64,000 nt of DNA from Ignavibacteria bacterium (GTDB lineage: Bacteria > Bacteroidota > Ignavibacteria > Kapaibacteriales > UBA4661): NCBI GenBank assembly GCA_013298775.1, contig JAAFIV010000014.1, positions 30,197 through 94,196 on the forward strand, read 5' to 3'. The notes beneath the pieces were generated by a model that was given only the letters and a program-made list of their open reading frames with translations, ran no database searches and was not told where the DNA came from. Numbering within the stretch: position 1 is the first letter of the stretch; each line of letters begins with the position of its first letter. The position numbers and the translations under genes are program-made. Below are positions 1 to 64,000 of this stretch, piece after piece.

Positions 1-180
1 TGCCGACCATAAGGAAAAGCGGTGCGCCCGGCGGGTGCGGGACTTGCTGATAAACAGTTGCGGCAGTAAATTCCGCGCAATCCCAGAAGGGAAGCGTCTG
101 TTGGACGGTGAGCAGATACGTCGTGAGGGAAATCACGAACACCAATGCCGCAAATGCTCGGTTCAGGTTTTGTGTGTTCA
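1..180 (-). CDS. DUF2723-like membrane protein, N-terminal 60 aa (partial, continues beyond window start)
   Basis: Reverse translation from ATG at 180-178 gives MNTQNLNRAFAALVFVISLTTYLLTVQQTLPFWDCAEFTAATVYQQVPHPPGAPLF; the FWDxxEF...HPPGxPLF motif is typical of the DUF2723/TMEM260-like glycosyltransferase-fold family. Confidence 0.45.
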
Positions 181-983
181 TAGAAAAAAATCGTGGAGAA
201 AACGAAGATGAAAATGAAAAATGTGTTCGTGGGATAGAGTGCCAGTAAAGTACACCAGCAAAGTACAATTTACCAAAGCCTCAAAGTTAGGGCTTTTTAC
301 GATACTAACGAACAAAAAAGAGTGAAGAAATGTTAAGGTTTGTGCTTTTCAATCATTCCAAAAGAACCCAGATTTTGCACTTTTTTGATGAATTGCTCCG
401 AAATGGTCAAAAAAAAGCCTCTAGGACATTTCCAAAGGAATAATGTTGGTAGCGGTAGAAAAATGCCCTAGCTTTGCACCCATATTTATTACGCTGTTGT
501 TATGTTTTGTAGTTCCGTTTGTATGCCTGTCTGTATCAGGCTTTTAGGGGAAATAGTATTATCGAGAAACAGCGCAAAGTTCAGAGGAAAGGCACTTTTT
601 GAGTATCATTCAAGGAGTGTTTTTTGTAGATTACGTGCTTGTTCAGCATGTACTCTGTTCTTTTTTTGCTAAGGTTTGTGCCGGATACCGATAGATATTG
701 CTCTTGTTTTTCCCTCAGGCTATCGTGTTTTTGTCTTGCCCGCCTTGCACTTTGTTCATGTTTGTTTGTAGGAATTGTTTGTAGAAAACTCTGTTCCGTT
801 GGAGCATGGGTAACTGGTGTTCTGTTTCTCTGCGGAACGTCTCTGGTACTCGTATGCGCTGCCGGATGGTATCTATTGTGTGCGCTATGTTTGTAGCGTG
901 CATTCCTACTATTTTGAACAATGCTCGTGCTGCTGCGTTATGTACGTGCTGCGTGCCTTCGTTATCTTGCTATACTTAACTTT
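181..983 (+). promoter_or_regulatory. Unusually long (about 800 nt) non-coding leader/promoter region upstream of the LOV kinase; G+T-rich, A-poor from about 600
   Basis: No credible ORF (only a Cys/Leu-rich low-complexity 85-aa frame); T-rich tracts; small stem (aagcc...ggctt) plus T4 at about 275-300. Confidence 0.3.
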
Positions 984-2171
984 ATGACCATTCCCTACAA
1001 TTTGCTGGACTATGTTCTGCAACATGCCCCCATTGGTATTACCCTTGCCGATGCCTCTCGACCAGACACGCCGATTGTCTATACAAATGCAGGTTTTACG
1101 AGCATCACAGGCTATTCTTCGGAAGAAACTATTGGAAAAAATTGCCGCTTTCTCCAAGCCCACGACACGAATCAACCGTCGGCGCGGCTTATGAATCACG
1201 CAATGAGCAGCGGAAAGGGCTGCCGTGTGGTGCTACGCAATTATCGCAAAGATGGCACTCAGTTTTGGAATGAAGTTACGCTCATTCCGATTTTTGATAA
1301 AAGCAATGCAGTAACGCATTTTCTCGGCGTTCAGCACGACGTAACGTCTCAGCGTCAGTACAATGAACTCTTGATTGCCTACGATGTTATCAATGAGCAA
1401 ATGGTGAATCTTGAAGCACAAAGCGAAGAACTACGCCGCGTGAACGACCAGTTGCACGAAAGTAATGCTCGTATCAACGACTTAGCTGCCCTTCTTGCCC
1501 ATGACCTGCAAAACCCCATTTCAGCAATGATGAGCTTTGTTGAGGTGTTGCGCGATACCGACCTCAATCTTTCGCAAGAAGATATGAAGATGTATGCGAA
1601 TGTCGCCTATGAAACAGCAGAGCGCATCCTGCCGATTATCAAAAAGCTCATGGATGTAGGACGCTTGGCGAAGCAGCAAATAGAGCCGCTTAAACTTTTT
1701 GTCCTGAATGCCTCCACCACCGCAGAGCTGTTGGCAAATGGATATCGTTATCGTGCGGAAACAAAAAATATTCAACTTGATATTGATATTCCCAAAGAAT
1801 TTTGGGTGATGGCAGACGAAAGCGCACTGTATGAAGTGCTGGATAATCTTATCTCCAACGCTCTTAAATACACGCCGCAAGGGAAAAAGATTGGTGTGCG
1901 GATGAGTTCCGCCGCCAATACAAACTCTAATGTTGTGCGCATTGAAGTCTGGGACGAAGGACAGGGTTTCAGTGAGACTGACCTTCAAAAGATATTCCGC
2001 CAAAGTGGAATGCTTTCTGCACGCCCTACGGGTGGAGAAAGCTCCACTGGGCTGGGCTTGATGTCGGTAAAAAGCCTCGTTGCGCAGATGAAAGGAAAGG
2101 TATGGTGCGAGAGCGTTTGGGGCGAAGGGGCGCGGTTTTTTGTAGAATTACCTTCGGTGCAAAAACGATAA
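984..2171 (+). CDS. LOV-domain (blue-light, flavin-binding PAS) sensor histidine kinase
   Basis: Canonical LOV signature GKNCRFLQ with the flavin-adduct cysteine; PAS core (YTNAGFTSITGYSSEE...RKDGTQFWNEV); coiled-coil linker; H-box AHDLQNPISAM with His; N box ISNALKYT, G1 VWDEGQGF, G2 GGESSTGLGL. ATG at 984 (MTIPYN); the upstream part of the 921 ORF looks non-coding. Confidence 0.85.
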   Translation: MTIPYNLLDYVLQHAPIGITLADASRPDTPIVYTNAGFTSITGYSSEETIGKNCRFLQAHDTNQPSARLMNHAMSSGKGCRVVLRNYRKDGTQFWNEVTLIPIFDKSNAVTHFLGVQHDVTSQRQYNELLIAYDVINEQMVNLEAQSEELRRVNDQLHESNARINDLAALLAHDLQNPISAMMSFVEVLRDTDLNLSQEDMKMYANVAYETAERILPIIKKLMDVGRLAKQQIEPLKLFVLNASTTAELLANGYRYRAETKNIQLDIDIPKEFWVMADESALYEVLDNLISNALKYTPQGKKIGVRMSSAANTNSNVVRIEVWDEGQGFSETDLQKIFRQSGMLSARPTGGESSTGLGLMSVKSLVAQMKGKVWCESVWGEGARFFVELPSVQKR

Positions 2172-2179
2172 CTTCACCT

Positions 2180-2911
2180 ATGCTCTCTACCGAGAAAGAA
2201 TTACCGCGCCTTTCGCGCCTCAGCGCAACGCTGACCTTGCTTCAAACCAAGCGTATTGTGAGTGCGCCGGAGCTTGCCGCACACTTCGGCGTGAGCGTCC
2301 GCACGGTGTACCGCGATATTCGTGCGTTGGAGGATTCTGGTATTCCGATTTGCACCGAAGAAGGCAAAGGGTACTCGCTCGTGGAGGGTTTTTCGCTGCC
2401 ACCCGTGATGCTGAGTCAGTCGGAAGCAAATGCACTCTTGACGGCAGAGAAAATTTTGGTGAATAATAGCGATGCCTCATTAGCAAAAGAATATCAAGCA
2501 GCAATAGCAAAAATCAAAGCCGTGATGCGCTTTCCAACGAAAGAGAAGTTGGAAATCCTGCAAAAGCGCATGGTTGTTCGCAAGTCGCGCACAGAAGCGC
2601 AATCCCCGCAAAGCACGTATTTATCAACCTTGCAGATGGCAATTACCGATTCTTTTTGTGTGGAGATTGTGTACGAATCACTTCACGACCACGCCACTAG
2701 CGAACGTGTTGTAGAGCCGCTTGGCGTGTACACAAGCCAAGATGGGAACTGGGTATTGGTAGCGTGGTGCCGTCTGCGCAATGAACATCGGTCGTTTCGC
2801 TTGGATTGTATTCGCCGTCTCACCCTGCTCTACGAGCAATGCCCAAAGCCAGAGTTTAGTTTAGAGGAGTATTTTGCCGAGTGCCTGCGTCTGCAGAAAT
2901 ACCATACTTAA
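2180..2911 (+). CDS. WYL-domain transcriptional regulator (YafY-like; HTH + WYL + C-terminal extension)
   Basis: N-terminal DeoR/HTH_11-like helix-turn-helix (TKRIVSAPELAAHFGVSVRTVYRDIRALEDSGIPI); WYL hallmark GNWVLVAWCRLRNEHRSFRLDCIRRL; ATG at 2180, 9 nt after the kinase stop. Confidence 0.8.
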   Translation: MLSTEKELPRLSRLSATLTLLQTKRIVSAPELAAHFGVSVRTVYRDIRALEDSGIPICTEEGKGYSLVEGFSLPPVMLSQSEANALLTAEKILVNNSDASLAKEYQAAIAKIKAVMRFPTKEKLEILQKRMVVRKSRTEAQSPQSTYLSTLQMAITDSFCVEIVYESLHDHATSERVVEPLGVYTSQDGNWVLVAWCRLRNEHRSFRLDCIRRLTLLYEQCPKPEFSLEEYFAECLRLQKYHT

Positions 2912-3198
2912 AAAGGGTAAGACGCTCTTCCCGTCCTAGCTACGGCTGAGGACGAAGAACGCCGTCGTCGTAGGGTTGTACGGTATGCAATTTCTACCCT
3001 TACTCAGTATAACCAAGGGGTAGTGTCTCTTTTGCAATTACCGACTTTGGGCAACGCGGCATACTGTCTTTTCTCGTGCTTCCATGAACGCTGTGTCAAT
3101 TCCTGCTCATTCTCTGCCAAACCTTGCGTATATTGCGATGTGTTTGCCACCCATTCAAGCTGCTTCCATACTTCATCTCTATTCATTGTCATTGCCAC

Positions 3199-5622
3199 AT
3201 GTCCTCATTATCACAGCCTTCGGTGCCGCGTGAAAACCCATCGCGTGAACATTTATCACACGAAAACATGCCAGTTGAAAATGCCTCTTTTCCAAAAGCA
3301 GGTGGCAATCAGCGTGTTGTGAAAATTGGCTCGTGGGAGCGCGACCTTGCAACGGGGCGTATTTACTGGTCTGCAGATGCACGCGCTATTGTTGGATTTG
3401 AAGAGCATGAGGTTTGGACTATTGAAGAATATATCGCACATATTGTGCATCCTCACGACCGTGAGCGCGTGCAAGAAGCAATTCGTTATGGCATAGAGCA
3501 AGGCACGGGTTATGAAATTGAATATCGTATTCTCGTCTCGCCTTCACGCTCGGCGCATGCGTATTCGAGGAAGCACCTATCGCGCCAAGGCTCCATTGAA
3601 AAAACGGTACTCGTGTCGTGCATTATGAGCGAGTCACTGAGCGGAGTAGAGCATGAATTTGAAGCGCGTGAAGATGGCGCACACAAACGTTTACACGGCA
3701 CAATTCAAGACATTAGTGCGCTTCGCGCCACCGCAAGCGAACTCGACACACAACGCTTTCTTTTGCGAGAATCTCAAGCGATTGCCAAAATTGGCGGTTG
3801 GGAATACGACCTCGCTTCAGGAAATCTTTTCTGGACGGACGAGTATTATCATCTTATTCGCCGCACGCCGGAGGAATATCCCGCAACCATTGATAATTAC
3901 TACGCTCTTGTGCATCCCCACGACCGCAAACGCGTGTACGACGACATGCAAGCCGCACTGCAGGGCAAAAGCGACGCATTGGAATATCGTATTGTGCTGC
4001 CAGACGATACTGTGCGGCATATTCGCGGGTACGGAGCGGTAGTGCGCTCTGGAGCGGACGAGCGGATTGTTAAGTTGCGGGGTGTCATTCAGGACATCAC
4101 CGATAACAAACGCTCAGAACAAAAGCTGAAGCGGCTGACCGATATTTTGAATCAAGCGCAACACCTGACGCAGCTTGGTTCGTGGGAACGCGACTTACGC
4201 ACAGACGAACTCACATGGTCGGATGAATTCTTTCGCCAACTAGGATACGAAGCGCAGCAATTTCAGCCAGAAGCAGGATATTTCCTGACACACGTTCACC
4301 CCGACGACCGCCATATCGTGAAAGAGGCTATTTCTGCTCTTGTACGGAATGATTTTTCTTCTATTCCAGAATCGCGCTTTATTGAGTATCGCCTTATTCG
4401 CAGCGACGGCACAACGCGCTACATGCGCGGCACGGGCGGGAATATCGTGAATTCACGCGGAGAAGTAACCGTGATTTTTGGCACGTTGCAGGACATCACC
4501 TATCTCCAAGAGGCTCAGCAACGCTTGGAAGCAAGCGAGCGGAAGTTTCGCCAGCTTTTTGAGCAATCTACTCTTGGGAAGCTGATTTTCACGAGTGCCT
4601 TACAGCCCTTGCAAGCAAACACGGCACTGCTGGAATTATTGGGGTACTCGGCAGAAGAGCTGCTCACGACACCGCATCAGAACTTGTTTCACGAAGATGA
4701 GCGGCATCGTTTTACCGAGCATTTGCAGGCGTTGCTCTTGGGGAATATTCCCCTTATCCATACCGATGTTCGCCTCCGCACGAAAGCTGGAAGCACGATT
4801 TGGTGCCGCGTGCAGGTCTCTATCTTTGAACAGCACAATGATACTATTGAGCGCAATATCCTCATGACCGCAGAAGACATCACGCAATATCGCCAAGTGG
4901 AAGCAGCAATTCAAAAAACGCTCCAGCGCGAGCGCGAGACCTTCGACCAACGCAACCAAATCATTGCGCGGCTCACGCAGCAACTTCAAACGCCGCTCAG
5001 TACGATTTCGCTCGCAAGTAATATCATGCACAAGCATCATTTCAAAATGCCAGAAGAGAAGATTTCATCGTACTTCGGGAGCATTTCGGAAGCGATTGAG
5101 GAAATTCAATCATTGATGAGTAATATGGTTCTCATGGGAAAACTGGAAACCGGACGCGCCCAACTCCAACTTGCGCCGCTCAATTTTACCTCGTACAGCA
5201 AACGCCTTCTGAGCGAATTTACCTCGAAGTACAGCCATCGCCCTGTTGAAGCCACGTTCAACTTACCAGAAAATACACCCGCGCTGATTGACCATGAATT
5301 ACTGCGCCTGATTGTCTGGCATTTGTTGCTCTTTTTGGATAAAGGTTTAGCAAAAGGATTGCCAATACAATGCGCAATCGAGGTGGTCTTTGCTTCAGGA
5401 ACGCAGCTTGCAAGCAGCATAGAATGGTACTTTTCCTGTACAGACAGCCGTTACGACGACATTGCGGCTCTGCTTCAAGACAGCGAACATGCCACAAGCG
5501 ATGCCTCCGAAGTCGGCTTGGCAACGATTCAGCAAGCAGTACAACTGCACGGCGCACATCTCAGGGGCAAAAACTCTGGTACAATGCTGAAACTGGCGTT
5601 GCAACTGCCGTTGCCGTCGTAG
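3199..5622 (+). CDS. Multi-PAS sensor pseudo-histidine kinase (three PAS_3-like domains plus PAS, degenerate DHp and ATP-binding domains)
   Basis: Three repeats of the GSWERDL..G...WSDE PAS_3 pattern (GSWERDLATGRIYWSADA; GGWEYDLASGNLFWTDEY; GSWERDLRTDELTWSDEF) plus a fourth PAS; H-box position reads LTQQLQTPLSTI (His replaced by Gln); C-terminal domain lacks recognisable N/G1/G2 boxes. Confidence 0.75.
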   Translation: MSSLSQPSVPRENPSREHLSHENMPVENASFPKAGGNQRVVKIGSWERDLATGRIYWSADARAIVGFEEHEVWTIEEYIAHIVHPHDRERVQEAIRYGIEQGTGYEIEYRILVSPSRSAHAYSRKHLSRQGSIEKTVLVSCIMSESLSGVEHEFEAREDGAHKRLHGTIQDISALRATASELDTQRFLLRESQAIAKIGGWEYDLASGNLFWTDEYYHLIRRTPEEYPATIDNYYALVHPHDRKRVYDDMQAALQGKSDALEYRIVLPDDTVRHIRGYGAVVRSGADERIVKLRGVIQDITDNKRSEQKLKRLTDILNQAQHLTQLGSWERDLRTDELTWSDEFFRQLGYEAQQFQPEAGYFLTHVHPDDRHIVKEAISALVRNDFSSIPESRFIEYRLIRSDGTTRYMRGTGGNIVNSRGEVTVIFGTLQDITYLQEAQQRLEASERKFRQLFEQSTLGKLIFTSALQPLQANTALLELLGYSAEELLTTPHQNLFHEDERHRFTEHLQALLLGNIPLIHTDVRLRTKAGSTIWCRVQVSIFEQHNDTIERNILMTAEDITQYRQVEAAIQKTLQRERETFDQRNQIIARLTQQLQTPLSTISLASNIMHKHHFKMPEEKISSYFGSISEAIEEIQSLMSNMVLMGKLETGRAQLQLAPLNFTSYSKRLLSEFTSKYSHRPVEATFNLPENTPALIDHELLRLIVWHLLLFLDKGLAKGLPIQCAIEVVFASGTQLASSIEWYFSCTDSRYDDIAALLQDSEHATSDASEVGLATIQQAVQLHGAHLRGKNSGTMLKLALQLPLPS

Positions 5623-5654
5623 AGTTTTTTTGAGAACATGTTTGGAGAAATACA

Positions 5655-5697
5655 AAAGCCGCTTCGTACCTGGTATGAAGCGGCTTTTTGAGGTTTT
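5655..5697. terminator. Bidirectional rho-independent terminator between convergent genes
   Basis: aaaagccgcttc-gtacctggtat-gaagcggctttt, flanked by T-runs on both strands. Confidence 0.6.
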
Positions 5698-5710
5698 AAG
5701 TATGTATTTT

Positions 5711-7213
5711 CTAAAATCCACTAAACGGAGAGACTAATCTTGCATTACGAGCAATCACGCGGTTCATGTCCCAGCGCATCGTTACAGTTGTTCCGCTTAC
5801 CGTAAATTGGTCCATTTCGTCATCTGGTGGAACAAAATCAGGAACGATTACCTTCGCATCTGGTCCATTGCCTGCTGCTGCCAAAAGCGTCGGGTTTGTA
5901 TCAATCTGACGACGTGGTAACGGCAATTTAATCGCTAAGTCTTCAATGCGACGACCTTCGCAGAAAAAGATATGCTGACGCAAAAGAAAGAGCATTGCAA
6001 GGTGGTCTTCGCGGTTGCGGCTCGACAATGCCGCAACGCTATCAGGCGTTTGGTTGGTGTACGAAATGCCATATACAGGAACCGTTCCTGGACGGCGCAC
6101 AATCAAGCCCGCAACGGCTGGTGAATTTGCATCCGCACGAACATTTAGGGTTGCAACGTTTGGTCTATTTGGGCGTGTATCGCGGTCGTTCATCATACGG
6201 ATAGGGCGATTACGTGCTACGCGTGCAGCACTGCTCATAGACTCACGTGCAGCATCAAGGTTATTATTGGAGAGCGCAATTTCAGCCAAAATCAAGTGCG
6301 CTTCTTCTGCCTTCAGACTTGGGTGCGGGTCGTTGACCGTCGCGGCAACAAACATATATTTTGGGTCAAGAAAATCCAAGCGTGGATTTGGTTGAAACGC
6401 ATGGTCGGTGCGGTTCGAGACAAAGTCTTGAATCGCACTACCAAGATTGATAACGTCATACGTTGCCGTAAAGACATACTCTGGGCTACGCATTAAACCC
6501 GCCCGTGCAAAAAATGCTGCGCTATCCTTGTTGCCTTCCAAACGATAGATGCGAGCAAGGGCATAGTTACAGCGAGTGATAATCTCTGCCGCCGTAATTG
6601 CTGGGTTTGCACTAGCATCGGTTGCTTGAGTACCTGTTGCACCTGTTGCGCGGCGTAGTGCCTCACGGAATGCAGCGATACTTTGCTTACGGGCATCGGC
6701 TGCCGGTACAAGTGGTCCGTTTTCTACAAGTGGAAAGCGAACAAATTTTTCGGACAGCATCATCAGTGCCATACCTTTGAAGAAGAATACTTGTGCGCGT
6801 TGTGCGTCGGTTGCCAAGAGGTCTTGCGCATTATCAACGGTATTCTTGATACCAAACTCCGCCAATGAGAGTAGTGATTGTGTGCCAATATACGCCCCAC
6901 CAACCGTAATATCATTCAAATCTACGGTGCGTGGTAAATCGAGCTGTACTGAAACAAACGTGGTTACATTCTTGTAGTTATCAGAGACAATTTCACATAC
7001 TTGTGAGTTGTTTGCCACAGCCGAAGCAAACTGCCGCCGCAAGCCTACGGCAACGGCGCGTGTAGCACCATTCGGACCTGCCAAAAGTTGAGGTTCGGTT
7101 GTTGCGGGATTCTGAACTTTTGTAACATCTATCAGGTCGCAGCCCGCAAGCACAAAAAGAGCAATAACCATGCTCCCAATGACGTGTATGCGAGAGAATA
7201 CAAAATTTTTCAT
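5711..7213 (-). CDS. SusD/RagB-family outer-membrane nutrient-binding lipoprotein
   Basis: Lipoprotein signal with LAGC lipobox; about 500 aa; immediately downstream of a SusC-like TonB-dependent receptor; start taken at MKNFVF (ATG 7213). Confidence 0.75.
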   Translation of the reverse strand: MKNFVFSRIHVIGSMVIALFVLAGCDLIDVTKVQNPATTEPQLLAGPNGATRAVAVGLRRQFASAVANNSQVCEIVSDNYKNVTTFVSVQLDLPRTVDLNDITVGGAYIGTQSLLSLAEFGIKNTVDNAQDLLATDAQRAQVFFFKGMALMMLSEKFVRFPLVENGPLVPAADARKQSIAAFREALRRATGATGTQATDASANPAITAAEIITRCNYALARIYRLEGNKDSAAFFARAGLMRSPEYVFTATYDVINLGSAIQDFVSNRTDHAFQPNPRLDFLDPKYMFVAATVNDPHPSLKAEEAHLILAEIALSNNNLDAARESMSSAARVARNRPIRMMNDRDTRPNRPNVATLNVRADANSPAVAGLIVRRPGTVPVYGISYTNQTPDSVAALSSRNREDHLAMLFLLRQHIFFCEGRRIEDLAIKLPLPRRQIDTNPTLLAAAGNGPDAKVIVPDFVPPDDEMDQFTVSGTTVTMRWDMNRVIARNARLVSPFSGF

Positions 7214-7285
7214 ATAATTATGATTGATTAGAGATGAAGATTCGTGATTTGAAATCCGTTTCAATGTGTTCCCTAAAATTCCGCA

Positions 7286-10276
7286 TTATTGGAAATTGTA
7301 AGTAATACTAAATCGGAATGAGCGTGGTGGCGAAATATTACCAGAAGCAGTTCCACCAACATTTGGACCACTTGTACTCAAGAAGGATAATTCGGGGTCA
7401 ACAAACTGATTTGCTGTAACAACAAGTGCGTTACGTAACGATGCTGACAGCGTTAAGCCCTTGAAACCGAATAATTCTTGTGGAATACGATACGCAAGCG
7501 AAATTTCACGAATCTTGAACCAAGTACCATCTACCATCAGCGAACCAGAAATATCGTTGCGCTGATACCGCATACGTCCTAAGCGAGCAGAGTCTGTAAA
7601 TTTTGGGATAATTGAATTATCAACAAGGTCTTGATAGAACGGATACACGAAGCGTCCCGTAGCAGCATCACGCACAGGCGTTGAAGCGAATACGTTTGGA
7701 TAACGGCGACCCCAGAAGTGATTGACCACCTGAAAACCCGTTGCAAACTCAGCAGTAACGCTGAGTGTAAGATTTTGTGCGATAGTCGCATCAAGACCAA
7801 AATTTGCTGTTAAGGTTGGAACAGGACCATTGATGAGCGAATCACGGCGCACCTGACCAGTTTGGTAGGTGCCATCTGCATCACGCAATGGAACGTTAAT
7901 GCGCCATGAAGGCAATGAATAACCTTCTTCTACGCGCGTAGGAATATAGCCAAAGCTACCCCCCAACTGGAATGGAGCAGAACCACCAAGGCTTTCAACG
8001 CGATTACGCAATGTTGCTACCGAGGCGCGGAGAGCTAAATTTAATACGCCTGGCTCATCAACAACGACGGTATTAAGTCCAAGCTCAATACCTTGATTGG
8101 AGATAACACCAACGTTTTTATCCTGCGTGGTAAAACCTGTAACGGGATCTACTGGAACTCTAAAAATGGCACCACGAGTAGTGCTGTTGAAATAATCAAA
8201 CGTCAGAGAAATTTTATCTTCTGCAAGGGCAATATCGGTACCGATTTCTAATGCACCAACGCGCTCAACTGTTAAATTAGCATTACCCGGAATAGAAGTA
8301 ATACCGCCTTGTGCGCCACCAATACCCAATCCAACTTGGTCTTGGAACGGACGTGAAATGAAAGTACGGTCGCGTGTAAATGGCGTTGGGAAAAGTCCTG
8401 TTTCGCCGTAGGAAGCGCGTAGCTTGAAAAGCCCGATGGTTTCTTTGAGCGGTGCCCAGAATGCCATATCTGCAATATTTATGGCAATTGCACCCTTTGG
8501 AAAGAACTCACTTGCGATGCGGTCTCCAAAGGTAGAATTAATATCAAAACGACCACCGAGGTCAATGAAAATAACATCCAATAATTCTGCTTTGTAGTTT
8601 GCATACAAGCCACCAGTGAAAACCTGGAGCGGGGATTCCTCCGTATTTTTTACAGCTGTATTGGTGAGAATGCTTGTTCCTGGCAATCCAAATCCTGTAC
8701 CTTCTGCGAAAAGAGGACGTTCATCGCGGCGGAATCCTTGCGCACCAACAGCAAGATCGTGTTTGAGCACGTCAGGAATAACGGGTAGTTTGAGCGAACT
8801 AAGGAAATCAAAGGTAACAATGAAATTTTCACGGTCTGTACGCTCAATGCTACCGTTATTTTCAACGTTGATTGGCTCAAATTGGCGTGTTTCGCTTTTA
8901 CGATAATCTGCCCCAATAGTGAAGCGGTTATCCCAGCCTTCTACAGGGGAAACTTTGTAGGTGAGCGATTGAATAATGCGGTGAGCAACTTCATCGTTCT
9001 CGAAACGTGTCCAGTAGTTTGCCAAACTGTCCAAGGAGCGTTGGCGCGAGGAAGCACGCAGAGTTGGGTCGGTAATATTGTCAAATCGCCAGCGTGGATT
9101 CGCGGGGCTATTGGGTTGATTTGCTTCCATTTCGGTAATCTGATACAAACCTTGACCACTATTGTTACCAAATGTCCGACCAAATTGGTTACGTACATAA
9201 CTCATCGAAAACTCAAAGCTATTCCTTCCAAACGTAGCACGTAAGCCGCCGTTCATCGAATATACACGTTCAAAATTCTGGTTTTTTGGTGAAATACCTG
9301 TATTATGAAACATTCTTGCAGAGGCGTTATACGTCAGATTTTCTGCTCCGCCAGTAATGCCAGCTTTGTATTCTTGGTAGAAACCTTGTTGGAGAGCTAG
9401 TTGTGCGGTTAATGGGTCGAATACAAATTTTGTCTCTGGCACATCAATTCCTGAGGTAATGCCAATGTTATATTTGGGCGAACCTGGAACACCTTTTTTG
9501 GTAAAAATTTGGATGACACCATTAGCAGCTTCCGAGCCGTATAGCGTCGAAGAAGCTCCACCTTTTAAGAACTCTACACGCTCAATATCGCCATTGAGAA
9601 GATCGCTGAGTGCGGAAGTAGAAACACCACCAAAGTCTGAACCAAGGCGGAAACTTTCGCCTGCATCTACACGCACACCATCAATGTAGATAGCTGGTGT
9701 TGTCGGACCGCTTGCAGATTTTACGCCCCGCGTAGCAATACGCGCTCCTGCACCTGGCTGACCCGTTGCAGAAAACGATGTCAAACCTGGTACGCGACCT
9801 TGAATAAGCTGGTCAAAACTCCGTGCCGTAGAACCTTCTATCTGCTTAACGTTAATAGACTCCACTGAATATGCAAGTTTTTTGCGCTCTGTGCCTGCTC
9901 CCTGACCTGTTACAACAACTTCATCGGTCTTGGAAACAGAAGAGGCAAGCACAAAATTGACTTCTTGCGGTGCCTCAAGAGCGATTTTTTTCTTTTGTTC
10001 TTTGAAGCCAACTGATGTAACTGAAACACTATACTCACCTGCCGCCAAGCCTCTAATGCTATACGCACCTTGGATATTTACAATGGCACCACGCGGAGAA
10101 CCGCCGCCTAATGGCGTAACGGTAACACGTGCGCCAGAAACTGCCTCGCCAGAACGGTCCTTGACCGTACCCTTGATTTCGCTTATTTGAGCAAAACCTT
10201 CATTTGACGCTATACCGAATGTAACACCAAGAGCGACAAGGAAAGGCAGTACTCGAAGGAGTAATATACTTCTCAT
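7286..10276 (-). CDS. SusC/RagA-family TonB-dependent outer-membrane receptor
   Basis: Signal peptide; carboxypeptidase-regulatory-like N-domain (GTVKDRSGEAVSGARVTVTPLGG); TonB plug (DEVVVTGQG...IESINVKQIEG; VEFLKGGASSTLYGSEAANGVIQIFTKKG); about 1000 aa barrel. Confidence 0.9.
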   Translation of the reverse strand: MRSILLLRVLPFLVALGVTFGIASNEGFAQISEIKGTVKDRSGEAVSGARVTVTPLGGGSPRGAIVNIQGAYSIRGLAAGEYSVSVTSVGFKEQKKKIALEAPQEVNFVLASSVSKTDEVVVTGQGAGTERKKLAYSVESINVKQIEGSTARSFDQLIQGRVPGLTSFSATGQPGAGARIATRGVKSASGPTTPAIYIDGVRVDAGESFRLGSDFGGVSTSALSDLLNGDIERVEFLKGGASSTLYGSEAANGVIQIFTKKGVPGSPKYNIGITSGIDVPETKFVFDPLTAQLALQQGFYQEYKAGITGGAENLTYNASARMFHNTGISPKNQNFERVYSMNGGLRATFGRNSFEFSMSYVRNQFGRTFGNNSGQGLYQITEMEANQPNSPANPRWRFDNITDPTLRASSRQRSLDSLANYWTRFENDEVAHRIIQSLTYKVSPVEGWDNRFTIGADYRKSETRQFEPINVENNGSIERTDRENFIVTFDFLSSLKLPVIPDVLKHDLAVGAQGFRRDERPLFAEGTGFGLPGTSILTNTAVKNTEESPLQVFTGGLYANYKAELLDVIFIDLGGRFDINSTFGDRIASEFFPKGAIAINIADMAFWAPLKETIGLFKLRASYGETGLFPTPFTRDRTFISRPFQDQVGLGIGGAQGGITSIPGNANLTVERVGALEIGTDIALAEDKISLTFDYFNSTTRGAIFRVPVDPVTGFTTQDKNVGVISNQGIELGLNTVVVDEPGVLNLALRASVATLRNRVESLGGSAPFQLGGSFGYIPTRVEEGYSLPSWRINVPLRDADGTYQTGQVRRDSLINGPVPTLTANFGLDATIAQNLTLSVTAEFATGFQVVNHFWGRRYPNVFASTPVRDAATGRFVYPFYQDLVDNSIIPKFTDSARLGRMRYQRNDISGSLMVDGTWFKIREISLAYRIPQELFGFKGLTLSASLRNALVVTANQFVDPELSFLSTSGPNVGGTASGNISPPRSFRFSITYNFQ

Positions 10277-10730
10277 AACAATACCTTGAATTAAAAAGAA
10301 ATGATAGTGAATTAGGAGCTAAATATAGATAGGATAAAGAGTTCTAAAGAATAAAAGCCAGAGAATTTTTTATGAAGATGTAATCACATCCTCATCCACG
10401 AAAACAGGAATGCAGTAGCCATGCGCTCTTTGGGAGGCGCACATACTTCTATCCAGAGGGAAATTCGTGGTGAAAACAAACGCTAACAAAGCAAGCAAGT
10501 GCGGTGATAATCCGTTACCGCAATTTTGCGCTTACACATTTGTTAAGATTTGTTAAGGGTTGTTAAAATAGAAAATAAATCTGGCTTTTGCAAGAATTCT
10601 ATCCCTCAAAACAGGGTCTTTGTCCCAAAGTGCCTTTGAAGAGTTTTTTTGGTACGATAGGTGGGGTATTCGCAGGAAAAAGAATTGAGTTTTTGTGCGC
10701 TCTCCGGCGTACGTATGTATGCTTGTGAGG

Positions 10731-11891
10731 TCAGGTTTTTTCCAATATCTCCACAATGAGGCTCGCAATACGCTCTGCCGCGCGTCCATCCCACAGAGGC
10801 GGCACGGATGCTTGCTTTGAAGCATTATTCCTAGAAGTATCGAACAATGCCGTTTGCACCGCCGCACGGATAGATGCGGCTTCGGGGCGCACCAGCACGT
10901 TTGTTCCTAGCTCGCAGGTGATGGGGCGTTCCGTCGTTGTGCGTAGCGTGAGGCAGGGAACGCCAAGCGCGGTGGTTTCTTCCTGCACACCGCCTGAATC
11001 GGTCATCACAAGTCGCGCCTGCATCATCAGCGCGAGAAAATTCACATAGCCCTGCGGCTCAATGCAGTGAATGTTTGAATGCGCCGCGAGCAATTCTTGC
11101 ACCCCAAACTCCTGAAGCTGCTTGCGTGTGCGCGGATGCACGGGGAACACGATGGCGTATTCACGGGAAATATCAGCAAAGATTTCTGCCAACGCACGTA
11201 ACTGTGCGGGGTCGTCCACATTGGAAGGGCGATGCAGCGTTGCCAACACATACTTGCCCGCTTCCACGCCAATATCCGCCAACACGGAGGACTGACGCGC
11301 TTTCGGGAGCGCGAAGTGCAGCGAATCAATCATTGTATTTCCCACAAAAAAACAGCGTTCTTGCGGAAAATTCTCGCGCTTCAGATGCTGCATTCCACTT
11401 TCTTCGGTAACGAAAGCGTAGTCGCACAGCGCGTCGGTGGCGAGGCGGTTCAATTCCTCTGGCATGGTGCGGTCGAAACTGCGCAAACCCGCTTCCACGT
11501 GCGCGACGGGAATGCCGAGCTTTGTTGCCGTCAGCGTTGCGGCAATCGTGGAATTAACATCGCCCACAACCAGCACCATTGCTGGTGTTGCTTCCAAACA
11601 CACTTTTTCAAATCCCATCATCACTTTTGCCGTTTGTTCGGCATGAGAACCAGAGCCAACACCCAGAAAATATGCGGGTTCTGGCATTTCCAAATCAGCA
11701 AAAAAAGCATCGGACATAGCGGCATCGTAATGCTGCCCTGTGTGGACAATCAAATGCTCTACAGCCAGTGTGGATGCGCCCTTGCGGACACGCGCAAACT
11801 CCATGCGCTGAAATGCACGATGAATGGGCGCGACTTTCATAAAATTCGGACGCGCTCCAACAACAGAAAGAATACGAAGGCTAGATTCCAT
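10731..11891 (-). CDS. wecB: UDP-N-acetylglucosamine 2-epimerase (non-hydrolysing)
   Basis: ILSVVGARPNFMKVAPIHRAF...HTGQHYD...; about 386 aa; typical WecB/MnaA family motifs. Confidence 0.88.
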   Translation of the reverse strand: MESSLRILSVVGARPNFMKVAPIHRAFQRMEFARVRKGASTLAVEHLIVHTGQHYDAAMSDAFFADLEMPEPAYFLGVGSGSHAEQTAKVMMGFEKVCLEATPAMVLVVGDVNSTIAATLTATKLGIPVAHVEAGLRSFDRTMPEELNRLATDALCDYAFVTEESGMQHLKRENFPQERCFFVGNTMIDSLHFALPKARQSSVLADIGVEAGKYVLATLHRPSNVDDPAQLRALAEIFADISREYAIVFPVHPRTRKQLQEFGVQELLAAHSNIHCIEPQGYVNFLALMMQARLVMTDSGGVQEETTALGVPCLTLRTTTERPITCELGTNVLVRPEAASIRAAVQTALFDTSRNNASKQASVPPLWDGRAAERIASLIVEILEKT

Positions 11892-11940
11892 GCGGTTTTT
11901 AAGGTGTAAAAGGAAAAGCGTTTAGCGAAATTGCTTCAAA

Positions 11941-12576
11941 TCAGTGAAATTGCTCCAAGAAGGTTTTGAGTTGGTCGAAGCAGGGATGGTCGAAGTTCCA
12001 GACCTTTTGCTGCGCCGCAAGCCCAACCTGATAGGTAAATGGCGTTGCAATGGACAAATACGCCAGTGCCTGACGTTTTTGATACTTTACGGTTTCGCTG
12101 CTCATTCCTGTACAGCGCATGAAATCATTGATGCAGCGTAAAGAATCTTCAGAAATAGACTGGAGACACAAATCTTCCAACATCCCAGCATCGTGATTAT
12201 TGGGCATCACGAATATCGCAATTTGTGGCGAGCCACTTGATAAGCTGACTAGCTGCGTTGGTGCGACAAAGCCCGCTTTTTCAAGATGATATGTGAAACT
12301 GTTAAAAGTAGATTCCGCTTTCTCTACATCAGCATCTGCCACAAATCCTATCTTCTGGACGTTCTTTACTCCTGGTCTAACGGGGAGCGAGCGAATAGTT
12401 GGCTCAAATTCTGGCTTTCCTTGAATATCAATGCACTGAATACCAGTAATGTCAAGGTGTTTGAGCATTTTTTCAATCAGAAGTTCTTCGTCTTTTCCCT
12501 CAAGGATTAGGATATTTTTTGCAATAAGCTCTGATGAATTTTTCGGTGTATCTGTGCCTGGAAGAGTAGTATTCAT
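11941..12576 (-). CDS. Small TOPRIM-like protein (DUF4435/DUF4276/DUF3226-type), partner of the upstream ABC-type ATPase; candidate effector nuclease
   Basis: 211 aa. N-terminal ILILEGKDEE (Toprim-like conserved Glu), IGFVADADVEK (DxD), later acidic cluster FVMPNNHDAGMLEDL. ATG overlaps the ATPase stop by 4 nt (ATGA at 12573-12576). Confidence 0.5.
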   Translation of the reverse strand: MNTTLPGTDTPKNSSELIAKNILILEGKDEELLIEKMLKHLDITGIQCIDIQGKPEFEPTIRSLPVRPGVKNVQKIGFVADADVEKAESTFNSFTYHLEKAGFVAPTQLVSLSSGSPQIAIFVMPNNHDAGMLEDLCLQSISEDSLRCINDFMRCTGMSSETVKYQKRQALAYLSIATPFTYQVGLAAQQKVWNFDHPCFDQLKTFLEQFH

Positions 12577-13559
12577 CGAATTTCCCAGCCTTTCTGCGTC
12601 ATAAAGCGGAGATTTTCCCCATCAATTTTCACCGCTCTATGCTCCTCGCCATCACGTTCCAAACGAAAAACGCGCACGATATCCTCACCAAACAAATTCG
12701 CTTCCTGCACCTGCGTGAGTGCCGCCAAACACTCGTAAGAATGCGTTGTTGCGAAGACTTGGACGTTGAATTCTTTTGCGGCTTTCAAAACAGCTTTCCA
12801 AAGAATGGTAAGCGTGGAATAGTGCAAATCATTGGAAATTTCATCAACGAGAGCAATACCGTTTTCTGCCGATAACACATTAACAAGAATGGAAAGAATG
12901 CGACGAATGCCATCGCCCATAACGCTGATGGGAACGAGTCTTGGCAAGCCAATGTCGCAGTAAATCGCGCTTTGCGCACCAAGTCGAATGTCTGAAATAG
13001 CAGCATCAACCTCTGCCAGTGCAGTGATGATGCTTTGTTCACGCTTCTGCTCAATAATATTGCTTAAAAGCTGGTCGAGTTGGTCGGTTAAGTTCTTTGG
13101 ATGCAACCACGATGCAAGGAATAAAGGCTGTGGATGGTGTTCATCGTCCGCACTTTGCACATAATCATATCTTTCTACATTAGTGGAAGTCCCGACGCTT
13201 CTTGTTTGTACAATCCCGTAGTCTTTTACTACTTTGTTGGATGCCGCACCATTGCTGCTTGCGTAAAGTGGTTCGACCTCAACTATATTCATACTATTAT
13301 CTTGGCATTGAACCTGTATTCGCAAGCGATTTTGCGGGTCTAATTTCCGAAAGAGTAATAGTGCTTCATTTATCGTTACTTCAGGCATATCTCGAAAAGC
13401 TGTTTGTGAATAAGCACCATTCCCTGAACAAATAGCCTCCAACACCGACGTTTTCCCACTATTATTCTTTCCCACAAACACATTCACCTGAGCAAAATCA
13501 CTGATTTCCAGCGATTTGATACCGCGAAAGTTTTGGATGTTGATGGACGTAAAAGCCAT
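12573..13559 (-). CDS. ABC-type AAA family ATPase (AAA_21/AAA_15-like, SMC/RecF-like fold)
   Basis: Walker A GKNNSGKTS near the N-terminus; Q-loop; signature-like MGDGIRR; Walker B IALVDEI; H-loop TTHS; about 328 aa with no fused effector domain. Confidence 0.8.
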   Translation of the reverse strand: MAFTSINIQNFRGIKSLEISDFAQVNVFVGKNNSGKTSVLEAICSGNGAYSQTAFRDMPEVTINEALLLFRKLDPQNRLRIQVQCQDNSMNIVEVEPLYASSNGAASNKVVKDYGIVQTRSVGTSTNVERYDYVQSADDEHHPQPLFLASWLHPKNLTDQLDQLLSNIIEQKREQSIITALAEVDAAISDIRLGAQSAIYCDIGLPRLVPISVMGDGIRRILSILVNVLSAENGIALVDEISNDLHYSTLTILWKAVLKAAKEFNVQVFATTHSYECLAALTQVQEANLFGEDIVRVFRLERDGEEHRAVKIDGENLRFMTQKGWEIR

Positions 13560-13580
13560 GATTCTTCCTTGATTGAAAAA

Positions 13581-14531
13581 CTATTTACCGCCGCGAAAGC
13601 CGCTTAAACACGACGTTTCCAAATACTGCCGGAACTGTGAACGCCGTGCAACAACCTCATTATGCGTAAGCTCGGTGTGAATAAAAACGACGGGAGAACG
13701 CTTCAGATTTTGTTTCGTGAGTTCTGCTTCAGACTTGAGCGAATAGGGAATGCGCCATGCCGCGAGGTCTTCCATTAGTTTCTCCGATTCCGCTTTTGTG
13801 CCACCGTCATCGGTGTAAATGTTGATAAATCGCCCGCGAAGCCGCTTACAATCATGCTCCAGCCAATGCGTGAATTTTTCCGTTTGTCCATAGAGCGCGT
13901 CAAACAGCCACACTTCGCGCACGGGAACGCCGCCCCGAAGCAGCATGAATGCTATTGCGCGGTACGCTCCGCTGTGTCCCGACAATACCACATTTCCAAG
14001 CCGTGCCTTGATATTTTTTGTGCGTTGCAATACCGCCAACGTTTCAGAGAGCAATCGCTGCAAGCCGCATGAATCCTCAAGTTTGCCTCCAAAGGAATCA
14101 GGAGCAAATTTCGGTCCTTCGGGAAACACAAACACCGCATTTTTACCACTTTCAGCAAACTGCTCGGCAAGGCGGAATTTTGCCGTTGCCGTGTCAATGC
14201 TATTGCCCCAGCCATGCAAATATACGACAACATCCAGCGTTTTGCCAGATTTGAAGCCGTTTGGAAGAAATATCATCACACTGCTGTCGCAGTAATGCGG
14301 CTCGGCGGGATAGGTCTTGCCGTCGTAGATGTGTCCTGTGCTGCGTTTGGGATGGGGAAAGGGCGCAGATTTCATGCCGAGTGTAAGTGCAGTACCGATT
14401 GTCGTTCCGCCTGTCGAGCGAACTTCACGCCACTCTTGCGCACAACTACTGGGAGAGAAACTCATGTTTGCTATTGTGCAAAGCATGGCAACGACATACA
14501 TTCGTACAACGTAGTTCATGGTGTTTTGCAA
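13581..14531 (-). CDS. Secreted alpha/beta-hydrolase-fold esterase-like protein
   Basis: N-terminal signal peptide; VVYLHGWGNS and nucleophile elbow GHSGA (GxSxG). Confidence 0.5.
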   Translation of the reverse strand: MQNTMNYVVRMYVVAMLCTIANMSFSPSSCAQEWREVRSTGGTTIGTALTLGMKSAPFPHPKRSTGHIYDGKTYPAEPHYCDSSVMIFLPNGFKSGKTLDVVVYLHGWGNSIDTATAKFRLAEQFAESGKNAVFVFPEGPKFAPDSFGGKLEDSCGLQRLLSETLAVLQRTKNIKARLGNVVLSGHSGAYRAIAFMLLRGGVPVREVWLFDALYGQTEKFTHWLEHDCKRLRGRFINIYTDDGGTKAESEKLMEDLAAWRIPYSLKSEAELTKQNLKRSPVVFIHTELTHNEVVARRSQFRQYLETSCLSGFRGGK

Positions 14532-14564
14532 TGTGAAGGAAAACGAGTTTGAAACTTGGTAATA

Positions 14565-16736
14565 TTAAAGACTTACAGGCAAACCCGTTTGCAAGGATTC
14601 CTCCGCCCCAAGGCAAGCAAGCGTCGTTGCGCGTATGTGCGCGTAGGGAATCGGAGCGGCTGCACCTCGCATGATTGCTTGCACGAAGGCGGCAATTTCT
14701 TCTTTGTGTCCTTTTGTGCCGTCAAACTTTTTCTCGGAAATTTTACTACCTTCGGCAAAGGTTACGCGCTCGAAGTTGTGCATTTGTGCGGTTCTGCCTT
14801 CGCTGAAAACCTCGCAGTATTCCTTGCTCACGCCCGCATTGCCGTTGGCAAAATAGAGAATTGTTCCTAGCGAGCCGTCGGCAAATTTGAGCGAAATGGA
14901 GACCGTGTCGCGCCGGTGCGTGTTGGTGTTCGCGCCAGACAAGCCTTCAGCAAAAATGCGCACTGGCACACTCTCCGCGAGAAAGCTCATGCAATCCACA
15001 AAATGGCACACTTCGCCAATGATGCGCCCGCCCTGTTCTGGGGATTGAATCCAGCTCTGAAGCGGCACCGCACCTGCATTCACGCGATACATCATGCTGA
15101 TTGGCTCGCTGCGCTTTTGGCAAAATTCCTTCAACGCAAGGAATGGTGCGGAAAAGCGGCGATTGAAACCGACCATAATTCTTGAGGAAGAACCTTGCGC
15201 GGAAGAATCCTGCACGGCGGCATCAATCGCGGAAAGCTCCTCACGCGAGATACAGAGCGGCTTTTCAACGAAAATATCTTTGCCGTTTTGAAGCGCGTCC
15301 AGCACGTATTTTCCGTGCGAATCATGCCGCGAGGCGCAAAGAATCGTATTTATAGCAGAATTGCTGAAAACCGCTTCACTGCTTGTTTCCACGTTTGCAA
15401 AGCCGAAGCGTTCTTGCACGGATTTCGCTTTTACGGGCGTTGGCGTACAAACGGTGTGCAAGACCGCATCCTTACTTGCTGTGAAGAACGGGAGCAAGTT
15501 CGTTTGCGCAAACGCTCCTGCGCCAATCACCCCAAGAACCAGTTTTGATGCGGCTTGTGGGCTTTTTGCGGATGCAGCCACTGTCGCATAGCGCAAACGC
15601 TCGGCTTCGGGACGCGAATACTCCAAAATAATGCCTGAATATGGCTTCCTATCAGGGCTTTTGTCGGTAATAAGCGAATACGCTTCATCGGCGCGTTCAA
15701 AGGGAAAGCGGTGCGTGGTCATTGGGGCAAGATTGACGCGCTTTGCCGCCAGAAGGTCGAGAAATGCTTGCATATTGCGGTTTTCCGTCCAGCGCACAAA
15801 CGCGGCGGGATAATCGTGTCCGTGTTCCTCGTAGGCGGCATCGTATCTGCCCGGACCGTAGCTACAGGAAATGCGAAACTCTACTTCTTTTTCGTAAAAC
15901 GGCGAGCGTGGTACATTCATTCCCACCGCGCCCACAACCACGACTGTTCCACGCTTGCGCACGGCTTGGAGAGCCAGTTCTACGGGTTCGTTGGAATCGG
16001 TTGCCGCCATGATAATCACCGCGTCCACACCCAGACCCCGCGTAAATGCTTCGATTGCGGGCAATGCCGCACGATTGCTGGGCAGCGTGAGTTCCGCGCC
16101 AAATTCTTTCGCCTGCGCAAAGAGCGATTCATTCACATCCAAACCAAGCACACGGCAGCCAGAAGCGCGTAAAAGCTGGACGGTAAGCTGCCCCAGCAGC
16201 CCCAAGCCAATCACCGCCACGCTCGCGCCCAATTCCGCTTGCGCTTGCCGAACGCCTTGCAGCGCGATTGCGCCAAGCGTGGTGTAGGCGGCTTCTTCAA
16301 AGCTCACCGATTCATCAGAGATTTTCGCAACGAGGTTTTTCGGCACCGCAACGAGTTCCGCATGAAAAGCGTAGGTGTTTCCCGCGCACGCAACGCGGTC
16401 GCCAACAAGAAAGCCGTCGGCGCGAGATTCTATCACGGTTCCTGCGAGACTGTATCCAAGAGCTTTGTAGGAGTCAAGCGTGTTTTGCACTTTGCGCAGC
16501 GTTGCGGCGATGCCGTCTTTGCGCACACTGTCCAGCACTTTTTTCACTTCCTGCGGCTGCTTGAGGGCGCGTTCCAGCAAGGAGGACTGCGCCTTCGTAA
16601 CGGAAGTGCGCTCGGTGCCTGCGCTAATGAGCGAGCGAGCCACGCTGACCAGCACAAAACCGTCGGGACAAGGCGGGGGCGGGAGTTCAGCCAGATGAAG
16701 CTCGCCGCTTGATTGGTGTTGAATAAGTTGAAGCAT
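14565..16736 (-). CDS. Bi-domain oxidoreductase: zinc-type medium-chain dehydrogenase domain fused to Gfo/Idh/MocA NAD(P)-binding oxidoreductase domain
   Basis: N-half MDR/ADH-like (Rossmann GLGLLG); C-half Gfo/Idh/MocA (VLGVIGAGAFAQTNLLPF...EKPL). ATG at 16736 (MLQLIQ); the ORF-track extension upstream runs through a repeat element. Confidence 0.75.
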   Translation of the reverse strand: MLQLIQHQSSGELHLAELPPPPCPDGFVLVSVARSLISAGTERTSVTKAQSSLLERALKQPQEVKKVLDSVRKDGIAATLRKVQNTLDSYKALGYSLAGTVIESRADGFLVGDRVACAGNTYAFHAELVAVPKNLVAKISDESVSFEEAAYTTLGAIALQGVRQAQAELGASVAVIGLGLLGQLTVQLLRASGCRVLGLDVNESLFAQAKEFGAELTLPSNRAALPAIEAFTRGLGVDAVIIMAATDSNEPVELALQAVRKRGTVVVVGAVGMNVPRSPFYEKEVEFRISCSYGPGRYDAAYEEHGHDYPAAFVRWTENRNMQAFLDLLAAKRVNLAPMTTHRFPFERADEAYSLITDKSPDRKPYSGIILEYSRPEAERLRYATVAASAKSPQAASKLVLGVIGAGAFAQTNLLPFFTASKDAVLHTVCTPTPVKAKSVQERFGFANVETSSEAVFSNSAINTILCASRHDSHGKYVLDALQNGKDIFVEKPLCISREELSAIDAAVQDSSAQGSSSRIMVGFNRRFSAPFLALKEFCQKRSEPISMMYRVNAGAVPLQSWIQSPEQGGRIIGEVCHFVDCMSFLAESVPVRIFAEGLSGANTNTHRRDTVSISLKFADGSLGTILYFANGNAGVSKEYCEVFSEGRTAQMHNFERVTFAEGSKISEKKFDGTKGHKEEIAAFVQAIMRGAAAPIPYAHIRATTLACLGAEESLQTGLPVSL

Positions 16737-16793
16737 CGGCAGCAATACGGAATGGAAGTGTTTTCGAGAGACCCGCACAGAGCGCAGGGCTGT

Positions 16794-16949
16794 TAAGTTC
16801 TCGTGTTTGCCCTCATCCCAACCCTTCTCCCAGAAGGAGAAGGGCAAGACACAGAGCCGTTTCTGAAGCCCTCTCCTTCTGGGAGAGGGTTGGGTGAGGG
16901 CTTCACGGGAACAGAACTTAACAGCCCTGCGCACAAAGCGGGAGAGAGG
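16794..16949. mobile_element. Family A MITE-like palindromic element (about 156 nt) with 11-nt imperfect target-site duplication
   Basis: cagggctgttaagttct...agaacttaacagccctg; arms about 55 nt each around a central loop; flanks cgcacagagcg / cgcacaaagcg. Confidence 0.65.
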
Positions 16950-16998
16950 TACAAAATGTCAGTGATTTCTTGTACGACTTTCGCAAATGACGCAGACA

Positions 16999-17068
16999 GG
17001 AGTGTCTGCGCTACCACTTGTTTGAGGTTTTATGCGGCTTCGGTAGCACAGACACTCTTGTCTGTGCC
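16999..17068. repeat. Family B hairpin repeat
   Basis: gacgcagacaggagtgtctgcgctacc ... cggtagcacagacactcttgtctgtgcc. Confidence 0.65.
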
Positions 17069-17092
17069 ATAAGCTGGTGTGTTGTGAACGTT

Positions 17093-18970
17093 CTACAACT
17101 CGCGGCGCAGGCGTGCAGGGGGAATCGCCATCAGGTCGCGGTATTTTGCAACGGTGCGGCGGGCAATTGTGAAGCCGTGTTTTGCCAGCTCTTGCACGAG
17201 TTTATCGTCGCTGAGAGGTTTGCTTTTTGGCTCTTGCCCAATAAGCTCTTTGAGTTTTTCTTTGATAACACGGGTGGAAATTTCATTGTCGCCATCGTCC
17301 TCGTCATCATCGTCTGCCGTAGAAGCCTTGCCATTACTTGATTTTGCGGAAAGCGAGCCGTTTGCAAGAGGGTCTTTCGGCATTGGCAAACCTTCGCTGA
17401 AAAAGTAGCGCAATTCAAACACGCCAAAATCCGTCTGCGTGTATTTGTTGTTCACCACGCGGCACACGGTGGAAATATCCACGCCCGTATCCTCGGCAAT
17501 ATCCTTGTAAATAAGCGGGCGAATGGAGCTTTTTCCATGAATAAAAAACTCACGCTGACGGTGGACAATCGCTGTCATCACGCGCATCATCGTATGCCGA
17601 CGTTGCTTGAGCGCGAGGATGAGGAATTTCGCATCATCATACTTTTGCTTCAAAAATTGGCGCGTGTCCTTGTTCAATTTCTGACTTTTCATGCCCTTTT
17701 TCGTGAACTCGCGCACTTGATTTTTCATCTGCTCGTACATTTTGTTCACGCGCACGGTCGGTACGCGGCTGTCGTTCAGTTGAATGAGGAAGTCGTCTTT
17801 TTCTTCGTCGAAATGAATGAGAAAGTCGGGAACAATAGAATTGGTGCCGCTTCCAGAGTCGCCACCGCCTGGCTTCGGGTTCAGGGCGCGAATTGCCTTC
17901 AGAGCCTCGCGCAAATAGGTTTCATTCACCTTCAATTCCCGCATGATGACTTCGTAGTGCTTCATTTTGAAGGCATCGTAGCTGCGTTCCAGCACCAACA
18001 CAGCGAGTTGCTGCGGGGCGTTCAGCTTCGGCAAAGCGCGTAACTGCGCCAGCAAGCACTCGCGGAGGTCGCGTGCGCCAATGCCGGGCGGCTCCAGCAC
18101 TTGAATTTCCAAGAGTATTTCTTCGACCAATTCCACCGTAACGTGCTGCATTTGTGCGGGTGCGGCGGGATAGTTCTGTGCTTTCGGAGTAAGTTTTTGT
18201 GCGGGTTTGCGGGTGTAGGAAATTTCGATATTATCAAGATATTCTCCCGCAGATTCGTAATCGGCGGCATCGTAATCGTCGTCGTTGTAGGACGAAAGAA
18301 GATTGGCAGAAAAATTATTAGAAGAAGGCGCAGCGAGACCATATTTGGTGCGGTATTCGCGGGAACGCAGGTCGTTCAGCGCATCAATTTTTTCATTCGC
18401 CGCAATCACAATTTCATGCAAATCGCGCTGCAAATAGCCTGAGGATTCGATACTTCCCAAAATTTCTTCGCAGATAATTTGCTCTTCTTCGGTGAGATTG
18501 AGCATGCGCAGTTGGTCTTCCAACTCATCAAGAACGGTGCGGTGTTCGGGCATGGGAAAGCCTTCGCCGTCTTCATCGTCGCCGCCATATTTTGCGGGAT
18601 TTCCTTCATCTTCAATAAAATCAATCCACGTCTGCTCTTCAGCATTTACGCCGTTTTCACGGTCGAATACGTCAAAATCATCATCGGAACTGGTTTGCGT
18701 GGCAAATTCATCGGGTGTGGTTTCTTCGGGCGTATCGGCTTCGTTGGGCGCGTCTTCGGTGGTGGTTTCTACCTGCGTCATTCCTTCTGGTTCATCCCCA
18801 ATTTCACTATCGCCCGCGCCTTCTTCGAGCATAGGATTCATCTCCATTTCCTGCGAAATATGCTGCTCTAGCTGCAAGCCCGTGAGCTGCAGCAATTTCA
18901 GATATTGCACCTGCTGAGGAGTGAGTTTCTGCTCTAAACCAAGTTCCAGACCAAGTCCAAGACCAATCAT
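17093..18970 (-). CDS. rpoN: RNA polymerase sigma-54 factor
   Basis: N-terminal Gln/Leu-rich activator-interacting region (LTPQQVQYLKLLQLTGLQLEQHISQEMEMNP); acidic region; C-terminal RpoN box ARRTVAKYRDLMAIPPARLRR. Confidence 0.92.
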   Translation of the reverse strand: MIGLGLGLELGLEQKLTPQQVQYLKLLQLTGLQLEQHISQEMEMNPMLEEGAGDSEIGDEPEGMTQVETTTEDAPNEADTPEETTPDEFATQTSSDDDFDVFDRENGVNAEEQTWIDFIEDEGNPAKYGGDDEDGEGFPMPEHRTVLDELEDQLRMLNLTEEEQIICEEILGSIESSGYLQRDLHEIVIAANEKIDALNDLRSREYRTKYGLAAPSSNNFSANLLSSYNDDDYDAADYESAGEYLDNIEISYTRKPAQKLTPKAQNYPAAPAQMQHVTVELVEEILLEIQVLEPPGIGARDLRECLLAQLRALPKLNAPQQLAVLVLERSYDAFKMKHYEVIMRELKVNETYLREALKAIRALNPKPGGGDSGSGTNSIVPDFLIHFDEEKDDFLIQLNDSRVPTVRVNKMYEQMKNQVREFTKKGMKSQKLNKDTRQFLKQKYDDAKFLILALKQRRHTMMRVMTAIVHRQREFFIHGKSSIRPLIYKDIAEDTGVDISTVCRVVNNKYTQTDFGVFELRYFFSEGLPMPKDPLANGSLSAKSSNGKASTADDDDEDDGDNEISTRVIKEKLKELIGQEPKSKPLSDDKLVQELAKHGFTIARRTVAKYRDLMAIPPARLRREL

Positions 18971-19252
18971 GGCAAATGCGGCAAGAAAAGTGAGGAAAGT
19001 AACGGAACGGCGTTTATGGTGCTTGCTGTTCGTCCATATCGCCGCTCATCCTGAACTGAAGCGGCATTGCACAATATGGAATAGATTTTGCATAGCACAG
19101 CCGCTTGGTGTGCAAAATGCAAAAAATCTTCGCCAAGCGCAAGGGAAAAGAAAGAGGGTAGTTTGATTACGCGCAGCGCAACTGTTGCGTTGTCTGCGAA
19201 GACAAGGCTTGCCTTAATGTCATCAGCGCAAGCCCTCACACCGCTCTGCGAG

Positions 19253-19575
19253 CGACCCTCTCGCAGAGGTAGAGGGTTGAGAACGGCTCTGTGTCTTGCC
19301 CTTCTCTCTCTGGAAGAAGGGTTGGGATGAGGAAAAAATTCTTACGTTGATGACATCAAGGCATACCTTTAATGGCATTAAGTTAAGCATAACTGTATGA
19401 TTTTGAACGCTTAATCATTCGCCCCCTTGATAAAGGGGGAACGGGGGATTTGAGGTTTGAAGCGTCTTTCGACAAATCCCCCACTCGCTACGCTCGTTGC
19501 CCCCTTTATCAAGGGGGCAAGATTCTATGCGGTTTGTAGTCTTAACTTAATGCCATCAAGGCATACCTTGTCTCT
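19253..19575. repeat. Composite repeat cluster upstream of rpoN: family A half-element, then an empty family C inverted-repeat pair nested in an outer IR
   Basis: 19253-19333 matches one arm plus loop of family A. 19416-19528 has cattcgcccccttgataaagggggaacgggggattt and its degenerate inverted copy. Outer IR catcaaggcatacc..atggcattaagttaag / cttaacttaatgccatcaaggcatacc. Confidence 0.6.
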
Positions 19576-19598
19576 ACATTATGCAGGGTTGGTATCAT

Positions 19599-21368
19599 CT
19601 ACATCGCCGAAATTTCCGCTTCCAAAAGCTGCCGCGAATACATATCTGCATACATGCCGTTGCGTGCCAAGAGCGCGTCGTGACTGCCTTCTTCGGCAAT
19701 CATTCCATTTTTCAGAACAAGGATGTTATCTGCATGTTTTACGGTCGAAATGCGGTGCGCAATGATAATACTGGTGCGGTTTTCCATCACTTTTTTCAAG
19801 CCATGCAGGATGCGCTCTTCGGTTTCGGTATCAACTGCCGAAAGAGAATCATCGAAAATAATAATCTTGGGATTGCTGATAATGGCGCGGGCAATGGCGG
19901 TGCGCTGCTTCTGCCCGCCCGACAAGGTTACACCGCGCTCGCCGACCATTGTGGCAAATCCTTCGGGAAAAGTTTTGATATTTTCGTGCAACTGCGCAAG
20001 AATACTTGCTTCCACGACATCATCCATCGAAGCCTGTTGATTGCCAAAGCGGATATTATCGGCAATGGTCATGGAAAAAAGAAAGGATTCTTGCGGGACA
20101 ATGGCAATGTTCCGGCGCAAGGTGTGAAGCGGCACCGAGCGGATTGGCTGCCCGTCAATCAGCACTTCGCCGTCGCCGGCATCGAAGAGGCGCGGAATCA
20201 GGTTCACGAGCGTTGTTTTGCCGCTGCCCGTCTCGCCAACAATGCCAATGGTCTCGCCTTGTTTGATGCGAAACGAAATACCTTGCGCCTCACTTCCAAG
20301 CGCGAAGGGTAGATTTGGTGCGTACTTCATGCGCACATTGCGGAATGCAATATTTCCTTGAACATCCGTAATGGTGCGGTTTGTTAAGTCGGTGTCGCTA
20401 ATTTCCGATACTTCATCGAAAACACGACCCAAACGCCCTGTGGACGCGGCTGCGCGTTGGATAAGATTTGTTACCCAGCCAATAGCGATAACGGGCCAAA
20501 TCAGCAAACCAAGATAGATAAAAAATTGTGTCACGTCGCCAATTGTCGCTTTACCATTCATAACCAAATATCCGCCCACACCCAGCACTAATACTTGCGA
20601 TAAGCCGACTAATGCCATCATAAGCGGCATCATTACGGCTTCGATTTTCACAAGGCGCAGCATTTTTCGCAAATAACCTTCGCCCATGCTGTGGAATGCC
20701 GTAATTTCGTCTTCCTCGCGTCCGTAGGCACGAATCACGCGCACGCCAGATAAGTTTTCTTGCGCCTTTGCGGTCATTTTTGCGTAATGGTCTTGCGCGT
20801 CTTTGAAGAGCTGATGCACCCGCGAGCCGATGCGATACACACCAAACGACACAAACGGCATCGGCAAAAGTGCAGCGATGGTGATAATGGGCGAGAGCGA
20901 AATCATCATCGTGAGTGCGAAAAGAAAGGTCGTAATGGTATTTGCTGAATACATCACGGCTGGACCGAAAAACTCCCGTATTGCGGAAATGTCATTGGTG
21001 GAATATGCCATAAGTTCGCCCGTTGGGGTGCGCTGAAAATAGCGCAGGGGCAAGCGTTCTAGCGATGAAAGTACATCGCGACGAAGCTCGTATTCAATAC
21101 GCCGCGAGGCAACGATAATTGTTTTGCGCGTCAGGAACATGAAAAATCCGCTTCCCGCCGTTAGAAGCAGCATAATTCCTATGTGCAAAGCCACATCGCC
21201 CGATGTGAACACAATACCATTCTTTCCAGCAATCGAATCCACCGTTTTACCAACGATGCGCGGAAGCGAAGTAGAACAGATATTGGAAATGGTCACGAAT
21301 ATCATTCCCGAAATGAACATCCATTTGTGGCGAATGAAATAGGGCTTGAGGCGAAGAAGTTCACGCAT
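19599..21368 (-). CDS. ABC transporter ATP-binding/permease fusion (MsbA-like exporter)
   Basis: Six-TM exporter domain; Walker A GETGSGKTTL, ABC signature LSGGQKQR, Walker B IIIFDDSLSAVD; start at MRELLRLKPYF (ATG 21368). Confidence 0.9.
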   Translation of the reverse strand: MRELLRLKPYFIRHKWMFISGMIFVTISNICSTSLPRIVGKTVDSIAGKNGIVFTSGDVALHIGIMLLLTAGSGFFMFLTRKTIIVASRRIEYELRRDVLSSLERLPLRYFQRTPTGELMAYSTNDISAIREFFGPAVMYSANTITTFLFALTMMISLSPIITIAALLPMPFVSFGVYRIGSRVHQLFKDAQDHYAKMTAKAQENLSGVRVIRAYGREEDEITAFHSMGEGYLRKMLRLVKIEAVMMPLMMALVGLSQVLVLGVGGYLVMNGKATIGDVTQFFIYLGLLIWPVIAIGWVTNLIQRAAASTGRLGRVFDEVSEISDTDLTNRTITDVQGNIAFRNVRMKYAPNLPFALGSEAQGISFRIKQGETIGIVGETGSGKTTLVNLIPRLFDAGDGEVLIDGQPIRSVPLHTLRRNIAIVPQESFLFSMTIADNIRFGNQQASMDDVVEASILAQLHENIKTFPEGFATMVGERGVTLSGGQKQRTAIARAIISNPKIIIFDDSLSAVDTETEERILHGLKKVMENRTSIIIAHRISTVKHADNILVLKNGMIAEEGSHDALLARNGMYADMYSRQLLEAEISAM

Positions 21369-21467
21369 TGGAAGTGGGGAAGAGAGAGAAAAATTCGGGG
21401 GAATTAAAGGGAAGCAGAGCGAATGTAATCTACGCACAACCGAGTATTCCTGCGGCTTTGCAAAACA

Positions 21468-21839
21468 TTACGCTTTCCATGCCGCATCGCTATTGCGCAC
21501 AAAATCTACGCGCTGGATGAAACCGTCGCGCACTTCGTAAATAGTCAGCACCTCGAAGGGCTTGGATTCAGGCGTGCGCATCACGCGCTCGTGGTCAATC
21601 ACGCGATTGTCAATCACGGCGCGGTACAAGCGTTCCGTGCGATTGTGCGGAAATTCTTTGAAGAGCTTGGCGTAATATTCCAAAAACTCTGGTTTGTTTA
21701 CTTGCGTTGGAAAATTTGGATGCTCGTACACAACCGCATCATCCGCAAAGCAATTCGCAAACGCCTCAGCATCATGCGCATTGTAAGCAGCAATGAGGCG
21801 GTCAATGAGTTCTTCGGCTTGTTGTTTTAATCCAGGCAT
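21468..21839 (-). CDS. NTF2-like/SnoaL-like superfamily small protein
   Basis: 123 aa; LIDRLIAAYNAHDAEAFANCFADDAVVYEHP... is typical of NTF2-fold DUF4440/SnoaL-like proteins. Confidence 0.55.
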   Translation of the reverse strand: MPGLKQQAEELIDRLIAAYNAHDAEAFANCFADDAVVYEHPNFPTQVNKPEFLEYYAKLFKEFPHNRTERLYRAVIDNRVIDHERVMRTPESKPFEVLTIYEVRDGFIQRVDFVRNSDAAWKA

Positions 21840-22063
21840 AATGGAATGGTCATTGAGTATGTGATTCTAGCAATTACGCAGTGATACCGAACAATGCGAG
21901 TAAGGAAGGCGAATTTGAGGACTGTAAGGAATTCTAAAGATGGAAAAAGTCCTCAACATTCTGATAGTCTGGGCTTCATCGTATCTTGGTTTTCCGCGTT
22001 CCAATAATCGTTGTGTAATAAGTTGTGTAATAAGTTGTGTAATAAAACGTGTGAAACGTATAA

Positions 22064-22666
22064 TTACTCCACCGTGTAGCCCGCTCCACGCAAGGCTTTT
22101 ACGGCACGGGCAAACTTTGCTTGGGGAATCATCACGTAGTCCGTATCGTAGGTTGCGATGATATTGAGGTTTACATCATTCTCCGCCAAAGTACCCGCAA
22201 AGCGAGCCGCAATGCCTGTGAGCGATAAGTCCATCACGCCAAGCCTGAGAATACGCCAGTTGCTGCTGATTTGCGCAATATTCCCCAAACTATGTGTATC
22301 TACATGACGGATAACCAAGCGTTCTTCGCAGACAATCGAGACTTCATCGGGGCTGCGGGAAATTGTGTAGAACGAGGATTGGAAAATAAACTCTGGCATT
22401 CCGCGTACAATCTGGGGCGGCAAGCGCAGAATAGCAAAGGTTTCGGGTAAAATTTGAAAACTCAATGTAGCGGCAAGTGCAGCAACGCGTTTCGCCTCTA
22501 TTTCTTGGCGATACTCTTCCTGCAAAGCCGCATCACTACTTGTTGATACAGGCGTTTCCTGCGCAGATTCTTCCACGCTGGATTCCTTCTGCACAATGGT
22601 AGTCTCTTCAAATGCAAGTTCTTGCATAAGAGGCTGTACAGTAGATATTATCTGCGTTTCAGACAT
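22064..22666 (-). CDS. ACT-domain-containing protein
   Basis: C-terminal about 110 aa resemble the ACT_7-type regulatory fold (LSLTGIAARFAGTLAENDVNLNIIATYDTDYVMIP); acidic N-terminus. Confidence 0.45.
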   Translation of the reverse strand: MSETQIISTVQPLMQELAFEETTIVQKESSVEESAQETPVSTSSDAALQEEYRQEIEAKRVAALAATLSFQILPETFAILRLPPQIVRGMPEFIFQSSFYTISRSPDEVSIVCEERLVIRHVDTHSLGNIAQISSNWRILRLGVMDLSLTGIAARFAGTLAENDVNLNIIATYDTDYVMIPQAKFARAVKALRGAGYTVE

Positions 22667-22685
22667 TTTGCGAAAGTTCCATGAG

Positions 22686-22910
22686 TTACAAAAATTTCCG
22701 AAATTCTTTTGTTGTCCAGCCCGCTTGTTTTATCAATGAATGAAGTAAGCCTTTATCAAGAGTACGATGAAGAGGAACAGGAAGCGTACGCATTCCGTCT
22801 GGAGAAGAAAAAATTCGATGACTTCCTGTTTGACGGCGAAACACCCAGCCCAAACGTTCCAGAATATCAATAAACTCCTGACCCGAGAGAACTGGCAATC
22901 GCTCGCTCAC
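22686..22910 (-). CDS. hicA: HicA-family type II toxin (mRNA interferase)
   Basis: 74 aa; matches HicA consensus including GSHRIF, PVPLH, LIKQAGW. Confidence 0.8.
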   Translation of the reverse strand: MSERLPVLSGQEFIDILERLGWVFRRQTGSHRIFSSPDGMRTLPVPLHRTLDKGLLHSLIKQAGWTTKEFRKFL

Positions 22911-23131
22911 AATTCCACCTCTGCTGTCTCTAAAATGCTCAACACTTCACCTGCTTCTGGTGCAGACAAACCAAGTTCTTTACGAACCTGTAATGTTGCT
23001 TCCATGACCTCGCGGATATTTGCCAATGCTTCAGCACGGGTCTCACCTTGCGTGATACAGCCAGGAATAGAGGGGCATTCCGCTATTATCCAGCCGTCTT
23101 TGCCGTTAAATAAGACTATTGGATACTTCAT
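22907..23131 (-). CDS. hicB: HicB-family antitoxin
   Basis: MKYPIVLFNGKDGWIIAECPSIPGCITQGETRAEALANIREVMEA is the UPF0150/HicB N-domain pattern; 4-nt overlap with hicA. Confidence 0.7.
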   Translation of the reverse strand: MKYPIVLFNGKDGWIIAECPSIPGCITQGETRAEALANIREVMEATLQVRKELGLSAPEAGEVLSILETAEVEL

Positions 23132-23224
23132 CGCTTGTGCCTTCCAAAAGATTGGAACAGTATTGGTGAAACATTTGAATTGTCTCTTGACTACCTTTTG
23201 ATTTCCTCTTGACTGCATCAGAAC

Positions 23225-23677
23225 TTATGCTTCTGTCGAAATTATACGCGCTACTTCGGCAAACGTGCGCTCGGTCTCTTGCACACGGACGCGAATGCTG
23301 CGAAGGCGCGTCCATGCTTCGTTGGAGCATTGTTCTTGCAAGCGTGATGTTATCTCGCCGAGAAGATGTGCGGCAATATTTTCGGCGGTTGTGGGGAAAT
23401 CCACCATGACGACCTTTAAGGGATTTTCTGTGAAAAAGCGTACCATTACGTCATCCGAGCGGTCGCAAAGAAACGAGTGGTCGAGTGCGTCCACGAGCGG
23501 TGCAACGGCACGTTTGAGGTCGAGGTAGTCCAGCACCATGCCGTTTGCGTCGGTTTCGCCCTCAAGTTCCACCCAGAGCTTATACGAGTGTCCATGCACG
23601 TTCTGGCAGCCGCCCGTGTGAAACGGAAGACGGTGCGCCATTTCCCAGTGAAATTCTTTTGCAATGCGTGTATTCAT
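23225..23677 (-). CDS. queD: 6-carboxy-5,6,7,8-tetrahydropterin synthase
   Basis: EFHWEMAHRLPFHTGGCQNVHGHSYKLWVELEGE; 6-pyruvoyl-tetrahydropterin synthase family with CxxxHGH motif. Confidence 0.85.
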   Translation of the reverse strand: MNTRIAKEFHWEMAHRLPFHTGGCQNVHGHSYKLWVELEGETDANGMVLDYLDLKRAVAPLVDALDHSFLCDRSDDVMVRFFTENPLKVVMVDFPTTAENIAAHLLGEITSRLQEQCSNEAWTRLRSIRVRVQETERTFAEVARIISTEA

Positions 23678-23789
23678 AAATGAAATGAGGAAGTATGAGG
23701 GCTGAGGGATGAAATATAATCAAAAGCCTTTGCGGTTTCATCGGGCTTGCCTCAGATTTCAGCCCTCAGATTTCATCCTTTCGTGGACT

Positions 23790-24134
23790 TCATCCTTTCG
23801 TGTAACTCGCTACAATCACCGAACTGATGCCACCACGCGGACCCCATTCTGCGGTAACGGTCATTTCAAGCGGGTCGCAGAGTTCGACGAGGTCGTCTAA
23901 AATCTGATTGGTAACAGCTTCGTAGAAAATACCTTTGTTGCGAAAATCCAGATAATAGTATTTCAAGGATTTCAATTCCACGCAGGTTTTATCGGGGATG
24001 TATTCGAGCGTCATGGTGCCAAAGTCTGGCAGACCCGTCTTCGGACACATGGAGGTGAATTCGGGATTGATATGCGTGATTGTGTAACGACGACCATTTG
24101 GTGCGGGGTTGGGGAATGTTTCGAGTGTTGCCAT
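23790..24134 (-). CDS. queF: NADPH-dependent 7-cyano-7-deazaguanine reductase (type I)
   Basis: FTSMCPKTGLPDFGTMTLEYIPDKTCVELKSLKYYYLDFRNKGIFYE (QueF motif); about 114 aa from ATG at 24134. Confidence 0.85.
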   Translation of the reverse strand: MATLETFPNPAPNGRRYTITHINPEFTSMCPKTGLPDFGTMTLEYIPDKTCVELKSLKYYYLDFRNKGIFYEAVTNQILDDLVELCDPLEMTVTAEWGPRGGISSVIVASYTKG

Positions 24135-24384
24135 CGGTAATGCGGTAAGAAATTTCAAAAGAAAAAGTAAAATGAAATAGCCACAAACATACGAAATTCC
24201 GTGCATTTTCTCCAACATCCATTCACCGCACCGACCCTGAACATAAAAACACGTGAACAGCAGACGATAGCTTGCTTACAAGGGATGTACATGAAAAGTG
24301 TAAAAATGTAAAAATAGGCTTGAGAGGCAGGTAAAATCTTGTCTTCAGGCATGCAAAAGAATATTTGACACACGTTTCTCGTGC

Positions 24385-25167
24385 TTACTCCAATTCCTCA
24401 ATATCTTCATCATCATCTTCTGGCTCGAAGCGTGATTGTATCAGGTTGTAGGACGAGCGTAGCACGCCAATCAGGATATACGAAAGCATGAAGGGGAAGA
24501 GCCACGCGCCTTTGGAAAAGACTGCCAAAAGAAATCCCGCAAAAAAATACGCCATCACAAAAGGTCGCTCACGGAATGCCTTTGCCGACGGCGTAGGAAC
24601 GGCATCGTACTTCATCGTCGAGACCATAATTCCCGCAACGGCAAGCGTTACCAGCGTGATGCAGAGCGGTTTCCAGTCATTTGGAATAATCTCGCCATAG
24701 CCGCGCTGGAATGCGTCGGTATGATAAAATAAGGTGTAGGAAAGCAGTGTTAATGCGCCCGCCGGAATAGGCATCCCGCGAAAATAGAGTTTGTCGGTAC
24801 TTCCTGCTGATTGGATATTGAACCGTGCAAGGCGCAACACTCCTGCCATTGCGGGCAATGCTGCTAGGACAACACCAAATTCGCCCTGCGCATAGAAATA
24901 CACCTTGTACAACAAAAATGCGGGTGCAACGCCGAAAGAAATGGCATCGCAGAGGGAATCCAGTTGTCCGCCCAATTCGCTGGTGGATTTGGTTAATCGC
25001 GCCACCATGCCGTCTAGCACGTCAAACATCCCCGCCAGTACGATAAAACCTGCCGCCCGCGTAAAATCACCTTCCGCAATGCGCGTAATCGCCATGAAGC
25101 CTCCAAAGAGGTTCATCAAGGTAAAAAGATTCGGTATGACCGACCGTGTAACGCGAAGTTTTGCCAT
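24385..25167 (-). CDS. pssA: CDP-alcohol phosphatidyltransferase (phosphatidylserine synthase-like)
   Basis: DGMVARLTKSTSELGGQLDSLCDAISFG matches the DG..AR...G...D...D motif; multi-TM. Confidence 0.75.
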   Translation of the reverse strand: MAKLRVTRSVIPNLFTLMNLFGGFMAITRIAEGDFTRAAGFIVLAGMFDVLDGMVARLTKSTSELGGQLDSLCDAISFGVAPAFLLYKVYFYAQGEFGVVLAALPAMAGVLRLARFNIQSAGSTDKLYFRGMPIPAGALTLLSYTLFYHTDAFQRGYGEIIPNDWKPLCITLVTLAVAGIMVSTMKYDAVPTPSAKAFRERPFVMAYFFAGFLLAVFSKGAWLFPFMLSYILIGVLRSSYNLIQSRFEPEDDDEDIEELE

Positions 25168-25235
25168 GCGCTGGAGAGAATACTCAAAAAAAACTCAATA
25201 CACGACAAAATCTTTGAAGAGTTGATAACATCAGG

Positions 25236-25316
25236 CTTCAGTGGCACAGACATTCTTGTCTGTGTTTTCCGCCTACACTCCGCACTAACGCTCACAGACA
25301 AGAATGTCTGTGCCAC
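25236..25316. repeat. Family B hairpin repeat
   Basis: cagtggcacagacattcttgtctgtg ... cacagacaagaatgtctgtgccactattg. Confidence 0.7.
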
Positions 25317-25473
25317 TATTGATGAAATTTGTCGTGGAGCTAACAAAAAAACTCAGAAAATACTCAACACACACTCTCGGCAGAGAGCAGAATACAAAAG
25401 CCGTCCGTCGCAGACCGCAAATGCCAAGCATTCATGCGCTTTACAACGGACGGCTTTTCCAATATAGCTAAAT

Positions 25474-26364
25474 TTACGCTTCTCGCAATGCTTCTGCGCC
25501 ACCAACAACTTCAAGAATTTCCTTCGTAATAGCGGCTTGGCGCAATTTGTTGTACGTCAGCGTGAGACTGCGGTTGAGGTCTTTTGCGTTGCGTGTTGCA
25601 TTATCCATCGCCAGCATTCGTGCGGCTTGCTCGGCAGCGTTGGATTCCAGCATTGCCCGCCAAACCTGCATATTCAGGTGCTTCGGCAAAATACCATCCA
25701 GCACTTCGGCTTGCGAAGGCTCGTAGATATATTCGACGTTGTGTTTTGCCTTCTCCGCGCCTGGCTGTGCGGCTTTTGGAGCAATCGGCAAGAAATCATG
25801 CACGGTTACTTCTTGCTTGACGATAGAACGGAATTCGTTCACAATAACTTGCACTTTGTCGAAATCACCTTTCAAAAAGCCGCTCACGGCAAGGCGACCA
25901 ATCGTCTGCGCTTGCGAGAAATCCAGCTTTTGGAACACGCCTGGAAACGAAGCAATAATCGGCATTTCACGCTTTCCGAAGAAATCCGTTGAACGCTTGC
26001 CAATGGTGATAAGATGAAGTTTCGCGCTCGGATACTGGCTTTGCAATGCTTTTACTTGGTTTTGCGCGCCGCGCAGCAAATTCGAGTTAAAGCCCCCGCA
26101 CAAGCCTCTATCGGCACTGACAACCACTAAGGCGATATTTTTCACCTCACGACGTTGCTCAAAAAGCGGGCTGGTGAGATTTTCTTGGTCGGCTGCGAGC
26201 AAGGAAATCATATCGGAAAGTTTTTCTGCATACGGGCGTGCTGCGAACATTGCGTTCTGCGCACGGCGCATTTTTGCGACTGCCACCATCTTCATTGCAG
26301 AAGTGATTTTTGCAATGTTCTTGACCGAACCGATACGGTTCCGAATATCGCGTAATGTTGCCAT
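25474..26364 (-). CDS. atpG: F-type ATP synthase F1 gamma subunit
   Basis: MATLRDIRNRIGSVKNIAKITSAMKMVAVAKMRRAQ; about 296 aa; unlinked from the rest of the atp operon. Confidence 0.9.
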   Translation of the reverse strand: MATLRDIRNRIGSVKNIAKITSAMKMVAVAKMRRAQNAMFAARPYAEKLSDMISLLAADQENLTSPLFEQRREVKNIALVVVSADRGLCGGFNSNLLRGAQNQVKALQSQYPSAKLHLITIGKRSTDFFGKREMPIIASFPGVFQKLDFSQAQTIGRLAVSGFLKGDFDKVQVIVNEFRSIVKQEVTVHDFLPIAPKAAQPGAEKAKHNVEYIYEPSQAEVLDGILPKHLNMQVWRAMLESNAAEQAARMLAMDNATRNAKDLNRSLTLTYNKLRQAAITKEILEVVGGAEALREA

Positions 26365-26447
26365 AGGGTTTGTACGTGGTAAATCTGTATTCTGTTATTG
26401 TTCAATGTTTGTGGGATGCTTGGACGTGAACGATGTCGCATTCGCCC

Positions 26448-26934
26448 CCTTGATAAAGGGGGAACGGGGGATTTAACGCCTACAAGCCTCATCAATGCTT
26501 GTACAGATAGCTTCAAATCGCTCCAATACATCCAAATTAGTAAAGCGAATAACGCTTAGTCCATAACTACCGAGAAACGTTGTTCTTTTCGCATCATATT
26601 CTTGACCAGCATCAGTAAAATGCGGATCGCCATCAATTTCAATCACTATATTTTTTTCAGAGCAATAAAAATCAACAATATAGTTACCAAGCGGCTTCTG
26701 GCGTAGCCAGCGTACTGAGTGGGTTCGTAAAAACTCAAACCATAATTTTCGCTCGGCTAGTGTCATTGCTTGGCGCAATTCTCTTGCTCGGTCTTTCAAA
26801 GCAGGATTATACGGAATATATGGTGGTGAATTTTCCATATTTTTCACCTGAATATCCGAACTGTATTGAAGAGCAAAAAATGCACTTAGTGGTTAAATCC
26901 CCCGTTCCCCCTTTATCAAGGGGGCGAAGGAGTG
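26448..26934. mobile_element. Family C element: 37-nt terminal inverted repeats bounding a DUF559 endonuclease gene (candidate selfish REP13E12-like unit)
   Basis: Left cattcgcccccttgataaagggggaacgggggattta (26448-26486), right taaatcccccgttccccctttatcaagggggcgaaggagtg (26894-26934). Same IR pair without cargo at 19416-19528 and 45521-45797. Confidence 0.5.
26473..26847 (-). CDS. DUF559 endonuclease-domain protein (Vsr-like fold)
   Basis: LAERKLWFEFLRTH...WLRQKPLGNYIVDFYCSEKNIVIEIDGDPHF matches the DUF559 pattern (R..W..LR, xxDF, EIDG..H). Confidence 0.8.
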   Translation of the reverse strand: MKNMENSPPYIPYNPALKDRARELRQAMTLAERKLWFEFLRTHSVRWLRQKPLGNYIVDFYCSEKNIVIEIDGDPHFTDAGQEYDAKRTTFLGSYGLSVIRFTNLDVLERFEAICTSIDEACRR

Positions 26935-26950
26935 ATGCGGCTTTCGACGA

Positions 26951-27382
26951 TTATTGCCCATCCAAAATAAACGCATCCGCTTCAATTTCTACCAGCATTG
27001 CGGGGTCAATGAGGCGCGAAATTTCATACATGGATGACGCGGGCAAAATCTGCCCGAAAACCTCACCATGCGCTTTGCCAATCTTTTCCCATTCGTCAAT
27101 ATTTTTCACAAAAACACGCGTTCTCACGACATCCTTGAGCGACGCACCTGCTTTTGCAAGAACCGTTTCGATGTTCTTTAGTATTTGCACCGTCTGTGCG
27201 TAAGAATCGCCCACGCCGACAATTTCTCCCGTTGCGTAATCAACAGCCGTTGTGCCTGTAACCCAGACATTTGGTCCGATGCGCACTACGCGGGAATAGC
27301 CAACAATGGATTCCCATTTCGCGCCAGTAGAGATATTGATACGTTCCTGTTTCATGATTCCGACTCTTTGATTTTTACTCAC
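26951..27382 (-). CDS. ridA: RidA/YjgF-family reactive-intermediate deaminase
   Basis: [46 protein letters not shown] is the RidA family signature region. Confidence 0.8.
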
Positions 27383-27407
27383 TTTTTACTCGCTTTTTAC
27401 TCGCTTT

Positions 27408-27710
27408 TTACTCAATCACCGCAAGTTTGTACGGATGAATCTCAATCTTCTCCCAAACCTTGCCGATAATGTATGGTTCTGCGGCGTACCACGCGTCAAA
27501 CTCGGCTTCTGTTGGGAATTGCAATGCCATTGTCGAGCCAATCATCGTACCGTGTGCGTCCAACATTGCACCACCGAAAAGAAAACAGCCACGCGCTTTT
27601 AATGCTTTCGCGCCCTCAAGATGCGCTGTACGAGCCGCCATGCGGCGTTCCAGTGCTTTATCGTCGGTGTAGTCTTTGGCGTAGATGAGGTATTGTTTCA
27701 TGGATTCCAC
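27408..27710 (-). CDS. YciI-family protein
   Basis: About 100 aa; YciI-like dimeric alpha+beta barrel pattern (HLEGAKALKARGCFLFGGAMLD). Confidence 0.7.
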   Translation of the reverse strand: MESMKQYLIYAKDYTDDKALERRMAARTAHLEGAKALKARGCFLFGGAMLDAHGTMIGSTMALQFPTEAEFDAWYAAEPYIIGKVWEKIEIHPYKLAVIE

Positions 27711-27716
27711 CTAGAA

Positions 27717-28682
27717 TTACCAATGTCGTTCGTTTTTGAATAAAAATTCATCAACATACTCCTGCACAGCATCTTCTAAACTGCGGCACGGCTTGTAAAT
27801 CCGCGTTGTTTGGAGTTTTTCAAGGTTTGCTTCGGTGAAGTATTGGTATTGATTGCGCAAATACTCTGGCATTTCAACATATTCAATCTTTGGAACGCGC
27901 CTCATTGCTTGAAAGAGGACGTGTGCAAGTTCATTCCACGAATGCGCTTGCCCAGAACCGAGATTGTACAACCCGCGAATTTCGCCGTAACGAAACATTT
28001 CATAGAGCGTATCGCAAACATCCTTCACGTAGATAAAATCACGCTTCTGCTCGCCATCAGCATACTCAGGACGATACGATTTGTACAACGACATCGTGCC
28101 TGTGGCTTGAATACTACGAAAGCCTTGCCAAACAACGCTTGCCATCGCGCCTTTGTGGTATTCATTCGGACCAAAAACGGTAAAGAACTTAATGCCCGCA
28201 AACTTCGATTCTAAGCCATTCCTGATAACCCATTCGTCAAACATTTGCTTGGAATAGCCATACATCGTGAGCGGCTGCAAACCCTGACAAACACTATCGG
28301 AGAAGCCTTGCTCACCGTTGCCGTAGGTCGTTGCGCTGCTGGCGTAGAGAAGCCTGATATTGCGGGCTTCGGCGTAATCCGCCAACGCAGCACTGTATCG
28401 GTAATTATTTTCCAGCAAGAAATCCGCGTCGGCTTCTTGTGTCGCCGTGTGTGCGCCGAGATGAAAAATCGCCTCGACTTCCGCGCCGTACTCGCCGTCA
28501 ATTAAATTATCAAGGAAATCGGTTTTGTGAACAACGTCAATGTATCGCTTGCCAACGAGATTGCGCCATTTCATGCCTGTTCCAAGCGCATCAACGATGA
28601 GAATATCCTCTATTCCCTTGTCGTTGAGCGTTTTGACCAAGCACGAACCAATAAATCCTGCGCCACCCGTTACGATTATCAT
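27717..28682 (-). CDS. hldD: ADP-L-glycero-D-manno-heptose 6-epimerase
   Basis: MIIVTGGAGFIGSCLVKTLNDKGIEDILIVDAL; SDR-extended epimerase, HldD/RfaD-like throughout. Confidence 0.85.
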   Translation of the reverse strand: MIIVTGGAGFIGSCLVKTLNDKGIEDILIVDALGTGMKWRNLVGKRYIDVVHKTDFLDNLIDGEYGAEVEAIFHLGAHTATQEADADFLLENNYRYSAALADYAEARNIRLLYASSATTYGNGEQGFSDSVCQGLQPLTMYGYSKQMFDEWVIRNGLESKFAGIKFFTVFGPNEYHKGAMASVVWQGFRSIQATGTMSLYKSYRPEYADGEQKRDFIYVKDVCDTLYEMFRYGEIRGLYNLGSGQAHSWNELAHVLFQAMRRVPKIEYVEMPEYLRNQYQYFTEANLEKLQTTRIYKPCRSLEDAVQEYVDEFLFKNERHW

Positions 28683-28715
28683 ACAATTCTCAATTTATAG
28701 CTCTGTATCTGCGAG

Positions 28716-28812
28716 GGTCTCAATTCTTATTGAGGCTCTCGCTTGCCCCCATACTGCCTTGAGTGAGGCTCTCGCGCCCCGAAGACGGGGAGCGAGAGCC
28801 TCACAAATGCTT
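28716..28812. repeat. Family D hairpin repeats (GTGAGGCTCTCGC type), two stem-loops
   Basis: gagggtctcaattcttattgaggctctcgc and gtgaggctctcgcgccccgaagacggggagcgagagcctcac. Confidence 0.5.
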
Positions 28813-28821
28813 GTTTGCAGC

Positions 28822-30375
28822 TTACACCGTTGCCTTGAACGCAGAGGTGAAATCTTTCAACACATCGTTCAATTTTGCGGCGGTGTCGCTGTCAATCTCT
28901 TGTTTATCAGCAATCGCATTCAAAATATCTTTGTGGCGAACTTCCATGCGCTCAATCAATTCTTGCTCGTAACGCTTTACCGCACTCACGGGCAATTCGT
29001 CCAAATACGCATTAGTTGCCGCATAAATGATGGTGATTTGCTTCTCAACCGTAAGGGGCGAGTATTGATTTTGCTTCATAATTTCGTTCAAACGCTCACC
29101 ACGACGAAGCTGCTGCTGTGTCGCTTTGTCGAGGTCGGAACCGAAGCGTGCAAACGCCTCAAGTGCGCGGTAGGCAGCTTGTTCCAATTTCAGCGTACCT
29201 GAAATTTTCTTCATCGCCTTGATTTGCGCATTTCCACCCACGCGCGATACCGAAATACCGACGTTGAGCGCGGGACGAACGTTCGAGTTGAAGAGGTTTG
29301 ATTCGAGGTAAATCTGACCGTCGGTAATCGAAATTACGTTGGTTGGGATGTACGCCGATACGTCGCCTGCTTGTGTTTCGATAACGGGCAATGCCGTCAG
29401 CGAGCCTGCGCCTTTTTCATTGGACATCTTCGCAGCACGCTCCAAAAGGCGGCTATGAACGTAGAATACGTCGCCCGGGTACGCCTCGCGTCCTGGAGGA
29501 CGGCGCAAAAGCAACGACACTTGGCGATACGCAGCCGCTTGTTTGGTCAAGTCATCGTAAATTACGAGTGCGTGTTTGCCGTTGTCGCGGAAGAATTCAC
29601 CCATTGCCGTACCGCAATACGGCGCAATGAACTGAAGTGGTGCGGGGTCGGAAGCATTTGCCGCAACGATAATGGTGTAATCCATTGCGCCATGCTCACG
29701 AAGTACGCCCCAAACGTTTGCAACGGTTGATGCTTTTTGACCAATCGCCACGTAAATACAATAGACTGGCTCAATACCGCGTTTTTTCGCTTCTTCGGTG
29801 TGCGTGTATTTTTGGTTGATAATCGCATCCAACGCAACCGTTGTTTTGCCCGTTTGACGGTCGCCGATGATAAGTTCGCGCTGACCGCGACCAATCGGAA
29901 TAAGCGCATCAATAGCTTTGATGCCTGTTTGAAGCGGTTGTTTTACGGGCTGACGGAGAATTACGCCTGGAGCTTTGCGTTCAATCGGGTAGAATTTTCC
30001 TTTGGTGTCAATCGGCGCACCACCGTCAATAGAAACGCCAAGCGGGTTCACAACCCGACCAAGAAGTTCTTCACCAATCGGCACAGATGCAACGCGCCCT
30101 GTACGCTTTACGGTATCGCCTTCGCGCACCAAACGGTCATCGCCGAAAAGTACCGCACCAACGTTGTCTTCTTCGAGGTTCAATGCCATGCCCACAACGC
30201 CGTTGGGGAATTCGAGAAGCTCAGAAGCCATACACTTGGAAAGACCGTAAATACGCGCAACACCGTCGCCAACTTGGAGAACAGTGCCAACTTCGTACAC
30301 ATCAACTTCTTTGTCGAAATTGCTTAATTGCTGACGAAGTATCGTCGAGATTTCATCAGGGCGAACTGCAGTCAT
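28822..30375 (-). CDS. atpA: F-type ATP synthase F1 alpha subunit
   Basis: Walker A GDRQTGKT; full-length alpha subunit similarity. Confidence 0.95.
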
Positions 30376-30430
30376 AGTTCAAACCTTTGGTAAAAATGGT
30401 TAAATGAAAATAGAGTTTTTGATTCGTGCA

Positions 30431-30528
30431 TTGGTAGCGCAGACAAACTGAGGGAAGCCCTCAGTTTGTCTGCGCGGTGTTAGTGCGGCATTGAAGAAGG
30501 CACAGACAAGAGTGTCTGTGCTACTAAA
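30431..30528. repeat. Family B hairpin repeat
   Basis: ttggtagcgcagacaaactgagggaagccctcagtttgtctgcgc ... ggcacagacaagagtgtctgtgctactaa. Confidence 0.7.
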
Positions 30529-30540
30529 AACAGACGAATG

Positions 30541-31077
30541 CTACCGAAGGCGGAATAAATCTGCCGCATCCTGCTTTTCAATTTTCAAGCGGTCTGGATT
30601 AACAATCGGCTTGACGGCTTCATTAACTGCGTCAAACGCAATAGAAATATCACCGTTCCGCACTAAGTTTGGCATTCCAGTAATGGATAAAATGCCATTA
30701 TTTTTGCAAAATTCTTTCACAGTGCGTAAATCACCTCCGGGCGCAAGATAAATAACGTTTGCACCAACACCTACGCTTGCGAGTTGCCCACTTTTTGCGG
30801 CACTGGCTTTCATTCCAAGAGCTTCAAACGCCTCGACAACTTCATCTTTAACATCGCCCGTTGCATCACCATAGACGACAACAACTTTTACACCCTCTTT
30901 AGGAAGGGATTTGTTGTAGGCAAATACTTTCCGAAAAAAGCGAGCTTGCACCGAAACAGGTACAGGCATATCTTGTGCATGGCAAGTGTCGCTCAAAAGG
31001 GCGATGATTGCCATGAAACAACAACAAAATATCAGGACTTTCCCCGTCCAAATGTTCTTCATTGCAAGAAATTCCAC
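30541..31077 (-). CDS. DUF4154/YfiR-like periplasmic protein embedded in the atp operon
   Basis: Signal peptide; ARFFRKVFAYNKSLPKEG, VVVVYGDATG, GILSITGMPNLVRNGDISIAFDAVNEAVKPIVNPDRLKIEKQDAADLFRL match the YfiR-type fold pattern. Confidence 0.55.
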   Translation of the reverse strand: MEFLAMKNIWTGKVLIFCCCFMAIIALLSDTCHAQDMPVPVSVQARFFRKVFAYNKSLPKEGVKVVVVYGDATGDVKDEVVEAFEALGMKASAAKSGQLASVGVGANVIYLAPGGDLRTVKEFCKNNGILSITGMPNLVRNGDISIAFDAVNEAVKPIVNPDRLKIEKQDAADLFRLR

Positions 31078-31172
31078 AAAATGCTTTTTTCAGGCTCATA
31101 CCACAACGTGTACCACAGCGTGTACCACAAAGAGCGCACAGAATCTGGCGCGCCGAAAAAGCGGATGAGAGT

Positions 31173-31727
31173 TTAGTTATTAAACGCACCCTGCATAAGA
31201 CGTTTTTTCAAAACTTCGAGTTGGCGTTTGATGCTGTTGTCCACCATGCTATCGCCAATTTTAACAGTGAAACCACCAACGAGTGCAGGGTTTACATTGT
31301 AGGAAGCCACAGGCTTTTTGCCCGTGTATTCTTCAATTTTCTTTGTCAGTTTTTCTTGTTGTGCCGCATCCAATTCAACAGCAGAGGTAACTTCAATCAG
31401 AATCAAGCCCTGACGCTCATTGTAAAGCGTTTCAAATGATGCTAATACCGCAGAAAGCTCATTGATACGGCTTTTCTGGATGAGAAGCTCAAGGAAATTG
31501 ATTGTTGTCGGCGCAAGTTGTGATTTCTCCGCAATGACTTTGAGTGCGGTAGATTTCTGGCTTGCTTTGATAATTGGGCTTTCCACAAAAAGTGCGAAAT
31601 CGCGTGATTCGGCGAGCATTTTGCGTAAACCGCGCACATCGCTCATTGTGGTTTCGAGTGTATTAGACTGACTTGTTTCAGCGAACAACGCTGAGGCATA
31701 ACGAATAGCGACACGTGATTGTACCAT
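31173..31727 (-). CDS. atpH: F-type ATP synthase F1 delta subunit
   Basis: MVQSRVAIRYASALFAETSQ; OSCP/delta family, 184 aa. Confidence 0.85.
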   Translation of the reverse strand: MVQSRVAIRYASALFAETSQSNTLETTMSDVRGLRKMLAESRDFALFVESPIIKASQKSTALKVIAEKSQLAPTTINFLELLIQKSRINELSAVLASFETLYNERQGLILIEVTSAVELDAAQQEKLTKKIEEYTGKKPVASYNVNPALVGGFTVKIGDSMVDNSIKRQLEVLKKRLMQGAFNN

Positions 31728-31824
31728 GAGAATTCTTCAAAAATGGCGTTGCAAAAAGTAGTAGTGGTCGTAATAAACAAGAGCAATGGTGGAATAACTA
31801 CGTCGTAGATGTTGCTGTAATTTT

Positions 31825-32325
31825 TTAATTTTTCGCTTTTTGGATTTCATCAATAAAGCCATCAACAAGTTTCTTTTGCTGACCAACATCCAATTTTTCT
31901 TTCAGGATTTTTTCGGTTGCCATAATCACCAAGCTCGCTACTTCTTCGCGAAGCGACTGCATTGCTGATTGCTTTTCGCGCTCAATTTCCGTGCGGGCTT
32001 CATTCAATTTTTGCTCTTTTACTTTTTCTGCTTCTTGCAATGCTGCTTGCACTTTTGCTTGCGCTTCTTCGCGTCCTTGGCGCACGATTTCACTCATTTC
32101 CTGCTGTGCTTTTGCCATTTTCGCATCATTTTCTTGCATGAGGCGCGTAGCATCGGCACTCGCTTTTTCTGCACGGGAAATAGCTTCTTCAATAGAACGC
32201 TCACGCTCGGAAAGCGCGGTTGTAAGCGGCTTCCAAGCGAGTTTGCCGAGCAACAGGGCAAAAATTGTAAAGTTTACGATTGTCCAAACAATAAGTCCGG
32301 GCGAGACGCTCAATAAGCCATCCAT
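31825..32325 (-). CDS. atpF: F-type ATP synthase F0 subunit b
   Basis: Single N-terminal TM then long Ala/Glu/Lys/Gln-rich coiled coil; 166 aa. Confidence 0.85.
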   Translation of the reverse strand: MDGLLSVSPGLIVWTIVNFTIFALLLGKLAWKPLTTALSERERSIEEAISRAEKASADATRLMQENDAKMAKAQQEMSEIVRQGREEAQAKVQAALQEAEKVKEQKLNEARTEIEREKQSAMQSLREEVASLVIMATEKILKEKLDVGQQKKLVDGFIDEIQKAKN

Positions 32326-32438
32326 AATGGTTCAAAATTTCAGTGAAACAAGTTTAGTAGTATGAGATTTTGCAAACACTTTGCTTGGGGAAATCTGATT
32401 TTACGCGCCTTTTTATGTACCCTACAAAAAATCTTCAG

Positions 32439-32516
32439 TAGTGGCACAGACATTCTTGTCTGTGAGTATTGGCGTGTTTCAGGCGACAAACACAGACAAG
32501 AATGTCTGTGCCACTG
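32439..32516. repeat. Family B hairpin repeat
   Basis: agtagtggcacagacattcttgtctgtgag ... cacagacaagaatgtctgtgccactgaagc. Confidence 0.7.
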
Positions 32517-32676
32517 AAGCCTGATTTTATGAAGCCTACAGAGATTTTGCCTGATACTTCAAGGTGCTTTCCACAGAACAAGGCTTTTGCAAAAGCTCAA
32601 TGATAATGTACAAAAAAGATTGTGCTTCAAACCCGCTTCAAATCTAGGTTTGAAGCACAATCAACGCTGTAAAAAC

Positions 32677-32907
32677 TTACGCTTTTACTGCCAAAAGGAT
32701 ACAAATTACCAGCGCGAAGAAGGCAGCACCCTCGATAAGAGCAGCACCGATAATCATTGTGGTACGCAAGTCGCCTGCGGTTTCGGGCTGGCGGCTGCTT
32801 GCTTCAAGCGCAGCAGCTACAAGCTGACCAATACCAATGCCTACGCCGATGATGGCAATGCCTGCACCCAAACCGGCAGAAAGATATGCTAAAGCAGCAT
32901 TTGTCAT
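32677..32907 (-). CDS. atpE: F-type ATP synthase F0 subunit c
   Basis: 76-aa two-helix proteolipid, GAGIAIIGVGIGIGQ ... conserved carboxylate E in helix 2. Confidence 0.9.
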   Translation of the reverse strand: MTNAALAYLSAGLGAGIAIIGVGIGIGQLVAAALEASSRQPETAGDLRTTMIIGAALIEGAAFFALVICILLAVKA

Positions 32908-33062
32908 GATAATTCTCCAGAAATAGTAAGAAATGAATAAAAATGAACTCTATGAGAGTTTTGTGTCAAAGTTTGGTTAAAATTTTTCTCAAAAGTCTGC
33001 TGGATAATGAACAATGCGTTCTCCACACCTCAGCCCTCATCCCTCAAACTTCATCCTTCACC

Positions 33063-34160
33063 TTAGTGGTGGTCGTGCGCGTGGTCGCCAATCGCCATGC
33101 CCGTAAATACTGCCGTCAGCATCGTAAAGATGTACGCTTGCAAGAAGGCAGCGAGTGTTTCAAGGAAATAGACAAACACGGAAAATGCAACACTCGCGGG
33201 AGCAACGAAAATGCTTTTGAAGAAGAAGATAAGTCCCATAAACGCGAGCAATACGATGTGTCCTGCTGCCATATTCGCAAAAAGACGCATCGTAAGAACG
33301 AACGGCTTGATAAAAAGGCTCAGAATCTCAATCGGCACCATGATAGGAGCCATGTAGAGCGGTGCGCCGCCCGTCAAGTGCGCAAACCACGCACCAATGC
33401 CGGACTCACGAATAGCGGTGAAATTGATAACAAGGAAGGAAATGATTGCCAAGCCCGCCGTTACGCCGATTGCGCCTGTTGCGGAGTGTCCGCCCGGAAT
33501 CAAGCCAAAGATATTCAAAACGAGGATAAACGTGAAAAGCGAAAGGAAATACGGCAACATCCGCTCTGCCGTTGCGCGAGGTTTGATGTTCGGATAGACA
33601 ACTTCATCACGCATATAGATAACTACTGTTTCCAAGACGTTTTGAATGCCGCTCGGAGCTTTTTTCGGATTTTTCTTGTATCTGCCTGCCACAATCAAAC
33701 CGATTGCCAAAATGGTAAACATAGCAAACCATTCAAACAGCACGAAATTGGTGATAGACAAATCCAGCTTCGGCGGCTTCATATCTGCCTTGCGCACAGG
33801 ATGACCTTTCATCATCGTAAATTTGCCAGCTTCCTCCATTTTTGCAGGGCTGGAATACGCATGGAAATTGCCTTCGTCCCACATCATCATTGGTAAATCG
33901 GCAACATGACCGAAAAGAACAAAACCATGATGGTCGCCGAGTTCGCCCAGAAGGTGCGTAAATACTTCGCTTGGTGGCACATCGTGCGAACCGTGTGCGT
34001 CATGCCCAGCAGTTGCGGCGTGCGCGGCTGCTGTGTGTGCAGCAGCTTCACCGTGTTGAGTGGCATTTGCTGAAGCGTTTGCGCTCGCGTTTGCCGAAGC
34101 AGGTGCCTCGTGCGAAGTGGATTGAGCTAATTGTGAGGATTGATGCGTATCAGCGTGCAT
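33063..34160 (-). CDS. atpB: F-type ATP synthase F0 subunit a, with His/Ala-rich N-terminal extension
   Basis: C-terminal conserved MRLFANMAAGH...; N-terminal about 100 aa low complexity (ASANASANASANA, HTAAAHAATAGHDAHGSH); C-terminal GDHAHDHH; true start may be internal. Confidence 0.85.
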   Translation of the reverse strand: MHADTHQSSQLAQSTSHEAPASANASANASANATQHGEAAAHTAAAHAATAGHDAHGSHDVPPSEVFTHLLGELGDHHGFVLFGHVADLPMMMWDEGNFHAYSSPAKMEEAGKFTMMKGHPVRKADMKPPKLDLSITNFVLFEWFAMFTILAIGLIVAGRYKKNPKKAPSGIQNVLETVVIYMRDEVVYPNIKPRATAERMLPYFLSLFTFILVLNIFGLIPGGHSATGAIGVTAGLAIISFLVINFTAIRESGIGAWFAHLTGGAPLYMAPIMVPIEILSLFIKPFVLTMRLFANMAAGHIVLLAFMGLIFFFKSIFVAPASVAFSVFVYFLETLAAFLQAYIFTMLTAVFTGMAIGDHAHDHH

Positions 34161-34209
34161 ATTGTGAATGGATAATTGACGTTGATAAGAGTAGTATTTT
34201 GCGCGTTTT

Positions 34210-34282
34210 GTGGCGCAGACAAGAGTGTCCGCGCTACCCAGATAAACACTGGCTTCGGTAGAACAGACACTCTTGTCTGTTC
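34210..34282. repeat. Family B hairpin repeat
   Basis: tggcgcagacaagagtgtccgcgctaccc ... ggtagaacagacactcttgtctgttcc. Confidence 0.7.
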
Positions 34283-34316
34283 CTCTTACAATATTTTGAC
34301 TATTTTGACTGGCGAC

Positions 34317-34655
34317 CTACGACACGCCAGAAGCCGCTTTCTTCCTTGCTTCGTAGCGTAATTGCTGAAGGTGAATATACCAGATTTCAGCCGCCATTGA
34401 GAGAATATAGGCACTGAGGAGCGTGAGCGTGAAAGCGAGTTGGTGCAACTTTGCAACTTTTAAGCCGTACCACGAAACGCCGAGCATACACACCACGCGA
34501 GCAATCATGCTGGCAATAATGGTGGAAAGGCATTCCTGAATATCTGCACTGCGCTGTGCTTTCCGAAACGACAATACGGCGGCAATGATATTCGCCAGCG
34601 CGAGAAAGAGTGCTGCTGCTACGCTTTGAGCAATGATACTTGTTTCGGCGGTCAT
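34317..34655 (-). CDS. atpI: ATP synthase protein I-like small membrane protein
   Basis: About 113 aa hydrophobic protein immediately upstream of atpB; start taken at MTAETSII; 4-nt overlap with the atpZ stop. Confidence 0.45.
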   Translation of the reverse strand: MTAETSIIAQSVAAALFLALANIIAAVLSFRKAQRSADIQECLSTIIASMIARVVCMLGVSWYGLKVAKLHQLAFTLTLLSAYILSMAAEIWYIHLQQLRYEARKKAASGVS

Positions 34656-34909
34656 GGCTTCGGAGCTGTTGGTTTTGATTTCGATGATTTCAATACCGAG
34701 CGAATCATTTTTGTCATGCCGACAATCACGCCGAGAACCAGCATTCCAACAAAGCCCCATGGTGTTGTTCCGACGTATTTATCCGCAAACCAACCAACCA
34801 AGCCGAATACACCGACCGTTCCAGCGAGTTCCGTTCCGATATTCATATATGGAGCGAGTTCCTGCCAAACCTTGCTTTTCTGCGGTGTTTGGGGCGTTTG
34901 AGCAGCCAT
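34652..34909 (-). CDS. atpZ: AtpZ/AtpI-family putative F0F1-ATPase accessory subunit
   Basis: 85 aa; GTVGVFGLVGWFADKYVGTTPWGFVGMLVLGVIVGM matches the AtpZ pattern (G..lD...gT.PW). Confidence 0.55.
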   Translation of the reverse strand: MAAQTPQTPQKSKVWQELAPYMNIGTELAGTVGVFGLVGWFADKYVGTTPWGFVGMLVLGVIVGMTKMIRSVLKSSKSKPTAPKP

Positions 34910-35073
34910 AATGATACCTTGTTCGGGGAAGTAAACTCAAAATATAGCAAAGCGTACAAAATTACAGTGTAAACCCTTCTCTTCAAACAAAAAATTCCCC
35001 ACAGTGGATTTTTCCTGTAAATTTTCTGTGCGTCACGTACCCATTTTTTTGTCATGGCTCATCAAACCTTGCT

Positions 35074-35838
35074 TTACATCATATCACGATGATTCGCAAT
35101 ATCATCAAGGCTCATTGCCCAAAGAGCTGTTTCATTGGGTAAAATTCCTGCAAGCGTGTATTCGTGGGCGGAGACGAGCAGCGTTGCTCGTGCTTCTGCA
35201 ATCTGCTTCATTATTTGAGAGCGCGTTTGCTCTTGGTTTTGGAGAATTGCGCAATACTTATCCCAGAGTGGCGCGAAGAGACGTGCTTTCCATGTGAGAA
35301 CGTTTCCTTCGCCAAATTCTCCTGCAAAACTCTTCATCGGAGCTTGTGTTAATGCGCTCTCTACGCTTGTTGCCAAATTTTCCTCAAAGCGCAGCATAGC
35401 AATATCACCCTCGCCAAGCGCACGATGCCCGAAATCCCGCACAAACCAAAACCACGCCGAGCGAGCAACTATCGTCGTTGGCAGCTTTCCAGCTTGCATT
35501 GATGCCCTGTCTGCGTCGGAAAGCGAGCGTAGCATTCCGCCAAGCGATGTCAGTGCCATTTCAATAGTCTGAACACCGCGCTGTTGCTTGCTGTATTCCG
35601 ACCATACGCGAAACCGCTCCATATCTCGCTTACAGCGTTCTTGCGCTTCGTGGAATTGTATAGCTTTTGCAGCATATTCCTCCAAACACCGCTTATATGC
35701 TTGCAAAGCAGGTGTGAGTGTATGCTCTGCTTGCAAAGGAAATGCGCCAGAACGCCCTATTCGTGCAATGACGGAACCACACAACCGTGAGCGTTGTTGA
35801 GAAGAGGGGAGTATTTCTTGTAAAAATGAAGATTCCAT
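35074..35838 (-). CDS. Hypothetical protein (254 aa), no recognisable domain, first gene upstream of the atp cluster
   Basis: Long ORF with coding-like composition; no motif recognised by eye. Confidence 0.45.
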   Translation of the reverse strand: MESSFLQEILPSSQQRSRLCGSVIARIGRSGAFPLQAEHTLTPALQAYKRCLEEYAAKAIQFHEAQERCKRDMERFRVWSEYSKQQRGVQTIEMALTSLGGMLRSLSDADRASMQAGKLPTTIVARSAWFWFVRDFGHRALGEGDIAMLRFEENLATSVESALTQAPMKSFAGEFGEGNVLTWKARLFAPLWDKYCAILQNQEQTRSQIMKQIAEARATLLVSAHEYTLAGILPNETALWAMSLDDIANHRDMM

Positions 35839-36036
35839 AATGATATGAACGTGTTCTTTTTGCTAAACTGTGTCGAGAAATCCAGCACAGCCGCCAAATC
35901 TACAACTTTCCCGCTAACTTTTTCTGCAAAACGTATTTTTTCCGTAGCTCGCAGCACAATTTTTTCTAATTTTGTACGTTTTGTGAAGTACGCTACTCAA
36001 TAACTTCTTTCTTTTCATTCTTTTACAATTGTTGAT

Positions 36037-37188
36037 ATGACAACCTTTGAATTTACCGAAACACATGAAATGATTCGCACGACCGCTCGCAATTTCGCTC
36101 AAGACGTGATTGCGCCAAGCGCGGTTGAGCGCGATATGACCGCAGAATTTCCTCACGATATTATTAAACAACTCGGCGAACTTGGTTTTATGGGCATGAT
36201 GGTTTCGCCAGAATGGGGCGGAAGCGGCTTAGATGCTGTTAGTTACACGATTGCAATGGAAGAAATTTCCAAAGTAGATGCCAGCGTGAGCGTGGTGATG
36301 TCGGTCAATAACTCGCTTGTGTGCTGGGCGTTGGAAAAATACGGCACCGATGAACAGAAAGAACAGTTTTTGCGCCCCTTGGCGACAGGACAGAAAATCG
36401 GCGCGTTCTGCCTCAGCGAACCTGGCGTTGGCTCGGACGCGACGCAGCAATCCACCGTCGCAATTCAGCAAAATGGTTCGTGGGTGATTAACGGCGCGAA
36501 AAACTGGATTACCAATGGCACAACTGCAAGCATTTACCTTGTCTTGGCGCAAACCGACCGCGAAAAACGCCACAAAGGTATCACCTGCTTTATCGTCGAA
36601 GACGGTATGGAAGGCTTTGAGAAAGGCAAGAAAGAGGATAAAATGGGCATCCGCTCCAGCGATACATGCTCGCTCGCCTTTACAAATGTGAAAGTGTCGC
36701 ACAAAATGCACGTACTGGGCGAGGTTGGACGCGGGTTCAACTTGGCAATGGAAATTCTGAACGGTGGGCGTATTGGTATTGCGGCGCAGGCACTCGGCAT
36801 TGCGCAGGGCGCGTTTGAGGCGGCAGTGAAGTATTCAAAAGAGCGTCAGGCGTTCAACAAGCCGATTTCAGATTTGCAAGCGATTCAGTTCAAAATTGCT
36901 GATATGTCGGTAAAAATTGAAGCTGCACGGTTGCTCATTTTGAAAGCTGCAACGATGAAAGATAAACATGAAAATATCATCAAAGCTGCCGCGCAAGCAA
37001 AGCTGTACGCCTCGAAAATTGCGGTAGAAGTGGCGTTGGAGGCAATTCAAATTCACGGCGGCTACGGCTACGTCCGCGAATACTTGGTTGAACGCTTTTT
37101 GCGCGATGCGAAAATCACGGAAATCTACGAAGGCACAAGCGAAATTCAGCATATTGTGATTGCGCGTGAAGTGCTGAAAGAGGCGTAA
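36037..37188 (+). CDS. Acyl-CoA dehydrogenase (short/branched-chain type)
   Basis: Full-length ACAD similarity; catalytic-base region YEGTSEIQHIVIAR at the C-terminus. Confidence 0.9.
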   Translation: MTTFEFTETHEMIRTTARNFAQDVIAPSAVERDMTAEFPHDIIKQLGELGFMGMMVSPEWGGSGLDAVSYTIAMEEISKVDASVSVVMSVNNSLVCWALEKYGTDEQKEQFLRPLATGQKIGAFCLSEPGVGSDATQQSTVAIQQNGSWVINGAKNWITNGTTASIYLVLAQTDREKRHKGITCFIVEDGMEGFEKGKKEDKMGIRSSDTCSLAFTNVKVSHKMHVLGEVGRGFNLAMEILNGGRIGIAAQALGIAQGAFEAAVKYSKERQAFNKPISDLQAIQFKIADMSVKIEAARLLILKAATMKDKHENIIKAAAQAKLYASKIAVEVALEAIQIHGGYGYVREYLVERFLRDAKITEIYEGTSEIQHIVIAREVLKEA

Positions 37189-37205
37189 AATCTAGCTTTT
37201 TTGCT

Positions 37206-37262
37206 CGGAGTGAGGCTCTCGCTTCTTGACGCAAAGCCGTCAGCGAGGGTCTCACTTTTTAC
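37206..37262. repeat. Family D hairpin (terminator-like) just after the acyl-CoA dehydrogenase gene
   Basis: gagtgaggctctcgc-ttcttgacgcaaagccgtc-agcgagggtctcac followed by ttttt. Confidence 0.5.
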
Positions 37263-37419
37263 AAAAAACTCATCAAACCATCTCAAGTCAAGAAATAATC
37301 AGCACTACAAGCCTTTTTTTGACTTATGCCCTCCAAAGTAACATCCCCTACAAGCAAGATAAAACCTTCGCTTTAGACATTTTTACCCTCAAGGGCAGTG
37401 AAATTTGTTGTGAAGTTCA

Positions 37420-37471
37420 AAAAAAATCCTCGAACCCGCATCAGTGCAAAGGTTCGAGGATTTTTTTTTGA
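37420..37471. terminator. Bidirectional rho-independent terminator
   Basis: atcctcgaacc-cgcatcagtgcaaa-ggttcgaggat followed by T9; A-run on the other side. Confidence 0.65.
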
Positions 37472-37521
37472 CAAATATTTCAACAATAAAGAACACACTG
37501 CAAGCCTAGTATTTCCTTGCC

Positions 37522-38532
37522 TTACACGTTGTTATTGTTATTATTCAAACTCTGCGAAAATCCCGAATATGGGTCAGAATTATCCAAGGTGCTGAAATAG
37601 TAGTAGGTGCGTCCGTTGGCATCCACTTCGATAGAGGCAAGGCGTTTTTCGCTGGCGTGTTTCAAAAATTGTTCAATTTCTGCGAGCGTAAATTCACTTT
37701 CAATCACCATAAGTTCCGCATACACCTTGCCATTATGCTCAAGTGCATGGCGCAGCACGGCTTTTTCCATGTATGCAAAATTGGTAATGGATGGCGCACC
37801 AATGCTTGGGTTTGACGGAAGGGCGAGGAAATCTTGATGCTCGGCTTGCAAACGGAAAAGTTTCTGGCGTGTTTCGCGGACGTTGTAGGCGGTCATTGCT
37901 GCCATTGCGCCAAAGACCATTGTTGGAACGCCCAAGTCTGCATCACCACTTACAATTGAGCTGATGCCGAAACATGCTGCCATAATCAAACTAAAGACCA
38001 CACCTTTTTTCTTGCCTTCTAAGCTCCGTTCGGTGCGTTCCATTTTTTTCATAAGACGTTTGTAAGTCTCTTCCCGGTACCGTTCCATTGCTGACGGCGC
38101 AGCCATTCCGCGTTGCTTTTCACGCGCTTGCTGACTATCCTTCAAGGAATCCATCGTTGTATCAACGGCATCCACGACAATATCAATAATTTCGCCAAGA
38201 ATTCCGCCCGCTTTGGTGCGATACTCCCGTCCACCGCGCTCCATATCACGCTCCCAACGGTCACGGCGGCGTTTGCGCCACTTATCGCGGGCATCGGCGA
38301 GGTCGGATTGCCAATCGGGAACATTACGCTCATCGTCCGACCAGCCACGTTTGTCGTTGCGGTTATTGCGGTTGCCGGGTGAAAAACTGCTCATGGGTTT
38401 GCTCCGAAAATCATAGTGATATGCATACGAGTAAGAGTCCGACGCTCTAGCAAAGGTTGATGAAGAATCCGATACACCTTGGGCGGAAGATGTGAAACCT
38501 TTCGGAGAGAAGAATGATTGAAGCCGCGCCAT
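37522..38532 (-). CDS. Hypothetical membrane protein (about 336 aa): charged Arg/Asp/Glu-rich N-region, two TM helices, conserved-looking C-terminal domain, poly-Asn tail
   Basis: RKRRRDRWERDMERGGREYR; TM segments GVVFSLIMAACFGISSIVSG and PTMVFGAMAAMTAYNV; C-terminus ends NNNNNNV; start at MARLQSFF. Confidence 0.45.
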   Translation of the reverse strand: MARLQSFFSPKGFTSSAQGVSDSSSTFARASDSYSYAYHYDFRSKPMSSFSPGNRNNRNDKRGWSDDERNVPDWQSDLADARDKWRKRRRDRWERDMERGGREYRTKAGGILGEIIDIVVDAVDTTMDSLKDSQQAREKQRGMAAPSAMERYREETYKRLMKKMERTERSLEGKKKGVVFSLIMAACFGISSIVSGDADLGVPTMVFGAMAAMTAYNVRETRQKLFRLQAEHQDFLALPSNPSIGAPSITNFAYMEKAVLRHALEHNGKVYAELMVIESEFTLAEIEQFLKHASEKRLASIEVDANGRTYYYFSTLDNSDPYSGFSQSLNNNNNNV

Positions 38533-38703
38533 AATGCACCGTCCTTGCCGTGAAGTATGTAATTTACAAAACATTTCTTCCTTCTACCAACGCAAAAGCA
38601 GGAAAAGAGTTTCAAATGAATGCCAAGAATCACAACAATTTGTGAAATTTTTTGCGATGACCACACAGTACACATTCTTATCCGCTACAAAGCGCGTCAA
38701 TGC

Positions 38704-40182
38704 TTACTCTTTGCGCTTGAGCCGCGCAACCGACTCAATGTGGTACGTGTGTGGAAACATATCCACTGGTTGCAGTTCTTCCACGTGATATTTTTCCGCG
38801 AGAATAGCGCAATCACGCGCTTGCGTGCTGGGATTGCAGGAAACATAGACCAGCACAGGCGGTGCAAAATCCAGCAAATTCCGCACAACGTCTTCGTGCA
38901 TGCCCGCGCGTGGCGGGTCGGTGATAATCACGTCCGGTGCGGGCAAGCGTGATAAAACCTGCTTCTTCACCGCTTTTTGCATATCTTCAATGGTAAATTC
39001 TACGTTGTCAATGCCGTTCATTGCCGCATTTTTACGGGCATCGTGTATTGAGCTTTCAACAATCTCCAAACCCGCAACAAATCTCGCTTTGCGAGCTGCT
39101 GCAAGCGTGATAGAACCCGTGCCACAGTACAAATCCCACACGGTTTTGCCGGATAAATCGCCCGCGTAGTCCAATGCCACGCGAAAGAGCGTTTCTGCTT
39201 GTTTGGTGTTGGTTTGAAAAAAGGAAAATGGCGAAATTTGGTAGCGCACACCCAGCAAGGTTTCGGTAATGAAGCCGCTTCCATGCACCGTGCGCGGCAC
39301 ACCGCCAGCGACCGTCGCTTTCGATTCCGTTACTGCATGAATAGCAGTGCTTACCTCAGGAAAAGTACGAATAAAATCCTGCTCAAACCAAGCAATCATG
39401 CGCTCGTCCGCGTCCGTGTATGCGGGTGAAGTTACGAGAATAACCATCACTTCCCCGCTTGCGGTGGAATTGCGAATAACGAGATTGCGCAAAAAACCTG
39501 TGTGTGAGCGCGTCTCGAAAATGCTCACCGACCGCGCCAATGCTGCCTCGCGGACGGCATTCACAATGCGGCTTGAAAGCTCGCTTTGCAAATAGCATTG
39601 CTCCACATCCAAGACTTTATCGAACCGTCCAGGAATATGCAAACCCAGCGCGAAATTTTTGTTAATAATTGGAACAGATGAATTGTTCATTGAATCATGT
39701 TCTTGTGCGGCTTCTGCGCCTTCTTCCTGCGCTTTCATTTGTTGAATTTCCGCCACTGTCAGCCAGCGCGAATCGCCAAAGGAAAACTCCATTTTATTGC
39801 GATAAAAAAACTGCGCTGGCGATGCAAGCGTGTCGTGGAGCGTGGTGTAGGGAACTTTGCCTAAACGCTCGAAAGCATCCTGTACATGACGTTTTTTCCA
39901 TGCACATTGCTCTGCGTAGGACAAATGCTGCCATTTGCAGCCGCCGCACGTCCCGAAATAGCTGCACTGCGGCGTTTGGCGCACGGGCGAGGCATCCAGC
40001 AATTCTACCATTCGTGCTTCAGCAAAACTCTTCTTTTTCTTGCGAATCTCAGCAATGATGCGGTCTCCCGGCACGGCTCCTTCCACAAAATAGACAAAGC
40101 CACTTTCGTCGCGGGCAATAGCTTTTCCTTCAAAGCCGATAGATTCTATGCGGAGTTCACGGGTTGCGAAGTTTTTGGTCAT
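38704..40182 (-). CDS. rlmD: 23S rRNA (uracil-C5)-methyltransferase, TRAM + [4Fe-4S] + SAM-MTase
   Basis: TRAM domain (LRIESIGFEGKAIAR...VEGAVPGDRI); Cys cluster CSYFGTCGGCKWQHL; class I MTase motifs (DLYCGTGSI; DPPRAG); ATG at 40182, ORF-track extension is repeat-derived. Confidence 0.85.
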   Translation of the reverse strand: MTKNFATRELRIESIGFEGKAIARDESGFVYFVEGAVPGDRIIAEIRKKKKSFAEARMVELLDASPVRQTPQCSYFGTCGGCKWQHLSYAEQCAWKKRHVQDAFERLGKVPYTTLHDTLASPAQFFYRNKMEFSFGDSRWLTVAEIQQMKAQEEGAEAAQEHDSMNNSSVPIINKNFALGLHIPGRFDKVLDVEQCYLQSELSSRIVNAVREAALARSVSIFETRSHTGFLRNLVIRNSTASGEVMVILVTSPAYTDADERMIAWFEQDFIRTFPEVSTAIHAVTESKATVAGGVPRTVHGSGFITETLLGVRYQISPFSFFQTNTKQAETLFRVALDYAGDLSGKTVWDLYCGTGSITLAAARKARFVAGLEIVESSIHDARKNAAMNGIDNVEFTIEDMQKAVKKQVLSRLPAPDVIITDPPRAGMHEDVVRNLLDFAPPVLVYVSCNPSTQARDCAILAEKYHVEELQPVDMFPHTYHIESVARLKRKE

Positions 40183-40221
40183 GAGTTTTTGGTTGTTGAT
40201 TGTACAGTGAGCATTTTTTGG

Positions 40222-40289
40222 GCTTCGGTAGCGCGGACGCTCCTGTCTGCGACATTTGTGAGACGCAGACAAGAGTGTCCGCGCTACCA
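40222..40289. repeat. Family B hairpin repeat
   Basis: cggtagcgcggacgctcctgtctgcg ... cgcagacaagagtgtccgcgctacc. Confidence 0.7.
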
Positions 40290-40306
40290 AGAAGAGAAAA
40301 ATCTGT

Positions 40307-41737
40307 TTAGCGAATACTACCCATCATGCGGCGCAGTTTCGGCGTGAGAGCAAAAAGAACGGCGGCTGCACACAGCACCAATGCTGCCAGTGCGCCAAAA
40401 TATTGCGCAAGAAAGAGCGTATTGTTCTCATCGAAAAAGCCCGCTAGATAGCCTGCGATGAGGCTTGCAAGTGCGCTTGCTAAAAACCACACGCCCATCA
40501 TTCTGCCCGTTAAATGACGTGGAGAGAGCTTCGTTACGACACTGAGACCCGTGGGATTCAGCAATACCGCGCCAATTTCCTGCAAGAAAAATGCACCCAA
40601 AAGCCACGCAGGATGCACCAAACCGCCCTCGTGCGCGGCAAGCGAGGCGAGAACCATCACCGAAAATGCCAAGCCCACGCACACTAAACTCATGGCAAAT
40701 TTTGCTGGCGAACTCGGCTGTTTTTCACCTAAAAATAGCCACAGATGCGATAAAATGGGCGACAAGAAAATAACATACAACGGCACTGCTGCCTGAAACC
40801 AGCTTGAGGGGAAGTGCCAGCCCAGTATTTCCGTGCGCGTAAGACGGGCAGCGAAAAGATTCATGCTCGAACCCGCTTGTTCGGAAACTAATCCAAAAAT
40901 AATCGTGAAAATAAAGAGAATGAAAATTACCTGAATATGCCGCCATTCCTCGCGTGTGAGCTTTGAGGGCGCGTGAGAATGTTCTTGCGAAGGACGCTGC
41001 GAACGATGACTGGGTAATTGTTCTGGTGAATATTCTGGTAATTGTTTTGGCAAATGCTGCTGCGAAGCGAGAAACTGCGTTAGCCCAAGCACCATGCCGC
41101 ATCCAGCCGCCGCAAAGCCCCAATGCCAGGAATGTGCTGGATTCATCCCACAAATACCGAGAAATTCCTTGAAGAGCGGGTGTTGTGCCAAAAAACCACA
41201 CACAAACGGCGCGAAAGCCGCACCAATGTTGATTCCCATGAAAAAGAGCGCGAAGCCAGCATCGCGCCGCGTGTCGTCCGCCGCGTATAATTCCCCGACA
41301 AGCGCGGAAACACTGGGTTTGAGTAAGCCTGTACCAAGTGTAATCAGTACCAATCCCGCAAAAAAGAATGGTATTTTGGGAAAAGCAAGTGCGCAATGCC
41401 CAAGCGTGATAATGCTTCCACCCAGCACCACTGCTCGCTTTGTGCCAAGAAAGCGGTCTGCCACAAAGCCGCCTGGCAGCGCAAGCAAATACACCCACAT
41501 CGTGTACGCGCCGTAAATCGCGGCGGCGTGTTTCGTGGAAAAGCCCAAACCGCCCTCTGCGCTTGGTGCGACCATGTACAAAATCAGAATTGCCCGCATT
41601 CCGTAATAGCTGAAACGTTCCCACAATTCCGTAAAAAACAGCACCGAAAGCCCGCGCGGGTGTGCGGCTAACACACTCCAACGGCGAGTATTCATGCGGC
41701 TTTGGGAAGATTGCGAAGAGGGAGGCGACACATTCAT
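40307..41737 (-). CDS. POT/PTR2-family proton-dependent di/tripeptide transporter (MFS)
   Basis: PTR2 signature FTELWERFSYYGMRAILILYM; 12+ TM; start tentatively at MNVSPP. Confidence 0.85.
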   Translation of the reverse strand: MNVSPPSSQSSQSRMNTRRWSVLAAHPRGLSVLFFTELWERFSYYGMRAILILYMVAPSAEGGLGFSTKHAAAIYGAYTMWVYLLALPGGFVADRFLGTKRAVVLGGSIITLGHCALAFPKIPFFFAGLVLITLGTGLLKPSVSALVGELYAADDTRRDAGFALFFMGINIGAAFAPFVCGFLAQHPLFKEFLGICGMNPAHSWHWGFAAAGCGMVLGLTQFLASQQHLPKQLPEYSPEQLPSHRSQRPSQEHSHAPSKLTREEWRHIQVIFILFIFTIIFGLVSEQAGSSMNLFAARLTRTEILGWHFPSSWFQAAVPLYVIFLSPILSHLWLFLGEKQPSSPAKFAMSLVCVGLAFSVMVLASLAAHEGGLVHPAWLLGAFFLQEIGAVLLNPTGLSVVTKLSPRHLTGRMMGVWFLASALASLIAGYLAGFFDENNTLFLAQYFGALAALVLCAAAVLFALTPKLRRMMGSIR

Positions 41738-41790
41738 GCTACTTGGGTTCAAACTATTCCACATGAAAAGTACACGATAACATTTCTTTA

Positions 41791-41872
41791 GTAGTGGCAC
41801 AGACATTCCTGTCTGTGAGTATTAGTGCGAGTTTTAGGTGGAAAACACAGACAGGAATGTCTGTGCCACTAA
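41791..41872. repeat. Family B hairpin repeat
   Basis: gtagtggcacagacattcctgtctgtgag ... cacagacaggaatgtctgtgccactaaaac. Confidence 0.7.
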
Positions 41873-41907
41873 AACAGGTTTCTTCAGAGATTTTATCGTG
41901 TAAAAAA

Positions 41908-43002
41908 CTATTCAACAATGATCAATTCCTTTGGAAGTGCCGCCGTCAGGACTTCGCAGCCCATGTCGGTCAGCCACACATCGTCTTCAATGCGCACACC
42001 GCAGCGTCCAGCGATGTACACGCCTGGCTCAATCGTGATGACCGCTTGTGTGGGCGCAATGTCGTCGGGAAAACGCCACGACACGCTGGGTTTCTCGTGG
42101 ACTTCCTTGCCCAGCCCATGTCCCAAGCCGTGTTCAAACTCTTTTTCGTAGCCCGCGTCGGTAATTATTTTTCTCGCAACAGCATCCAAATCCAGAACCT
42201 TTATTCCGCCGTGAGCCGCTTGAATACTGGATTTGTTGGCATTCAAAACCAAATCGAAAATGCTTTTGTCGAATGCGGGTGGTTCGCCGAGCGCGAACGT
42301 GCGCGTGATGTCGCTGTAAAAACCGCGTACACGGCAGCCAAAATCCAGCGTGATAAGTTCGCCTTTTTTCAAGAGCTTTTGCGAAGCGCGTCCGTGCGGC
42401 AAGGCACCTCGAACACCGCTCGCAACAATGGTTTCAAAGCCCTCGCCTTCCGAGCCACATTTTTTGGAAATGTACGCCACTTCTGCTGCAACGTCGTTTT
42501 CGCTCATGCCTTCGCGCGTGGTGCGCAGCACGTGGTCGTACACTCGCGCCGCAATCTCCACCGCCGCTTTGATGTGCGCAACTTCTTCGGCGGTTTTGCG
42601 CATCACGATTGGTTCAATTAAGCCTGTAAGTGGCTTCAATTCTTGCGTTTCAAAGCGTTTTTTCATTGCCTCCGCGCTCAGGACGCTGGTGTATGCCGCT
42701 TCAAAGCCGAGAGCCTTTGCACCCCGCGTCAGTCCTTGCTCGTGGATGTATTTCCACCATTCGCGCTCAATATGCTGCTGGAAAAAGGGCAATGCCGCAA
42801 GCTCTTCTTTTGCCTGTTCGCCGTAGCGTCCATCGGTAAGGAAATGCGCTTCTTGCGGCGTAATGACAAGCATTGCGCTGGAGCCAGAGAAATTCGTCAG
42901 ATACGAAACGTGCGAAAGATGCGTAACAAAAAGTGCCTGAATGCCGAGCGCGTCAAATCGGCTACGAAGCTCATCAATGCGGCGTTCTTGGATTGTTTGC
43001 AT
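41908..43002 (-). CDS. pepP: Xaa-Pro aminopeptidase (M24B family)
   Basis: Creatinase-like N-domain plus M24 pita-bread domain with metal ligands (HGLGHGLG...; EPG); 364 aa. Confidence 0.85.
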   Translation of the reverse strand: MQTIQERRIDELRSRFDALGIQALFVTHLSHVSYLTNFSGSSAMLVITPQEAHFLTDGRYGEQAKEELAALPFFQQHIEREWWKYIHEQGLTRGAKALGFEAAYTSVLSAEAMKKRFETQELKPLTGLIEPIVMRKTAEEVAHIKAAVEIAARVYDHVLRTTREGMSENDVAAEVAYISKKCGSEGEGFETIVASGVRGALPHGRASQKLLKKGELITLDFGCRVRGFYSDITRTFALGEPPAFDKSIFDLVLNANKSSIQAAHGGIKVLDLDAVARKIITDAGYEKEFEHGLGHGLGKEVHEKPSVSWRFPDDIAPTQAVITIEPGVYIAGRCGVRIEDDVWLTDMGCEVLTAALPKELIIVE

Positions 43003-43087
43003 AGCGAAGGAAAGTAAAAATTTGTGCTACTGTATTGTGCTACTGTTTGTGCTACCGGAGGAAGTGAGACCCTCACAAGAGTAGTTT

Positions 43088-44449
43088 CTACGCGCCTTCT
43101 GGCGGCTGCCACGTGCGGTCAAACGTCGAGCGCAAGCCTTGCCAGCACTCGAAGTAATCACGCTGCAAGGTGCCTGTTTCGAGCGCGTATTTTGTGGTCT
43201 TCACGGCAAAGCGCGTTTCAAACATGAATGCCATTGTAGCGTCGATGTAATGCGGCTTCAGCTCGGCGGCGATAGCTTTTTGGTAGGTTGCCGTGTCGGG
43301 TCCGTGTCCAGACATACAGTTATGCAAACTGCATCCACCTGGCACAAAACCTTCTTCTTTGGCATCGTACACGCCGTAAATCAAGCCCATAAATTCGTTC
43401 ATGAAATTGCGATGAAACCAGGGCGGACGGAAGGTGTGTTCTGCCACCATCCAACGCGGCGGGAAGATGACAAAATCAACATTTGCTGTACCGTGAATTT
43501 CGGAAGGCGCGGTGAGAACCGTGAAAATGGACGGGTCTGGGTGGTCGAAACTGACGGTGTTGATGGTCTGGAAGAGGCGTAAATCATACTTGTAGGGCGC
43601 GTAGTTGCCGTGCCACGCGACCACGTTCAGCGGCGAGTGGTCAATCTTTGCTTCCCACAAATGCCCGTGAAACTTCGCAATGACGCGGAAATCGCCGTCT
43701 AATTCCTCGAAAGCTGCAAGTGGTGTGAGGAAATCACGCGGATTCGCCAAGCCGTTCGCGCCGATTGGTCCCAAATCTGGCAAGCGAAACGTCGTGCCAA
43801 AATTCTCGCAAATATAGCCGCGAAGCTCTTCCGACGGGCTGTCTGCGGGGCATTGAATTTGAAATTTTATTCCACGCGGAATCACGACAATTTCACACGG
43901 TTCTGCCTCAATAACACCAAGCTCAGTCTTGAAAATATGCCGTCCTTTTTGAATCACAAACAGCATTTCGCCATCGGCATTGTAGAAAAAATTCGTGGTC
44001 ATGGACGTATTCGCCGCGTACAGGTGAATCGCGCAGCCAGAATGCACGGTTGCATCGCCGTTTCCGCCCATTGTTACCAAGCCTTGTACGAAGTTCGTTC
44101 CTTGAGGCGGCGTGGGAAGCGGATTCCAGCGCATTTGGTTCGGCGGCGTGGGCGTTTCGTCAAAGGGCGTACCACGCAACAGCCCCGCATCCACGCGCTG
44201 AAACGGCGTATGCACCACCGATGGGCGAATGCGATAGAGCCACGAGCGGCGATTTTCCGTGCGCGGCATGGTGAAGGCTGTCCCGCTCACCTGCTCGGCG
44301 TACAGCCCGTAAGGAACGCGCTGTGGGGAATTTTGTCCCGCAGGAAGCGCGTGCGGTAAGGCTTCGCTGGCAAATTCATTTCCAAAGCCTGATTGATACT
44401 GCTTTGTTGTAGCGGTCTCTTGTGAAGAGCGCATTGTTGCTGATGCCAT
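43088..44449 (-). CDS. hmgA: Homogentisate 1,2-dioxygenase
   Basis: [26 protein letters not shown]...; full-length HGD cupin similarity; ATG at 44449 (MASATM). Confidence 0.9.
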
Positions 44450-44495
44450 AAACGTTTTCCTCCTGATGTGAACGGTGAAAAAACTTCTTCGATTT

Positions 44496-44571
44496 TGGTA
44501 GCGCAGACACTCCTGTCTGCGAGGTTTCATAAGGCATTGAAGGGGCGCAGACAAGAGTGTCCGCGCTACGG
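44496..44571. repeat. Family B hairpin repeat
   Basis: ggtagcgcagacactcctgtctgcg ... gcgcagacaagagtgtccgcgctacg. Confidence 0.7.
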
Positions 44572-44678
44572 CTCAAGATTATTGCCCAGAAAAGACCACA
44601 AATCTACTCTTTTCCCGCCGATAGAACAACATCTTTCGCTGCGAGCGAATCTACTCAATATCTCTGAGATTCATTCCC

Positions 44679-45467
44679 TCAAACATCGCTCCAAGTCTCA
44701 TCTTCAGAGCTTGCGATATTGTCAAGTTCGTTGTTTTCCAATTCTTTTAGCACCTGACGAATAATTTCCCACGTGAATCCCTGCCGTTGCAAGTAGCCAA
44801 GCAAGGACTGATGCCGCTTTTCGGGCGAATGTTTCTGTAAGGTGCGGAGTTTCTTGTGTGCGGCTTGTAAAGCACTCTCTAGCAAGGTATCATGCCGTGT
44901 TTCGGGTGGAAATTCCTCCAAAAGCGCATCTTCAATTTCAAACTTAGAAACGCCGCGCTTTGCGAGTTCTTGTCGAATGCGCTCCATGCCCGAGGGCTTG
45001 CGTTCATGTCGTTCTTTGATGAAAGCGCGAGCGTAAGCGGCATCGTTCACGTAGCCAAATTCTTCCAAAAATTGCACCGCATATTCCGCTTCTTCGGGCG
45101 AAAACTCTTTTTCTAGCATCTTGCGGCGTACTTCCTGCGCTGTGCGCGATTTGTACGTGGCATAGCGCAAAGCAATTTGCTTTAAGCGCATGACATCTTC
45201 CGACTCCATCATCCGCGCCAAATCTTGCGCCGTGAGCATTTTTCCCACACGCAATGCCGCTTGCACGACAATATCCATCGAGCAGCCAAAGGCAAATTCG
45301 CCATTCAAAAACACCGAACAGCGCGAGGGATTTTTCTTCTGCGCCTGAACGCTAGAAACCGTGTAGGGTGGCTGAATCTCGCGTAAATGCTTGGGAAGTG
45401 AACGCCTCAGCGAGGTGGCGGAATTCGTATGTGCTGATTCATTTGGTATTTCGTCGAGAAGCGGCAT
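44679..45467 (-). CDS. recX: RecA regulator RecX
   Basis: Three-helical-repeat RecX pattern (LRYATYKSRTAQEVRRKMLEKEFSPEEAEYAVQFLEEFGYVNDAAYARAFIK). Confidence 0.8.
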   Translation of the reverse strand: MPLLDEIPNESAHTNSATSLRRSLPKHLREIQPPYTVSSVQAQKKNPSRCSVFLNGEFAFGCSMDIVVQAALRVGKMLTAQDLARMMESEDVMRLKQIALRYATYKSRTAQEVRRKMLEKEFSPEEAEYAVQFLEEFGYVNDAAYARAFIKERHERKPSGMERIRQELAKRGVSKFEIEDALLEEFPPETRHDTLLESALQAAHKKLRTLQKHSPEKRHQSLLGYLQRQGFTWEIIRQVLKELENNELDNIASSEDETWSDV

Positions 45468-45520
45468 AAAGAATAGTTTTGTTGAGAAAATAACTATTGC
45501 AGAACGCTATCGAATTTGCC

Positions 45521-45797
45521 CCCTTGATAAAGGCAGGGCTGTTAAGTTCTCGTGTTTTCCCTCATCCCAACCCTTCTCCCAGAGGGAGAAGGGCAAGATA
45601 CAGAGCCACCTCTTCACCCTCGCCCCGCGTTTCGCGTGGGAGAGGGTCGCTCGCAGAGCGGGGTGAGGGCAGAACTTAACAGCCCTGCCCTTGATAAAGG
45701 GGGAACGGGGGATTTGTCCTGTGTGCGTGAGCAAGGGGTGCTGGAGACCGCACAGACCGTGAATCCCCCGTTCCCCCTTTATCAAGGGGGCGAATGA
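45521..45797. repeat. Family C inverted-repeat pair (empty) whose left arm is interrupted by a family A insertion
   Basis: gcccccttgataaagg | family A | cccttgataaagggggaacgggggattt ... aatcccccgttccccctttatcaagggggcgaatgagtg. Confidence 0.65.
45543..45687. mobile_element. Family A MITE-like element nested in family C, with 13-nt target-site duplication cccttgataaagg
   Basis: cagggctgttaagttctcg...cagaacttaacagccctg; duplicated flank at 45530-45542 and 45688-45700; removing element plus one duplicate restores an intact family C arm. Confidence 0.7.
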
Positions 45798-45949
45798 GTG
45801 AACTAATTGCTGTAGAACCTGAGTAGCTACGAAAAAGCAAGTATTGACGGGCTGCGGAAATGTTATTCGTGCAATGCAAGATACGGAGAAATGTTGTATT
45901 TTCGAGGTGCAATGGTGTACGACATTTTCAAATTTTTCCTTCATTCCGA

Positions 45950-47086
45950 ATGCGTTTTTTCTTCAATTTTACTCAACGCTCTCTTTTGCAGGCGTGTTCC
46001 CGTGCGGCTTTGGGGCTATTACTTTTATGGAATACAAGCATTGCTCAATATAGTTCTTTACAGCAAAATGCTACGCAGACCGCATCAGCACAAACCGTAT
46101 CAACACAAGGTTTGCGGATAAAAGCGGTGGGAGATGTGTTGCTAGGCTCGTACACGCCCGGTCGGTTTATTCCGCCAGATTCGGGAAATGTCTTCGTAAC
46201 AAGCATTGGTGCGCAGTTGAAGGGTGCCGATATTTGTTTTGGTAATTTTGAAGCTGCCTTCGCAATTGAAGGAAAAATGCGGGCGCAAAAATGCTCCGAA
46301 GCCTCGCGGCGCAAGGGAATGTGCTATGAATTCGGTACGCCGCCCTTTCTCGCGCCAAGCCTCAAGAAGCTAGGGTTTACCGTGATGAGTGTAGATAACA
46401 ACCACGCCGACGACTACGGCGCAGAAGCGGCGGAATTCACCAAACAAACCCTCCAGGAGCAAGGAATTGTGCCATCTCCGAAGCGCGGTCATGCAGAACT
46501 CGCGGTTCAGGGAAAGCGTGTGGCGATTGCCGCATTTGGATTCTCTGAAACATCGCATAAAATCTCGGATGTGGAGAATGCGGCTCAAGTGGTACGCGAC
46601 CTCAAACAACGCTACGAGCGAGTTCTCGTCTCCTTTCACGGCGGCGCAGAAGGCAAAACAGCGACGCACACCACCGATAAAACCGAGATATTTGCTGGAG
46701 AAAATCGCGGAAACGTTGTGAAATTTGCCCATGCTGTGATTGATGCTGGTGCGGATATGGTTATTGGGCATGGTCCGCACGTCCTTCGGGCGGTGGAATT
46801 GTACAAGAACCGCTTCATTGCCTATTCGCTAGGAAATTTTCTCACCTACGGCAATATCAACGTGAAAGGTATAAGCGGTGTAGCGTGCGTGCTGGAAGCA
46901 AGTATTGACAAGGCTTCTGGGGAATTTTTGGGCGGGCGCATTATTCCCGTCGTCCAGCGCGACCCAGGCATTCCAGAGCTAGACCCCGCGCAGCAAGCAA
47001 TTACGCTCATCCGCGACCTTACCACGAGCGATTTCCCCGCAACACCGCTTGTTATCGAGCCAGATGGCACGATTCGTAGAAAATAA
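45950..47086 (+). CDS. CapA-family (PGA_cap) metallophosphatase-like protein
   Basis: LRIKAVGDVLLG..., MSVDNNHADDYG, VSFHGGAEG, VIGHGPHVLRAVE are CapA/YwtB-type motifs; signal-peptide-like N-terminus; ATG at 45950. Confidence 0.75.
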   Translation: MRFFFNFTQRSLLQACSRAALGLLLLWNTSIAQYSSLQQNATQTASAQTVSTQGLRIKAVGDVLLGSYTPGRFIPPDSGNVFVTSIGAQLKGADICFGNFEAAFAIEGKMRAQKCSEASRRKGMCYEFGTPPFLAPSLKKLGFTVMSVDNNHADDYGAEAAEFTKQTLQEQGIVPSPKRGHAELAVQGKRVAIAAFGFSETSHKISDVENAAQVVRDLKQRYERVLVSFHGGAEGKTATHTTDKTEIFAGENRGNVVKFAHAVIDAGADMVIGHGPHVLRAVELYKNRFIAYSLGNFLTYGNINVKGISGVACVLEASIDKASGEFLGGRIIPVVQRDPGIPELDPAQQAITLIRDLTTSDFPATPLVIEPDGTIRRK

Positions 47087-47127
47087 ATAGAAATCCCACC
47101 TTTTCTTATCACTTAAACCGAGCTTTT

Positions 47128-49335
47128 ATGCGCTCTCGCACCTTATTTTTGCCTCCAGCATCGGTATTTTTTGCCAGCGCAGTGTTTGCTCTGGCTATGC
47201 AGATGTTTTTTGCCTCCTCGTTTGTACACGCACAAGGAAACACGCCGCCTGCACGAACATCACCACCCGCAAAACAAGCCATTTCCCATGAGGCAATGTG
47301 GCTACTGAGGCGTGTTGGTGCGCCGTCGCTCAGTCCCGATGGGCGGCTTGTGGTCGTGTCCGTAACCGAACCCAGCTACGACGAGAAAGAGCAAACAAGC
47401 GACCTCTGGATTTTTCCAAGCGATGGCAGCAAGAAACCACGCCGTCTGACGGCAACCAAAGGTGGTGAAAGCAGCATAGAATGGAGTCCCGACGGAACAA
47501 AAATTGCCTTTGCTGCAAAACGCGAGGGCGACGAAACAAGCCAAATCTACGTGCTGAATATCACCGAAAGTGGCGAAGCGCAGCGCGTTACCAATCTCTC
47601 CACAGGAGCATTCGCGCCACATTGGAGACCAGACGGGAAAGCATTACTTTTCCAAAGTGTGGTGTATCCAAATGCGCTGGATGATTCCACCAATAAAAAA
47701 ATTGCCACCGAGCGCAAAGCTCGTAAATACAAGGCTCGTGTGTATGAATCCTTCCCGATTCGCTATTGGGACCGTTGGTTGGACGATATGCAACCGCATA
47801 TTTTTGTGCAATCGCTGGAAGCAAATGCAAAAGCGCGTGATATTCTTGCTGGTACAGAACTCGTGAAACAAAGCGGCTTTGCGGGCGTTTCGGGCAATGG
47901 TGGTGCGGATATGCAAGCAACGTGGACGCACGACGGTCGCGCTATCGTTTTCACCGCCACCACAGAGCGCACCAAAGCTGCGTTTGCGGAGGTAAGCTAT
48001 CATTTGTGGCAAATAAATATCGGTGAAATTGGTGTGAACCCAGAATCGCCAAAGGCAGAACCTAAGCGGCTTACAAGCGGCAATGCGAGTTTTGGCGGTG
48101 CAAAGTTTTCCGCGCAAGGCAAGCTCTATTGCCTCATGAATCCTGCTAACGACAAGGTGTACAATCACACACGGTTGGTGGAAATTACCCCAGCAAATGG
48201 CGCAGTGAAAGCACTTACAGCGCAGTTCGACCGCTCGGTAGATAACTTTGAAATTAGCCCGAATGGTGCCATGATTGTTCTCAGCGCAGAAGACACAGGA
48301 TTGGTGCGGCTTTTCAGCCTTCCTCTCCAAAATAATGATACGAAAACCCCTGAAGTGAAGCCGCTTTTCGAGCAAACGCTCGGCTGCTACAATGGCTTCT
48401 CGCTTGGAAATTCGCTGCTTGTAGCGCAATTTGAAAGCGCGACCATGCCGAATGAAATTGTGAAAATTGAGTTGGGAAATGAAAAATCAAACGCCAGCAA
48501 CGCAAGGAAACATCAGGCATTGACGGATTTTAACGACGCTGCACTCGCCAAGCTCGACCTCGCGCCGCTTCGCCACTTCACCTTCACCAGCAAAGGCGGG
48601 AAGCCGATTCACAGCATGATTGCGCTACCGCCCGCTTTCGACGAAAGCAAGAAATATCCATTGTTGGTGATTATGCACGGCGGTCCGCACACGATGTTCC
48701 GCGATGCTTTTGGTTTGCGCTGGAATTATCATCTGCTTGCGCAGCCTGGTTATATCGTGCTTCTCACGAATTACACCGGTTCGACGGGCTTTAGCGAGAA
48801 ATTTGCGCAGGAAATTCAAGGCGACCCTTTTATCACTCCGGCGAATGAAATCAACGAAGCGGCGGACGAAGCAATAAAGCGGTTTTCGTATATTGATGCC
48901 AGCCGCCAAGCCTGTGGTGGTGCGAGTTACGGCGGACACTTGGCAAATTGGATGCAAGCCACGACCACGCGCTACAAGTGCCTCGTTGCGCATGCTGGCT
49001 TAATCAATTTGGAATCGCAGTGGGGAACAAGCGATGGAATCTACCACCGTGAGGTGAATAATGGCGGACCAGTCTGGGAGCAAGGTAAAGTCTGGCGTGA
49101 GCAGAATCCGATTCGTTTGGCAAAAAATTTCAAAACACCGATTATGCTTACCGTTGGCGAGAACGATTTTCGTGTGCCATTGAACCAAACTCTTGAGAAT
49201 TGGAGCGTTCTTCAGCGTTTGCAAATCCCCAGCAAACTCATTGTTTTCCCCGATGCAAACCATTGGATTTTGAAAGCAGAAGACCACCGTTTTTGGTTTC
49301 AGGAAATACAGGCGTGGTTGAAGAAGTATTTGTAA
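47128..49335 (+). CDS. S9-family serine peptidase (beta-propeller plus prolyl-oligopeptidase-type alpha/beta hydrolase)
   Basis: Signal peptide; TolB-like propeller repeats (SPDGRLVVVSV; SPDGTKIAFAA; RPDGKALLFQS); catalytic GGASYGGHL (GxSxGG) and downstream Asp/His region. Confidence 0.85.
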   Translation: MRSRTLFLPPASVFFASAVFALAMQMFFASSFVHAQGNTPPARTSPPAKQAISHEAMWLLRRVGAPSLSPDGRLVVVSVTEPSYDEKEQTSDLWIFPSDGSKKPRRLTATKGGESSIEWSPDGTKIAFAAKREGDETSQIYVLNITESGEAQRVTNLSTGAFAPHWRPDGKALLFQSVVYPNALDDSTNKKIATERKARKYKARVYESFPIRYWDRWLDDMQPHIFVQSLEANAKARDILAGTELVKQSGFAGVSGNGGADMQATWTHDGRAIVFTATTERTKAAFAEVSYHLWQINIGEIGVNPESPKAEPKRLTSGNASFGGAKFSAQGKLYCLMNPANDKVYNHTRLVEITPANGAVKALTAQFDRSVDNFEISPNGAMIVLSAEDTGLVRLFSLPLQNNDTKTPEVKPLFEQTLGCYNGFSLGNSLLVAQFESATMPNEIVKIELGNEKSNASNARKHQALTDFNDAALAKLDLAPLRHFTFTSKGGKPIHSMIALPPAFDESKKYPLLVIMHGGPHTMFRDAFGLRWNYHLLAQPGYIVLLTNYTGSTGFSEKFAQEIQGDPFITPANEINEAADEAIKRFSYIDASRQACGGASYGGHLANWMQATTTRYKCLVAHAGLINLESQWGTSDGIYHREVNNGGPVWEQGKVWREQNPIRLAKNFKTPIMLTVGENDFRVPLNQTLENWSVLQRLQIPSKLIVFPDANHWILKAEDHRFWFQEIQAWLKKYL

Positions 49336-49360
49336 TTCACCTTATGCAAACTCTCACGCC

Positions 49361-49468
49361 GCCCTCACCCCTCGCTGCGCGAGACCCTCTCCCAGAGGGC
49401 GAGGGTTGGTGGAGACTAGCTCTGAAGCCCTCTCCCTCTGGGCGAGGGTTGGGTGAGGGTCTTTTGCG
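49361..49468. repeat. Family A-related palindromic element (subfamily lacking the cagggctgttaagttct termini)
   Basis: ccctcacccctcgc...ccctctcccagagggcgagggttgg...ctctgaagccctctccctctgggcgagggttgggtgagggtc. Confidence 0.6.
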
Positions 49469-49487
49469 TAAAGTGAGTTTGTAATGT

Positions 49488-51359
49488 TTATTCGCGGTCT
49501 TCATTTTGGCGTGGCGACCCAAAAATGCTTCCAAAGCGAGTAAAAAACGACGAGCGCGGCGGCTCCGATACTGATGTTTCAGCTTCAGATTTCGTCCGCT
49601 CGCTCGTGCTTTTTTCGTGTGCTGATGCGCTTTGTGAGGTAGGCTGCGACGCTGATGATTCCGTTGTTAATGATTCTGTCGTCAATGATTCCGTTGTTAA
49701 TGATTCTGTCGTTAATGATTCTGTTGTCAATGATTCCGTTGTGCGTGATTGTTGTGCGCCAGACGTGGCGGAATCTACGGCAAAATCGAAGCTCTTGAAC
49801 ATTTCTGCAAGGTCGGCGGCTTGCATAGCAAACGACGGATGGTCGAACTGCGCTTCCAATGGTATTCCTGATGCAGGTACTGATGACGCAAGCGGCTCGG
49901 TAATTTCAAACTCTGCATCAATCACGGAAGTTGTCGTGTTGGGTGCTTGATTGCTGGCTTGATTGCTGGCTTTGTGTGGAGTTTCAGGTGCTGTTGAAAT
50001 TGGTTGATGAAGCGAGTTCTCAGGTGATTTTTCAGGTAATTTTTCAGGTAATTCCTCATTGGTCAAGATTGTTGCAGGTGAGTTTTCATGCGCACTCTGG
50101 GCAATATCGCTTGTTTCGGTGTGGTCTTGTTCAATTGCTTTTTCTGTCACTTTGAATGAAGATTGTTCCGACGGTATTGTTGCTTGCTGCGTCGTTTCTG
50201 CTTGTGTTGATTCCGAAACAGGAGAAGGCGTACTCGCTAGATGTGCTTCCGCGCTTGCAACGGTGCGCTTTGTACGGATTGCTGTACCGATAGCCAGTTC
50301 GCCAATGGTATCGTCGGCTTTGAGTATCGGCTCTTCGTGCGCTGGAAATTGGGGTGCAAAATTGAGTGGAAGTGTTGTCGTGTCCTCTATTGGTGCGGGT
50401 TTGGGGAGTTCGTCGTTGGCAATGGCGAGTTCTAATTTCGCAACAATATCGTTCAGCACGTGGAGAAACTCGCGTTGCCCAACATAGCGCAGGGAACGAG
50501 TTTTCATCAGCTCTTCCAGCTCTTGTGCAATGCGGTAAATACCTTTGTCATCCAAGAAAATAATCAGCGCGGGTGTAGGAACTTTGCCGCGATATTGCTG
50601 TAATGCGCGGTCTCCAGCGTGAATTTCATCGAACATTTCAAACATTGGCGTAAGCAAATCCGTAAATTCTTCGGGCGAATACTCCAAAATCACGTCGTTA
50701 TCAACGGTTTGCAACACGCGGTCGAATTCCACCACCGACACTAAACTGGTATCAACCGTGAAAGGTCGCACAGAATCTGGCTTTGTGAGGTTGTCCTGCA
50801 AGCGAGTATCGGTGCGGTCTGTGGGGGATTGTGTGGCTGTACCTGTGAAAGCTCCATTGCCGCCATTTGCTTCCGCACCTGATTTTTCCTGCTGTTTCGT
50901 GCTAATCCAGTTCCGCACACCATCCAACATGTAATCGTATTCCAAAAAATAATCCATGCGAAGCATTACTTCGCGCAAGGTTTTCGTGGGTTCGCCGCGA
51001 TAGACAAACCATTTCAGCGTTGTGCGCGGACGCAAGATGTAGTTGAAGCGAGTTTTTACGGCAAGGTCAATAGCAGCGTTCAGGTCTTGGTGGTCGTAGC
51101 GGGCGGATTCCATCAGCACGTGGTCAAGTTCGCTGAAAAGCCCTGAGAGTGCGGGGTTGGTGGTGTCGAAGCGAGGATTAGCGGCGCGTTGCATTTGTTG
51201 GTCAAAAATCCACCATTGCGATTCCGCACCAAAGAAATTTCGGTAAAAGACGGCAATATCCGCCCTGCGACGAATGTCGTCCCAATAGACGTACTGCGAA
51301 GCACCAGCCATGCGCTGTGTGAGCAATTCTTTTGCGCGTTGTATTTCTCGTTCAAACAT
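49488..51359 (-). CDS. Hypothetical protein (623 aa) with conserved-looking N-terminal about 330 aa and acidic low-complexity C-region including (TESLT)x5
   Basis: 15-nt tandem repeats at about 49640-49740 encode TESLTTESLTTESLTTESLTTESLT; no domain recognised by eye. Confidence 0.5.
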   Translation of the reverse strand: MFEREIQRAKELLTQRMAGASQYVYWDDIRRRADIAVFYRNFFGAESQWWIFDQQMQRAANPRFDTTNPALSGLFSELDHVLMESARYDHQDLNAAIDLAVKTRFNYILRPRTTLKWFVYRGEPTKTLREVMLRMDYFLEYDYMLDGVRNWISTKQQEKSGAEANGGNGAFTGTATQSPTDRTDTRLQDNLTKPDSVRPFTVDTSLVSVVEFDRVLQTVDNDVILEYSPEEFTDLLTPMFEMFDEIHAGDRALQQYRGKVPTPALIIFLDDKGIYRIAQELEELMKTRSLRYVGQREFLHVLNDIVAKLELAIANDELPKPAPIEDTTTLPLNFAPQFPAHEEPILKADDTIGELAIGTAIRTKRTVASAEAHLASTPSPVSESTQAETTQQATIPSEQSSFKVTEKAIEQDHTETSDIAQSAHENSPATILTNEELPEKLPEKSPENSLHQPISTAPETPHKASNQASNQAPNTTTSVIDAEFEITEPLASSVPASGIPLEAQFDHPSFAMQAADLAEMFKSFDFAVDSATSGAQQSRTTESLTTESLTTESLTTESLTTESLTTESSASQPTSQSASAHEKSTSERTKSEAETSVSEPPRSSFFTRFGSIFGSPRQNEDRE

Positions 51360-51389
51360 AAAATTGGAAGCAATGTTTCAAAAGCCTTG

Positions 51390-54300
51390 TCAATGCGCGG
51401 CTCCCGCCTGAGTTTCCGCTTGAGTTTCCGTCTGAGTTTCAGCCGTAGCGTCTGCTGAACCGTTTTTCTGCGGAAGCGTTATCGTAAAGGTTGTGCCTTG
51501 TCCGGGCGTACTTTCTACGGTAATTTCGCCATGATGTCGCTCAATAATTTGCCGCGTAATGCTCAGTCCCAAGCCGCTATTTCCCACGCTTTTGGTCGTG
51601 AAGAATGGCTCGAAAATATGCTTTTGCGTCTCCGCATCCATACCTTTTCCGTTGTCGTGTACCGAAAAGATAAGTTTTGGTGCGCCCTCTGAGCCGTCCG
51701 ACAGTTCTGCGGCAATACGAATGCGCGTGGCACCAGCTTGTGCGGCATTTACAAGCAGATTCAGCATGGCTTGGTTGATTTCATCCCACTGCGCTTTTAC
51801 GTGGATGTGGCTTGGCAGCTGCTCTTCCACCACAATATCCTTGAATTGATACCGAAACATTGTTGCAGTGGAGCGCACTTCCGCCGCCACATCGTTGCGG
51901 GTTTTTCCTACGTGCTGATGCTTAGTAAAACCTTGCAAGGACGTTACGATATTGCCAATACGCTCCGAGCCAGTCAGAGCAATGTGTAAAATATCTGCCA
52001 GTTTCTGCGCACGCTCTGTGAAGCCCGCCGCTTCTTTGCTGGCGCGACCCTCGGCATCCAAAAGCGAGAAAAAATACTGCTCTAAGCTGCGTAGTTGTTG
52101 CTGTCCAAGCTCGACTGCCGAATGAATAGAAGCATTCGGATTATTGATTTCGTGCATCACGCCTGCGGTTAGCATCCCTGCTGCATTGATGCGCTCGCTC
52201 TGCACAAGCTGTGTTTGCGTGTCTTTCAGCTCGTTGAGCGTAGAATCAAGCTGCAAATTCGTTTCTTGCAAGCGTGTGTTGCTGATTTCAATTTCTTGCG
52301 CTTGCTCATCCAAAATTTCGAGCTGGCGATGAACTTCAATATTCGCTTCTTTGAGTTGATGAGTGCGCTCATCTACAAGGCGCGTCAGTTCTTGGTTGCG
52401 AAGCTCAATCGTGCGAATACGGCGTTTGTACAGCAAAAATGCCGCAAGAAGCGTGAGAATGCTACTGCCGGCAAGAAACCACCATGCCCGCCACCAAGGA
52501 GGGCGCACAATTACTCGCAGTGCGGTGGCGCGGTTTTGCCAAACGCCATTGTGGTCGGCGGCTTTCACAAAGAAGGTGTATTCTCCATCGGGCAGACTGG
52601 TGTATTTTGCTTCGCGTTCCGTTCCCGCGAGAATATATGCGGTGTCCAGCCCTTCCAGCTTATAGGCAAATTGCGCATGCTCTGGATAGAGCATACTCGG
52701 CGCGGCATAGCCAAAAGCAATAATTTTATCTGCATAGCCAAGCTCAATGCGCTCTGCATCGGCAATATACTCTTCCAGTGGCGTAATTTCGCCAAATTTT
52801 TTCACATACGTCATCACCGCTTTGTTGGAAGTATTCTCTTTACCAATATCCGTACCAACATTCGCACCAACATCGGAACGTATGGAATTGACAGCACCAC
52901 GAATAATACTATCGGGATGAAAATACACAATCGCAGAACGCCCGCCAAACCATAATTTTCCGTCGCGGGAGCGCGTGGCTGCGCCATTGGAAAATTCATC
53001 ATCGGCAAGACCGCTTGCACGTGTAAACGTGAGTATTGATGAGCCTTCCACGCCTTTCATGTTCTCTTCGCTTATCCTGCATACACCGCGCCGCGTGCTG
53101 ACCCAGATATTGCCGCTCCCGTCTTCCACAATGCCTGCAATGGCGTTATTGGGTAATCCAGTGCGTGTGCTGAAATGCCTCACCAATGCTTGTGTTGCGG
53201 GGTCGAAGCAGGAAACACCGCCCTCAGAGCCAATCCACACACGTCCTTTGCTATCGCACAAAAGCGCGTGAACAGCACCAACAATGCCAGAAGCCGCAGT
53301 ATTGCTCAGGTTTTCTTGCTCTTCTGTTTCTTCTTCGTGATTGTTTGTCGGGAACGCATAAGCGCGGAAATGGCGGAACATCTTGCGTTTGGGGTCGAAG
53401 GTATCTACGCCACCTTCATGCCCAATCCAGAGCATTTTTGCACGGTCTTGGATAATGGTATGAATCGTATTATTCCCCAAACTCTCAGTATTACTGGGTT
53501 TGTTGGTGAATTGCTTCACAACATTTCCCGCCGCATCCAGCAAGAATAAGCCAACGGAGTGTGTGCCAATCCAAAAATTTCCATCCGCATCCTCCAGCAT
53601 CGCACTGACAGGCAGAGCTTGATTATTGAACAGCAATGTATGTTCAAAGCGAGTATTCGCGCCACTTTCGTCGCTAATACGACGTTCCAGTGCGAAACCG
53701 CCTACCCACCACGCGCCGCGCCGTGTGCCGACATTGGTGCTGCAAAAGGCGTAGATATTGGTCTCGCCGTCGAAGCCGAGCAGGGAGCTAGGATTACGAG
53801 CATCGGTGCGAAGGTGGGAAATAGCTTGCGTGCGAGGGTTGAAGAGGCTTACGCCCGTGCCATTCATGTAGCCAATCCACATCGCGCCATCGGGAGCTTC
53901 GGCAATGGCAGAAACGCTGTGTGCAAGAAGCAATGGCTTGGTGAGAGCCGCAAAGGGCGGCGGCGGCGGCAAGAGTGCGCTTACGCCGCTACTTGTACGT
54001 GCAAACCAGATTTTACCAGCTTTACTCACGCACGCGCCCGCAACGCCAGCATGTAAGCGCGTTGGCGCGGCGGCATCTGCAAGGAGGAGTTCGCTGTGCA
54101 TTTGTGCGGTGTTTAGGCGAATTGCGCCATTGCCCACGCCCCAGTAGATATGCCCGTTGTTTGCATCTAGCGCAGTTCTATGGCTCTGCGCCTTGCCTTC
54201 AAGCGGTAATACGGGCAATGGTTCGCTCATGGTGCCGCGTTGAACATCCACCCAAACAATAGTATTCACCGTGCCTTCACGCCGCATTGCGCCCGCAAAT

Positions 54301-55265
54301 ACATTGCCCGTGCTGTCTTTTTCCAGCATAATAATTCCACTCTCCCGCAACAGCGTCGTGCTGTTCGCGCCCGTAAATGGCTGAATCGCAAGATTTCCTG
54401 CGGCTTGTGGCTGTGCGCAGTGAAATAATCCTTTGCCCGTCCCGATAAGGAGTTCGCCATTACTCATTTCTTGAAGCGAGTGAATATGCGCTGTTGGGGT
54501 GTTTGCAATGGAAGCGTTTGCGGTGGAAGCATTTGCTGTGGAAGCATTTGCGGTGGAAGCGTTTGCTGCGGGAGTGTTGCTCGTGGCATCGCTCAGGAAT
54601 GGCGTACAGACACCTGTTTCAGGCGAATAACGATGCAGACCATTTGCAGTGCCAAGCCAAAGCGTGCCGTGCGAATCGTGCAGGAATGCGTACAAATATG
54701 CCGAGCGCAAGCCCTTTTCACCTGCTTTGAGAATGATTTCTTTCCTCACTTCTTTGCTTGCTGTTATCCTTATCTCTTGGTTTGATTCTTCAAGGATGCC
54801 GATTTCATCTGTGCGCATAGCTGCCGTGTGAATCCAGCACCAGAGCTTGCCGGAACGGTCTTCGTGTATATCGGCGATGGGCTTATTGGCAAAAAAGCGT
54901 TGGAAGGTGTTCGTGTTGCGATTGAGGCGTGCAAGTCCTGAAGCCGTTCCCAGCCATAATCTTCCTTGCTTGTCCTCGTGCAGATGCAGAACGTTGCTGC
55001 TTGGCAAGGATCGCACATTACCGCTTTCATGTAGAAACTGGGTCATGGAAACGCCATCCCAACGAAATGCACCTTGCTCGGTTGCAAACCACAGAAAGCC
55101 ATATTTGTCTTGCAAAACCGCCTGAACATGGCGTGAATGCAAGCCTTGCTGGGTAGTGAGTGCCTCAATTTGGAGGGTTTGCTGTGCAAAACTCGGCGCA
55201 CAACAGATAAACAGATTGCACAGGCAAAAAAAACAGCCAAAAAAATATTGTAGCGAATGTTTCAT
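51390..55265 (-). CDS. Two-component-regulator propeller (Reg_prop/Y_Y_Y) sensor histidine kinase without receiver domain
   Basis: Signal peptide; repeated propeller motifs (GTLWLGTANGL; LWIGHEGGV; GRVWIGSEGGV; GNIWVSTRRGV); TM WWRAWWFLAGSSILTLLAAFLLY; H-box VMHEINNP; N LVNAAQAG, G1 VHDNGKGM, G2 GNSGLGL. Internal 15-nt tandem repeats (ANAST)x4. ATG at 55265. Confidence 0.85.
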   Translation of the reverse strand: MKHSLQYFFGCFFCLCNLFICCAPSFAQQTLQIEALTTQQGLHSRHVQAVLQDKYGFLWFATEQGAFRWDGVSMTQFLHESGNVRSLPSSNVLHLHEDKQGRLWLGTASGLARLNRNTNTFQRFFANKPIADIHEDRSGKLWCWIHTAAMRTDEIGILEESNQEIRITASKEVRKEIILKAGEKGLRSAYLYAFLHDSHGTLWLGTANGLHRYSPETGVCTPFLSDATSNTPAANASTANASTANASTANASIANTPTAHIHSLQEMSNGELLIGTGKGLFHCAQPQAAGNLAIQPFTGANSTTLLRESGIIMLEKDSTGNVFAGAMRREGTVNTIVWVDVQRGTMSEPLPVLPLEGKAQSHRTALDANNGHIYWGVGNGAIRLNTAQMHSELLLADAAAPTRLHAGVAGACVSKAGKIWFARTSSGVSALLPPPPPFAALTKPLLLAHSVSAIAEAPDGAMWIGYMNGTGVSLFNPRTQAISHLRTDARNPSSLLGFDGETNIYAFCSTNVGTRRGAWWVGGFALERRISDESGANTRFEHTLLFNNQALPVSAMLEDADGNFWIGTHSVGLFLLDAAGNVVKQFTNKPSNTESLGNNTIHTIIQDRAKMLWIGHEGGVDTFDPKRKMFRHFRAYAFPTNNHEEETEEQENLSNTAASGIVGAVHALLCDSKGRVWIGSEGGVSCFDPATQALVRHFSTRTGLPNNAIAGIVEDGSGNIWVSTRRGVCRISEENMKGVEGSSILTFTRASGLADDEFSNGAATRSRDGKLWFGGRSAIVYFHPDSIIRGAVNSIRSDVGANVGTDIGKENTSNKAVMTYVKKFGEITPLEEYIADAERIELGYADKIIAFGYAAPSMLYPEHAQFAYKLEGLDTAYILAGTEREAKYTSLPDGEYTFFVKAADHNGVWQNRATALRVIVRPPWWRAWWFLAGSSILTLLAAFLLYKRRIRTIELRNQELTRLVDERTHQLKEANIEVHRQLEILDEQAQEIEISNTRLQETNLQLDSTLNELKDTQTQLVQSERINAAGMLTAGVMHEINNPNASIHSAVELGQQQLRSLEQYFFSLLDAEGRASKEAAGFTERAQKLADILHIALTGSERIGNIVTSLQGFTKHQHVGKTRNDVAAEVRSTATMFRYQFKDIVVEEQLPSHIHVKAQWDEINQAMLNLLVNAAQAGATRIRIAAELSDGSEGAPKLIFSVHDNGKGMDAETQKHIFEPFFTTKSVGNSGLGLSITRQIIERHHGEITVESTPGQGTTFTITLPQKNGSADATAETQTETQAETQAGAAH

Positions 55266-55333
55266 TGTAAGCAAATATCTTCAAATTATGACACAAAAAC
55301 TCGTTGCATGAACCATTCACGACCAAGGAATCA

Positions 55334-56602
55334 TCACGGTCGCACAAGATTTCTATTTACATCAAATTCTTGTTTTGGAATTGGCAAAAAATACCACGCC
55401 GTTGCAGCATTCGCGCCCGTAAATTGCGTCCAGCGATTCAAGCGGCGTTGGTCGAGGAGGCGCATTCCGGTTGCGAAAAATTCTTTTTCCCGCTCGATGT
55501 ACACAGAGTCAAGATTTGTCGTCATGCGGGCTGCAAGCGGCGCAACGCCTTGTGGTGGGCGCACAGCAGCACGCACACGATTCACTTCCACGAGCGCGGC
55601 TTGGGTGTTGTTTTCCAGACGCAAGCGCAGTTCCGCAAGCATGAGGGCGTTTTCTTGCCATGTTACGACATTTATTGGTGAATTATCCGTGTATTTTGCT
55701 TGCAAGAAATACGGTTCGGTGCGCCCTGGAGCGGGTCGTGTGCCTTGTTGGAGCGGGATGCGTCCAGCTTCGCCAGGTTCTGCTAGCACATAGGCGCGAA
55801 AGCGCGGATGCGTGATAACTGGTCCGCGTCCAATTGGTGCGGCTCGGTTGTAATCTACCCAAAAATTATACGCCTGCTCGGTGTAGGTCGTTTGAAAGGG
55901 ACGGTCGGTCGGTTGTAATCCATTCATTACTGCCGTCAATGCCTGACTATATCTGCCCTCTAGTAAATGTATGCGTGCAATGACAGTATTCACGATGCGA
56001 CCCTCATAAGCACTCGGAGCGTTTGCGGCAGCACGGGCGAGGGATGCAAGCGACGTGTCGTGAAGCCGAGTAGAGGGGATAAACACGCCACCATTCAGCA
56101 CACCACCGCCTGTGCGGGGCGCAATTCCCCAATACGACGCAAGATAGTGTTCGAGCAAACCCTGAAAAAAATATGCCGTAAATAATGCCCTGCGACGCGC
56201 ACTGTCATTGGTGAAGCGGATATTTTCTACCTTTTCCAGCACCACGCGCACATGTTTTCCGACGCTGCCATAGCTTGTCCATGTATCGCGGATGAGCGAT
56301 TCGGTAAAATCGGGATTGCCGTCGTCTATGTTGAACACCGTGCCGTTGGTGAGGTCGGCAGAAATGCCATTGGAATTGATGAATTCATCCGACAATATGG
56401 ATGCAAGTGGCGCAAGCTGGCGTTGCCCTTCGGCAAACGTACCCCCAACTGCCGTGTAAATAAGCGGCAATGAGGCTTCGGTGTTGAGATTGCGATTGTC
56501 TAATAAATCTACTGGCGAGGTGACATCCCGCACGTAGGCTTGGCACGAAGCCAAAACGCATGCGCAGGTGGCGATGAGAAAATATACTCGTGAGAGGCGC
56601 AT
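55334..56602 (-). CDS. SusD/RagB-like lipoprotein (short, 422 aa)
   Basis: Lipobox LASC after signal peptide; position immediately downstream of SusC-like receptor. Confidence 0.65.
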   Translation of the reverse strand: MRLSRVYFLIATCACVLASCQAYVRDVTSPVDLLDNRNLNTEASLPLIYTAVGGTFAEGQRQLAPLASILSDEFINSNGISADLTNGTVFNIDDGNPDFTESLIRDTWTSYGSVGKHVRVVLEKVENIRFTNDSARRRALFTAYFFQGLLEHYLASYWGIAPRTGGGVLNGGVFIPSTRLHDTSLASLARAAANAPSAYEGRIVNTVIARIHLLEGRYSQALTAVMNGLQPTDRPFQTTYTEQAYNFWVDYNRAAPIGRGPVITHPRFRAYVLAEPGEAGRIPLQQGTRPAPGRTEPYFLQAKYTDNSPINVVTWQENALMLAELRLRLENNTQAALVEVNRVRAAVRPPQGVAPLAARMTTNLDSVYIEREKEFFATGMRLLDQRRLNRWTQFTGANAATAWYFLPIPKQEFDVNRNLVRP

Positions 56603-56812
56603 AAAATCTTGATTGGTAAGTATATGATTCTGGAATGAAGGAGTGATTTTTTGGAACGCGGATGAAGCCCAGATTCTCAGGATATTGAGGACTTTTTTCC
56701 ATTCTTGCTATCCTCACCGTCCTGTTAATCCTCAAATCCGCGTTCTTTGCCTGTATCTTTCATCATCACTGCATGTAGCAAGAATTCTATATTCACCTTA
56801 CACAAACTCTCA

Positions 56813-56912
56813 CGCCGCCCTCACCCCTCGCTGCTCTCCCAGAGGGAGAGGGTTGGTGGAGACTAGCTCTGAAGCCCTCTCCCTCTGGGAGAGGGTTGGG
56901 TGAGGGTCTTTT
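56813..56912. repeat. Family A-related palindromic element between susC and susD
   Basis: Near-identical to the 49361-49468 copy (ccctcacccctcgctgctctcccagagggagagggttggtggagactagctctgaagccctctccctctgggagagggttgggtgagggtc). Confidence 0.6.
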
Positions 56913-56939
56913 GCGTAAGGTGAGTCATATAGTTAAAGT

Positions 56940-59900
56940 TTAGAATCCAATTTCAAGGCTGAAATTCACCATGCGAGCTTGCATGACGGTGAAAATATCG
57001 CTGGACTGCGCAAAAGAGCGAGACGGAATGTTTGCGGGCGAATTCATTTCGGTTTCTAAGCCAGAATAGTTTGTCCACAAAAAGAGATTGCGAGCCGAAA
57101 CGCCAAGCGTGAAGGTGCGAACAAATTCGGGTAAGATACTCGCTTGCAGCAAGGTTTGGCGGGCATCCCAGCGCAGACTGAGTTCGCGGAGACGCACCCA
57201 ATCACCATTTTCTAAGTAATTTGCTACGTCGCCGAAGCGTGTGTCCAAGCGCATAAATTCTGCTGCCGCAGCCTGATAGTCTGGCGTGTTTGGGGTGAGT
57301 GCTGGCACGCCTTCCACAGCGCGAATACCAAGTCCAGCATCGGCGGTTTGCCCTTTTGCCAAGCCAAGTTGGGTGAGAAGGCGATTGAAGCGAGGATTTC
57401 CGCCAGAGGAGGAGATTTGCTCGCGTGTGCCGTTAAAAATATACCGCCCAAAGCCCGCATCAAATAAGCCGTAGAAGGTAAAATCACGGAAAAGTGTGAG
57501 CGTCCAGGAGAACGACCCCGTAACAAGCGGCACGCTCGAACCAAGTGGACGCAAGACGGAATCCCGCACGGGACCTCGCGCCCAGTCATAGTAGCCGCTT
57601 GCTTGAAAGCGTGGTGCGAGAACGGGTCTGTCCATAAACACGCCGCGCCGTTGTCCTTTTTCGATGTAATTTGAATTACCCAGTAAGCTAGAACCCGCGT
57701 AAAAACTGCGCTCGCGGAAATTTGATGTGCGCGGACCGAGGCTGTCCACGATGTTGTCTGCGTATCCCGCAAGAAGATTGAGGCGTAGAGTGGCATGTTC
57801 AGTATTCACCACAGAGCCGTATATCTGCGCTTCTGCGCCCCAACTGCGCGTCCTGCCCGTGTTTTGCGCGGTTGTGGCTTCGCCCGTGGAAGGAGCTCTA
57901 TTCCCGTCTAAAATTGCATCGTTGGCAAATTGGAAAAATCCCGTCAGTTCCGCACCATATCTATCGTTCAGCTCAATATCTGCACCAAATTCAATATCTT
58001 GAATGCGTTCAGGACGAATGGAATCATTGCCAATCGGCGTTTCAAAAAAGATTCTTCGACCAGTCGCGCCCGTCAGCGAGGTGCCTGGTGCGTTGAAAAA
58101 TTTCCATAAGGTGCTGGATTGGCGCAGTGTTGGGAGCTTTCCGCTTTCGCCGTAGCCGCCACGCAATTTGAAGAGATTCCACTCGGAAGGCAAAATGCCG
58201 AGTTTATCCACGCGCAGTGCGAAGCTGCCTTGTGGGTAGAAAATTGCTGGTGTTTTGTCACCGAGTGTGCTGGCGTAATCATTGCGCACGCCGCCAGAGA
58301 TGAAGAGTATTTTTTTGTAATCCGTCTCCACGCGAGCAAAGATACCAGCTTCGCGGTATTGTTCGTTCAGGTCTGCCACAAAAGCACCGCTTAATCCTGT
58401 TTGAAGAGCAGGAATGCCAGGTGATGGGAAATTTGAAGCACTCAGTTGGTCGAGCATGAAACGGTTGTCGTAGGCTTGTACGCCCGCAATGCCTGTGAGC
58501 GTGAAGTCGTCGCCAATGCTTGCGGTGTAGGAGATATTTGCATCGTAATTGACGCGGGTTGGCGTAAAGTTTTTGATAAATCGGTAGCCTGTGGACGGGG
58601 CTGCATCAGGAGCAACACTGTATGGCAAGCCAGGCGGATAATAGACAACTGCACGGCTATTAACCTGCTCCAAACCCGCCAAGGCGCGTACTTTCAAGCC
58701 CGGAAGCCATGCTGGAGCGTAGGCAATATCTGCCGATGCAAGCAAATGAGCGACATTGATGTTGTTCTGAATGGACGCAATACTCAGGCTGTCGACAGAA
58801 AAAAATCGCTGTCCGCTATAGGGGTCGCCGATGAGCGTATTGACAATCCATCCAAAAAACACACCATTGTTTTCATTTTGCAAGGGAATGTCGAATGTAT
58901 TTCGTGAATATGAGGCAGAAAATTTGGCAAGAAAACCTGGAATCGGCTGCACATCAACATTGAAGCGGGCAGAGTATTGTGCAAGTGCGCTGCTCGGCAA
59001 TAAACCTTGTTCGTTACGACTATTGAAGGCAGCAAAGTAATTGACTGTGGAGCCGATATTTCCTTGCACATTGAAGGTATGCTGGAACATTGCGCCTGTG
59101 CGAAAAATACGGTTTACATTTGCAGCGTTCAAGGTGTAATCTGTGTTGTACAAGCGGTGTGGCTCTTGCCAGCCTCCTGTAAAGCGATAATTCACACGGA
59201 GCGCGTTATCACTTGCTCCTACGCTATTTGCGGGGGCAATTTTCCCGCGCTTTGTGGTGATAAGAATAACGCCATTTTGTCCCGACGTACCGTACAGGCT
59301 TGATGCCGACGGACCTTTCAGCACTTCAACGGTTTCAATGTCATTCGGCGCGAGCGTGGAAAGCGGCGATACTTCATCGTATTGAATAGATTCGTAGTAT
59401 TGATAATCCACGCCCGTCGAGCGCACGCCGTCAATAAAAATAACAGGCTGTCCGCCCAGCAAACTCGCGCTTGAGCGAATATTGATGCGCACGCCTGTTG
59501 CTAAATTGCCGTTGGAGAATTGCATGAACAATCCAGGAACTTTCGCAATCAAGGCTTGTAGAGGGTCGCTAAAACGGACGTTATCGGTCAGAACGCTCAT
59601 ATCTACGCGCCCGACAGACACTTCGGCAGTTTCTTTCGCCGTTTTCGATACCACACCCGTCACGACAATTTGCTCCAAGCCTTGCACGTCTGGAACAAGC
59701 TCCTGTACAACATCTAGCGTTTTCTCTGCCTCGATGCGCAGCGTTTGCGTCGCTTTTTTGTAGCCAATGTAGCGGGCAGTAAGTACGTACGTACCGGGTT
59801 TGATATTTGTGATGTGATACGAGCCGTCGCGCCCCACAACCGCGCCATTTCGTTGTTCTTTGCTCACGTCTCCCGCAAGCACGTTCAGTGATGTCCGTGC

Positions 59901-60167
59901 GCCTTGAAAGGCGTAGAGAAACTCGGTTCGCGGCACTTCTTCAGAGGGGACGAGAGAAATAATGGTGCCTGGCAAGAACATGCCAGATTGTTTATCCTGC
60001 ACCTTACCACGTATCGTTGCTGTCTGCGCGGCTGTTTGCGCGGATGTTTGTGCAGATGTTTGTGCAGAAAGTTCGACAAAAGACGCAGAACACCACAAAA
60101 GCAGTATGAATACTGCATAGCGGGTAAAGAATCCAAAGTAACGCGATGAAAGGTAACGAGTATTCAT
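56940..60167 (-). CDS. SusC/RagA-family TonB-dependent receptor
   Basis: Signal peptide; (SAQT)x3 low complexity; carboxypeptidase-regulatory-like domain (IRGKVQDKQSGMFLPGTIISL); plug (VEVLKGPSASSLYGTSGQNGVILITTKRG); C-terminal barrel. Confidence 0.9.
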   Translation of the reverse strand: MNTRYLSSRYFGFFTRYAVFILLLWCSASFVELSAQTSAQTSAQTAAQTATIRGKVQDKQSGMFLPGTIISLVPSEEVPRTEFLYAFQGARTSLNVLAGDVSKEQRNGAVVGRDGSYHITNIKPGTYVLTARYIGYKKATQTLRIEAEKTLDVVQELVPDVQGLEQIVVTGVVSKTAKETAEVSVGRVDMSVLTDNVRFSDPLQALIAKVPGLFMQFSNGNLATGVRINIRSSASLLGGQPVIFIDGVRSTGVDYQYYESIQYDEVSPLSTLAPNDIETVEVLKGPSASSLYGTSGQNGVILITTKRGKIAPANSVGASDNALRVNYRFTGGWQEPHRLYNTDYTLNAANVNRIFRTGAMFQHTFNVQGNIGSTVNYFAAFNSRNEQGLLPSSALAQYSARFNVDVQPIPGFLAKFSASYSRNTFDIPLQNENNGVFFGWIVNTLIGDPYSGQRFFSVDSLSIASIQNNINVAHLLASADIAYAPAWLPGLKVRALAGLEQVNSRAVVYYPPGLPYSVAPDAAPSTGYRFIKNFTPTRVNYDANISYTASIGDDFTLTGIAGVQAYDNRFMLDQLSASNFPSPGIPALQTGLSGAFVADLNEQYREAGIFARVETDYKKILFISGGVRNDYASTLGDKTPAIFYPQGSFALRVDKLGILPSEWNLFKLRGGYGESGKLPTLRQSSTLWKFFNAPGTSLTGATGRRIFFETPIGNDSIRPERIQDIEFGADIELNDRYGAELTGFFQFANDAILDGNRAPSTGEATTAQNTGRTRSWGAEAQIYGSVVNTEHATLRLNLLAGYADNIVDSLGPRTSNFRERSFYAGSSLLGNSNYIEKGQRRGVFMDRPVLAPRFQASGYYDWARGPVRDSVLRPLGSSVPLVTGSFSWTLTLFRDFTFYGLFDAGFGRYIFNGTREQISSSGGNPRFNRLLTQLGLAKGQTADAGLGIRAVEGVPALTPNTPDYQAAAAEFMRLDTRFGDVANYLENGDWVRLRELSLRWDARQTLLQASILPEFVRTFTLGVSARNLFLWTNYSGLETEMNSPANIPSRSFAQSSDIFTVMQARMVNFSLEIGF

Positions 60168-60260
60168 AATTCAAACACAAAAAGTGGAGAACTTGAGTTG
60201 TAATGCGCATTGCAAACCAAGAACTCTGCACGATGAAAAAGCAATGTTGTAAGCACGTAT

Positions 60261-61424
60261 TTATGCCGTATATAAGGGAAATGTCACCGTGAACGTCGAG
60301 CCTTTTCCCAGTTCGCTTTCGCATCGAACGCTCGCATTCATTTTTTCAGCAAATTTTTTGACAATGGACAAGCCAAGCCCCGTTGAATCTTCCCCACCCG
60401 TCGGCATGGCACTGAGGCGCGTGAATTTTTGAAACATCCGCGTTTGGTCTTCGGCACTAATTCCTGGACCTTCGTCGCGCACGGAAAAGCGGATGGTACC
60501 TTCATTTAGCACAGTTTCTAGCCAAATATTTGTTCCGGGAATGCTGTATTTGATGGCATTGGAAAGAAGATTTTCCACGATATGGTGGCAGAATACTTCA
60601 TCGCCCCAAATCATGTCGTGTGTTTGCGGAGTAACGTGAAGCGTAAGCTGCTTGGCTTCGGCACGGAGGCGAAAATCTGCCGCAATAAGCTCGGCTAACG
60701 CGGAGAGATTGAAAGGAATAATATTGATGCTGAGATTGCCTGATTCCAGCGCGTGCATATTCAGCAAATTGCGAATAAGATTACTCATTCGCGATGTCGC
60801 ATTCGTGATTTCCCGTCCGAATTTGCGGTAGTCTTCGTGCTGAAAGCTCAGTTCCTCGCCGCTTTGGATAATATCGCCAATGCCGATAATTGCGTTCAAG
60901 GGATTCTTCAAGTCATGGACAATAATATCCAGAATCTCGCTTTTCTCGTGGTTTGCAGCCTGTAATTCTTCTAATGTTTTTGTCAGCGCGACCTTTTCTT
61001 CCGAAAGGAAGAAGTGGTCGAAACATGCGCGAATGATTTCTAGCAAATCGGCATTGCGCCAAGGTTTGGTGAGAAACCGATAGACATTCCCACGATTGAT
61101 GCTATCGGTAATATCTTGCACATCGGTATAGCCCGTCAGCACAACCCGCACGGTTTGTGGCACATAGCGGATGGATTCCGCAAGAAATTCCGTTCCTGAC
61201 ATACCAGGCATTCGTTGGTCGGCGAGAATAACCTGCGGAATAAAGCCTTGTTTGAGTATTGCCAGTGCCTCTTCGCCCGAAGTTGCTGTTTTGACAGTAT
61301 AATGCGATACAAACAGCAATTCGAGCGTTTTTACTAAATCTGGTTCATCGTCCACAATTAAGAGCTTTCTGTCGGAGAGCGCGTCGGTAGTGGCTTCTGT
61401 ACCAGAGGCTTGTATTTTGAGCAT
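60261..61424 (-). CDS. Hybrid receiver-histidine kinase (N-terminal REC + HisKA + HATPase_c)
   Basis: REC: KLLIVDDEPD...ILADQRMPGMSGTEFL...K; H-box IVHDLKNPLNAI; N LSNAIKYS, G1 VRDEGPGI, G2 GGEDSTGLGL. Confidence 0.85.
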   Translation of the reverse strand: MLKIQASGTEATTDALSDRKLLIVDDEPDLVKTLELLFVSHYTVKTATSGEEALAILKQGFIPQVILADQRMPGMSGTEFLAESIRYVPQTVRVVLTGYTDVQDITDSINRGNVYRFLTKPWRNADLLEIIRACFDHFFLSEEKVALTKTLEELQAANHEKSEILDIIVHDLKNPLNAIIGIGDIIQSGEELSFQHEDYRKFGREITNATSRMSNLIRNLLNMHALESGNLSINIIPFNLSALAELIAADFRLRAEAKQLTLHVTPQTHDMIWGDEVFCHHIVENLLSNAIKYSIPGTNIWLETVLNEGTIRFSVRDEGPGISAEDQTRMFQKFTRLSAMPTGGEDSTGLGLSIVKKFAEKMNASVRCESELGKGSTFTVTFPLYTA

Positions 61425-61556
61425 AAGAGATATTCTTCTATAAAACGTATTTTGTTGTAAATTCTATCATTACGACATCATTACGACAGAAATATACAAA
61501 AAGATTGAGCAGCAAAAAAAACTGTTTTAGGGCGGAAATCAACCTCTTTTAAGAAT

Positions 61557-62900
61557 TTATACATCTTTCAGCAAGTATGCTTTCAACTGCTCATACACGG
61601 GCGAAATGACCGTCGAGTGTTTGGTCTTGCGAGCGTACTCGGCGAGGCGTTCTGGCACAGCAACGGGCTTGTGCAAGACAGGCTCAATAACCTCACCAAA
61701 CTTGGCAGGATGCGCTGTTGCGAGAACAATCGCGGTTGATTCGCGGTCGTTCTGCTCGGTGCGATATTGCTCCACCGCAGCATAGCCAACGGCAGTATGC
61801 GGACACATCACGTAGCCATGCGCTTTTTCGACCTGCACCACCGTTTCCAGCGTTGCTTCGTCGGCAATGCTATACGCGAGAACTTCCTTACGAATAGCTT
61901 CAATACTGCCATTGTAGAGCTTTTCAATGCGAGCAAAATTGCTTGGATTGCCCACATCCATTGCGTTCGATGGCGTTGCTACCGATGGTTTTGCCGTGTA
62001 CACGCCAGATTGCAGGTACAATGGGAACGTATCATTTCGGTTGGAAGCCGCAATAAATCTTGTGATAGGCAAGCCCATCTGCTTAGCAAAGAGTCCGCCT
62101 GTAATATTCCCAAAATTGCCGCTCGGCGTGCAGAAGACAAGCCGCTCGCGCTCTTCTTTTGGTAGAAGAGAAACCGCGCGGAAATAGTACAAACTCTGCG
62201 GCAGCAGCCGCGCAATGTTGATAGAATTTGCAGAAGTCAGCGCGAGGCGTTGCATGAGGTCATTATCCTGAAAAGCAGTCTTTACGAGGGCTTGGCAGTC
62301 GTCGAATGTGCCTTCTACTTCAAGTGCAGCGATATTCCCGCCCATCGTCGTGAGTTGCTTTTCTTGCAATTCGCTCACTTTGCCTTTTGGGTACAAAATT
62401 ATCACGCGAATTCCCGGAACATTCCAGAAACCATGCGCCACTGCGCTGCCTGTATCGCCAGAAGTAGCCACAAGCACGTGCAAATCGCCGCTCTGCGCAT
62501 TGCTGGGCGTATTATTCGCAAGAGCAAACTGATTGCGTCCGTAGCTGAGTGCCCGCGCCATAAAGCGTGCGCCAAAGTCCTTGAATGCACACGTGGGACC
62601 ATGAAACAGCTCCAAAGCGTAGGTTCTATCGGTGATTTTCACAAGAGGTGCGTCAAAAGTAAAGGCATCGCGAACAAGATGTTCCAAATCCTTTGCAGGG
62701 ATTTCATCGCCGATAAATGCTTGCATGACGTGGTTTGCCATTGTTGGAAAATCCATGTCTGGCAAATCGCGAAAAAATTCAGGAGCAAGTGTGGGAAGGT
62801 GGTCTGGCATCCACAGCCCGCCATCATCGGCGAGACCTTGCACGGCGGCGTGAAGAAAGGTTGTGCGTAAAGAAGAAGAGTGTGTACTGTAAAGGCGCAT
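61557..62900 (-). CDS. thrC: Threonine synthase
   Basis: Full-length ThrC similarity; PLP-lysine region GPTCAFKDFG. Confidence 0.9.
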   Translation of the reverse strand: MRLYSTHSSSLRTTFLHAAVQGLADDGGLWMPDHLPTLAPEFFRDLPDMDFPTMANHVMQAFIGDEIPAKDLEHLVRDAFTFDAPLVKITDRTYALELFHGPTCAFKDFGARFMARALSYGRNQFALANNTPSNAQSGDLHVLVATSGDTGSAVAHGFWNVPGIRVIILYPKGKVSELQEKQLTTMGGNIAALEVEGTFDDCQALVKTAFQDNDLMQRLALTSANSINIARLLPQSLYYFRAVSLLPKEERERLVFCTPSGNFGNITGGLFAKQMGLPITRFIAASNRNDTFPLYLQSGVYTAKPSVATPSNAMDVGNPSNFARIEKLYNGSIEAIRKEVLAYSIADEATLETVVQVEKAHGYVMCPHTAVGYAAVEQYRTEQNDRESTAIVLATAHPAKFGEVIEPVLHKPVAVPERLAEYARKTKHSTVISPVYEQLKAYLLKDV

Positions 62901-62991
62901 AAATACTGAGCTTGGGATTAAAAGAGATTATGAAACTGAATATTGGAGAATCATTTGAAGAAAAATATCGTCAAAATAAACAATACGCAAA

Positions 62992-63360
62992 TCACTCATC
63001 ATCAAGGCGTAATGCGGGTTTGCGGCGATGTTGCTTTTTCGTAGCATTCCGTTTTTTCTGGTCTTTTTGCGATTGCACCACCGAAAAAGGAACTTTCGTT
63101 GGCACTCGCTCGGGCGCACGGTAGTTGGCTTCAGCAGCTTTTTGACGCATTCTTTTTATACACCGCATTTTGTTCAAATATTGCGAGCGTTCCGTTGTAG
63201 ATTGAGCAACCAAGCCGCTTGGCAAGTGAATAAGCCGCACGCCAGTTTCTACTTTATTAACGTTTTGTCCGCCCTTGCCACCAGAGCGAAAAGTCTGCAT
63301 CCGGCACTCGGAAAGCAAGTGTTCATCGGTATCGGGAAGGATGATAAGAGGTTGTTCCAT
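62992..63360 (-). CDS. arfB: Alternative ribosome-rescue factor / peptidyl-tRNA hydrolase ArfB-like (RF-1 domain with GGQ)
   Basis: SGGKGGQNVNKVETGVRLIH is the GGQ catalytic motif; basic C-terminal tail; ATG at 63360. Confidence 0.75.
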   Translation of the reverse strand: MEQPLIILPDTDEHLLSECRMQTFRSGGKGGQNVNKVETGVRLIHLPSGLVAQSTTERSQYLNKMRCIKRMRQKAAEANYRAPERVPTKVPFSVVQSQKDQKKRNATKKQHRRKPALRLDDE

Positions 63361-63444
63361 TGCTAATGTTGGTAGTAATGTTGGGTTTGGTTGTTCGCCG
63401 TTGGTGGTGGAAGTGGAAATAATGGAAGTAAACGCCCACAAACA

Positions 63445-63509
63445 ACAGTGTCTGTGCCATATTGCCACGAAGAAAATTTCATGGCAACATACCACAGACA
63501 CTTCTTTTG
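63445..63509. repeat. Degenerate family B repeat
   Basis: acagtgtctgtgccat ... accacagacacttcttttg. Confidence 0.4.
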
Positions 63510-63554
63510 CGCAACGATAATCTTTGTATTATGGTTGCAATTTTGCTAACGTGC

Positions 63555-64000
63555 TTAATTCTTCAACGATTCCAACAAAATTTCCGATACGTCCCGAACC
63601 TTGACATCATCGGCTTTGTCGGCAGATTTTACGCCGTCGGTCATCATGGTCATACAGAACGGGCAATTGACCGCAATCGTGTTCGCGCCTGTGTTCATCA
63701 GCTCTTCGGTGCGTTCAACGTTTACGCGCTTGCCGTCATGCTCTTCCATGAACATTCGTCCGCCGCCTGCGCCGCAGCAGAAACCTTTGTCTTTGCTGCG
63801 CGGCACTTCGAGGATATTCAAGCCCGGCACGTTCAGAAGTGTGTTGCGAGGCGCGTCGTATTCGTTGTTGTAGCGTCCTAAGTAGCATGAATCGTGGTAG
63901 GCAACGGCTTCTTTCGAGACCGAACCGTTTGCTTTTTTCACGTTCAATTTACCCGAAGCCGTGAGGTCTTGGATAAATTGCGTGTGGTGAACAACTTCAT
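63555..64000 (-). CDS. (Fe-S)-binding protein, C-terminal CCG (cysteine-rich) domain; partial, 5' end beyond window
   Basis: VAYHDSCYLGR...KGFCCGAGGG...VNCPFCMT is the CCG domain of GlcF/heterodisulfide-reductase-like subunits; reading frame stays open to the window edge. Confidence 0.55.
   Translation of the reverse strand, partial: EVVHHTQFIQDLTASGKLNVKKANGSVSKEAVAYHDSCYLGRYNNEYDAPRNTLLNVPGLNILEVPRSKDKGFCCGAGGGRMFMEEHDGKRVNVERTEELMNTGANTIAVNCPFCMTMMTDGVKSADKADDVKVRDVSEILLESLKN

Follow-up and report, generated by a model that had tools for sequence, protein, structure and literature searches.

The window, by which is meant the whole 64-kb stretch of DNA that was analysed, contains a 482-bp spacer between the divergent genes recX (minus strand, start 45467) and capA (PGA_cap, plus strand). 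This spacer houses a nested composite of two repeats: an outer family C element and an inner family A element, which interrupts the left family C arm. The features of the composite, and of the copies elsewhere in the window with which it is compared, are as follows.

45516–45533, plus strand: left family C arm, outer part as far as the point of insertion; alignable with the uninterrupted arms at 19418 and 26441
45521–45533, no strand: target-site duplication, copy 1 (cccttgataaagg, 13 bp); exact direct repeat of 45688–45700
45534–45687, no strand: family A element, 154 bp, an ISAs1-family MITE with no coding capacity; ends identical to those of ISAs1 insertion sequences
45534–45550, plus strand: left terminal inverted repeat CAGGGCTGTTAAGTTCT; its first bases, CAGGG, are those reported for ISAs1 ends (PMC11946415)
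45559–45669, no strand: interior palindromic unit ccctcatccc...ggggtgaggg; also present without family A ends at 19232–19337, 49362–49459, and 56818–56906
45671–45687, minus strand: right terminal inverted repeat; complementary to the left repeat at every position
45688–45700, no strand: target-site duplication, copy 2 (cccttgataaagg); exact direct repeat
45701–45797, plus strand: rest of the family C element, made up of the inner left arm, 47 nt of central sequence, and an undisrupted right arm (45762–45796)
16774–16940, no strand: second family A MITE (16785–16929, 145 bp) with its duplication (16774–16784/16930–16940)
19418–19520, no strand: family C copy without a gene and with an uninterrupted left arm; paralogous empty site
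26441–26928, no strand: full family C cassette, with 35–42-nt inverted arms around a DUF559 gene and both arm hairpins uninterrupted

The inserted family A element measures 154 nt rather than the 145 nt given in the initial annotation, a length that belongs to the other copy. It starts with cagggctgttaagttct, ends with agaacttaacagccctg, and is bounded by perfect 17-bp terminal inverted repeats. The 13-bp sequence cccttgataaagg is found on both sides of the element as an exact direct repeat, and the bases that flank its two copies are unequal, which makes the length of 13 bp unambiguous. Upstream of the insertion point, the left family C arm reads ttgcccccttgataaagg; 3′ of the element, the arm resumes with cccttgataaagg followed by gggaacgggggattt (45688 onward). 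Deletion of 45534–45700 yields gcccccttgataaagggggaacgggggattt, a sequence identical to the intact family C arms at 19420 and 26444, and the junction expected in the recX–capA spacer without the 167-bp insert is ...atcgaatttgcccccttgataaagggggaacggggg.... Thus, both the nested insertion with its 13-bp duplication and the recovery of an intact arm on removal of the insert and one repeat copy, as proposed in the initial annotation, are borne out, with boundaries that leave no ambiguity. The counter-explanation raised there, that other copies lack duplications and that palindromy of the family C arm alone produces the repeat, fails on both points. Duplications are found at other copies, and the loop of the arm, gata, is duplicated in direct orientation, whereas arm palindromy would give tatc. 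Because the loop is repeated directly and not inverted, the 13-bp repeat cannot be a product of the palindrome.

Four occurrences of the 17-mer end, which form two inverted pairs, were counted in the window, compared with 0.09 expected from shuffles, and the window holds two family A copies. The second copy was initially placed at 16794–16949 and actually spans 16785–16929; the imperfect 11-nt duplication described for it is present, with one mismatch between cgcacaGagcg and cgcacaAagcg. The only ORFs that cross the inserted element are long spurious ones that run through the repeats. MITEs are short (under about 600 bp) and non-coding, and they have terminal inverted repeats and a target-site duplication. 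In these respects the two copies qualify: they are 154 and 145 bp long, their terminal repeats are perfect, and their duplications measure 13 and 11 bp, respectively. Their interiors (45559–45669 and 16810–16900) are a separate palindromic unit, ccctcaYcc...gggtgaggg, with a central hairpin, ccctctcc-loop-ggagaggg. At 19232–19337, this unit is enclosed by a different inverted-repeat pair (gccttRatgtcatca). The interiors of these MITEs seem to be assembled from other resident repeats.

A nested arrangement could also be simulated by an assembly artefact, that is, by a chimeric join of repeats in a metagenome-assembled genome. Such repeats often break or confuse assemblies, and many of the end-sequence matches and DUF559 contigs stop at contig ends. 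A misjoin, however, would not yield an exact 13-bp direct repeat around perfect terminal repeats. The element (154 bp + 13) is shorter than the span of a typical read pair, and unique sequence continues on either side of the composite into intact recX and capA. An artefact is therefore very improbable at this locus.

Terminal repeats and transposases of the ISAs1 family

The ends of family A point to the ISAs1 family of insertion sequences. ISAs1 ends are described as 14–22 bp in length with a CAGGG start, accompanied by a 10-bp direct repeat (PMC11946415), and ISArsp11 has the left inverted repeat CAGGGCTGATGC..., the start CAGGGCTG, and also a 10-bp direct repeat (PMC6305408). The perfect 17-bp repeat of family A has both the length and the start that characterize this family. 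The 13- and 11-bp duplications in the window agree in size class with those of ISAs1 elements and exceed the quoted range of about 8–10 bp (10 bp in PMC11946415).

A scan of one genome per species (596 Gb) for the exact 17-mer returned at least 118 stretches. Approximately 70 matches are expected by chance in a search of this size, so that single unpaired matches prove nothing alone. Among the matches listed, many are inverted pairs separated by 110–210 bp, as in MITEs, and several are pairs 1.15–1.3 kb apart. Autonomous elements with these ends (L071 339–1494 and L087 2315–3605) contain ORFs that carry DDE_Tnp_1_assoc and DDE_Tnp_1. When their frames are joined, the transposases of L038 and L087 match the NCBIfam entry NF033564, “ISAs1 family transposase,” with scores of 258 and 246 bits (cut-off 70), covering positions 2–313 of 314. 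The same ends are found on ISAs1-transposase-encoding elements at L071, L087, L038, L036, and L025, and the tblastn matches on plasmids are all annotated as ISAs1 transposases. The ISAs1 copy on a finished Nostoc plasmid has the ends CAGGGCTGTTTCATTCC and an 11-bp duplication.

One of these elements, L025, is an autonomous ISAs1 insertion sequence in Candidatus Kapaibacterium STL-BAC57, and its end abuts ctttatcaagggg. The CapA protein of the window is 83% identical to a protein of Ca. Kapaibacterium, the closest relative with a name, with the next matches in Kapabacteria and Ignavibacteria MAGs; the DNA thus probably comes from an uncultured bacterium of the Kapaibacteria type. The cognate insertion sequence in Ca. 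Kapaibacterium STL-BAC57 and the relationship of the CapA proteins together indicate that a suitable transposase exists in the same lineage. Within the 64-kb window, tblastn with two ISAs1 transposases returned nothing below E = 0.03; with respect to ISAs1, the earlier statement that the window has no candidate transposase is correct.

ISAs1 transposase genes with CAGGGCTGTT... ends all occupy two frames, which divide directly after the sequence LDALH(T/C)QKK (L071 900–990, L087 about 2950–2990, L038 2800–2890, L036 2960–3050, L025 60–150, and L125 1090–1130). The split falls at a run of adenines, either A8, which needs a −1 shift, or A7, which needs a +1 or −2 shift. These two-frame genes include the finished Nostoc plasmid copy, which is annotated as two CDS, and the joined frames give one continuous full-length match to NF033564. 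On sequence grounds, this arrangement looks like programmed frameshifting or transcriptional slippage at the A7/A8 run.

The MITE and the insertion sequences share the 17 bp and nothing more. MITEs with the same ends are found in Bacteroidales, Cytophagales, Saprospiraceae, Rhodothermales, Moduliflexota, Desulfobacterales, and Ignavibacteria, and they have only the 17 bp in common with family A, their interiors being made of local palindromic repeats. There are hints that MITEs with ISAs1 ends arise repeatedly around local palindromes, by a foldback route to MITE birth. In Dysgonomonas and Butyricimonas (Bacteroidales; L002, L110, L117, and L079), the 17-bp ends surround interiors that consist of another, widespread palindromic repeat, of the type gtcatcctgag...gaaggatctc.

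This distribution also bears on the possibility that the main role of family A is that of a structured functional element (for example, a terminator, a regulatory RNA, or a palindrome bound by a protein) and that it was spread by recombination or selection rather than by transposition. The single-strand fold of the composite is highly stable (−99.8 kcal/mol, z = −13.8), and its location in the divergent recX–capA intergenic region would suit a regulatory role. A stable fold, however, is the trivial outcome of nested inverted repeats. Nowhere in the 64-kb window is there an Rfam match, and no promoter-like or terminator-like site was found in 45350–45950. In addition, what is conserved in the same-end MITEs of other phyla is confined to the ends to which a transposase would bind, with unrelated interiors between them. 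A primarily structural or regulatory identity for family A is thus very unlikely.

Searches beyond these genomes were unproductive. Four single unpaired 17-mer matches in viral contigs, about the number expected by chance and none with the target motif, were discarded. Metagenome scans for the 21-mer MITE end of the subfamily, and for the unique flank together with the C arm (C-arm junction), gave no match. No orthologous empty site was found in a related strain, and the locus of the 83%-identical Kapaibacterium CapA is not syntenic; the empty sites available for comparison are the paralogous ones provided by intact C arms. Judged by its sequence, family A is a non-autonomous element of the ISAs1 type (MITE). 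As the initial annotation held, a small non-autonomous inverted-repeat element has transposed here, a conclusion that draws on the paralogous empty sites, the ISAs1 insertion sequences that share the ends, and the 26 further duplications described below. Family A is, or was, mobile.

Target-site duplications and target preference

Pairing of 17-mer ends at up to three mismatches gave 57 candidate elements. A clean duplication, for which direct repeats of 9 bp or more with no more than one mismatch were required at the flanks, is present at 28 of them; the 29 pairs without one are a mixture of mispaired ends, duplications that have decayed, and matches that the relaxed pattern admits by chance. 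The 28 duplications are 9 bp (two elements), 10 bp (seven), 11 bp (nine), 12 bp (nine), and 13 bp (one) in length. The initial annotation had called for such a catalogue, which shows that the length is not fixed at 13 bp but ranges from 9 to 13 bp, with 11 and 12 bp the commonest. The 13-bp duplication of the window is the single longest of the 28 and lies above the usual figure for ISAs1, about 10 bp, whereas the 11 bp of the second window copy is a typical length. The 28 include autonomous copies, with duplications of 10 bp (L087) and 12 bp (L038).

Outside the window, duplications of 9–13 bp are found at 26 further same-end elements in other genomes from many phyla. The occurrence of duplications of one size class in unrelated contexts argues against an origin of the 13-bp repeat by local duplication or by recombination between C copies, with family A merely lying between the repeats. 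Such an origin is not without attractions: the window has several family C arms, slippage and recombination are favoured by the many palindromes of the region, and a similar composite at L070 contains a 77-bp tandem duplication. Nevertheless, the repeat exactly abuts the first and last base of the perfect terminal repeats, and the duplicated part of the arm is 13 bp only, not an arm-sized segment. We give this explanation very little credence.

Many of the small, non-coding palindromic repeats of bacteria derive from IS630 or are of the REP/RAYT type, and on these general grounds family A might have been a MITE of another superfamily (IS630/Tc1-mariner, IS5, IS1595, or IS200/IS605 with a RAYT-type enzyme), an assignment that is scarcely credible given ends identical at 17 of 17 positions to those of elements encoding NF033564 ISAs1 transposases. 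For the same reason, the transposases that had first been put forward, IS630/Tc1, IS200/IS605, and IS1595, were the wrong candidates. The 9–13-bp duplications, C/G-rich at their edges, are not the TA of IS630/Tc1-mariner-derived MITEs, and the 8-bp duplication of IS1595 is seen at none of the 28 elements. IS200/IS605 elements and REPINs, which make no duplication and have no such terminal inverted repeats, are ruled out by the perfect terminal repeats and clear duplications of family A.

At 20 of the 28 reconstructed target sites, the midpoint of the duplication lies no more than 2 nt from the centre of a perfect stem of 5 bp or longer, compared with 3.9% of random positions at the same loci. 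Stems of at least 6 bp are present at 57% of the sites versus 16% of generic CCC-N2–8-GGG sites, and the longest target stems reach 9 bp. Among 169 unique end flanks, C rises to as much as 67% between positions −14 and −8, a stretch rich in A/T follows from −7 to −4, and G accounts for 86% at position −1. The motif C3+ N2–8 G2+ adjoins 45% of ends versus 0.5% of random positions (p about 1e-129). Both copies in the window fit this pattern, the first at ccccctt-gata-aaggggg and the second at its host hairpin, cccgc-acaga-gcggg. The ISAs1 lineage with CAGGGCTGTTAAGTTCT ends, insertion sequences and MITEs alike, shows a strong preference for C-run/loop/G-run hairpins. Because duplications are centred on palindromes at this frequency and random positions are not, the nesting of family A in family C reflects target preference rather than chance.

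The family C arm hairpin was struck independently in two other genomes (L070 and L025). In L070, an Ignavibacteria MAG, an A-like MITE lies within the same C-arm hairpin and is flanked by a 12-bp duplication. The A-like MITE of this composite (L070 4783–5145) bears a family C arm fragment inside, and the 77-bp tandem duplication, which comprises the A left end and C arm, is either a real recombination or an assembly effect.

Cuts fall 0–6 bp inside the stem and are symmetric within about 1–2 bp at the 28 sites. Across the same sites, no rule was seen that links duplication length to the size of the stem or loop. This lack of a relation favours a loosely fixed stagger over cleavage at the hairpin base.

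Taken with the shared ends, these observations make it very probable that family A is an ISAs1-family MITE that was moved in trans and inserted preferentially at the palindrome of the family C arm. The element keeps just the 17-bp ends that an ISAs1 DDE transposase would bind. Because only these ends are kept and family A has no transposase of its own, we infer that it must be mobilised in trans by a transposase encoded elsewhere. In the proposed mechanism, an ISAs1 DDE transposase made elsewhere would bind both 17-bp ends and capture a C-run/loop/G-run palindrome, supplied here by the family C arm. The ends would then be joined to the two target strands about one helical turn apart (13 bp), symmetrically about the ccccctt-gata-aaggggg centre, and gap repair would produce the 13-bp duplication, or one of 9–13 bp more generally. 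The palindrome could be read either as sequence, in the form of two symmetric half-sites, or as an extruded hairpin.

The strong symmetric preference for C5-N4-G5-type palindromes, together with a variable duplication of 9–13 bp, provides a concrete, testable handle on target capture by an ISAs1 transposase. It also accounts for the accumulation of small palindromic repeats within one another in these genomes, with the result that metagenome assemblies break there.

Family C and the DUF559 cassette

The gene enclosed by the arms of the full family C cassette (26473–26847, minus strand) encodes a DUF559 protein (PF04480, E = 2e-28). The family C copies at 19418–19520 and 45516–45797 lack this gene; in this gene-less form, family C derives from a DUF559 cassette that has hairpin arms. 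The DUF559 homologues examined are 80%, 72%, 69%, 58%, 57%, and 52% identical (one from a Burkholderiales MAG) and 50% identical (from a Desulfamplus MAG). All are flanked by a CCCCC-loop-GGGGG hairpin and then GGGGG(A)TTT, with arm sequences that are lineage-specific. The loci compared are the window cassette and L126, L128, L131, L133, L134, L135, and L039, and the flanking repeats are usually inverted.

The arms around the 80%-identical homologue are identical to those of family C and lie in a different gene neighbourhood, which suggests that the cassette moves. The DUF559 unit may, from this comparison, be an undescribed mobile cassette. Target-site duplications were looked for at the ends of family C, including the cassette of the 80% homologue, and none was seen. 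A search of the literature, mostly open-access and hence a weak negative, returned nothing relevant on DUF559 with inverted repeats. A survey of PD-(D/E)XK proteins groups DUF559 with Vsr and a group I intron homing endonuclease (PMC3424549). The presence of DUF559 between hairpin arms of conserved architecture in distant lineages offers a clue to what the proteins of this large, uncharacterized family do.

A broader reading, which we put forward only tentatively, combines these elements into an undescribed three-level parasitic hierarchy. It would comprise DUF559 cassettes that are possibly mobile through a Vsr-like PD-(D/E)XK nuclease, the gene-less family C elements, and a distinct ISAs1 lineage that, together with its MITEs, shares the 17-bp ends across at least five phyla. 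This lineage would specifically recognize the C-run/loop/G-run hairpins of these repeats (perhaps when extruded) and would express its transposase by programmed frameshifting or transcriptional slippage.

Other repeats are also present in the window. The gene-less family C copy at 19418–19520 is bracketed by the inverted pair ggcatacctttaatggcattaagttaag/cttaacttaatgccatcaaggcatacc (19360–19570), a further layer of nesting. A third repeat family, with the palindrome CACAGACA-NNNN-TGTCTGTG and a length of about 25 nt, has at least 12 copies in the 64 kb (17047, 25245, 25293, 30501, 32445, 32491, 34262, 40232, 41798, 41846, 44502, and 63437), often as inverted pairs about 48 nt apart. Short tandem repeats at 49640–49759, 54490–54574, and 22010–22057 have periods of 15, 15, and 12 nt, respectively, and the first two may be coding repeats.

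Comparison with known systems

A nested insertion is in itself routine, and MITEs that lie within other repeats and are flanked by a target-site duplication are already known; the member described here derives from ISAs1. The features that go beyond the routine are how strong and symmetric the target preference is, the identity of the ends across phyla, and the two-frame transposase gene, in a family that has been very little studied mechanistically; none of the three was found reported in the limited literature available. In the searchable literature, which was mostly open-access and without ISfinder and TnPedia, so that the negative is a weak one, there was no description of an ISAs1-derived MITE and no report of a preference of ISAs1 elements for palindrome or stem-loop targets or of the CAGGGCTGTTAAGTTCT-type end itself.

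Similar to ISAs1, IS1358, the E. coli H-repeat (ISEc1), and ISArsp11, family A has a CAGGG(CTG) start, ends whose 17 bp lie within the 14–22 bp of the family, and direct repeats at its flanks that span roughly one turn of the helix. The main differences are that family A has no transposase, is only 145–154 bp long, and has duplications of up to 13 bp (9–13 bp). The ISAs1 family is usually described with a single ORF, whereas the autonomous relatives with the same ends carry the transposase in two frames joined at the A7/A8 run.

Family A resembles other bacterial MITEs in its size, terminal repeats, duplication, lack of coding sequence, presence in more than one copy (two in 64 kb), intergenic location, and foldback interior. 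Most of the bacterial MITEs that have been described derive from IS630, IS5, IS1, IS4, IS256, or Tn3, and the interiors of the same-end MITEs are built from other resident palindromic repeats, wholly different between phyla. The Tn3-derived members are termed TIMEs (PMC4133298). REPINs, which are dispersed in many copies, are similar to family A in being short palindromic intergenic repeats, but unlike family A they have no target-site duplication and no CAGGG ends and are moved by a Y1 (IS200-like) transposase, the RAYT.

In its targets, the lineage is reminiscent of IS231A and the IS4 family, in which a transposase of the DDE_Tnp_1 type leaves duplications of variable length, close to one helical turn, at a symmetric target with G/C runs. 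The target consensus of IS231A, from the 1994 work of Hallet et al., is reportedly GGG(N)5CCC, with 10–12-bp repeats. The polarity of that target is opposite to that of the family A targets, in which a C run precedes the loop and a G run follows it, and two triplets in IS231A compare with extended perfect palindromes, with stems of up to 9 bp, here. Variable direct repeats of about one turn are documented for IS4 (PMC2266710).

The composite is also reminiscent of the repeat-in-repeat nests made by elements that insert into REP/BIME sequences, although the chemistry of these elements, which belong to the IS3 and IS110 families, is different and leaves short duplications or none. IS1397, ISKpn1, and IS110/IS621-type elements insert specifically into short repeated palindromes of this kind. 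In the nests described here, by comparison, a DDE_Tnp_1/ISAs1 enzyme would leave duplications of 9–13 bp that span the loop of the palindrome.
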